IMG/VR virus record: IMGVR_UViG_3300047561_000907 | Coordinates: 1 to 25,975 of that record | Strand: one strand, 5' to 3' | Source of the DNA: a virus | Taxonomy: Duplodnaviria > Caudoviricetes | DNA length: 25,975 nt | Shown here: piece by piece, positions 1 to 25,975 of the stretch | Numbering within the stretch: the first letter of the stretch is position 1 | How the letters are laid out: each line of letters begins with the position of its first letter | Position numbers and translations under genes: made by a program | The notes under the pieces: generated by a model | The model's database searches: none | What the model saw: only the letters and a program-made list of their open reading frames with translations | Told to the model about the DNA's origin: nothing

Positions 1-149
1 GTCAAGGGGGAAGCGGCGGGAAAGGAATTGTTATTATTCGTCATTCCGAATCCTTTAAGCAAGCAACTACTACTGGAAGTCCGACAATTACAACTTCTGG
101 CGGATTCAAGATTTACATTTTTAACGATTCTGGAACAATTATTTGGTAA
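1..149 (+). CDS. C-terminal fragment of glycine-rich tail fibre/virion protein (5' partial)
   Basis: Frame 3 reads QGGSGGKGIVIIRHSESFKQATTTGSPTITTSGGFKIYIFNDSGTIIW-stop (TAA 147-149). GGSGGxGIVIIR..TTGSPT..GG.KIY.F..SG is the usual end of phage Gly-rich domains. Not in the ORF track. Confidence 0.75.
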   Translation, partial: QGGSGGKGIVIIRHSESFKQATTTGSPTITTSGGFKIYIFNDSGTIIW

Positions 150-153
150 AGTT

Positions 154-531
154 ATGGGATATTTTGCACACATTAACGACCTTGGCATCGTGGAGAAAGT
201 TATTTCAATTAATAATTTAGTGCTTGGCGAGCCTGCCAATACTTTCCCAGGCACTGAACCCATTGGAGTTGACTTTATTTCCAATACACTTCAACTCGGC
301 GGGGCATGGAAACAGACAAGCTACAATAACTCTTTTAGGAAAAACTATGCTGGAATTGGCTATACATACGATTCAACAAGAGATGCGTTCATAGCTCCAA
401 AACCATATGCGTCTTGGATTCTTGATGAAGAAAGTTGCACCTGGAAAGCCCCAATTGAAAAGCCAGATGGCAATTACATTTGGGATGAAAGCGAACTAAA
501 ATGGAAAGAGATAACAAATGACATTAACTGA
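154..531 (+). CDS. conserved phage hypothetical protein accompanying Gly-rich fibre genes (possible fibre assembly factor)
   Basis: ATG at 154, just after the upstream stop, is preferred over the track start at 28. Motifs: MGYFAHI..., WKQTSYN.NFRKNYAGIGYTYD..RDAFI.PKPY.SW.LDE..C.W.AP. Confidence 0.75.
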   Translation: MGYFAHINDLGIVEKVISINNLVLGEPANTFPGTEPIGVDFISNTLQLGGAWKQTSYNNSFRKNYAGIGYTYDSTRDAFIAPKPYASWILDEESCTWKAPIEKPDGNYIWDESELKWKEITNDIN

Positions 532-1216
532 AATAGCTCAATACGCAGGAGAGAAAATAGGAAAAACTGATTCCGATACTTTGACGTTCCTGCAAAAATC
601 AGCATCCCTAAACTATCGCCGGGTATGGAACTTTGCTCCATGGCGCGAGAGCATCACAAACTCGACCTACTCAGTTTCAACTGCAACCAGGACAGTGTCA
701 CTTGGCTCCCTAGTCGAAAATCCCCTGTCCGTAGCTTACGGAGACAGCGAGTTATTATCTGTAGACCTTCAGACGATTGTAAGCCAAGACGCGGACTTGC
801 TTGATTCTGAAAGAACCGGGACCCCTACGCAATATTACTTTAAGGGCAGGAACACGTCCGGGACTGCTGAGATTGACCTATATCCGCTACTAAACACGAC
901 CAGCACAACGGCATTGAAGGTAATAGAAAAGGTTACTTGCATCACAAGACAAAATAACGTTGTTGAGTTTCCGCCGAGCTCTTCCGCTCTTACTGATGAA
1001 TTGCGCCTTCCCCATGTTCAACACGTTGTTCTGGCATTGACTCACGCCGATGCCCTGGAACGTGAACGGCAGTACGCTAAGGCGCAAGCAGTCGTGTCGA
1101 CCGCGAATGCAGACCTGGCGCAGATGGCACAGTACGAAATGAGCCAGGTCGGAGGAATAAAGGTAATCACCCCATCTAGCCTTGGGGAATACAGCATCAC
1201 AGATATAGGCGTCTAA
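518..1216 (+). CDS. putative head-tail adaptor / tail tubular protein A-like
   Basis: 232 aa. MTLTEI start, N-terminal helices, W.FAPW and GTPTQYY...IDLYP motifs, C-terminal helices. Lies directly before the nozzle-like gene. Confidence 0.6.
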   Translation: MTLTEIAQYAGEKIGKTDSDTLTFLQKSASLNYRRVWNFAPWRESITNSTYSVSTATRTVSLGSLVENPLSVAYGDSELLSVDLQTIVSQDADLLDSERTGTPTQYYFKGRNTSGTAEIDLYPLLNTTSTTALKVIEKVTCITRQNNVVEFPPSSSALTDELRLPHVQHVVLALTHADALERERQYAKAQAVVSTANADLAQMAQYEMSQVGGIKVITPSSLGEYSITDIGV

Positions 1217-1219
1217 TCC

Positions 1220-3070
1220 GTGCCCTATTTTCAAGATAATCTGGACGACGTTCTGTCGTTTGACGGAATCCGGAACTTTTCCGGAGGCCAGGCTAGTGGA
1301 CTGCAATCTGATCTTCTAGCAGAAAACCAGGTCAGGGAACTTGTAAACATGACCCTATCTCCAAAGGGTAACCTGGAGACAAGGACAGGAGCGACGGCAT
1401 TCTGCACAACTGCAACAAGCGAGATTGGTTCAATAGGTGGGATGAGATATTACGATACCGGATTAAATGAATATTTACTCACGGTAACGCAAGGAACATT
1501 CTACAGCATAGACTCGAATGGAAGCGCTGAAGCGCATGCGCCAGATCAAGAGTGGGGATCTGCAAGCGTACTATGGGATAATAGGAGCACAGAATGGGAG
1601 GACGGATTTTCAGCAGCAATCGATGCCCCTGTTTCAATGGCTCAGTTCAACGACAAAATGTACGCTGTCGACGGAGATGGTGATCTACACTATTTTAATG
1701 GAGTAACAGTTACGCGACAGGGTGCAAAATTAAGAGCTATAACTGTTACCTCTGGAGGATCTGGATATACGACTGCTACTGCTTTAGTTCAGTACCCAGG
1801 ACTAACAGGAACTGCACCGACTATCACAACAACTGTTGCTGGTGGTGCCGTGACAGCAGTAATCGTTGTCGACGGAGGGTCTGGATATAGCAGGGCCCCG
1901 AGCGTGACGATAGAGGGAGACGGCTCCGGGGCTACGGCAACGGCAACTGTAAGCACACCCCCAGAAAATCTAAGGATTTTAGTAAACACCGGGAACAGAT
2001 TATTTGCGGTTGGCTCAGGAGTGTATAGGAACACATTGTATTGCTCGGACATACTCGATGCATCGGTGTGGGATTCAGCAAATAGTGCCGTAATCAATGG
2101 AGACGACGGAGACGAAATAACTGCAATTGTTCCATACTATCAAAATAGAATTATCGTATTCAAGAAAAGAAGAGTATTTCAAGTAACAATACCTGAGACA
2201 ATGACGTCTGCTGCGGATTGGACGATATCACTCATATCAAATAATACAGGATGCGTTGCCGGGAATACAGCAGTCCAGGTGAGTAGCGATATATTCTTTC
2301 TTTCGGATAATGGCATTAGATCACTCGTCAGATCGGCTGCCGACGACTTTAGCTCAATTGGTATCCCAATATCAGAAGTTGTGAAGGACGTTATCCAGAG
2401 CATAAATCCTGCTAAAATTGCGATATCCACCGCGGCGTTTTACGACAACAGATATTTTCTAGCTATTCCAACCGGATCAAACGACTACAACGACACAATG
2501 TTGGTATATAATACTGCACTAAGCGCGTTTGAAGGAACATGGACTCCGCAAATAATGCAATTCACGCTTACTAATTTTGACGACCAGGGTCTTAGGCTTA
2601 CTGGTAAATCCACAACAGGATTGCTTCTTCAATACTTTGGATATAAGTCTCCGGACGCACTTACATCTTCGGATTATGCGGATAACGGAGAAACATACGA
2701 ATCTTCAGTCAGGACAAAGGATTTTAATTTTGGAGATCCGTTTTCGCTAAAATACGGATCGCATTTCGAGGTCATCTTTGACGACTCCTACTCGACCGAC
2801 GCCACCATATCGATACAGAGAGACATAGACGTTGGAGATATCGATGTTCAGCCAAATCTTAATATAGCCAGTTCAGTCCTTACGCTTGACTTCCAGCTTC
2901 CGGCAGTGCTTCCGACAAGTGTCAAAAAGAAGGTTGCCAGTGATCTTAGAAAGTACGAAAAGTGGAGGCTTCTTAATATTAAGATAACTAGCGCAGCCGG
3001 GAAAATGGCTATTAGGCAAATCACCGCGGCCTCCAATCCGGACACAATTGAGATACAGAAATCACTATGA
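1220..3070 (+). CDS. putative tail nozzle / DNA stabilization protein (tubular B or P22 gp10-like beta-propeller)
   Basis: 616 aa, GTG start. N-terminal F.GG...NM...PKG.L.TR.G, NRLFAVG...LYCSD, GDEITAI...IIVFK, GCVA..T...DIFFLS.NGIRSL and YDNRYFLAIP are typical of podovirus nozzle proteins. Confidence 0.7.
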   Translation: MPYFQDNLDDVLSFDGIRNFSGGQASGLQSDLLAENQVRELVNMTLSPKGNLETRTGATAFCTTATSEIGSIGGMRYYDTGLNEYLLTVTQGTFYSIDSNGSAEAHAPDQEWGSASVLWDNRSTEWEDGFSAAIDAPVSMAQFNDKMYAVDGDGDLHYFNGVTVTRQGAKLRAITVTSGGSGYTTATALVQYPGLTGTAPTITTTVAGGAVTAVIVVDGGSGYSRAPSVTIEGDGSGATATATVSTPPENLRILVNTGNRLFAVGSGVYRNTLYCSDILDASVWDSANSAVINGDDGDEITAIVPYYQNRIIVFKKRRVFQVTIPETMTSAADWTISLISNNTGCVAGNTAVQVSSDIFFLSDNGIRSLVRSAADDFSSIGIPISEVVKDVIQSINPAKIAISTAAFYDNRYFLAIPTGSNDYNDTMLVYNTALSAFEGTWTPQIMQFTLTNFDDQGLRLTGKSTTGLLLQYFGYKSPDALTSSDYADNGETYESSVRTKDFNFGDPFSLKYGSHFEVIFDDSYSTDATISIQRDIDVGDIDVQPNLNIASSVLTLDFQLPAVLPTSVKKKVASDLRKYEKWRLLNIKITSAAGKMAIRQITAASNPDTIEIQKSL

Positions 3071-3435
3071 CCGCTATAGAATATATCGAAGCGTCCGGGG
3101 TTCCAGAAGGCATGTGGCACAACCTAGCTGATTGGTTTAATTGGTTTGATAGGCAGGGCATGGTTGGGATCGTTGAGGACTCAGATGGCATCGCCGGGTT
3201 GGCTTTAGCCAGGTGCCTTAAAGAGGGCCAGAAGCCTGACCACTACATTCATTCTGAGGATGGGGACAATGTCTTCGTAGACTTGACGATATCCTCAAAA
3301 GGTGCTATCTCCTTGAGGTGCCTGTTGCTTCTCCTTTGGGAGCGTTTTGGCATTCGTAAGCGTATTACGTTTAACCGTTCCGGAATATCCAGGAGTTATG
3401 ATTATATGAAGTTCATGAAAAAGGCTAGGGTTTAA
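3067..3435 (+). CDS. putative GNAT-fold virion morphogenesis protein
   Basis: 122 aa, ATGA overlap with the nozzle gene. Occupies the slot of T7 gp13/P22 gp14-like genes between nozzle and ejection genes; alpha/beta pattern GIAGLALAR...VFVDL. Confidence 0.45.
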   Translation: MTAIEYIEASGVPEGMWHNLADWFNWFDRQGMVGIVEDSDGIAGLALARCLKEGQKPDHYIHSEDGDNVFVDLTISSKGAISLRCLLLLLWERFGIRKRITFNRSGISRSYDYMKFMKKARV

Positions 3436-3436
3436 T

Positions 3437-3922
3437 ATGGGTGGAGCACCATCTGTTCCGGCACCTCCTCCTCCGCCAGATCCGGCAGCGGTAGCGCAGG
3501 CCAATGCGGCTGCGTATAGAATGAATATTGATACATATATCGAAAAAGCTCCGGCAATGGCAGATCTCGAAAACAAATTACGCATCCAGTATATGCCACA
3601 ACAACGCTCCCTGGAGCGTCAGTTGTCGGCACTTGACCAGCAGTCCGGGGTGCAGGCAGGGATGCAACTTGAGCGCCAATATGGTCCTCAGAGATCTCTC
3701 GAGGCATTGCGCAGACAATATGAGACTAGCCCACAGGCATACGCCTTAAACCGGGGTCTTGGTGATCAAATGACAAAGCAATTTGAGCGCCTATACGGAA
3801 CTAGCCCATACGGTTCCGTTGAGCAGAATGTGGCGTTTAATCGCCAACCTGGACCAGTTGATTTATACGGATCAATTGGAAAAGATATTCAGAATCCAAG
3901 TTTAACAGTTGGTACAAAATAA
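3437..3922 (+). CDS. putative DNA ejection/pilot protein
   Basis: MGGAPSVPAPPPPPDPAAVAQAN start; Q/A-rich helical composition; position after nozzle and GNAT genes. Confidence 0.6.
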   Translation: MGGAPSVPAPPPPPDPAAVAQANAAAYRMNIDTYIEKAPAMADLENKLRIQYMPQQRSLERQLSALDQQSGVQAGMQLERQYGPQRSLEALRRQYETSPQAYALNRGLGDQMTKQFERLYGTSPYGSVEQNVAFNRQPGPVDLYGSIGKDIQNPSLTVGTK

Positions 3923-3923
3923 T

Positions 3924-5645
3924 ATGGCTACTTACGACAGAATACAGTACACCGTCGACAAAGATGGGAATATAGTAGAAAATGTTAAGCAGTGGGATGA
4001 TAGGACTTGGGGCGGAGTTTGGGAGATCAATGGGGTTACTGGATCTAGAAAAGATCCGGGAGCTTTCTTTTCCGAGCTTGAAAGAAAAGAAGGTGTAGAT
4101 CGCACTTCAGCATTGCAAAAAAGCAATGAAATAAAAATGGCAAAGCTTCAAGAAAAGGTTGACAAGCAACTATCAGATGAGACAAACAAAAACTCACTTG
4201 CCTCTCAAATTAGGGAACTTGCTGGAGATCGCATGGGGGTAAACAATCCTAATGTTGGTCAAGGTGTGAACGACGCATTGGCTCAACTTTCAGCCGGGCG
4301 TAATTACGGATCATCCGATCTCGCGAACAAATTGAACTTCCAGGTTTCCGACGAGCAAATTATTGACGACTATAACAATTCAAAAATGTCCAGACTGAAT
4401 AGCGTTATTGACCGCGGGAATGCTCAAATTGCTGGAATTACTGAACGATTAAAGACAGCGAACGACCTCCTTTCCGGCCTTTCTGAGGATTCGGCGCAAC
4501 GCAAATCATCGCAGATGTTTATTAATCAACTCAACGATGATCTAAAGAGCGTCACAAGCGCAGTTACAAGCGCTCAGGACATGCAAAAGAATTTTTCTCC
4601 GATTACGATGGATAGTCCAGACGGATTGAAGGAGATCACGTCCTTCAGATCGTTTATGCAGTTGCCGGAGGAACGAGCCTCGCAACAGCTTTATCAAATT
4701 GACCCGGATTCTTACAGAACTTCTGTTAGTCTAGGCCAGCAGTACAGGGATATGGCTACTCAGCCGATTGGCCCCACAACCACACCGGAAACTGAGCAAC
4801 TTCGCAAGACCATTGAAGAAGAGGCGATGAACCAACTTCGGCTTGGATCTACGATCGGAGCCGAAGAGCGTCGCGGTTACGAGCAGGCAATCCGAGGGGC
4901 ACAGACTGCCCGGGGCAACATCTTCGGACTTGGACCAGCAGTGCAAGAGGCTGCGCAGATTGGCGCGGCCGGAGAGCAACGCAAGCTGGCACGGTTTGGT
5001 GCCGCGCAACAGTTCCTTGGATCTGGCGAAACGTCCGGCGCGGCCAAGGCCCGGGATCTTTTACTTCGTGAAGGCATCCAGCAGAACAGGCTTGGGGCCG
5101 CGTCAGGATTCATTGCTGGAGGACCTTCAATCTATAACTTGGCTAACCAACGCACGGCACAACAGCAAGGTGCGATGCAGGGCTACATCCAGGCCAACCA
5201 GGCTTTACCTGGTGGATTCAATCAGCAGGCATCTACCGCTGCGCCTTTCTACCAAGCAGTTGATCAACAGATTCCTGTCCAACTTACAAATGCGTTTAAC
5301 CAGCTTTATCGCTCACAGGCCGACTACCAAGCTAGCACATACGGAGCTCAGGTGTCGGCCCAGGCTAGCCAGAATAATGCAAATTCTATTCCGAACTATC
5401 TAAACGCAGGAGCAAACCTTATTGGCGGGTTGGCTCCAAAAGGAATATTCTGCTGGGTAGCAAGAGAAGTTTACGGTGAAGACAATCCCAAGTGGTTGCA
5501 ATTTAGAGAATGGATGCTGACTAAGGCGTCCGATAATCTGAGAAACTTCTACACTGAATACGGAGAAAGAATTGCAGAATCGATACGCAACAAACCGAAA
5601 ATTAAATCAATCATCCGTAAGTGGATGGACAGCAAGATAGGATAA
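3924..5645 (+). CDS. putative DNA ejection protein with C-terminal CWVAREVYG domain
   Basis: ATG 3924 preferred, immediately after the stop at 3922. Q/A/G-rich helical body with R..Q.ARGN..G motif; globular C-terminal domain FCWVAREVYG..NPKW..FREW. Confidence 0.65.
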   Translation: MATYDRIQYTVDKDGNIVENVKQWDDRTWGGVWEINGVTGSRKDPGAFFSELERKEGVDRTSALQKSNEIKMAKLQEKVDKQLSDETNKNSLASQIRELAGDRMGVNNPNVGQGVNDALAQLSAGRNYGSSDLANKLNFQVSDEQIIDDYNNSKMSRLNSVIDRGNAQIAGITERLKTANDLLSGLSEDSAQRKSSQMFINQLNDDLKSVTSAVTSAQDMQKNFSPITMDSPDGLKEITSFRSFMQLPEERASQQLYQIDPDSYRTSVSLGQQYRDMATQPIGPTTTPETEQLRKTIEEEAMNQLRLGSTIGAEERRGYEQAIRGAQTARGNIFGLGPAVQEAAQIGAAGEQRKLARFGAAQQFLGSGETSGAAKARDLLLREGIQQNRLGAASGFIAGGPSIYNLANQRTAQQQGAMQGYIQANQALPGGFNQQASTAAPFYQAVDQQIPVQLTNAFNQLYRSQADYQASTYGAQVSAQASQNNANSIPNYLNAGANLIGGLAPKGIFCWVAREVYGEDNPKWLQFREWMLTKASDNLRNFYTEYGERIAESIRNKPKIKSIIRKWMDSKIG

Positions 5646-5649
5646 TTTT

Positions 5650-6609
5650 ATGGCAAGTGATAGACCATTAATTCCAATGCCTTGGCAGGCTGAAGAGTAC
5701 AGGAAAGAAGATGCTCGCCAGGCGATGGAGGATCAAGATCGCGCGCTTCGCGTTGAAATACTGAAGCAAAAACTTTATCCAGAACAAGAAGCTAAGAGAG
5801 TTGGTCAGGCCCTTATGGCATCGAGCGATCCTGTCGAGCAGGCCGCGCTAATGAACAGACTTTCAGAGACTACCGGAACAAGGACTGCACCAGGAACAAG
5901 CATTGTAGTTCCAGCCGGACTACCGGAAGAACTTGTTGACTCTTACGTCGATCGTCAGGTTAACAAGGTAAAGTATTACAAAGAGAAGGCAATGATGGAA
6001 CCAGATCCAGAAAAGCGTAGAATCATGATGAACGTAGCAGATGCCGGAGAAAAAGCGCTTATCGCCAAGGGCAAGGAATTAACTCAGGCAGATTTTGCAT
6101 TTGAGTCAAATATTCGCGATGCAGTTCGCATGGCAGATGAGATGGAAAATGCAGTAAAAAAGTACGGTAATTACGAAACTGTCGACCCAGAAGGATCCGC
6201 TGCGCTGGGCCAGCTTCCGTATCTGTTTGCAGTGTCATTGGCAAAAGTTATCGACCCAGGATCTGTAGCCAGAGAAGGCGAAGTCGAGGCCGCGAAGAGA
6301 TTTGCAATTCCGATGGGAACAACTCCTGTATCTCTTGGATTTAACAACAGACTCACCGGGCCAACTACAGCAACAACACTTTCCGCAATTTCGCAAATGA
6401 AAAATAGGCTGAAAGCAAAAGCTGAAGACTATAAAAGTATTTCTGGCAGAACTGTAGAACTTCCCAAATCGCACCAAGCAAACCAGGCGCAAGCGCAACA
6501 ACAGTCTGGACAACAAGCAATGCCACAGCAACCCGCGCAACAACCGATGAGTCCGTCAGGATTTGGAGGATACGATCCTCGTACTCGCAAGGTAATTCAA
6601 AACCGCTAG
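5650..6609 (+). CDS. putative DNA ejection/internal virion protein
   Basis: 319 aa, helical, with KVIDPGSVAREGE motif and Q-rich C-terminal tail; lies between ejection genes. Confidence 0.6.
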   Translation: MASDRPLIPMPWQAEEYRKEDARQAMEDQDRALRVEILKQKLYPEQEAKRVGQALMASSDPVEQAALMNRLSETTGTRTAPGTSIVVPAGLPEELVDSYVDRQVNKVKYYKEKAMMEPDPEKRRIMMNVADAGEKALIAKGKELTQADFAFESNIRDAVRMADEMENAVKKYGNYETVDPEGSAALGQLPYLFAVSLAKVIDPGSVAREGEVEAAKRFAIPMGTTPVSLGFNNRLTGPTTATTLSAISQMKNRLKAKAEDYKSISGRTVELPKSHQANQAQAQQQSGQQAMPQQPAQQPMSPSGFGGYDPRTRKVIQNR

Positions 6610-6615
6610 TCGGTC

Positions 6616-9600
6616 ATGGCCGACGAAATCATCCAGGACCCATTGGAGGCAGCAAATTATTTGCTGCGCCAGTACCGCGACAATCCTAATTTTGAGTTCA
6701 CGCAAGAAGAAGCGTCGTTAGTTCATAACGCCTACAAAGGCGGAGTTTCATTTGTTGACTCTAAGCCAGTGATGGACGAGGCGTCGACCTCGTCATTCCT
6801 AAGATCTCAAGACGAATCAGATCCTTCGTTCATAGCTAGCGAAGAAGAATTTTCAATTCTCAAGGCTACTGAGCCTGGAGCGATCAGCAGAATTGGGGCG
6901 GGAATGACCGGGGCCGCGGAATATTTTGGCCCTGTAATTAAAGAAGGCATTCCGGAGTTAATCAAAACGGCATCGATGCGTGAGCCAAGGCCCGGAGAGC
7001 AACCCACGTCTCTCCCAGCTACACTGCTTGAGGCCGGGGCCAGGGGCACAATGGACTTGGGAATGATGGCAGTTGGTGCATCGAAATTCATCGAAAAGGC
7101 ACCTTATATGGCGGCCGGAGCGCTCGGAATGCAGGACGACTACAAGTCGTACTTAAACCAAAAGACCATCGACCAGAACTATCAGATGCAGGCAGTTGAC
7201 AAGATCAACGCCGAAAGAGCACAAGGGAAAAGCATTATAGGATTACCCGAAGGAACATTCGCACCAAAGGCCGCGGAGGCCGCGAGCATGGTCCTAGATC
7301 CTACGCTTGCAGTTCCATTTATTGGACCAGGAGCCAAGGCGACCGGAGTTGCCGGGCGCGGATTGAAGGCAACATCCAAAATTGCAGGAGGACTTGAGAC
7401 CGCGGCCAGGGCAACAGGCGGAGCCATTGATCTTGGAGTCGAAAAGGTTGGGCAAGGCATTCAGCGCGTTCTGCCTGGCGTGACTGCTCCAAGGACCGCA
7501 GGAGCAATCGCCACAGGGGCGGCCGCAATAGGTATCCCCGGGGCATTCCCAATTGGGGCCAAGATTGCCGGGGTCAGGGCCGGAGCAGAAGCCGTTGAGC
7601 GAGGAGCCCAGGCAGTGCGCATCGCCGGAGAAGAAGCCATGACAGGACCGTCCAGGATGACCGTCATGGAGCGGGTTGCAAAGAATCAGAAGAATCCTGA
7701 GTGGCTTAGAAAGGCCGCGAACAATTCGATCGTATCGTCTCCAATTACTCAGGGGGCCGCGGAACTTGGCCTGGAGACAGGCAAAGGAGCGGTTAAATCT
7801 GCGGCCGTCGGCGCAGGGTTGGGGTATGTGGCGTCCGGAGGTGAGGAGGAAGGTATCGGAGGTGGGTTGGTTATTGGTGGGGGATTAGGAGCAGTCGGAG
7901 GAGGAATCAAGGGCATCACAGAGATTCCGGCAAAGAAAGCGCTAGCCAAGCAGGGAGACGTTAACAGGCTTTTCAAAAGGCAGATGGATCTTGGGTTAGA
8001 CGTAGGAAAAATTTCAGACTATATCAGAAAAGACAATCGGCCCTTCCTGGACGCGGCGACTCTTCAGATGATGGCACCGGACGTCCAGGTTGAGTTCCAT
8101 GGGCGCGATTCGTTCATGATGCCCGAGAATGCCGGGATCAACGCAGCCGGAGTTGTTAAAGCAATTCCAGACAAGTCAGGGACGACAAGACTTTTGGTTA
8201 ACATGGACGACATGAGAGCATCCGGAGATACGGTTAAGCATGAGATCATGCATGCGATCATGAAATCTCCGGCAATCAATAAGGCTGAAGGTAGGATGGC
8301 AGTTATGTCTGAGTATGGTGAAGAGGGCCTGCGCAGATTTGGGAACGAGTACGCCAGGAAACTTTTGGAAGGCGAGAGACAGGGTCGCGGTACACCTACT
8401 GAGGCAGAGGTCCGGGCGAAGGCAAACGAGCTCAGGGAAGGATCTCAGCGGTCCGAGCCTGGCGCCGGAGACCTGGATTGGATCGCAGACGAGGTCCTGG
8501 CAGAGCAGTTTGTGGGGGAATTCCGAGGAAAAGATCTTGACTCTCTCAGGCGCAAAACTCTTCCTGGTACAGATCTGCTCTCGCTCCAGGAAGGATACCT
8601 GGCCCCGGTGGGAAGACTCCTGGCTAAATTTGGGATCGATACGACAGTGCCTAAACCGACGAATATTGACACGCTTTTCAAAGACAATCCACTGGTTCCG
8701 TCGAAGCAACTGCGAGAACTGACTACAAGATGGTTCCGGGATCGGGACAAGTATCTTGACGGACTCGACAAGGCCGAAAAGCAGAAGGACGTAGTACTTA
8801 CCCCGGGAGCCGGGAACAGGAATCTTGCTAATAATCCTGCAATCAAATTTACTCGCAACAGAAAGACGAATCTTGAGGAAAACGATTTTGCTGTAAAGTT
8901 CCCGGACGGTACGGTCAGGGCTAAAGATCCGGCGTCGATCCTGGCAGTAGACAAGGCCCGGGTGGCAGACGTCTCCAAGATGTACGATTCAAGTGCTGTC
9001 CTGGAGCGCGGTAGTCCTGAGTTTGGAGTGAAGATTCAGTCAGACGGCAAGCCATATGTCGGCGGACCGAAGCTACCAGAAGGATTCTATAGCCTGGACA
9101 GTTTCAATGATTTTACCAAGGAAGTCGCCAAGACGCTCGAAGACAGTCGTCAACAGGGCAAGACATATTCTGTCTGGTACCAAAAGATCGGCACAGGCGA
9201 GGACGGTAGCTGGGCTCAATCTGTTAAGCGCGGACTAGGAAACATTAAGGTAGGACAATCTGAGATTGCGTTCCTTGGTTGGCGCCTGTCCAAGGCCGGG
9301 AACATCCTGGCGCAGGCAGTAGATATCACTGCTCTCCGAGGTCGCATGCTGGATTTTGCAAGGTCCGGCAAAGGTCGCATTAACGAGATTTGGGGCGGAG
9401 ACTTGGCGTCATACGAGAAGGACGTCATGAAGTATTTGGATAATCATGCCAACAGTCTTCCTGGCGACAATGGGTTGGGGACAGCAAAGCGCGACGCGAT
9501 CAATTATCTTTTTGGAATCACTAACCAGGCAAATAAGGGAATCAATCCAATGTACTCCGAAGGTCGTCCTCCAGGGAGCCTTGTCAAATCCTATCGCCTG

Positions 9601-11787
9601 GACCGTATCGCTAATTCCCGGGACACTGGTCGCACCGGGTTCTTTATTGATTACCAGAAGCAGGCGACGAACTTGGCTCCTGCGACTCCTGAACAGAAAC
9701 AGTTATCTCCGGCTACAAGCGCAGAAAGTAGAAACCTTGAGATTAACAGAAAAGACCGAGAAATTATGGCTAGGGTTCCTCTCAAGCCGGAGGATAAGCA
9801 AATCATTAAGAATGCCTCTTCCGGGAAGACCAAGTTGTCGTCCGGAGCAAGGGCAGAGGAAAAGATGGTCGAGAGCAGGGTTCGCGAAGTTAAGGCAAGA
9901 TTTCCCCAGGCATCCGGATGGGCAAAAATTGATCTTGCTGACGTTGAGATCATAAAGTCTAAGAAGGCTGGAGAAGATCCAAAGATTAGTCCTGTATTCA
10001 AGACGGTTCCTTATTCATTCGAAAAAGATCCATCCACAGGAAAAGATACGGCAACGACACACGCAGCCAGGGTCGAGGATCATTCGAATAAAGTTGTATC
10101 GGAATTGATGAAGGTTGTGGATCGCGCAAAATCCGGAGACAAGAACGCGCAGAAGATACTCGGGCACAAAACTTGGTACCGAGGCATGAACGAGGTTTTG
10201 CGAAGATCATTTGGTGGCATGGCGGATTATTTTGCGGATTTGCTTGGTGCATTTAGTCCAAATACGTCGGTGGATATTAACTGGAGATTTGGAGTCGAGG
10301 CATTGGGCAGGGTCGCAAGGGGAGACTACGACAAAATACTTTCCAAGGTTGACGAGTGGGTCAAGTCAGGCAGGACAATATCTGAGTACAAGAAAGAGGG
10401 GAATCCGATGATTCTCCAGGAAAACCAGAAGTTGTTTGGGATGAATTCGGACAATGGGATGATTGCGATGCTCGACATGTGGAGAGATGTTCAGGCCGGG
10501 CAAGCTCCAAAGGCCAGGAATTTTGCGCTCAATCTAGTCGGGCAATCCTTGAAAGCAACGATTGACGTTTGGGCCGCCAGGTTTTTGCAGAGAATGGCAG
10601 GACTTGAAAGAGTACCAACTGTTGCCGAGAGTGGCGTAAGCGGAAATGTTCTTACGGACACATCAAGGGTTGGTGGTCAATTCGGATACGGACAAGAAGT
10701 GTTTGAGTCCGTTGTTCAGAAATTGAAAAAATCTGGGATTGAGGATTTGAAGGATCTTACTGCTCCGGATCTACAGGCAATCGTATGGTTTTTGGAAAAG
10801 GAAATTTGGGCTGAGAATAACTGGACAAGCAAGACAGGGGAGGGTGGATCATTTGAAACAGAGGCGGATCTGACGCAACCGTCTAGGTATGTTATCGGAT
10901 TAAGCCAGGAAACTCCAGAGGTCAAGCCAACCGCTGAACAGCAGGCGTCATTTGCATCAGATATTAGGAACACATTTGCAGAGGCTCCGGGAGTAATTGC
11001 AACAAAGATTAAGGATTCAATCGGGGCATTCATGGGCACAACCGAAAGGTCGTTTGACGCTGAGTTTGTTGTCACTCCGGATTTTGATCCGTCAAAACTT
11101 ATTGAAGTCACAGCATCCAAGGCAATGCAGTCGGGCCAGAAGAATGCATTCGTGAGCAGGGTCCTTGGCCCCAACGAGGACAATGCAAATGCTCGCCCCG
11201 GCATGGAGATTTACTTGCGCAAAAAGGGATCAATGGGGGATGTCAACGCGCTTGCCAAGCAAGTATCCGAAGCGGGGATTGATGGGTTTACCATGATCGT
11301 AGATCCAAGGGCAAAGGTCGCCGGAGTCCCGGATGAATTCATAGGCGTGAGGTACCAATATGTCCCCGAGTTTTCTGGAGATAAAAATTGGCAAGCAAAT
11401 GTAGACGCGCTTCGCGGAAAGCTACAGGACCTGGCGGACAACCTTATGTCACAATCAGAAATTGCCTTTGCCAACGTAGTCAAGTATGATACCCTTGTTT
11501 TAGGAGAAAAAGATTATGGCAACTTTAATACAGGAACTGGAACAGGATATACCGAGGGCCGAGGAGCGTCTTGGATCGGACGCGCGGATAGTGCGCGAAA
11601 TGAAGCGTCAATTAGAGGGATTGAAAGCGGAAAGCAGACTCAGCGACCAACTGGTTTTCAACGTGTCGGCAACGAATCAAGGCAACCCGCAAAAGCGGAT
11701 CTAGAATCAGAAGTTAAAAAAAGAGCTATTAAAGAAGAGCTCTTGTCGCCAGCAAAATTACTAACAAGGAAAAGAGGCGTCCAATGA
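6616..11787 (+). CDS. large polyvalent internal virion protein (zincin-like HExxH domain plus HhH glycosylase-like domain)
   Basis: 1723 aa. G/A-rich membrane-type segment; HEIMH (8239-8253) with downstream DEVLAE; WY..SP..N..KARNF..N..TIDVWAAR..QAIVW motif series (~10150-10830). Confidence 0.7.
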   Translation: MADEIIQDPLEAANYLLRQYRDNPNFEFTQEEASLVHNAYKGGVSFVDSKPVMDEASTSSFLRSQDESDPSFIASEEEFSILKATEPGAISRIGAGMTGAAEYFGPVIKEGIPELIKTASMREPRPGEQPTSLPATLLEAGARGTMDLGMMAVGASKFIEKAPYMAAGALGMQDDYKSYLNQKTIDQNYQMQAVDKINAERAQGKSIIGLPEGTFAPKAAEAASMVLDPTLAVPFIGPGAKATGVAGRGLKATSKIAGGLETAARATGGAIDLGVEKVGQGIQRVLPGVTAPRTAGAIATGAAAIGIPGAFPIGAKIAGVRAGAEAVERGAQAVRIAGEEAMTGPSRMTVMERVAKNQKNPEWLRKAANNSIVSSPITQGAAELGLETGKGAVKSAAVGAGLGYVASGGEEEGIGGGLVIGGGLGAVGGGIKGITEIPAKKALAKQGDVNRLFKRQMDLGLDVGKISDYIRKDNRPFLDAATLQMMAPDVQVEFHGRDSFMMPENAGINAAGVVKAIPDKSGTTRLLVNMDDMRASGDTVKHEIMHAIMKSPAINKAEGRMAVMSEYGEEGLRRFGNEYARKLLEGERQGRGTPTEAEVRAKANELREGSQRSEPGAGDLDWIADEVLAEQFVGEFRGKDLDSLRRKTLPGTDLLSLQEGYLAPVGRLLAKFGIDTTVPKPTNIDTLFKDNPLVPSKQLRELTTRWFRDRDKYLDGLDKAEKQKDVVLTPGAGNRNLANNPAIKFTRNRKTNLEENDFAVKFPDGTVRAKDPASILAVDKARVADVSKMYDSSAVLERGSPEFGVKIQSDGKPYVGGPKLPEGFYSLDSFNDFTKEVAKTLEDSRQQGKTYSVWYQKIGTGEDGSWAQSVKRGLGNIKVGQSEIAFLGWRLSKAGNILAQAVDITALRGRMLDFARSGKGRINEIWGGDLASYEKDVMKYLDNHANSLPGDNGLGTAKRDAINYLFGITNQANKGINPMYSEGRPPGSLVKSYRLDRIANSRDTGRTGFFIDYQKQATNLAPATPEQKQLSPATSAESRNLEINRKDREIMARVPLKPEDKQIIKNASSGKTKLSSGARAEEKMVESRVREVKARFPQASGWAKIDLADVEIIKSKKAGEDPKISPVFKTVPYSFEKDPSTGKDTATTHAARVEDHSNKVVSELMKVVDRAKSGDKNAQKILGHKTWYRGMNEVLRRSFGGMADYFADLLGAFSPNTSVDINWRFGVEALGRVARGDYDKILSKVDEWVKSGRTISEYKKEGNPMILQENQKLFGMNSDNGMIAMLDMWRDVQAGQAPKARNFALNLVGQSLKATIDVWAARFLQRMAGLERVPTVAESGVSGNVLTDTSRVGGQFGYGQEVFESVVQKLKKSGIEDLKDLTAPDLQAIVWFLEKEIWAENNWTSKTGEGGSFETEADLTQPSRYVIGLSQETPEVKPTAEQQASFASDIRNTFAEAPGVIATKIKDSIGAFMGTTERSFDAEFVVTPDFDPSKLIEVTASKAMQSGQKNAFVSRVLGPNEDNANARPGMEIYLRKKGSMGDVNALAKQVSEAGIDGFTMIVDPRAKVAGVPDEFIGVRYQYVPEFSGDKNWQANVDALRGKLQDLADNLMSQSEIAFANVVKYDTLVLGEKDYGNFNTGTGTGYTEGRGASWIGRADSARNEASIRGIESGKQTQRPTGFQRVGNESRQPAKADLESEVKKRAIKEELLSPAKLLTRKRGVQ
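11516..11704 (+). CDS. candidate overprinted small helical protein nested in the polyvalent gene
   Basis: AGGAG at 11502-11506, 9 nt before ATG 11516. 62-aa amphipathic helix-turn-helix product; the host frame turns low-complexity over the same span. Confidence 0.55.
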   Translation: MATLIQELEQDIPRAEERLGSDARIVREMKRQLEGLKAESRLSDQLVFNVSATNQGNPQKRI

Positions 11788-11789
11788 CC

Positions 11790-12065
11790 TCACTCGACGT
11801 CGACATCTCTCCATCTGGAGATAAAGCCAGCAGTGTTTTGGGACGCGTCAATAACTGTTCCGCCCCTTGTGACAAATCCTCCGTAGGAACTGTCAGCATC
11901 CACAATCATCTTTCTGTTCAGGATCACACCTCCGTAGGAGCCGGATGCAGTTGTGATCATTCTTCCGTTGATGTACCCAGCGTACTCCCCGCCGGAAGTC
12001 TGGATGATATCCCCGGCGAAACAGTTTCCGAATGACAGGGCAACCAACAATAGGATTTTCTTCAT
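11790..12065 (-). CDS. small exported protein with signal peptide and beta-hairpin repeats (beta-flower-like); moron/superinfection-exclusion candidate
   Basis: MKKILLLVALSFGNCFA signal, then four ~16-17-aa repeats (IIQTSGGEYAGYINGR / MITTASGSYGGVILNRK / MIVDADSSYGGFVTRGG / TVIDASQNTAGFISR); 91 aa. Confidence 0.7.
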   Translation of the reverse strand: MKKILLLVALSFGNCFAGDIIQTSGGEYAGYINGRMITTASGSYGGVILNRKMIVDADSSYGGFVTRGGTVIDASQNTAGFISRWRDVDVE

Positions 12066-12888
12066 GGCAAGCATTCTAACACAGATCCCGGAACTGAGCG
12101 CAAGCAAAAATTTCACCCCATTTGGGGCCGGAGAATTCGACAGGCAAAACACGTCCAGGCCCATGCAGGAGCCACAGAGGGCAGGATGGACAGACGAGAA
12201 GGGGCAACGCCTGGTCGCCATGTCGGATCGTATGCGGTCGGCCGCGACGATGGACGACATTCGGTCAGAGACAACACAAAGAGCAATGGAGGACCAGGTG
12301 ACTAAAAACATTATGCAAGATCAAAACTTAATCGGGCCAAAGGTGCCCAAGAATGAATACGATTCGGCCCTGGCAACGGTCGACATGGAAGCAAGGAAGG
12401 ACAAGTCCGGGAACGTAATGGTATACAATCTTCCTTCCGGAGATATGGGCGGGAGCTACGAGGTTGCCGGGATCAACGACAAGTATCATCCAGCGGCCGC
12501 CGAGATGCTGAAGAATCTTCCTGCGGGAGAACGCAGGGACGCAGCTGCCAGGTACGTCGTAGAATATACAAAACCTTTCACGTCTAAACTTCCCGAGCCT
12601 TACCGACCCTTCTTCCAGGACCTGGCATTTAACCGCGGGGTAGGAGGGGCGACAAAGTTCCTGCAACGCGCGGTCGGGGTGAAGGATGACGGAGCTCTTG
12701 GGCCTCAGACGCTCAAGGCCCTGGAAGGGTTGAACCCATCCGAGGTAATGAAGAACGTTTCTGTCGAGCAGATGACCTACGAGAGAAGGCTTGCGGAGCA
12801 GAATCCGGAACGTAAAAAGTTTCTCAATGGTCTCCAGAATAGAGTCTCGAACAGATATCGACTTTTCGGGAATGCTCCAACCGGGTAA
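12064..12888 (+). CDS. glycoside hydrolase family 108 lysozyme with C-terminal peptidoglycan-binding region and N-terminal extension (start uncertain: 12064, 12163 or 12220)
   Basis: E...GDMGGSYEVAGI, DLAFNRGVGGATKFLQRAVGVKDDGALGPQTL and KFLNGLQNRV motifs. Confidence 0.8.
   Translation: MASILTQIPELSASKNFTPFGAGEFDRQNTSRPMQEPQRAGWTDEKGQRLVAMSDRMRSAATMDDIRSETTQRAMEDQVTKNIMQDQNLIGPKVPKNEYDSALATVDMEARKDKSGNVMVYNLPSGDMGGSYEVAGINDKYHPAAAEMLKNLPAGERRDAAARYVVEYTKPFTSKLPEPYRPFFQDLAFNRGVGGATKFLQRAVGVKDDGALGPQTLKALEGLNPSEVMKNVSVEQMTYERRLAEQNPERKKFLNGLQNRVSNRYRLFGNAPTG
12073..12103 (-). promoter_or_regulatory. putative extended -10 promoter for a leaderless transcript of the antisense gene
   Basis: Minus strand reads TTGCGC...TGTGT-TAGAAT-gcttgcc-ATG. 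The -10 lies 7 nt before the start codon and there is no SD. Confidence 0.5.
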
Positions 12889-13261
12889 TCGTCAGACAGG
12901 AGCAGTAGGAGTCGCCAGGGTAATCGCAGGACTCCTCGCTTCCGGGTGGAATGTGTTGACCCCATTTGAGGACAACGCCGGGTACGACATTGTCGCGGAG
13001 AAAGACGGAACATTCAAAAGAATCCAGGTCAAGTCGTGTGGCGCCCCGCGGTTGCACAGCAGTGGCAGAAGGGGCCCGAGCTACAAGTTCAGCACCGGGC
13101 GAGGAGTCGACAAGAGGAAGTACGGTAAGTGCATTGACCTAATATTCCTGGTCGCGCTGGACAAGGATTTGCTGTGGGTATTTGATTCGAGAAAAATAAG
13201 AACGACGCGGACCGCATCTCCAGAAGATTCTATTGCCTGGATGAGCCTGTCGAAGATATAG
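12872..13261 (+). CDS. PD-(D/E)XK endonuclease (group I intron-associated/homing-like family)
   Basis: G..G...V...L...GW.VL.P..DN..YDIVAEKDG.F.RIQVKS...Y....DLIFLV; ATG 12872 overlaps the end of the lysozyme gene. Confidence 0.75.
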   Translation: MLQPGNRQTGAVGVARVIAGLLASGWNVLTPFEDNAGYDIVAEKDGTFKRIQVKSCGAPRLHSSGRRGPSYKFSTGRGVDKRKYGKCIDLIFLVALDKDLLWVFDSRKIRTTRTASPEDSIAWMSLSKI

Positions 13262-13298
13262 CAAGTCAAGCTAATTAAAATTCCCCTAAAATAATATA

Positions 13299-13350
13299 TT
13301 GACTCGAATGCCGTGTCTCGGCAGAGTCCGGTGATCTTGAAACAAGGAGG
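13299..13350 (+). promoter_or_regulatory. putative sigma70 promoter with internal inverted repeat and strong RBS
   Basis: AT-rich upstream tract; TTGACT(13299)-17 nt-CAGAGT; GACTC..TGCCG-N5-CGGCA-GAGTC dyad; AAGGAGG at 13344-13350. Confidence 0.5.
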
Positions 13351-13355
13351 TCACC

Positions 13356-13733
13356 ATGGGCGGAGGAAAGATGTCGCGCAACAAGGGGAAACGCGGTGAA
13401 CGCGAGGTATCAAGCCTGCTCAGTGAGGCTGGATGGAAGGCTAGGCGCGCCCAGCAGTTCTGCGGGTCGCCGGATGGGGGAGCTAGTGATGTACTGGTCG
13501 AATCAGAATTCTGGCCCTTCCACGTCGAGGTCAAGTACTGCCAGCAAACCAAAATTTACGATTGGATGCAACAATCTGCCAACGATTCAAAAACTGGTAA
13601 GACGCCTATCGTGTGCCATCGAAGAAATCAAACAGGGTGGCACGTCACAATGAAATTCCAGGATTGGATCAATCTTGTGAACAGTGCTCTACCAGTTTCA
13701 AACACCTTACCCGAAAACCCAAATAAACCATAA
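13356..13733 (+). CDS. Holliday junction resolvase-like PD-(D/E)XK nuclease (Hjc type)
   Basis: SRNKGKRGEREV..LL...G..ARR.QQF.G...SDV...HVEVK...Q...D.....PIVCHRRN...W. Confidence 0.8.
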   Translation: MGGGKMSRNKGKRGEREVSSLLSEAGWKARRAQQFCGSPDGGASDVLVESEFWPFHVEVKYCQQTKIYDWMQQSANDSKTGKTPIVCHRRNQTGWHVTMKFQDWINLVNSALPVSNTLPENPNKP

Positions 13734-13748
13734 AAGGAGAATACACAT

Positions 13749-14366
13749 ATGGCACTAGTACTAAGTGAGAAAAGCACAAAAGAAAGACCGATCGTAGAAG
13801 CGGGAGCGCATCCTGCAATCTGCTATTCGGTAGTTGACCTCGGAACCCAGAAGAGCACCTACCAAGGCGAGACGAAGGAGTTGAAGAAGATCCGGATCGC
13901 GTTTGAGATCTGCGATCAGAACGACGACTTTGAGCAAGTCGAGAATGGCAAGGTTACCATCATCAAAAAGCCGTTGGTCTGTTCCGCGGAATTTACCGCG
14001 TCGATCGGACCGAAGGCGTCGCTTCGGAAATTCATCGAGGGTTGGCTAGGTTCAGCGCTCAATGCGAAGCAACTCGCATCATTCAAGGTGACTGACTTCC
14101 TCGGGAAGTCGGCACTACTCAACGTAGTTCACAAGGTTAGTCAGGTCTCCGGCAAGACCTACGCTGCGATCGGATCGGCATCCAAATTGCCCAAAGGCAT
14201 GGTCGTTCCTGAGCGTGTAAACAATCTTATCTCGTATGAGATTGAGCAGGGCCAGGGTGGCGAGTTTACCAACTTGCCAAAGTGGCTACAGGAAAAACTC
14301 CTTTTGTCGAAGGAACTTGGCGGAGTTAAATCAACCGTAGCGACCGACGACGGAGCACCGTTCTAA
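13749..14366 (+). CDS. putative phage ssDNA-binding/replication protein (NGO0469-like)
   Basis: AAGGAG RBS; G.H.A.CY.VVDLGTQ...YQG..K...KI.I.FE; KASLRKF..GW.G; acidic-aromatic C-terminus DDGAPF typical of SSBs. Confidence 0.7.
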   Translation: MALVLSEKSTKERPIVEAGAHPAICYSVVDLGTQKSTYQGETKELKKIRIAFEICDQNDDFEQVENGKVTIIKKPLVCSAEFTASIGPKASLRKFIEGWLGSALNAKQLASFKVTDFLGKSALLNVVHKVSQVSGKTYAAIGSASKLPKGMVVPERVNNLISYEIEQGQGGEFTNLPKWLQEKLLLSKELGGVKSTVATDDGAPF

Positions 14367-15238
14367 TGGCACTGGAACTCTCTACTCATTCGGAAACACC
14401 GACGAGGCTAGTGTCCGCAGAATTCTCTGCGCACTGGTACTCGACTGATGGAGAGGCTTTCCACACGGTCCCGGACGCTGAAGGGCGCGATCGTCCAACA
14501 ACGCTCCGGGACGTGAGGAAGTTAGCCAAGGAAGGAATTGATCTTCTTCCGTCTGTCACTTCAGTGATGAAGGTGAAGGACGCTCCACAACTTAACGCGT
14601 GGAAAATTTCTCAATGCCTACTCGCAGCCGACGAGCGCCCGAGACTTCCCGGGGAGTCCCTGGAAGATTGGGCCTCGGTGATTGAAGAGTTGAGCAAGGC
14701 AGTGACCAAGAAGGCGTCGAACCATGGCACTGCTATGCACGACGTCCAGGAGAGGTTGCTACCACTGCTACGCGAGAAGAAGGAGCCTGTATCTACATCG
14801 GATATACACATCCGGGAAGATCTTGTTCCATTTGCAGAACACATGGTGGAGTGGATCAATTCCCAAGTCGTCAAGGCACATTGGGAAGAGAAGGTGCTGG
14901 TCGGTGCCGGATACGCTGGGAAGGCGGACGCACTGATCGATCACTCCGAGCATGGCACTTGCCTAATCGATCTGAAGAACAGATCGTTCGACCCGGAGAA
15001 GGTGACAGCATCTAGGCGCCCGGTGTACCCACACGACGCTATGCAGTTAGGGGCCTATAGAAAGGCCCTTGGCAAGGAAGTGCACTGCATGTCGGTGATA
15101 CTATCGTCAAAGACTCCGTCTGCTCCGTTTGTCCACAAGTGGAGCGAACAGGAGTTGGAAGATGGCTGGAGTGCTTTTCAGCACTGTCTGGCCCTGTGGT
15201 GCTTTGACAAGAAATTCAAACCGAAGGGAGTCAAATGA
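14366..15238 (+). CDS. PD-(D/E)XK exonuclease (RecB/Cas4-like)
   Basis: HWY...G, TTLRD.RK, LPSVT, P.L.AWK, GT.MH, E..L...YAGKAD..IDLK and QL.AY motifs. Confidence 0.8.
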   Translation: MALELSTHSETPTRLVSAEFSAHWYSTDGEAFHTVPDAEGRDRPTTLRDVRKLAKEGIDLLPSVTSVMKVKDAPQLNAWKISQCLLAADERPRLPGESLEDWASVIEELSKAVTKKASNHGTAMHDVQERLLPLLREKKEPVSTSDIHIREDLVPFAEHMVEWINSQVVKAHWEEKVLVGAGYAGKADALIDHSEHGTCLIDLKNRSFDPEKVTASRRPVYPHDAMQLGAYRKALGKEVHCMSVILSSKTPSAPFVHKWSEQELEDGWSAFQHCLALWCFDKKFKPKGVK

Positions 15239-15609
15239 ACGAAATGAGTAGCATAATGGAGGCAATTGATTCGCTGGGAACAGCAGTCCGGGAACTCAAA
15301 GAGGGGCTCCCGGTAAAGGATCATACAGAGCCAACGATCGAAGACGTAGCCACTCATGCGAGCGACGTGATTAGAAAGATCATGAACCGCGGGTCGAACA
15401 AGTCCAGGTTTGGCGAGTGGTTCCACAAAAACTCACTTCGCTACAACTCTGACAGAGCAATTGCCCACATGACCCGGGCGATGCAACAGATCGATGGCAA
15501 CGTGTCTTCTCCGGACGGCTCCGGGGAGACATGCATCGACCACCTGGAGCGCGCACTTGTCCGGGCCGTGTTCACTCTCTACAAGGCCAAGGAAGGAAAG
15601 ATACGGTAA
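15235..15609 (+). CDS. putative dATP/dGTP diphosphohydrolase-like (DUF5664-type) protein, divergent
   Basis: IM.RG.NK....W......DRAIAHM......D.SG....DHL.RA..R pattern resembles the V..GA.KY..NW..A.RH..D.ESG..HL.HA family. Confidence 0.5.
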   Translation: MNEMSSIMEAIDSLGTAVRELKEGLPVKDHTEPTIEDVATHASDVIRKIMNRGSNKSRFGEWFHKNSLRYNSDRAIAHMTRAMQQIDGNVSSPDGSGETCIDHLERALVRAVFTLYKAKEGKIR

Positions 15610-15740
15610 TGGCTGGGCATATCATTGAATTGATATTCTTGATCGGACTAGCCACGACAATTCTGATTGTACTTGCGCCATTGGTTTGGGTGACCATGAT
15701 CGCGGTTGAAAAAATTGATAAAATCCGTGACAACAAATAG
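15609..15740 (+). CDS. small single-pass membrane protein
   Basis: TAATG coupling; MAGHIIELIFLIGLATTILIVLAPLVWVTMIAVEK hydrophobic segment. Confidence 0.55.
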   Translation: MAGHIIELIFLIGLATTILIVLAPLVWVTMIAVEKIDKIRDNK

Positions 15741-15912
15741 TACAAGCATTCACATTGGCCCGAAGACAACAACCTGGGAGGACCCGCTCGCGGTATTCCT
15801 CCACAAGGATGAGTCGACCAGGATGGAACGCATCATGGAGTATCTGTCATGGGAAAACTATCGACTGCATCAGATCATTCAGAGATTCATGGACGAGAGA
15901 AAGACGACATGA
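15727..15912 (+). CDS. hypothetical protein (start uncertain; GTG 15727 or TTG 15706)
   Basis: Fills the gap in a tightly coupled operon; ATGA overlap with the next gene. Confidence 0.45.
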   Translation: MTTNSTSIHIGPKTTTWEDPLAVFLHKDESTRMERIMEYLSWENYRLHQIIQRFMDERKTT

Positions 15913-16061
15913 CCTACGTCCAATGGGGTGAAAGATACTACGCGGTGACTTCCAACGGAGATGTTTTTGATTCTACCGGGAAACTGACCATTATCCCGGA
16001 AGGGCTAAAGAAGGCAATCAAGGAGGTTGGCATTCATGAAGAAGCAAATAGTAACAGTTAG
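15909..16061 (+). CDS. hypothetical protein
   Basis: ATG 15909 overlaps the upstream stop; MTYVQWGERYYAVTSNGDVFDSTG. Confidence 0.5.
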   Translation: MTYVQWGERYYAVTSNGDVFDSTGKLTIIPEGLKKAIKEVGIHEEANSNS

Positions 16062-16680
16062 TTGCCAGTTGCCGGAATGGTTTGAGAAGCATTCGCTCCC
16101 GCGGATTAAGGAGGCATGCGAACGGTGGGACGCAAATCTTGTCGTCATTAAGCCGGAAAAGCCGATCGGGTTGCTAGCTAAGATGTCGCTAGTCGACGCG
16201 GTGCAGAATGCTGACAGAACCCTGTTTATCGACAGCGACGTTCTTATCTCCAGGGAATGCCAGAATCCTTTTGAGCTATTCCCGCGGGGTCACTTCTACG
16301 CTTGCGCAGACGCGCCTCACGGTGACCAGTTGCATTGGGGCCGAGCGAACGAGATGATCCTATCGCAGGCAATGCTCGGATCAATCAAGTGGACTCAAGG
16401 CTACTTCAACACCGGGGTCATGGTGTGCGACAAACAGCATGCAGGGGCCTGGGGCAATTTCGTATACGCACCGTTCGCGTTCCCTGAGCAGACCTTCACC
16501 AACTACCGGGCCAGAATGCTCGGGTACTCCATTCGTTTCCTAAGTTGGGAATGGAACGCAATGGAGATCAATACGCCGAAGGATAAGAAGCAGTCAGACG
16601 GATTCATGCCACACGCAGCCGGGATTTACGGAGACGACCGCGCGAAGTGGATTGAGGAAATGGATAAGGTACTACCATGA
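16036..16680 (+). CDS. GT-A glycosyltransferase, family 8-like
   Basis: AGGAGG RBS at 16021; LFIDSDVLI (DxD), YFNTGVMV, EQTFTNY, WEWNAM and HAAG motifs. Confidence 0.8.
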   Translation: MKKQIVTVSCQLPEWFEKHSLPRIKEACERWDANLVVIKPEKPIGLLAKMSLVDAVQNADRTLFIDSDVLISRECQNPFELFPRGHFYACADAPHGDQLHWGRANEMILSQAMLGSIKWTQGYFNTGVMVCDKQHAGAWGNFVYAPFAFPEQTFTNYRARMLGYSIRFLSWEWNAMEINTPKDKKQSDGFMPHAAGIYGDDRAKWIEEMDKVLP

Positions 16681-17741
16681 GAATATTAACTCTAAAAGAT
16701 CCCATGATGTTGGACGATCGACTCCACCATCCTCACGATTCGATTGTAGTTCCTGACGAGGTCCGCGGGATACCTGGCACACATGCCGACGCGTACACAA
16801 TTCCGTACCGGGTTGGTTGCGCCTCGGGCGGATTCGCGGCCCTGTACCGCGGTGGAGCGATCGGGGATCAGTTCATCGCAATGGGCATCGCCAGAGCAAT
16901 GCAACACTACGAGGGAGACGGAAGGGTTGAGGCTTACGTTCCGCAACGTCATTTGCCGTTGTGGGAAGGATTCGCCGGAGTCAGGGTCATGCCATTAGCT
17001 CCAACCATTGCAACGTGGAAGTCATACAAGGGCCACGTTTGCCTGGACGATATATTGTCAAAGACTGCGCACCTGGACGGAAACGTGTACGACTACGTCT
17101 ACAGATCCTGGGGCGTCGAGGTCGACGATCAGTTTAAGAAGCCTTACGCCAAGCTACTGGACAAGGACCAGAACGAACTTGTTGACGTTGGGTTTCATCC
17201 GGAAGGACCGTTCCTGCTCTACTCAATCAGTGGATCGAGCCTGTGGAAGAGCTACCCAACCTACGAGGCCGGACTGTTTATCAAGTCGTTCCTAAAAGAA
17301 AATAAGGATTGGCAAGTCGTAGCAGTGGGCCACGACGATCCTCCATTATCTATCTCGCACCAGAGGCTTATCAATCTGCAGGGAAGACTACGCAATGTCA
17401 GGACTCTTCTGCACCTAGCTGCGCGTTGCGACATGGCAGTTTGCCCGGAGTCGGCAATCATGCACATGACTGCAATATTCGACGCTCCTACCGTTGGACT
17501 GTACGGACCATACGGACCTGAGCACACGTCGAAATATTACAAGTACGTCAAGCCACTGTTCCCGCAAAACATTTGTCCTCACGCCCCATGCTCGGTGTAC
17601 GAGCAACCGAAGGACAAGTGCAAAGACGCGGTCAACGCAATACAGGGAGAACCCAAATGGTGCAACGTTCTAAAGTCAATCAAGCCAGAAGATATCCTGG
17701 CAAAGACAAAAGAAATCCAGGCAAACCTAAAACAGATCTGA
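16677..17741 (+). CDS. GT-B glycosyltransferase, family 9 (heptosyltransferase-like)
   Basis: GAIGDQF, ESAIMHMTAIFDAPTVGLYGP, C-terminal CPHAPC...C...C..I.PEDI. Confidence 0.8.
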   Translation: MRILTLKDPMMLDDRLHHPHDSIVVPDEVRGIPGTHADAYTIPYRVGCASGGFAALYRGGAIGDQFIAMGIARAMQHYEGDGRVEAYVPQRHLPLWEGFAGVRVMPLAPTIATWKSYKGHVCLDDILSKTAHLDGNVYDYVYRSWGVEVDDQFKKPYAKLLDKDQNELVDVGFHPEGPFLLYSISGSSLWKSYPTYEAGLFIKSFLKENKDWQVVAVGHDDPPLSISHQRLINLQGRLRNVRTLLHLAARCDMAVCPESAIMHMTAIFDAPTVGLYGPYGPEHTSKYYKYVKPLFPQNICPHAPCSVYEQPKDKCKDAVNAIQGEPKWCNVLKSIKPEDILAKTKEIQANLKQI

Positions 17742-17911
17742 TCAGAATCGTTTCTGAGAAGAAAGTTGTTTGCTACGAATTAAATCTTGATGTTGACGAT
17801 GATGTGTACGAATCAATTGTTGAGGCCGGGCGTATCCATATTGCGAACGATAAGGAAGCACTATTCCAGTACGCGCTGAAGACCGCGCTCAAGGAGGTTG
17901 CAAATGGATAA
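17657..17911 (+). CDS. hypothetical protein
   Basis: GGAG 7 nt before ATG 17657; overlaps the last 85 nt of the GT9 gene; globular-looking C-terminal half (YELNLDVDDD...ALFQYAL). Confidence 0.5.
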   Translation: MVQRSKVNQARRYPGKDKRNPGKPKTDLIRIVSEKKVVCYELNLDVDDDVYESIVEAGRIHIANDKEALFQYALKTALKEVANG

Positions 17912-18467
17912 CTTCAAACAAAAGATTCTTACAGCAGTGTGTGAGCCAGACGTGTTGACGCAAGGCCAGTGCAATATGATCCGCGACGACGCTCAGGTCG
18001 TAGGCATGAATAGGTCTCACGTCATGAAGAAGGATGGGACGACCAGGTCTTCCTACACCAGGACATGTTCATCGTGTTGGGTACCATTCGCGGAACATTA
18101 CAAGTGGCTATACGAAGTTGTCAGGTGTGTTTCCATGGACTTGAACGACCAGCACTACAGGCTGGACATTACCGGGATTCAACAGTTGCAGATCTTGCGC
18201 TACAGGCCCGGGCAGTTCTTCCTGCCACACTTTGACTGCTTCGATGGTAGCGACCGCAAGCTAACGATGGTGATCAACCTATCAGATCCATCAGAGTTCC
18301 TTGGCGGAGGGCTCAGGGTTGAGTGCGACTTGCATAATGCGAAGGATGTAAAGAAGCGGGGATCGGCAACAATGTTCCCCACCTACATAAAGCACCAGGC
18401 GCGTCCTGTGTTTTGGGGCTCCAGATGGGTCCTAGTCGCCTGGCTAACCGGGGGTCAGTGGAGATGA
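17904..18467 (+). CDS. 2OG-Fe(II) oxygenase (prolyl-4-hydroxylase/PKHD-like)
   Basis: AAGGAGG RBS; QILRY..GQFF.PH.D, RKLTMVI.LS...F.GG.L, MFP....H...PV..G.R..LV.W. Confidence 0.85.
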   Translation: MDNFKQKILTAVCEPDVLTQGQCNMIRDDAQVVGMNRSHVMKKDGTTRSSYTRTCSSCWVPFAEHYKWLYEVVRCVSMDLNDQHYRLDITGIQQLQILRYRPGQFFLPHFDCFDGSDRKLTMVINLSDPSEFLGGGLRVECDLHNAKDVKKRGSATMFPTYIKHQARPVFWGSRWVLVAWLTGGQWR

Positions 18468-18544
18468 ACGGTTGGTTTGAGGCAATGATGTGGGTAGTTA
18501 TCTTTGGGGCGCTCCTAATATTCTGCGACAAGATTAATCGATGA
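18464..18544 (+). CDS. tiny membrane peptide (26 aa)
   Basis: MNGWFEAMMWVVIFGALLIFCDKINR; ATGA overlaps at both ends. Confidence 0.45.
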   Translation: MNGWFEAMMWVVIFGALLIFCDKINR

Positions 18545-18714
18545 AAGCTCTTGCCTGGACTTTTTATTGGATAGGAGACTTGATCTCAAGGACGATCATG
18601 CGGTTTGGATATGGATATTCGATTTACAACAGGGTTATGAACTGGTCTCTTAGCCTTGATAAGGATGAGTCAGTTTGGAAGAAGATTAAGAGCGAGTCGC
18701 CTTGGACAAAATGA
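18541..18714 (+). CDS. hypothetical protein (57 aa)
   Basis: MKALAWTFYWIGDLISRTIMRFGYG...; ATGA overlaps at both ends; below the ORF track cutoff. Confidence 0.6.
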   Translation: MKALAWTFYWIGDLISRTIMRFGYGYSIYNRVMNWSLSLDKDESVWKKIKSESPWTK

Positions 18715-19301
18715 CTCACGCCTGTAATCTCCCGCGCCACCTATACGTCAAGGTGGACATGGCATTCGTATCGGACGGAGAGAAGCAGGAGATAGACGAC
18801 GCTGTCTGGTTCGGACTGACCGCGATACCTGGCCGGGCCTGGGGATGCACAGTGATGCTCAAATGTGGTGCTGTATACCGCGGACTTCCACTGCATGCGT
18901 TGGCCCATGGCGAGATCGCTATTGCAGATTGGGATCTCAACGACGCGCAGAGGTGGGACTGTTTTGGGTGGAACTTCGCGACGATCGAGTATGACTATCT
19001 GATGGGCCTGTCGTGCAGGGTCTGGATCGCTAGCAAAAAGACCTGGGAGGTTGGGCGCTACATGTTTACCGCGGAACCTTACGGAGACGGATTCTCCATG
19101 GCCCCGGAGCAGACCAAGTCTCATCACTTCATCAAACTAAACAACGGAAGGATCACTGCTGTCCCGGGCAATAACGTACTGTGGAACGAGTCGAGCTTTA
19201 CCACTCCAGGCGACAAGCCTAAGTGGCTGCGCGGACAGCGCGAAGCATGGCACGGTGAAGAGGCGACCTGGGACGATGTGGTAGGGGAGGAGACAGCATG
19301 A
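18711..19301 (+). CDS. conserved phage hypothetical protein
   Basis: ATG 18711 coupled to the upstream stop; NLPRHLYV, PGRAW....L..GA.YRGLP.HAL, WDCFG and HFI.L.NG....PNN motifs. Confidence 0.7.
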   Translation: MTHACNLPRHLYVKVDMAFVSDGEKQEIDDAVWFGLTAIPGRAWGCTVMLKCGAVYRGLPLHALAHGEIAIADWDLNDAQRWDCFGWNFATIEYDYLMGLSCRVWIASKKTWEVGRYMFTAEPYGDGFSMAPEQTKSHHFIKLNNGRITAVPGNNVLWNESSFTTPGDKPKWLRGQREAWHGEEATWDDVVGEETA

Positions 19302-19573
19302 ACGAGCATATTGAAGAACTGGTCATGATGTACGGAGAAGAGGCTGAGACCATGATGTTGGCGGATGGACTCGACAAAGCATTCGTTGGAGTTGCAATTC
19401 CGTTTGGTGAAAAGATCCGCGCGGTATACGACATAGACAAGATCATTGAGATACTGCAGGAGCAGGGGATGAGCAACGACGACGCGGAAGAATATTTTGA
19501 TTTTAATATTGCCTGTTCATATGTCGGTGACCAGACTCCGATCTTCATGCATGCAATGTCGGTAAATAAATAA
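19298..19573 (+). CDS. conserved phage hypothetical protein
   Basis: GGAG RBS; ADG.D.AFVG...AVYD..KI...L...GM...DA.EYFDFNI...YVG..TPIF. Confidence 0.75.
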   Translation: MNEHIEELVMMYGEEAETMMLADGLDKAFVGVAIPFGEKIRAVYDIDKIIEILQEQGMSNDDAEEYFDFNIACSYVGDQTPIFMHAMSVNK

Positions 19574-19587
19574 TAGAAAGGAAACAT

Positions 19588-19743
19588 ATGCCACTAGGAA
19601 AAAACGTATCGAAGAACATGAGAGAACTGATGAAGGATAACAAGAAGAAGGGCAAGGAGCGCGGGGCCGGAGGCAAGGCCCGGAGCTTTGAACAGATGGT
19701 TGCGATCGCATTGAGTTCGGCTGGCAAGAGCAAGAATCGGTGA
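19588..19743 (+). CDS. small basic protein (Q.VAIALS.A motif)
   Basis: GAAAGGA RBS; MPLGKNVSKNMRELMKDNKKKGKERGAGGKARSFEQMVAIALSSAGKSKNR; not in the track. Confidence 0.7.
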   Translation: MPLGKNVSKNMRELMKDNKKKGKERGAGGKARSFEQMVAIALSSAGKSKNR

Positions 19744-19970
19744 GTTTGGCTAACACCATCAAGTGGCAACGTGATATTCTCGAGGCGACTAAGAGGATGC
19801 TCGTTGTGGAAAGAGATGCGTCAGACCACACTCACGCGCCAGCAATTCGGCAGATCATTACCAATGTCGACGCGGCCCTACTATTCAACAAGGAACTAAT
19901 TGAAAATCTACAAGCTGACAACGGCAAAGTTCGGTGCTCTTGTGAAGGAGTTCGGGCTGGCGCCGGGTAG
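19740..19970 (+). CDS. hypothetical helical protein
   Basis: GTGA coupling to the upstream stop; 76 aa, amphipathic. Confidence 0.55.
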   Translation: MSLANTIKWQRDILEATKRMLVVERDASDHTHAPAIRQIITNVDAALLFNKELIENLQADNGKVRCSCEGVRAGAG

Positions 19971-20151
19971 TCTGTTCCCGCTTGAGTTCGGCAACCAAGG
20001 AAGAATAATCAACGCGATGCTTTACGATTACTGGCACGGCAATGGATATAAGCTGGACATGTTGACAGGAACTTTTGTAGAAGATAAGACAACAACCCCA
20101 ACGAAAGGAACCCCACAATGCAATCCACCAGACTCGCGAAAGGAGACCTGA
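19900..20151 (+). CDS. hypothetical protein
   Basis: AAGGA then TTG start; 83 aa; overlaps both neighbours. Confidence 0.5.
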   Translation: MKIYKLTTAKFGALVKEFGLAPGSLFPLEFGNQGRIINAMLYDYWHGNGYKLDMLTGTFVEDKTTTPTKGTPQCNPPDSRKET

Positions 20152-20480
20152 CCGAACGGTACAGGCAACTAGCAGGAGAGGTCGTCGTGCAGATGATCTC
20201 AGATATTAAACTACTGAACCGCAGGAGAATCCTGTCCGGTTTAGTTCAGATCGCCAAGCCAGTGCGCACAGCATGGCAGGGTGACGGATACAAAACGTAC
20301 ACGGAGTCAGAAGAATTGGTCCGAGCGGTCCGCGGTGAACCTATGGCTACATGGCTTATGGTCGCCGGGGCCAACGTAGATCACCGTGACGTCGTGAGGC
20401 GCCTGGAGAAGTTGACCCCCGAGAAGTGCATGGAGAATGAGAACAGAAAGTTCCATCAGTCCAGGAAGGGCAACAAATGA
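20118..20480 (+). CDS. hypothetical protein
   Basis: GAAAGGA RBS; 120 aa; Y..LA..VV.Q.I.D pattern. Confidence 0.6.
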   Translation: MQSTRLAKGDLTERYRQLAGEVVVQMISDIKLLNRRRILSGLVQIAKPVRTAWQGDGYKTYTESEELVRAVRGEPMATWLMVAGANVDHRDVVRRLEKLTPEKCMENENRKFHQSRKGNK

Positions 20481-20641
20481 AGATGGACGACTATAAGTGC
20501 GCGGTGCCGAACGAATTGAAAAAGCTGGCGGAACAGTTCCAGGTAGAGAAGTGCTGGATATTTCCTGACAAGGTATGGCAAGTGATCGTGGAAATGCGCG
20601 GGACTGCATGGCGCAATATGTGGGGAAGGCAGTACAAATGA
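20477..20641 (+). CDS. hypothetical protein (54 aa)
   Basis: MKMDDYKCAVPNELKKLAEQFQVEKCWIFP...; ATGA overlaps at both ends. Confidence 0.55.
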   Translation: MKMDDYKCAVPNELKKLAEQFQVEKCWIFPDKVWQVIVEMRGTAWRNMWGRQYK

Positions 20642-22056
20642 ACCCGGACTCTTACGGACCTCCGCGGGACAACGAGGCTGAGTGGGCAGTGCTTTCAGCA
20701 TGCTTCACTGATCCTTCCATCCTGGACAGGAACAAGGCTGAGATACTCGACCCACACAACTACTACCAACCAGTAGCCCGGTGCGTCGCCCGGGGGCTGA
20801 GGGACGGTGTGCCACCTGACGCTGTCGCCATGGGTGAGTTTGTCGCCAAGGAACACCAGAAGTACGTCCATGAATTTAGTCTCAAGATTATGTCGGGATC
20901 GATCACCTCCGCGTCGAAGATGGACTATTGGTTGCCCAGGCTGAGAAGAACTACGCGCATGCGCAACATGCACACCGCGGCCCTCAAGGCGCTAGGTGCG
21001 ATGGAAGAACAGGACGCATGCCCGGAAGATATTAGGAACATCCTTGCCGGGGCCAGCAAGCCATGGGGCAGTGGGAATCTCCCGCTCATCATGGAGGCGG
21101 GGGCCCTGGACGAGTTGCCGATTGAGAAGCCGGAAGAGATTATATTTGGAGCCCTGCACCGCGGTTGTAAGATGGTGCTAGGCGGGACCAGTAAGAGCAT
21201 GAAGACCTGGACCTTGTTGCAGTTGGCGATATGCGTGGCGTCGGGCACGAAGTTTTGGGAGATGCCTACTCGCAAGACGCGGGTGCTGTTCATCAACTTC
21301 GAGATCCAGCAGTACTCATTCCGGGAGCGGATCAGATCAGTGTGCCGGGCACTAGGCATTCAGATCCCCAACGACCAGTTATTCGTCTGGAATCTGCGAG
21401 GACACTCGGCGGACCTAAGCGCGTTGCGGCCCAAGATCATCGACCAGTTGAGGATCGGAGAGTTTGGACTGATCTGCTTTGACCCGATCTACAAGTTGTA
21501 CGGAGAGAGAGATGAGAACAGTGCCGGAGAGATGGCAACGCTGATGAACGAGGTGGACAGCATTGCAGTAGAGACCAACGCGAGCGTCGTGTTCGGGCAT
21601 CACTTCAGCAAGGGCCACGGCAACAGGGCCGGGTTTGATAAGATGTCAGGCAGTACCGTGTTCGCTCGCGACCCGGACAGCATCTTCGTCATGCATCCTC
21701 ACAAGGAAGAGAACGTGCTTATCGTTGAGCCAACGATGAGAGACTTCTCTCCGATCGATCCGTTCTGTGTGCAGTGGGAATTTCCCCTGATGAAGCGCAC
21801 AGCAGAATTTAATCCGGACGACGCGCGACCAACCGAAGGATCGAAGAAGGCATACGAGGATGAGGAAGTGATGGCATGCGTCGACAAGGAGAAAGGATCT
21901 TCATTCAAGGATGTGTGGGAGAAGGCAGATCCTGCGATGGGAATTCCGCGGGGAACACTCTCGAGATATCTCACGCGATTGGTGAAGTCTGGGAAGTTGC
22001 TGAAGGATAAAACGCAGTTTGGCGAGGTTTACCGCGTCCCGGCGCCAGGTTTTTAG
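20638..22056 (+). CDS. replicative helicase: DnaB N-terminal-like domain + RepA/AAA_25 ATPase + C-terminal wHTH
   Basis: PP.DNEAEWAVLSAC (DnaB-N); GGTSKSMKTW Walker A; VLFINFE; ICFDPIY Walker B; DENSA; GHHFSKG; SGS....RDPD; RGTLSRYLTRLVKSGKL. ATG 20638 is coupled to the upstream stop. Confidence 0.8.
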   Translation: MNPDSYGPPRDNEAEWAVLSACFTDPSILDRNKAEILDPHNYYQPVARCVARGLRDGVPPDAVAMGEFVAKEHQKYVHEFSLKIMSGSITSASKMDYWLPRLRRTTRMRNMHTAALKALGAMEEQDACPEDIRNILAGASKPWGSGNLPLIMEAGALDELPIEKPEEIIFGALHRGCKMVLGGTSKSMKTWTLLQLAICVASGTKFWEMPTRKTRVLFINFEIQQYSFRERIRSVCRALGIQIPNDQLFVWNLRGHSADLSALRPKIIDQLRIGEFGLICFDPIYKLYGERDENSAGEMATLMNEVDSIAVETNASVVFGHHFSKGHGNRAGFDKMSGSTVFARDPDSIFVMHPHKEENVLIVEPTMRDFSPIDPFCVQWEFPLMKRTAEFNPDDARPTEGSKKAYEDEEVMACVDKEKGSSFKDVWEKADPAMGIPRGTLSRYLTRLVKSGKLLKDKTQFGEVYRVPAPGF

Positions 22057-22074
22057 AAAAAGTATTTCATTCAA

Positions 22075-22138
22075 TATCAACAACTTACGCATTGTATTGA
22101 AAATACTTGTAGACATAACCCAGGAGATGGGTTAATTT
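22075..22138 (+). promoter_or_regulatory. putative early promoter with IHF-consensus site and operator-like inverted repeat
   Basis: TATCAACAACTTA (22075-22087) matches WATCAANNNNTTR; TAGACA(22110)-17 nt-TAATTT(22133); TAACCCA-N5-TGGGTTA at 22116-22134. Confidence 0.6.
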
Positions 22139-22144
22139 CTAACC

Positions 22145-22336
22145 ATGAGCAACACATTAACAGCAAAAGCCGAACCCGCCTTGATCACCAAGACCGGGAA
22201 AACTTGGACAATGAGCAGACTCAATTCGGTTGGTGGAGTAATTTCATCAACCCATAAGACGCTGAAGTCCGCCAAGGAAAAAGCTGAAAGCCTCGGATAC
22301 GTTTTCGAGGTCGGGAACTTTCAGTGGAAAAACTAA
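22145..22336 (+). CDS. hypothetical early protein
   Basis: 63 aa, ATG 6 nt after the putative -10; HKTLKSAKEKA motif. Confidence 0.6.
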   Translation: MSNTLTAKAEPALITKTGKTWTMSRLNSVGGVISSTHKTLKSAKEKAESLGYVFEVGNFQWKN

Positions 22337-22362
22337 CCTCCAACCAAGAAAGACCCACCACA

Positions 22363-22644
22363 ATGCACGAAAGTAAATTAATCGAAAAGATCAAGCGGGA
22401 CCACCGGGTAGATTCAATCAGTGACGAGCGCGACTATCGCGGTTCAGATCTGAACGACCCCCAGGTCAAGGAGTACATCAAGCGCACTGGCGACAACGGT
22501 GACGGATTCTGGATCTACCTCAAGCCAGGCTGGGTAGATAATGCCGGGACCGGGGCCCACCAGGTCCATGAGTCCAGCGTCGAGGAGGCTTACAGTTTCC
22601 TTAGAGGCGTCGACAAGTGCAAGTGCAGTGAATGCAAATCATAA
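22363..22644 (+). CDS. hypothetical early protein with C-terminal CxCxxC
   Basis: ATG follows leader repeat 1; DG.WIYLKPGW...H..HE...C.C..C. Confidence 0.7.
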   Translation: MHESKLIEKIKRDHRVDSISDERDYRGSDLNDPQVKEYIKRTGDNGDGFWIYLKPGWVDNAGTGAHQVHESSVEEAYSFLRGVDKCKCSECKS

Positions 22645-22663
22645 CCAAGAAAGGCCCACAAAC

Positions 22664-22855
22664 ATGATCACCACTACCCATAACATCACGAAGAACAACA
22701 TCCAAAAAGAGACGTTCTACAACATCTGCAAGATTGCGTACTTCACCAGGTTTGCAATGCCATGCGAGGCAATTAAAGACGGATCATTTTCCCTGCGCGT
22801 CCTCAAGGACGAGTGCGGGAACATAGTCGCATTGAAGTTCAGAAAACAACCCTAA
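22664..22855 (+). CDS. hypothetical early protein
   Basis: ATG follows leader repeat 2; 63 aa. Confidence 0.6.
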   Translation: MITTTHNITKNNIQKETFYNICKIAYFTRFAMPCEAIKDGSFSLRVLKDECGNIVALKFRKQP

Positions 22856-22874
22856 CCAAGAAAGACCAACCAAC

Positions 22875-23051
22875 ATGATAAACACAACTAAAAGCAAGAT
22901 ACTGGAAAAGCTATTCGTGAACTACGTCAACTCGAATTCGGAAAGGATTCGGGCGCTTGCGAAGTTCTGCAACTTGTCACAACAGGAAAAGTCTGACCTT
23001 GTAGTGGCATTCAAGAAACATCAGTTAACCATTAAAGGAGAATCCAAATGA
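22875..23051 (+). CDS. hypothetical early protein (58 aa)
   Basis: ATG follows leader repeat 3; MINTTKSKILEKLFVNYV...; ATGA overlap with the next gene; not in the track. Confidence 0.6.
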   Translation: MINTTKSKILEKLFVNYVNSNSERIRALAKFCNLSQQEKSDLVVAFKKHQLTIKGESK

Positions 23052-23506
23052 TCAACAAAGACACACTCAGCATAATTCGTAACCAGATTGACCCGCTCCT
23101 GGCAGAGCTCAACAGGGTCAACAAGCAGTTCAACCTAAAGCTGGGCAACTGCACCTACAACGCGGACACTGCCACCTTCAAGATGGAGGTCCGGTCGGTT
23201 GAGGAAGGTGGAGAGATTGTGACCAAGGAACTGGCAGACTTGCGGTTCAGTGTGCGCAATAACTTCGACGGACTGAAGGAGGAACACTTGACCAAGGAGT
23301 TTAAGACCTCCAAGGGCACTGCTCGCCTGTGCGGGTACAGGGGCCGGGCGACCAAGTCGTTTGTCTTTGAGGTGATCGACGGAGTTAACAAGGGCAAGCA
23401 GTTCGTTACGGACCGCAAAGGCATCCAGTTCTACCTTGGAATCGAGGCGCCCTCAATTCAGAACGCAACTGCATGGGAAAAACTGGACGATATATGCAAG
23501 AGCTAA
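23048..23506 (+). CDS. hypothetical protein
   Basis: AAAGGAG RBS; 152 aa globular-looking sequence. Confidence 0.7.
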   Translation: MINKDTLSIIRNQIDPLLAELNRVNKQFNLKLGNCTYNADTATFKMEVRSVEEGGEIVTKELADLRFSVRNNFDGLKEEHLTKEFKTSKGTARLCGYRGRATKSFVFEVIDGVNKGKQFVTDRKGIQFYLGIEAPSIQNATAWEKLDDICKS

Positions 23507-23570
23507 TCCTACTCAGTCCTTGCTTAATATTGTGCACCGTGTTTATGTGGAAAATGTACTGGAGGAAACC

Positions 23571-23843
23571 ATGAAGTATTACGCTGAAGAAGAAGGTGAA
23601 CTGACGTTCGAGCAGATGGTTCCTGGCAAGTATTATCGGTCCGGGAACGACTACGGTATCTGCGAGATCAATCAATCCGCCAGCAACAGGCCAAAGATCC
23701 TGACCTACCTCAATAGGTGCGGGAGTTGCATAGGTGGCAACGTCCTGCTGTTCGAGGTCGACATGACGGACCGGATGCTCGCCAAGCTCAAGGAGCGCCG
23801 GGACAGGACGATCGGGTTCATCGACGAGATGAGGACCTGGTGA
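23571..23843 (+). CDS. hypothetical protein
   Basis: GGAGG RBS at 23561; ATG 23571 preferred over the track start at 23436. Confidence 0.65.
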   Translation: MKYYAEEEGELTFEQMVPGKYYRSGNDYGICEINQSASNRPKILTYLNRCGSCIGGNVLLFEVDMTDRMLAKLKERRDRTIGFIDEMRTW

Positions 23844-24505
23844 GTTTACGCGCAGATAGTTCAATAGAAGAACTTCCCCTATTCCAAGGGGAGAACGGAG
23901 GTGCGATCCCTACCTCTGCGCTCCAACTTAAATTCCGGTCCATAGGGTCAAAGACGATGAATGAAGTAGTCGTAGCCAACCACTACGCGCACCGGGCCGT
24001 GCCTTGCAACTGGTCGTTCGGATGCTTCCATGGCAGTGAACTGCTGGGAGTAATCTCGTTCGGCAAACCCGCGTCGCCTCATCTATGCAGGGGCATATGC
24101 GGGGCAGAGAATGCGTCCAGGGTCTACGAGTTGAACAGATTGTGGCTCGACGATCGGTGCCCTAAGAACTCTGAGAGCAGATTCATATCCTGGAGCATTC
24201 GAGAGTTAACAAAGTTGCGACCGTACTTGATCCTGGTTAGCTATGCAGATACCGGGGCCGGGCATAACGGAATGATCTACGCAGCCACCAACTGGATTTA
24301 CACCGGACTATCTGACAAGAGATCTTCCGGTGACAAGGTTGTCGGAAACAAGCACAGCAGGCACTCTAGGACAATGGAAGAGGCAGTGATTGTGCCCAGG
24401 ACTAGGAAGCATAGGTTTGTTTACTTTTGTAACCAAGAGGATAGAACTTTACTGAAATGGAATGTAGAGAACTGGAAAGAGTGGAAAGAATGGAGGGAAG
24501 AATGA
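23840..24505 (+). CDS. mom: Mom-family adenine modification (carbamoylmethylation) enzyme, GNAT fold
   Basis: NHY.HR, FG......L.GVI.FG.P, ELNRLW......NSES.FIS, LVSYAD...H.G.IY.A.NW.YTG and K.RFVYF motifs. GTG 23840 is coupled to the upstream TGA. Confidence 0.8.
   Translation: MSLRADSSIEELPLFQGENGGAIPTSALQLKFRSIGSKTMNEVVVANHYAHRAVPCNWSFGCFHGSELLGVISFGKPASPHLCRGICGAENASRVYELNRLWLDDRCPKNSESRFISWSIRELTKLRPYLILVSYADTGAGHNGMIYAATNWIYTGLSDKRSSGDKVVGNKHSRHSRTMEEAVIVPRTRKHRFVYFCNQEDRTLLKWNVENWKEWKEWREE
23850..23925 (+). tRNA. non-canonical tRNA-Gly(TCC)-like element embedded in the mom 5' coding region
   Basis: Acceptor GCGCAGA/TCTGCGC + T discriminator + CCA; T8A9; D-stem GTTC/GAAC; anticodon stem TCCCC/GGGGA with TTCCAA in the loop; T-arm GGAGG-TGCGATC-CCT(A)CC; 76 nt. 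Confidence 0.75.
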
Positions 24506-24705
24506 GTCAATCAATTGAATGTCCTAACTGTAAATGTGAGGTCCCGGTGGCGTTATTCGCGTCCAGGATCGGCAAGGTTACGTCGGAGGCTAAGGCTAAG
24601 GCATCGATCGCTAATGGTAAGAAGGGTGGGGCGCCTAAAGGGAACAGGAATTGGGCCGGGAAAGAGCTCCCGGTGGCATCGTTTCGACCCATCAAACTGG
24701 ACTGA
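24502..24705 (+). CDS. small putative DNA-binding protein (CxxC + TSEAKA.AS..NGKKGG.P motif)
   Basis: GGAGG RBS, ATGA overlap with mom; basic KGG.PKGNRN motif. Confidence 0.65.
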   Translation: MSQSIECPNCKCEVPVALFASRIGKVTSEAKAKASIANGKKGGAPKGNRNWAGKELPVASFRPIKLD

Positions 24706-24945
24706 AACATAGCCCGAAAGGGCTAGAAACAGCTATTTCGCCCTACTCTGTTAAACCCGGGTTCTACACTGTTTCACCATTTCGTTCCCCTTATATATAT
24801 ATAATGGTGAAACAGACCCTGTTAGAGCGGGGAACTAAAGTTCCCCCGCTTCGCTTCGCTAGCGGTACCGCTCCAACCGCGGGGTCTTTTCAGTTTACCA
24901 TATGCCTTTTTGATTCTTACCAGAAAGAATAGGTGAAACATGAAA
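24703..24945. other. palindrome-rich intergenic region, putative replication origin/regulatory region
   Basis: 13-bp inverted repeat 24769-24781/24803-24815 around (TA)n; hairpins at 24710-24725 and 24826-24850; palindrome 24861-24872; several (T)GAAAC motifs. Confidence 0.5.
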
Positions 24946-25083
24946 GACTTGCGCGTCGGCCTGGATGCAATACGTTGACGCAAGCCAGTTCTTATGGGGT
25001 GGGTTGGGGAATTGGTTGCGACCCGGGAGGGGTGAAAGCGGTTCCCGGGCGCGGGGTTTTCTATCCTACCGGGAGGGTTGCAT

Positions 25084-25281
25084 GTGTCAGACGAAGCTAA
25101 AATTAAATCACTCATCGCTGAGAACATTAAGCTCAAGTCAGCATGTTCTGCGTTTTGGAAGTTGCTTACCAATTGCAACAGGAAGTGTAGTGACGAAGTT
25201 GGGGAGACATTAGTAAATGAATGTATCTGGAAACTCCAGCGACTCGCCAACTACTACGAGTCCAAAGGAACAAGCCTCTAG
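25084..25281 (+). CDS. hypothetical protein
   Basis: GGAGG RBS 7 nt before GTG 25084; helical product. Confidence 0.55.
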   Translation: MSDEAKIKSLIAENIKLKSACSAFWKLLTNCNRKCSDEVGETLVNECIWKLQRLANYYESKGTSL

Positions 25282-25852
25282 TCCTAACCAGGAATCTAAC
25301 CAGGTTCCGAAGCAGAAGAAGAGGCGCATGAAGTTGCGCTTCCCGGAAAAGAAGATTGAGAAGGTAGACGAGAAGCGCCTGGACAAAGAGCGCAGACTCA
25401 TGAATGAAGTTCCGAGTTACATCCCGGACGTTGTCATTGGCGTCAAGGGATTCCCAAAGATTACCGACGAGCACTTAACAATTGTCGAGACAGCACTCAG
25501 CAAAGGGTTTCCGTATGCAATGATTGCGGACCTATTAGGAGTTGCAAAGTCCACATTATCAAGATATCTCGCCGCCAACCCTCACATCGTGGAACGCTTA
25601 AAAAAAGCAGAGGCGCTCCACATCACGCGCGCGCTGGAAGTCATTGATAGGGCGGCAGAAAAGGGCACTTGGCAAGCGGCTGCCTGGCGCATCGAACGCA
25701 GGGCCCAGGAGCATTTTGGACAGCAGTCAAGAGTCCAGGTTGGTGGAGCAGTGGCGAACGTACACTTTACGGCCGCGGACGCGGCGCTCCTGGTCAACGC
25801 AAACAAAATTAAGTATGCCGGGAAGGCGGAGTCGAAGCCTGTTTCCGAGTGA
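25217..25852 (+). CDS. putative terminase small subunit (HTH)
   Basis: ALSKGFPYAMIADLLGVAKSTLSRYL helix-turn-helix followed by KAEA...WQAAAWRIERR...FG, the usual TerS-like pattern; start uncertain. Confidence 0.7.
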   Translation: MNVSGNSSDSPTTTSPKEQASSPNQESNQVPKQKKRRMKLRFPEKKIEKVDEKRLDKERRLMNEVPSYIPDVVIGVKGFPKITDEHLTIVETALSKGFPYAMIADLLGVAKSTLSRYLAANPHIVERLKKAEALHITRALEVIDRAAEKGTWQAAAWRIERRAQEHFGQQSRVQVGGAVANVHFTAADAALLVNANKIKYAGKAESKPVSE

Positions 25853-25975
25853 TATTACATACAAGACTCATTGTGCGACAAATGAAACGACCAATATTCC
25901 AATCATATTCTACCGCAGTTAGGAGTCAATAAAATTGTGGAGACGACACCCCAAACAATCGTGACCCCCCACGAC

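Follow-up and report, generated by a model that had tools for sequence, protein, structure and literature searches.

Why should a phage gene for a DNA-modifying enzyme carry a tRNA within its coding sequence? The question is raised by a virus record of ~26 kb from a lake phage, which encodes virion, endolysin, primase-helicase and terminase-like genes and is analysed here in full (25,975 nucleotides, referred to as the window). Its mom gene contains a tRNA-Gly-like sequence. The passages on Mom chemistry in the recent work on phage Mu report that the enzyme transfers glycine from Gly-tRNA(Gly) to the N6 of adenine, and that the tRNA must end in a ribo-A with a free CCA (PMC13219725). A first-pass annotation of this DNA had named this use of Gly-tRNA(Gly), subject to verification, and was right. 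In the parts of a study of related Fem transferases that concern EF-Tu, that factor keeps ordinary Gly-tRNA from the transferases (PMC7826273). We consider it probable that mom genes of this kind carry a non-proteogenic glycyl donor tRNA that is excised from the transcript.

The nested element and its gene

The features of the locus, all on the + strand, are as follows.

23571..23843, + strand, upstream ORF, 90 aa, a putative protein of no assigned function; the TGA stop and the mom GTG start overlap as GTGA
23840..24505, + strand, mom gene, 221 aa, GTG start; residues 5-29 are tRNA-encoded and the Mom GNAT core begins at residue 30
23850..23925, + strand, tRNA-Gly(TCC)-like element, 76 nt, in frame within mom (fold, Rfam score, covariation)
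23850..23856, + strand, 5' strand of the 7-bp acceptor stem (G1 C2 G3); partner strand 23915-23921
23859..23873, + strand, D arm, 4 bp, with a 7-nt loop without GG (covariation in 4/4 pairs)
23875..23892, + strand, anticodon arm, stem of 6 bp and loop of 6 nt (canonically 8 nt; covariation in 6/6 pairs, C35/C36 near-fixed)
23883-23885, + strand, anticodon TCC (sequence)
23897..23914, + strand, T arm with TGC in the loop; A 23912 bulges from the stem between canonical positions 63 and 64 (the bulge recurs in relatives)
23922..23925, + strand, discriminator T73 and encoded CCA (sequence, family conservation)
24502..24705, + strand, downstream ORF, 67 aa, with a CPNC motif; directly behind the upstream ORF in relatives without the mom cassette

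The frame that opens at the coupled GTG (23840) runs for 221 codons without a stop, through the element and into the Mom core, as the first-pass annotation had read it. The match to the Pfam Mom family (PF25680) starts at residue 30, immediately past the CCA, with E 8.5e-40 and 137 bits against a curated cut-off of 27.1. The product also matches phrog_1384 (E 1.4e-49) and the Mu Mom chain 8bv8 (E 7.9e-18). When aligned to the Mu Mom active site, with the numbering counted by hand, six of seven checked residues are kept (H58, Y59, R111, S124, D149 and Y159). By the same hand count, R151 of Mu, which is reported to be essential, aligns to G139 of the window Mom, and W48 aligns to a Lys. Formation of 6-NcmdA by the window enzyme is therefore presumed, because R151 is not kept even though six of the seven checked catalytic residues are. 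A start at the first ATG past the tRNA (M40) was considered and is unlikely for the window, as it would lose Mom profile positions 2-11.

The element (GCGCAGA TA GTTC AATAGAA GAAC T TCCCCT ATTCCA AGGGGA GAAC GGAGG TGCGATC CCTACC TCTGCGC T CCA) falls inside the first 30 codons of mom. The cloverleaf that had been described there, with its 7-bp acceptor stem, T73, CCA, 4-bp D stem and TCC anticodon, is present in the sequence in every part. It is the minimum-energy fold (-28.4 kcal/mol, z -3.46, with none of 200 shuffles as low) and holds in 140-400 nt of mRNA context with pair probabilities of 0.6-1.0. The Rfam tRNA model gives it 28.7 bits (E 0.0045), narrowly below the gathering score of 29 bits. 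ARAGORN calls no tRNA at the window element with default settings; at the relaxed setting -ps85, of the kind that the annotation had suggested, the element is called in the locus of the window itself (L035).

The RNA is a deformed tRNA rather than an ordinary one, in ways that the annotation had not mentioned: the window element has a 6-bp anticodon arm and lacks the 7-nt anticodon loop, the D-loop GG, the T-loop TTC (it has TGC) and the unbroken 5-bp T stem of a canonical elongator. The tRNA-Gly identity set G1-C72, C2-G71, C35, C36 and U73 is complete.

Several other features of the region were recorded. No Pfam or PHROG family match was found for the 90-aa upstream ORF, and a promoter and terminator scan gave no signal above shuffle level. 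In the window fold, bases past the CCA sequester the start codon; this was rejected as a general feature, since it shows no conservation across 87 flank pairs. A group of GT8, GT9 and 2OG-Fe(II) oxygenase genes lies side by side at 16027-18467. The segment at 24770-24900, before the terminase-like gene, is non-coding and contains an AT run as well as a number of short inverted repeats; it is possibly an origin or packaging region.

Selection on the RNA

Does the coding sequence merely happen to fold, or is the RNA itself selected? Among close loci, the element is present in 33 of 34, and synonymous changes come in matched pairs in its D and T stems. A wider set of 43 hand-picked sequences with the window layout has 98.1% of pair cells paired and two-sided changes in 14 of 22 pairs; since about two thirds of the rows were found with a pattern in which the T arm and 3' end were fixed, only the D stem, the anticodon stem and the inner acceptor pairs are free tests. 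All four D-stem pairs and all six anticodon-stem pairs change two-sidedly. None of 500 shuffles paired as highly, and slid registers reached only 42-52%.

In a clade collected solely by its protein core, 29 of 41 loci carry the element, and a model-fitted alignment of 25 distinct rows has 98.9% pairing. Two-sided changes occur in every variable stem, including pairs 11-23 and 50-62, in which both partners are third codon positions; these conservation counts do not equal independent events, and the seed set came partly from a pattern fixing the T arm and CCA. The first-pass annotation had held that homologues without compensatory pairing or a fixed anticodon would speak against its reading; the homologues covary strongly and keep C35/C36 nearly fixed.

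The elements are also translated. Of 114 distinct elements that adjoin a Mom core, 113 are stop-free when read as part of Mom, whereas only 16 and 27 are stop-free in the two other frames. An in-frame start stands within 24 nt upstream of G1 in 85 of the 99 5' members (70 with ATG alone, against 17 and 13); shared ancestry among the elements means that both counts overstate independence. Other in-frame starts occur within 18 nt past the CCA in 25 of the 99 and inside the tRNA in 52. The tRNA-encoded peptide changes completely with the 74- and 77-nt forms, and with the phase at the 3' end, so that the RNA, rather than the peptide, looks like the constraint. We conclude that the nested element is a selected RNA.

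What the element family keeps and loses

We collected 115 distinct candidates, 111 of which passed a length and pairing filter. The 44 that were found through the protein were chosen among relaxed ARAGORN calls that finish in a CCA-like sequence, which makes the CCA count there no test. In these, pairs 1-72, 2-71 and 3-70 are kept in 44 of 44 and U73 in 43; of the 43 with scored loops, all keep C35 and 42 keep C36. The GlyRS identity elements that had been pointed out in the window (G1-C72, C2-G71, G3-C70, U73, C35/C36) are thus conserved in the family as well. The bases kept match the tRNA-Gly identity set given in the relevant section of the published account (PMC9976931).

Other parts are altered. 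Position 34 is free (T 88, A 9, C 5 and G 2 in all 104 scored loops). A bulged T-stem A is present in all 44 protein-found elements and in 67 of 68 distinct detector calls at mom 3' ends, and in none of 13 ordinary tRNA-Gly genes (12 of them in carrier genomes, one in a phage), whose loops are TTC. EF-Tu affinity is set by T-stem pairs 49-65, 50-64 and 51-63, as stated in the EF-Tu portion of PMC7826273, and the bulge of the nested elements interrupts these pairs. Individual members depart from the pattern. A 5'-nested element (L234:1211-1283) has U1-A72, C73 and an ACC anticodon, its glycine acceptor marks being changed, and two 3'-nested elements (L232:1966-2040 and L415:962-1036) have an unbulged T stem, the former ending in CTA rather than CCA.

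One could suppose that the element is simply an additional translational tRNA, which supplements glycine or suppresses frameshifts through an enlarged loop and merely shares mom's space. TCC is the anticodon in 88 of the 104 scored loops, 71 of the 104 have 8 nt, and default ARAGORN calls some members tRNA-Gly, all of which would suit such a role. Against it, U33 is kept in 74 loops and lost in 30, some anticodons read ACC, nearly every element has the T-stem bulge that ordinary tRNA-Gly lack, and many 3' forms have no D arm. Three carrier genomes have tRNA-Gly genes with GCC, TCC and CCC besides the nested copy, a full set, and nearly all occurrences adjoin mom. A role in translation therefore seems very unlikely.

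3'-nested and D-armless forms

In a second Mom clade, found by a search with the core only, 77 of 80 loci carry the element at the 3' end of the gene (a model match at the gene end gave 66, a pairing-only detector 74, and the two combined 77). The 68 distinct calls of the pairing-only detector, one of them misplaced, start with GCG in 67 cases and end in TCCA in 63, and these 63 ends are distributed 26/23/14 over the three codon phases. Since TCCA is kept in all three reading phases, it is not explicable by the protein. In control windows the detector fires in 71 of 320, with no GCG and no TCCA. Four of the 68 calls end in TCAA or TTTT.

Many of these forms have no D arm. D-armless forms of 67-70 nt make up 49 of the 68 detector calls; their acceptor and T stems covary, and 47 of 53 retain CC in a loop of 5 nt. 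Examples with an extended anticodon arm and this 5-nt loop lie at the mom 3' ends of L411-L490, at about positions 955-1075. We found no earlier description of the 3'-nested and D-armless forms, which appear to be new here.

Distribution and variation

A protein-blind DNA pattern scan found at least 120 viral loci. Among the matches listed, from pattern and protein searches together, are 150 distinct occurrences: 126 are 5'-nested, 14 are 3'-nested, two lie just upstream of mom, one lies ~500 nt upstream, and seven have flanks without a Mom hit (an ordinary tRNA control accounts for one of the seven, and in four the flank is 300 nt or less). In L254 and L239 the element is out of frame or apart from mom. 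Among the 120 Mom proteins listed as nearest, 96 have the element-encoded peptide at their head.

Many mom genes have no element. A search with the window core gave 80 loci, 26 with a 5' element and 54 without; the element was present in 16 of 16 with core identity above 80% and in 7 of 59 below 50%. A search with the element model over 91 sources (including the 80 core-found loci, deduplicated) was positive in only 13. There were Mom matches in 310 phage records and 22 plasmids, of which Mu was checked for the element: Mu has no nested element, its best model match having E 0.88. A blastn search of the L257 element against GenBank phages gave partial tRNA-Ala matches only. Because Mu and many other mom genes do without it, the nested RNA is an accessory to mom.

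The element extends to bacteria, where it is present in 22 of 56 Mom loci in genomes mostly titled Chloroflexota. The model, built mostly from phage elements, scores the Chloroflexota elements at 51-86 bits. Three Chloroflexota genomes (G001, G002 and G026) have two or three mom copies each, several with their own element. In one protein (P0081) Mom is fused behind a PF05869 domain, which we take to be of a DNA adenine methylase family.

The mom locus also varies within populations. In the window's own population, 31 loci have the upstream gene; tRNA and mom are both present in 17 and both absent from 14. In this polymorphic position, the same GTGA-coupled slot holds other small genes or nothing (L533, L538-L542, L549, L552, L554-L556, L559, L561 and L562). 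Elements and cores can also be exchanged. In 171 pairs of elements, 74 or more of the 76 bases are identical; in 27 of these pairs the cores are less than 45% identical, which suggests that Mom cores are swapped as cassettes right behind the CCA. Identical 76-nt elements stand ahead of ~30%-identical cores in four comparisons (L026 vs L301, L022 vs L286, L122 vs L311 and L149 vs L288). In a tree of 217 cores (labelled by our own detector, with Mu and truncated loci omitted), presence of the element changes 24 times against 68.5 in shuffles; because of recombination and weak support, we make no claim of ancestry from this tree.

Near-identical elements ahead of very different cores would be expected of a captured tRNA or attachment site that was retained as a recombination anchor or for its encoded peptide. 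Decayed relics in several members of one clade point the same way; for example, upstream of the Mom core in L495, L514 and L518-L526 the cloverleaf is lost and the peptide is still recognisable. However, a relic should not show two-sided changes in every variable stem, third-position pairs among them, nor should a retained peptide be wholly different in the 74- and 77-nt forms and across the 3' phases. We regard this origin as an extremely improbable account of the element as it now stands.

A probable glycyl donor within the message

It is likely that host tRNA-processing enzymes excise the deformed tRNA from some mom transcripts. Release of a tRNA takes a 5' cut and 3' trimming by host enzymes, and here the 5' cut would fall at G1. 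The excised RNA would then probably be glycylated by the host glycyl-tRNA synthetase, and the charged RNA is predicted to evade EF-Tu and the ribosome, so that Mom could use it as a private glycyl donor for adenine modification in phage DNA. Excision takes off the start codon in the 5' form and the stop codon in the 3' form, and each transcript would thus give either enzyme or donor. We infer the processing, the charging, the escape from EF-Tu and the use by Mom from what the RNA keeps and loses: a private donor is the best reading because the RNA retains both ends that the synthetase reads, loses decoding features and stays linked to mom.

Counted in favor of this model are the covariation, the kept Gly identity marks, the recurrence of the RNA at mom 3' ends with GCG and TCCA in all phases, the CC of the D-armless forms, the T-stem bulge, the TGC loop, the full tRNA-Gly sets in carriers and the six conserved Mu active-site residues. 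Counted against it are the lack of an element in Mu and in many relatives, the relics, the TCAA and TTTT ends, and the changes at R151 and W48. No processed form was seen in four RNA data sets, which consist of low-depth contigs and do not bear on ends, strand or level. The interpretation of the locus as enzyme plus donor, offered by the first-pass annotation, thus stands in part: Mom's use of Gly-tRNA and the selection on the RNA support it, whereas Mu Mom uses host tRNAs and has no such element. In the assays described for Mu, Mom is active with all three E. coli tRNA-Gly species (PMC13219725).

The main alternative is that the element acts chiefly in cis, as a processing site or as a binding site for Mom or GlyRS that would cap the output of a potentially harmful enzyme, any released RNA being a by-product. 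The element nearly always overlaps coding sequence, G1 lies 4-13 nt past the ATG in most 5' members, and excision would destroy the message at either position. Mu mom is tightly regulated, according to the portion of PMC7261163 that deals with its control. Unlike a fixed operator, however, the element occurs at either gene end and is sometimes out of frame or apart from mom. Nor is there conservation of pairing between the start region and post-CCA bases, since 46 of 300 partner shuffles are equally stable. Furthermore, even D-armless forms retain CC in the anticodon, which RNase P does not require. A role in cis accounts less well for the kept CC and for the indifference to position, and we think it unlikely to be the main function; it may coexist with a donor role. 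The authors of the Mom work speculate that the acceptor end is the main part of the tRNA that Mom reads (PMC13219725).

A broader form of the donor model is about evenly balanced in our judgment. It holds that these are widespread mobile genes in which one transcript is either a Mom-type message or the precursor of its own ribosome-proof glycyl carrier, D-armless bacterial tRNAs included, with a fixed tRNA anchor and swapped cores. If correct, the donor model would account for the supply of tRNA-dependent DNA hypermodification at a time when EF-Tu holds most charged tRNA. The same bases would encode an enzyme and its RNA co-substrate, and the family would be a natural source of ribosome-avoiding, glycine-accepting tRNA bodies. 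Many of the nested RNAs escape standard tRNA finders.

Comparison with known systems

The nested arrangement has a precedent. Genomic islands at ssrA in Dehalococcoides contain a tRNA-Gly-like 'pseudo-tRNA' embedded in a mom homologue, as described in the main-text passages of McMurdie et al. 2011 (PMC3146451). It is 76 bp long and lies in the first 150 bp of mom, with the anticodon DCC; the window likewise has a 76-nt Gly-like cloverleaf within the first 150 bp of its mom homologue, and our Chloroflexota loci have the same arrangement as the Dehalococcoides islands. Those main-text passages propose no function, Mom being then considered a methylation-type enzyme, and (figure S1 aside) phages, 3'-nested or D-armless forms and the T-stem bulge are absent from them. 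A donor role would give a function to a pseudo-tRNA unexplained since 2011.

Mu Mom (PF25680, PDB 8bv8), as characterized by Silva et al. 2026 (PMC13219725), belongs to the same family as the window Mom. It uses host isoacceptors and has no nested tRNA, whereas the window mom has one; in the window protein the helix-turn-helix-like insertion region is shorter, and R151 and W48 are not kept. Neither a nested or embedded tRNA nor Dehalococcoides is mentioned in the main text and two supplements of that paper. We found no literature linking a nested tRNA to Mom's donor in a search that covered sources other than subscription journals, bioRxiv and some other supplements. What is already known, from the passages cited, is the nested tRNA-Gly in Dehalococcoides and Mom's Gly-tRNA chemistry.

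A bulged T-stem A also occurs in selC* tRNA-Cys and 8/4 tRNA-Sec of bacteria and phages, in the sections of Mukai et al. that describe these RNAs (PMC5389517). As presented there, these are 8/4 structures, they are not glycine tRNAs and they have no tie to mom. The bulged selC* tRNA works in translation (PMC5389517), so the bulge is no proof of exclusion from the ribosome.

A likeness in kind is to the non-proteogenic S. aureus tRNA-Gly species NP1-NP3, the donors for FmhB, FemA and FemB. In the passages of PMC7826273 on these RNAs they too have Gly identity, a TGC-type T loop, a short anticodon loop and an altered T stem. Their partner, like Mom, is a tRNA-dependent GNAT-fold transferase; the likeness is drawn from sequence hallmarks. 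The staphylococcal RNAs are encoded by free-standing chromosomal genes, have weak T-stem pairs (A49-U65, U50-A64 and A51-U63) and feed peptidoglycan synthesis, whereas the nested elements mostly have G-C, G-C and C-G at these pairs together with the bulge, and the phage element lies inside the enzyme's own gene and would feed DNA modification. By analogy, we suggest that the nested element might work as NP1-NP3 do, though it is not of their lineage. What would be new is a donor-type tRNA for a GNAT transferase that is written within the gene of the enzyme it serves.

Follow-up and report, generated by a model that had tools for sequence, protein, structure and literature searches.

An in-frame tRNA-Gly-like element in phage mom genes, and its likely role as a glycine donor

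The operator of E. coli thrS is untranslated, lies near the translation start and mimics anticodon arms only. In Alphaproteobacteria, selC (tRNA-Sec) is nested in selB, and an either/or model has been proposed for this pair, without a test (Mukai 2021, PMC8124441). The ssrA islands of Dehalococcoides carry a 76-bp tRNA-Gly-like ‘pseudo-tRNA’ in the first 150 bp of a mom homologue (McMurdie et al. 2011, PMC3146451). The embedded element and the either/or model are both already known, the one from Dehalococcoides since 2011 and the other from selB/selC since 2021.

Mom of phage Mu moves glycine from Gly-tRNA-Gly onto the N6 of adenine (PMC13219725). According to the same paper it accepts all three tRNA-Gly of E. 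coli, and the authors suggest that it reads the charged 3’ end. Staphylococci have non-proteogenic tRNA-Gly (NP1-3), which feed FmhB, FemA and FemB (passages of PMC7826273).

A search of open-access literature gave no paper that ties the nested element to Mom’s glycine donor, or that describes its 3’ class. The terms ‘encoded tRNA’, ‘adjacent’ and ‘upstream’ are missing from the main text of PMC13219725, and PMC10690425 does not mention Mom.

The window analysed here is the whole stretch of 25,975 nucleotides of IMG/VR record IMGVR_UViG_3300047561_000907, a phage record that is ~67% complete. Its mom locus is laid out in Table 1. The original prediction for this DNA was that the start of mom also encodes a tRNA cloverleaf. 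That cloverleaf is real: its G1 at 23850 lies 10 nt after the GTG at 23840, and all positions that had been given for the locus are correct.

Table 1 Features of the mom locus and its surroundings in the window.
Feature	Position	Strand	Basis or remark
Upstream ORF, 90 codons	23571..23843	+	Sequence; without Pfam or PHROG match; no function assigned
Shine-Dalgarno-like GAGGA 5’ of GTG	23831..23835	+	Read from sequence; putative function
mom-family gene, 221 codons, GTG start, TGA end	23840..24505	+	Pfam PF25680, phrog_1384
tRNA-Gly-like cloverleaf, 76 nt, in frame in mom codons 4-29	23850..23925	+	
Acceptor stem	23850-56/23915-21	+	
D stem	23859-62/23870-73	+	
Anticodon stem	23875-80/23887-92	+	
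Gly-type anticodon TCC, loop one base longer than usual	23883..23885	+	
T stem	23897-901/23909-14	+	
Bulged A, T-stem 3’ strand, between pairs 50-64 and 51-63, EF-Tu contact region	23912..23912	+	
Discriminator U73 and encoded CCA	23922..23925	+	CCA at 23923-23925
Mom (GNAT) core, residues 30-210, directly 3’ of CCA	23927..24469	+	Pfam profile match
Internal in-frame ATG, residue 40, rejected as start	23957..23959	+	Inside helix 37-47, past strand 31-34
67-codon ORF downstream of mom	24502..24705	+	ATG overlaps mom stop
Terminase small subunit-like gene, late-gene context	25217..25852	+	phrog_4102, E 8.4e-18

The TGA of the upstream ORF (23841-23843) overlaps the GTG of mom as GTGA, and the stop of mom overlaps the next ATG as ATGA (24502-24505). 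The upstream ORF is found in relatives with mom and in relatives without it. The ORF at 24502-24705 has one CxxC and a Gly/Lys-rich stretch, and it is retained at this slot throughout. Since neither neighbouring ORF (23571-23843 and 24502-24705) has a Pfam or PHROG match, no Com was found there; no com gene had been recognised upstream by eye either. Where the element sits at the C-terminal end of mom (for example L311, L332 and L334), the two are often directly 5’ of a terminase small subunit-like gene, and the window has such a gene at 25217-25852; this suggests that mom is expressed late, when DNA is packaged. Elsewhere in the window, at 16027-18467, genes for two glycosyltransferases (GT8 and GT9) adjoin, together with a gene for a 2OG-Fe(II) oxygenase; these may form a second modification system.

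The PF25680 profile matches the window protein with E 8.5e-40 and 137 bits, against a curated cut-off of 27.1. The match begins at residue 30, which is the first full codon 3’ of CCA; Mom-like sequence does start right past the CCA and 5’ of the ATG at 23957, as had been noticed. Mu Mom (8bv8) is the sole PDB sequence match, and also the best fold match of the predicted model (E 1.4e-13, TM 0.70). Six of seven active-site equivalents are kept: Mu H58, Y59, R111, S124, D149 and Y159 are H48, Y49, R100, S113, D137 and Y147 here. R151, which is essential in Mu Mom, aligns with G139. W48 is not kept and the insertion is shorter. Given the missing R151 equivalent and the shorter insertion, the chemistry of the window Mom is only presumed.

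The cloverleaf is the minimum-energy fold of its stretch (-28.4 kcal/mol, z -3.46), and none of 200 shuffles was as good. It has G1-C72, C2-G71 and G3-C70, the anticodon TCC, U73 and a CCA that is encoded. Four traits set it apart from ordinary tRNAs: the anticodon loop is longer, one A bulges from the T stem, the T loop reads UGC, and the D loop has no GG. The canonical counterparts (7-nt anticodon loop, unbroken 5-bp T stem, UUC T loop, G18G19) are all absent. Its Rfam tRNA score of 28.7 bits is slightly below the gathering score of 29, and ARAGORN called no tRNA over the whole window. The same program detected 15 of the 56 family elements tried.

Related elements were searched for with a pattern of a bulged T arm plus CCA. 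This matched ~1,300 stretches in viral contigs and ~2,600 in metagenomes, both being estimates from partial scans. The free positions of the first DNA pattern were third codon bases, so it favours one frame; the scan was repeated with a looser pattern, and also from the protein side. A held-out metagenome set gave 120 matches, of which 94 were kept after 21 had failed the stem test and 5 duplicates had been removed. Elements at the N-terminal end of mom were clustered at 80% identity (n=45). Clusters are kin, and counts of them therefore overstate independence.

Selection acts at the level of the RNA. Across 29 N-terminal relatives, pairing holds in 98.3% of cells, and 15 of the 22 pairs have changed on either side; slid controls give 43-52%. 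A second gap-free alignment gives 95.7%, with 17 of 22 pairs changing both sides; over both gap-free alignments, slid controls pair at 36-52%. Compensatory changes are present in all four stems. Read in the bulged register the T stem pairs in 99.4%, and in the unbulged register in 76.6%. The 31 elements found from the Mom side, where the bulge was not preselected, all have A as the bulged base. It stays while flanking pairs and encoded residues change (GG to AG or PG).

Bacterial GlyRS recognises G1-C72, C2-G71, C35, C36 and U73 (passages of PMC10464925). Each of these is present in 32-35 of 35 clusters, and all are in the window. C2 and C35 are third codon positions, kept in 34 and 35 of 35 clusters and fixed by neither DNA pattern; unlike them, third positions 3’ of the CCA vary freely. 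U73, which the second DNA pattern fixes and the first leaves free, occurs in 42 of 45 clusters of the N-terminal class, in 49 of 49 of the C-terminal class and in 14 of 14 separate ones.

The place of the element was counted in 81 unique pattern-picked viral elements with at least 900 nt of flank on each side. 23 are in the first codons of mom, 37 in the last codons, and 8 overlap the stop; 6 are wholly outside mom, 1 lies far off, and the last 6 are Mom-less. The element is thus partly or wholly outside the mom frame in 14 of 81. Held-out elements with 600-nt flanks (n=34) divide into 13 in the first codons, 7 in the last, 8 over the stop, 3 outside and 3 Mom-less. A Mom-like gene adjoins 75 of the 81 viral and 31 of the 34 held-out elements, all of them pattern-picked with long flanks. 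In the C-terminal class the same T-arm frame is used by 43 of 49 clusters, where free choice predicts 29.5; this bias may come from shared ancestry, pattern bias or a peptide role.

In 5 whole Chloroflexi assemblies, 6 of 6 forward matches adjoin a Mom match; control matches gave 1. Through the terminase-like gene, 39 relatives of the window were gathered; 25 of them, some being near-duplicates, carry both flanking genes. Mom and the element are both present in 12 of these 25 and both absent in 13, and in none is there one alone. Nesting, conserved structure, GlyRS identity bases and joint gain and loss with mom are all established at the level of sequence comparison. From the protein side, the element is carried by 13 of the best 80 viral Mom loci and by 22 of 56 cellular ones. 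Within 1.5 kb of the remaining loci (67 of the best 80 viral and 34 of 56 cellular) there is none, and the majority of Mom genes therefore lack it.

The family holds some odd members. Cultured phages, searched with two element sequences, gave one full-length match, Salinibacter phage B2_17 (OR896349.1, L410:2502-2577). Its element is just 3’ of mom, is annotated as tRNA-Gly, and ends in CTA instead of CCA. The record looks frameshifted, since the Mom C-terminal motif is off the annotated CDS frame. Tandem copies are found in L293 (573-647 and 653-727) and in L119, and in L366 and L322 the C-terminal peptide shows a repeated element. On the - strand of L452:6001-8520 (L273), an 840-codon frame runs from the upstream gene through the element into Mom, either a fusion or a lost stop. 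The element L285:1966-2040, which is of Gly type and ends a Mom gene on its 3’ side, has an unbulged T stem. L213:2530-2603 (- strand) is an ordinary bulge-less tRNA-Gly(TCC), ~500 nt from a mom that lacks a nested element. A divergent Mom-like subfamily (HS-R-P ... ELRR-A motif) is fused to the element in L035/L291, L048, L100, L102, L108, L296, L306 and L339, and matches the core profile only in its middle. Related elements in Chloroflexi assemblies adjoin serine-recombinase-like and ParB-like genes (labels read from motifs). L297, L305, L320, L337, L348, L350, L365 and L104 have no Mom-like match nearby, and several Mom-less elements are directly 5’ of terminase-like genes (labels read from the sequences).

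Element and core do not always share a history. The pairs L157/L164, L158/L163 and L163/L065 are alike in 74-75 of 76 nt of the element, with Mom cores only 37-51% identical. Conversely, L157 and the window share 84% of the core and only 65 of 76 nt of the element. Mom cores seem to have been swapped behind the CCA. In a FastTree tree of Mom cores the position classes are clustered, yet spread over several groups; with many long branches and 2 rows mislabelled ‘none’, this tree gives no order of events.

Because every arrangement shares a chargeable, poorly decoding tRNA-Gly that is co-transcribed with mom, the element is probably, if far from surely, a non-decoding tRNA-Gly that serves as Mom’s private glycine donor. 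Since Mom uses Gly-tRNA-Gly, the GlyRS bases, the encoded CCA, the T-stem bulge and the free wobble base all fit such a donor. Across the family the wobble base varies freely, and 23 of the 49 C-terminal clusters have ACC as anticodon. A34 is not known from bacterial tRNA-Gly. A tight EF-Tu pair, G51-C63 in the T-stem energies of PMC3239215, is found in 2 of 94 elements, and the window has A51-U63, a weak one. Among known tRNAs, selC* tRNA-Cys likewise has an unpaired A in its T stem (passages of PMC7609411). The role of the bulge as a barrier to EF-Tu is extrapolated, PMC3239215 having no passage on bulges. A general loss of G18G19 was considered as a further family trait and dropped, with GG found in the D-loop region of 47 of 94 elements.

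Some data sit less well with a donor. One 69-nt group of elements is without a D stem; this counts against the donor reading, given that a D-armless tRNA-Gly is poorly charged by one GlyRS (passages of PMC10464925). The 6 of 81 elements without Mom nearby also speak against it. A private donor is moreover dispensable, since Mu Mom takes host tRNA-Gly and most Mom loci lack the element. Overall, the element is real, conserved and dual-coded, and a donor role is likely.

The alternative that survives best, unlikely as a main role, is autoregulation. Mom or GlyRS would bind the folded element in the intact mRNA, or steer its cutting, and so repress mom; the original prediction had offered this with thrS as its example. 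An operator needs a fixed place at the ribosome-binding site, and in the window it has one. The acceptor 5’ strand follows closely on the start, the predicted fold has the GTG in a paired state (unpaired probability 0.08), and the majority of starts are 4-19 nt 5’ of G1. Mu mom is silenced to avoid toxicity (PMC3378877), the neighbours have no Com match, and the same model has been proposed for selC nested in selB (PMC8124441). In the family, however, the element is 5’ in only 23 of 81 loci. The last codons of mom are commoner (37 of 81), and another 14 of 81 are partly or wholly outside the frame; from neither place can the element gate initiation. The held-out set agrees (29 and 13 of 94). 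A start-site operator is therefore not the general role. Occlusion of the start also varies widely among relatives, with unpaired probabilities of 0.12-0.64 and a mean of 0.44. A start-hiding flank helix, seen in the window’s fold, was rejected as a conserved feature, relatives not showing it consistently. U73, the CCA and the acceptor identity pairs are retained, which an operator would presumably not need, and the charged 3’ end, the suggested target of Mom (passages of PMC13219725), is absent inside an mRNA. For the 5’ class, whose start is predicted to be occluded, feedback by Mom or GlyRS keeps a small probability. It cannot explain the 3’ class, the free-standing class or the conserved CCA end.

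It is improbable that the donor RNA comes from a separate short transcript or from few messages, at no cost in enzyme and with no meaningful trade-off. Free-standing versions do exist, such as the one 3’ of the mom stop in phage B2_17, and a few precursor cuts should suffice for a stable tRNA. Yet a scan for sigma-70-like promoters gave none on the + strand in 22600-25300 (its 2 sites are both on the - strand, at chance level), and no + strand terminator was found between the CCA and 24870. The overlaps of stop and start at either end of mom argue for a single polycistronic message.

That the released RNA serves translation, or acts as a decoy for host tRNA-cutting defences, with mom as an incidental neighbour, is more improbable still. 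TCC is a normal Gly anticodon, and the Mom-less 6 of 81 elements would suit this. The enlarged anticodon loop, the bulged T stem, the ACC anticodons and the D-armless forms do not, and neither do the strict joint gain and loss with mom and the 5 whole genomes that match only beside mom.

There is very little to commend an element that is never released and persists as the relic of a captured tRNA, be it for a useful peptide, for a fold that stabilises the mRNA or as a handle by which recombination swaps Mom cores. Near-identical elements do precede divergent cores (74 of 76 nt with 51% protein identity, and 74 of 76 with 37%), residues 24-30 of the window Mom align with the N-terminal region of Mu Mom, and one frame is shared at both gene ends. 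Against this stand the compensatory changes in all four stems, identity bases that are fixed at third codon positions, low model confidence over residues 1-20 (pLDDT 43-53, where residues 31-50 have 95-98), and non-coding copies of the same form. An attP for integration at host tRNAs was also considered, and rejected by inference from the full cloverleaf, the bulge and the high diversity.

The GTG at 23840 is very likely the start of mom, and that the cloverleaf is dual-coded, being translated through from this GTG, is well supported. The dual coding claimed in the original prediction draws on several independent lines: start overlaps, in-frame upstream starts and the fold model. In 8 of 13 mom-less relatives the downstream gene starts at the same GTGA overlap. 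Position 23840 is therefore a working start slot, at which the mom cassette was inserted. The upstream ORF stops at -10..+7 of the mom start in 22 of 38 clusters, compared to 61 of 975 control positions (6%). An in-frame ATG at most 33 nt 5’ of G1 is present in 33 of 45 N-terminal clusters, with 9 and 6 in the other frames; in the held-out metagenome set this is 20 of 32, with 7 and 10. Within the region scored, 43 of the 45 clusters have an in-frame start before or inside the element. In elements of 74 or 77 nt the start changes phase, and the Mom frame is preserved.

A start at the ATG at 23957, or at another codon past the CCA, with the tRNA as an ordinary upstream gene, is scarcely credible: it is the earliest in-frame ATG of mom and some relatives have a GTG or TTG shortly 3’ of the CCA, but this ATG is missing in 4 of 17 close relatives aligned, starting there would delete the first strand of the Mom fold (31-34, predicted model), the next gene takes the GTGA slot where mom is absent, and 72 of 73 N-terminal loci, a class defined partly by an open frame, have no stop in the Mom frame over the length of the element, as against 14 and 7 for the other frames.

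Coupling is also seen at the other end of the gene. The next ORF starts at -11..+9 of the mom stop in 35 of 48 C-terminal clusters, compared to 217 of 1776 controls (12%). Genes here swap between start/stop overlaps, and a tRNA that travels with mom and leaves the coupling unbroken must for that reason sit in frame. The nesting is probably kept since tRNA and enzyme travel as one start-to-stop cassette that preserves coupling.

Release of a tRNA takes a 5’ cut by RNase P and a 3’ nuclease. Charging requires a free CCA, and hence the message must be cut by both. The predicted 5’ cut site is 6 nt past the upstream stop, so that the upstream gene is spared and the mom start is removed; the predicted 3’ cut leaves the mom core without a usable start. 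The 8 nt past the CCA have an A/U content of 0.65, versus 0.52-0.53 in the core. Less in favour of release, no more than 23 of 34 clusters have an acceptor stem that is predicted to form while the message is uncut. Eight runs, 6 of RNA and 2 of DNA, consist of contigs of relatives, in which no processed ends are visible.

The cloverleaf is likely cut out of the message, after translation, by tRNA-processing nucleases of the host, and a possible course of events is as follows. Ribosomes that end the upstream ORF would start anew at the GTG that overlaps its stop, and by translating the cloverleaf they would hold it open. Once the message is idle, the cloverleaf would fold, RNase P would cut at 23850, and a 3’ nuclease would free the CCA. 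This excision would leave the upstream cistron intact, behead mom and uncouple the next gene. The released RNA would then be charged by host GlyRS and, because its bulged T stem would keep it off EF-Tu, be delivered to Mom for glycylation of N6-adenine. The trade-off would be sequential and passive, enzyme first and donor later, with excision as a decay step.

Such a passive sequential trade-off between enzyme and donor is plausible. It agrees with the original prediction in that excision, by its geometry, would split the start codon from the enzyme core. The strict form, in which each transcript gives either enzyme or RNA, does not hold up, because one transcript can be translated and then cut. 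What had been observed is confirmed, and its interpretation is partly supported. A more speculative extension, somewhat doubtful, is that the Mom cassette is a self-limiting unit of enzyme plus cofactor. The mRNA would make enzyme and then be consumed for an EF-Tu-proof carrier. The outcome of the race between ribosome and RNase P would fix how much enzyme is made relative to donor, and would limit a toxic enzyme where Mu uses its Com switch. Mom, once bound, might bias this race and so complete a feedback loop.

Should release and charging of the RNA prove true, a large number of phages and integrative elements bring their own aminoacyl donor for DNA modification. This donor would be hidden in the gene of its enzyme and mostly missed by tRNA finders, ARAGORN being the example above. 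Dedicated non-decoding tRNA-Gly systems would then number two, the other being that of staphylococci, and nested tRNA genes, for which either/or expression is so far a proposal, would gain a model that is easy to work with. If a single T-stem bulge acts as an antideterminant for EF-Tu, it would help in making orthogonal aminoacyl donors. On the practical side, Mom homologues cloned as recoded genes, or with trimmed ends, may lose their donor.

Like the operator of thrS, the element is a tRNA-like structure near a translation start. Unlike it, the element is a full cloverleaf with CCA, in frame, and often at the 3’ end.

Mu Mom (PF25680, 8bv8) has the same fold and the six equivalent residues listed above. 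It differs in using host tRNA-Gly (passages of PMC13219725), and the window Mom differs from it in R151, W48, the shorter insertion and the absence of a Com match nearby.

The staphylococcal NP1-3 are like the element in Gly identity, a weak A51-U63, a UGC T loop, an extra anticodon-stem pair, and a tRNA-dependent aminoacyl transferase as partner. They differ in being free-standing chromosomal genes with a peptidoglycan acceptor, and the passages of PMC7826273 describe no T-stem bulge for them. NP1-3 have been tested biochemically, where the mom element is known from its sequence.

The locus resembles selB/selC in that a complete tRNA lies, in frame, within the coding sequence of its own user protein, and in a stop/start overlap with the next ORF. 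There too the overlap is conserved and not essential, and the same either/or hypothesis was raised (PMC8124441). selC is C-terminal only, decodes, and serves an elongation factor. Here the tRNA is likely non-decoding, the protein modifies DNA, the carriers are mobile elements, and in this window the nesting is N-terminal.

With the Dehalococcoides pseudo-tRNA the element shares its length, its site in mom and a Gly-type anticodon (‘DCC’ there). The passages of PMC3146451 on it give no function, and treat Mom as methylase-like. The present work extends that report to an element that is widespread in phages, sits at either end of mom or outside it, and carries a donor-type signature.

Follow-up and report, generated by a model that had tools for sequence, protein, structure and literature searches.

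Mom of phage Mu moves glycine from Gly-tRNA-Gly to the N6 of DNA adenine (Silva et al. 2026, PMC13219725). According to this work, Mu Mom takes glycine from each of the three E. coli isoacceptors but not from Gly-tRNA-Ala, and its R151A variant is inactive; in the main text, as available, a tRNA gene figures only in E. coli constructs, with nothing on a neighbouring or overlapping RNA. A second described system is that of the staphylococcal non-proteogenic tRNA-Gly NP1-NP3, donors for FmhB, FemA and FemB. The genes of these tRNAs stand alone in the chromosome, belong to a lineage found only in staphylococci and function in the synthesis of peptidoglycan (PMC7826273). Finally, McMurdie et al. 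(2011, PMC3146451) noted in 16 Dehalococcoides islands a 76-bp tRNA-Gly-like locus that falls in the opening 150 bp of a mom homologue. This locus, called 'pseudo-tRNA' and carrying the anticodon xCC, lies in ssrA genomic islands. Their account covers one island type and one fosmid and predicts that Mom methylates; its available text proposes no function for the RNA and mentions neither a bulge, nor a 3' placement, nor a distribution in phages. The jumbo-phage paper of Iyer (PMC7824862), as far as its available text goes, does not link an embedded RNA to Mom's donor, and no paper tying the two was found in the literature within our search, most subscription journals lying outside it.

The stretch of DNA analysed here (the window) is a virus record of 25,975 nt carrying virion, endolysin, primase-helicase and terminase genes, as assigned by Pfam and PHROG. 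As in Dehalococcoides, a mom homologue carries a 76-nt tRNA-Gly-like fold in its first 150 bp, and, likened by description, the two very likely belong to the same family. The Dehalococcoides locus is part of an ssrA-specific integration module (dsiB, dsiA, parB; PMC3146451), whereas the window is not part of one: no recombinase, ParB or tmRNA was found in it, nor an integrase among its 28 ORFs scanned with Pfam and PHROG. The window RNA shares with the staphylococcal RNAs described in PMC7826273 a T loop containing TGC, an anticodon stem of 6 bp with a small loop (6 nt, against 5 nt in the NP tRNAs) and the glycyl-tRNA synthetase (GlyRS) marks; for both, a division between EF-Tu and a transferase of GNAT fold is proposed. 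It differs from them in lying on mobile DNA, in overlapping the gene of its presumed client, and in its bulged T stem, free wobble base and presumed DNA acceptor; no Fem family member was found by Pfam among the 28 window ORFs. The staphylococcal likeness put forward in the initial annotation is likely convergence, not kinship. By analogy, the window RNA would work like the staphylococcal ones as a separate lineage and not as a member of theirs.

The RNA and the gene that it overlaps

The features of the locus are as follows; the parts of the RNA were read directly from the sequence.

23571..23843, + strand: upstream ORF of 90 aa, without Pfam or PHROG family, serving as neutral anchor when presence and absence were compared
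23840..23843, + strand: GTG start codon overlapping the TGA of the upstream ORF, the shared start slot of a modular operon
23840..24505, + strand: mom-family gene, 221 aa from GTG (Pfam PF25680, PHROG 1384 and 8bv8, by profile and fold)
23850..23925, + strand: tRNA-Gly(UCC)-like RNA, 76 nt with encoded CCA (direct reading, Rfam, fold and covariance model)
23850-56/23915-21, + strand: acceptor stem, 7 bp
23859-62/23870-73, + strand: D stem
23863-69, + strand: D loop, 7 nt, without GG
23875-79/23888-92, + strand: anticodon stem
23880-87, + strand: anticodon loop, 8 nt, around TCC
23897-901/23909-14, + strand: T stem, with unpaired A23912 inside
23902-08, + strand: T loop, with G at position 55
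23912, + strand: bulged A between T-stem pairs 50-64 and 51-63, recurrent in homologues and a signature of the family
23922, + strand: U73
23923-25, + strand: CCA
25217..25852, + strand: downstream terminase small subunit gene (PHROG 4102, E 8.4e-18)

The feature at 23850-23925 is confirmed as first described. The D loop without GG, G55, the bulged A23912 and the anticodon loop of 8 (or 6) nt can all be read in the sequence, and both insertions appear in the alignment to Rfam RF00005, which matches 23850-23921 with 28.7 bits (gathering 29, E 0.029). Pairing of 23880 with 23887, which covaries among relatives, would extend the anticodon stem to 6 bp and leave a 6-nt loop. The minimum free energy fold of the element is a cloverleaf (z -3.46), and none of 200 shuffles was equally stable. 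ARAGORN missed the element at default settings and returned it as the sole match in the window at -ps90; thresholds of 80 and below were discarded as noise. A family covariance model trained without the window sequence gave it 62.4 bits (E 7e-14), and blastn of the element against annotated phages returned chance matches only.

A canonical elongator tRNA has an uninterrupted 5-bp T stem, U55, a D-loop GG and a 7-nt anticodon loop. The window copy departs from this at each point, with its bulge, G55, lack of GG and 8- or 6-nt loop; among ordinary viral tRNA-Gly controls, the D-loop GG is present in 53/56. On the other hand, the window copy keeps U33 and the UCC triplet, and the initial claim that its synthetase determinants are intact holds, as G1-C72, C2-G71, U73, C35, C36 and the 3' CCA are all present. 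The T-stem pairs G49-C65, G50-C64 and A51-U63 sum to about +0.7 kcal/mol, i.e. weaker, according to Table 2 of PMC3239215, the bulge being uncounted as this table gives no value for it; a search of that paper turned up nothing on a bulged T stem.

The overlapping ORF of 221 aa matches Pfam PF25680 (Mom) with E 1.7e-39 (136 bits, cut-off 27.1) and PHROG 1384 with E 2.4e-49. When a profile of 60 homologues was searched against the PDB, the only match was Mu Mom (8bv8, E 1.3e-26), which is also the best fold match of the AlphaFold model (Foldseek E 2.2e-13, TM about 0.7). The mean pLDDT of this model is 87.9, with residues 1-20 at 46-55 and residues 21-30 at 82; the GNAT core starts at about residue 30. 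Aligned to Mu Mom by hhalign (27% identity), the protein retains six of the seven putative active-site residues of Mu, namely H58, Y59, R111, S124, D149 and Y159 as H48, Y49, R100, S113, D137 and Y147, while R151 aligns to Gly139. Judged from these profiles and the modelled fold, the window protein is a member of the Mom family with the Mom GNAT fold, and its enzymatic activity is predicted.

Codons 4-29 of the gene overlap the RNA in frame, the RNA beginning 10 nt after the GTG at 23840, and this GTG is the true mom start. A longer ORF from 23717 was rejected since homologues begin near 23840. The internal ATG at 23957 was rejected as well, since starting there would remove the first predicted strand and only 1/86 distinct 5'-placed copies has an ATG within the first 8 codons past CCA. 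No in-frame start is conserved after CCA in these copies; an in-frame start lies at most 39 nt upstream in 78/86 of them, usually 4-13 nt before G1, and an in-frame stop inside the element was seen in 1/86. Since the GTG is the real start and lies upstream of the element, the RNA would be translated as part of mom.

Selection on the RNA and its tie to mom

In the register of the window (26 sequences), 98.1% of cells pair and two-sided changes occur at 15/22 pairs, including the extra pair closing the anticodon loop; the 7-nt-loop register gave 97.9% and 15/22. For a set selected by Mom protein (64 distinct rows, one of them an ordinary tRNA, leaving 63 family rows, in an alignment fitted to the model), the values were 97.6% and 20/22, with 0/500 shuffles as high, and the T-stem pairs covary in the bulged register. 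All four stems covary, and selection acts on the RNA.

Conservation along the RNA is uneven. Acceptor pairs 1-3 are nearly invariant and the remaining stem positions change compensatorily. Among the 63 protein-selected elements, G1-C72, C2-G71 and U73 occur in 63 each and C35 and C36 in 62 each, and the CCA is encoded in 75/84 elements. Since these invariant positions coincide with the E. coli GlyRS identity set (G1-C72, C2-G71, U73, C35, C36; PMC9976931), the charging marks are retained. In contrast, U33 is found in only 24/63 elements against 52/56 ordinary viral tRNA-Gly. About half of the 63 elements have A at position 34 and the rest U or C, never G, while A34 is absent from the 56 controls; according to PMC6720975, almost every organism excludes tRNA-Gly with A34. 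Pair 32-38 is Watson-Crick and covaries, positions 33, 34, 54 and 55 drift freely, many elements measure 66-71 nt with a shrunken D arm, and the window's clade has an anticodon loop of 8 or 6 nt. The family bulge falls among the three T-stem pairs read by EF-Tu (PMC3239215). The positions lost in the family concern EF-Tu and decoding (PMC3239215, PMC6720975). The uneven spread of changes, with the acceptor end spared, supports the earlier proposal that the pattern suits a tRNA diverted to a transferase better than random decay.

The survey of homologues, suggested at the outset for the bulge and G55, gave a divided answer. The bulged A recurs in 60/63 protein-selected elements and in 21/21 bacterial copies, which also all keep C35/C36. 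G55, present in 58/63 protein-selected elements, falls to 26/68 in the 5' class, and 16/21 bacterial copies have U55. Likewise, the loss of the D-loop GG holds for the window and fails as a family rule, GG being present in 38/66 of the 5' class. Only the bulge is near-universal across the family; G55, the loss of GG and the 8-nt loop are features of clades.

Codon positions separate the RNA from the peptide. Among 32 close relatives, third codon positions vary less in the element (0.171) than in the Mom core (0.482); within the element, they vary more than first and second positions in the window clade (0.058 and 0.043). C2 and C35 stand at third codon positions and are invariant in 55/55, across 4 and 6 or more different amino acids, respectively. 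For copies placed at the 3' end of mom, the reading frame across the RNA is 0, 1 or 2 in 21, 10 and 30 of 61; since all three frames are used, no single peptide is conserved, and a conserved peptide role was rejected. The single dominant frame in the pattern-selected set was put down to a sampling effect. A motif that we take to be clamp-binding-like was seen in the translated anticodon arm and set aside, as those residues vary and the RNA bases do not.

To locate the family from DNA only, a pattern made of the bulged T arm, the acceptor 3' strand and CCA was used, which returned 120 viral loci with about 970 stretches estimated. With 900-nt flanks, 72/80 pattern-found loci match a local Mom profile and Pfam confirms 71/80 (70/70 plus L085), one locus (L042) being dropped as its opposite-strand gene is a generic GNAT by Pfam. 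An unbulged control pattern gave a Mom match in 0/80 loci, including 56 distinct ordinary tRNA-Gly. In 29 of the 71 loci the element precedes the adjacent mom (27 in frame), and in 42 it follows mom. Of the nine remaining loci, three lie so close to a contig edge that about 100 nt at most precede the 3' end of the element. Whole-contig searches of five located mom 1.3 and 1.7 kb off in two; among the other three, one has a cut-off mom fragment below threshold and two are incomplete records without mom. Two bulged elements, L042:558-632 (- strand), facing the GNAT acetyltransferase, and L149, have no Mom seen nearby.

Conversely, the covariance model found the element in 69/80 loci of one Mom clade (not in 11/80), in 13/80 of another Mom set, 12 of which are near relatives favoured by the ranking (not in 67/80), and in 21/66 bacterial mom loci, 19 of them from Chloroflexota. 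A descriptor that does not require the bulge retrieved 49 elements in 48/160 Mom loci; every one of them has its bulge at one and the same position, and the opposite strand and shuffled sequences yielded no element. Elements occur in viral contigs and beside mom in Chloroflexota, Acidobacteriota and Acidimicrobiia. On a FastTree of 235 Mom domains they are scattered over several 5' and 3' clades among element-less lineages, with modest deep support. These family counts include related sequences and are not counts of independent events.

Six annotated phages were checked. Salinibacter phage B2_17 has a bulged element right after the mom stop, Arthrobacter phages BarretLemon and Wyborn have an unbulged one without encoded CCA, and Microbacterium phage Appa has a near-canonical tRNA-Gly(CCC) on the opposite strand just past mom (L383:1824-1898); the mom regions of Mu and phiEf11 have no element. 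B2_17, BarretLemon and Wyborn thus offer cultured carriers. The unbulged members L229-L231, L382 and L384, the Arthrobacter phages among them, carry G37 and no encoded CCA and may be transitional, linking ordinary tRNA-Gly to the bulged type. A tandem pair of mom genes is apparent in L165, L202, L205 and G001 (L388, L390), and L165 has two identical element copies about 710 nt apart.

A swappable operon slot

Among 31 relatives anchored on the unrelated 90-aa ORF (two rows from one contig), RNA and mom are both present in 17, both absent in 14, and never found one without the other. In the 14 cassette-free loci (L392, L397-L401, L408, L411, L413-L415, L418, L420 and L421), the GTG/TGA overlap is retained and then followed by other sequence. 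The RNA-plus-mom cassette, which sits upstream of the packaging gene, therefore occupies a swappable operon slot. One metatranscriptome contig skips the cassette at the GTG/TGA junction alike. The three metatranscriptome runs contain small shares of contigs from roughly 90%-identical relatives, which cannot show ends, strand or processing; an RNA contig end at 23851 was not taken as processing, as it coincides with the divergence point of cassette-bearing and cassette-free relatives.

A scan for promoters and terminators stayed at chance level. An attP or integration-scar reading was rejected, given a complete, covarying RNA and the lack of an integrase among the ORFs scanned. The gap between mom and the terminase gene (window 24700-24960) looks non-coding; it contains a run of AT dinucleotides together with several short inverted repeats and is a possible origin or packaging site. 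A cluster at 16027-18467, on the upstream side of the replication genes, comprises two glycosyltransferase-like genes (Pfam GT8 and GT9) and a 2OG-Fe(II) oxygenase, possibly a second modification pathway.

A proposed glycyl donor and its alternatives

What is observed comprises the covarying cloverleaf with its GlyRS set and recurrent bulge, its association with mom and overlap in frame with that gene, and the Mom fold. Since the RNA is under selection, keeps its charging marks, loses its decoding marks and is tied to mom, and since Mu Mom needs Gly-tRNA-Gly and rejects Gly-tRNA-Ala (PMC13219725), we propose that the element is probably a processed, glycylated, non-translating RNA acting as a dedicated glycyl donor for Mom. 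The transferase served is likely the Mom enzyme whose gene overlaps the RNA. Host tRNA-processing nucleases would cut the RNA from the mom message, with RNase P acting at G1 and 3' trimming to CCA, and host GlyRS would load it with glycine. The bulge and the remodelled loops would keep the glycylated RNA off EF-Tu and the ribosome, and Mom could then move glycine from the element to adenines of phage DNA, the product being 6-NcmdA by analogy with Mu. A cut at G1 would leave the body of mom without its start codon, and each transcript would therefore yield either the enzyme or the donor RNA. The 8 nt past CCA are AT-richer than their surroundings (0.67-0.70 versus 0.50-0.51), which is weakly consistent with processing. 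An RNA acting in trans would also fit the copies found outside the mom frame, 1.3 and 1.7 kb off or, in B2_17, after the stop.

Several points weigh against the donor role: R151 is not kept, some members are unbulged (3/63, and the Arthrobacter phages) and the tRNA-Gly of Appa is near-canonical. Mu differs from the window in using host isoacceptors, with no element by its mom gene. Since Mu Mom uses all three E. coli isoacceptors and many Mom loci lack the element, a private donor is not required. More tentatively, and at somewhat less than even chances, we extend the proposal to widespread one-gene, two-product cassettes, in which the coding sequence of the enzyme would encode its own ribosome-proof aminoacyl-tRNA cofactor, the bulge would act both as EF-Tu anti-determinant and as a mark for Mom, and processing would set the enzyme:donor ratio by destroying the message.

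If the donor role is true, it would represent a second, independent solution based on a dedicated non-translating tRNA, beside that of staphylococcal cell-wall synthesis and built into the gene of its client. It would account for the way in which many Mom enzymes escape competition with EF-Tu for Gly-tRNA, and would give a function to the tRNA-like locus noted in 2011. An estimated thousand or so viral stretches would then contain an RNA often missed by tRNA finders and annotated only as protein. A natural glycyl carrier orthogonal to translation could also be a useful reagent.

The most serious competitor, which we nevertheless regard as unlikely, is control in cis: nucleases cutting the cloverleaf in the message, or GlyRS or Mom binding it, would tune mom output, and any released RNA would be a by-product. 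Persistent overlap of element and ORF is also expected of a cis-regulatory element. Indeed, the start lies at most 39 nt upstream of the element in most 5' copies (78/86, as above), and 3' copies are read through in 56/61, with a stop before G1 in 0/61 and stops in the mom frame in only 4 elements, versus 31 and 46 in the other frames; Mu mom, for its part, is annotated as governed by a separate translational regulator, Com. However, this read-through is largely explained otherwise, as the mom stop falls -20 to +15 nt from the start of the next gene in 43/56 read-through 3' copies, which suggests translational coupling to that gene. Many of the genes that follow 3' elements (L155-L234) have N-termini that we take, by motif, to be terminase-small-subunit-like. 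The window's fold shows a leader-trailer helix hiding the start codon, yet this pairing is not conserved (mean z -0.29, n=58) and was rejected as a family trait. Furthermore, a message-bound mimic would need no joint U73, CCA and distal C35/C36, and copies of the element exist outside the ORF. Control in cis is compatible with the donor role, and both may operate.

It is improbable that the RNA, charged and not preferred by Mom, serves as a decoy or buffer that absorbs anti-phage attack on tRNA-Gly or spares the translating Gly-tRNA pool. Although U73 and G71 also specify acetylation of Gly-tRNA-Gly by TacT (PMC9976931), and any host isoacceptor suits Mu Mom (PMC13219725), a general decoy would not be expected to be confined to mom loci (71/80 versus 0/80) or to be gained and lost together with mom, as among the 31 relatives. 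We give still less credence to an odd phage tRNA-Gly competent in translation and replacing the Gly-tRNA consumed by Mom. The tRNA-Gly(CCC) of Appa, the Gly calls of ARAGORN for L046, L067, L229, L230 and L382 and the U33 and UCC of the window copy would suit such a tRNA, but the free drift at 33, 34, 54 and 55, the loss of the D arm and the 8- or 6-nt anticodon loop in the window's clade would not, nor would an A34 that nearly all organisms avoid (PMC6720975). Finally, a relic origin, in which a defunct tRNA gene or integration scar was taken up as an N-terminal peptide and is conserved purely as protein, is very improbable and largely ruled out by covariation: while 5' copies keep frame, third positions vary more and residues 21-30 are confidently modelled, all four stems show compensatory changes, C2 and C35 stay invariant across differing amino acids, 3' copies use three frames, residues 1-20 are modelled at low pLDDT and an integrase is absent among the window ORFs scanned.

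With respect to the amino acid presumably carried, two minor observations can be added. A minority of elements (L045, L079, L106 and L143) have A73 instead of U73. A73 is the discriminator described for archaeal and eukaryal tRNA-Gly, and its presence here might reflect the type of host GlyRS. An Acidobacteriota copy (L361:1969-2041) keeps the bulge and C35/C36 and has U1-A72 and C73, so that, from its sequence, its amino-acid identity may differ.
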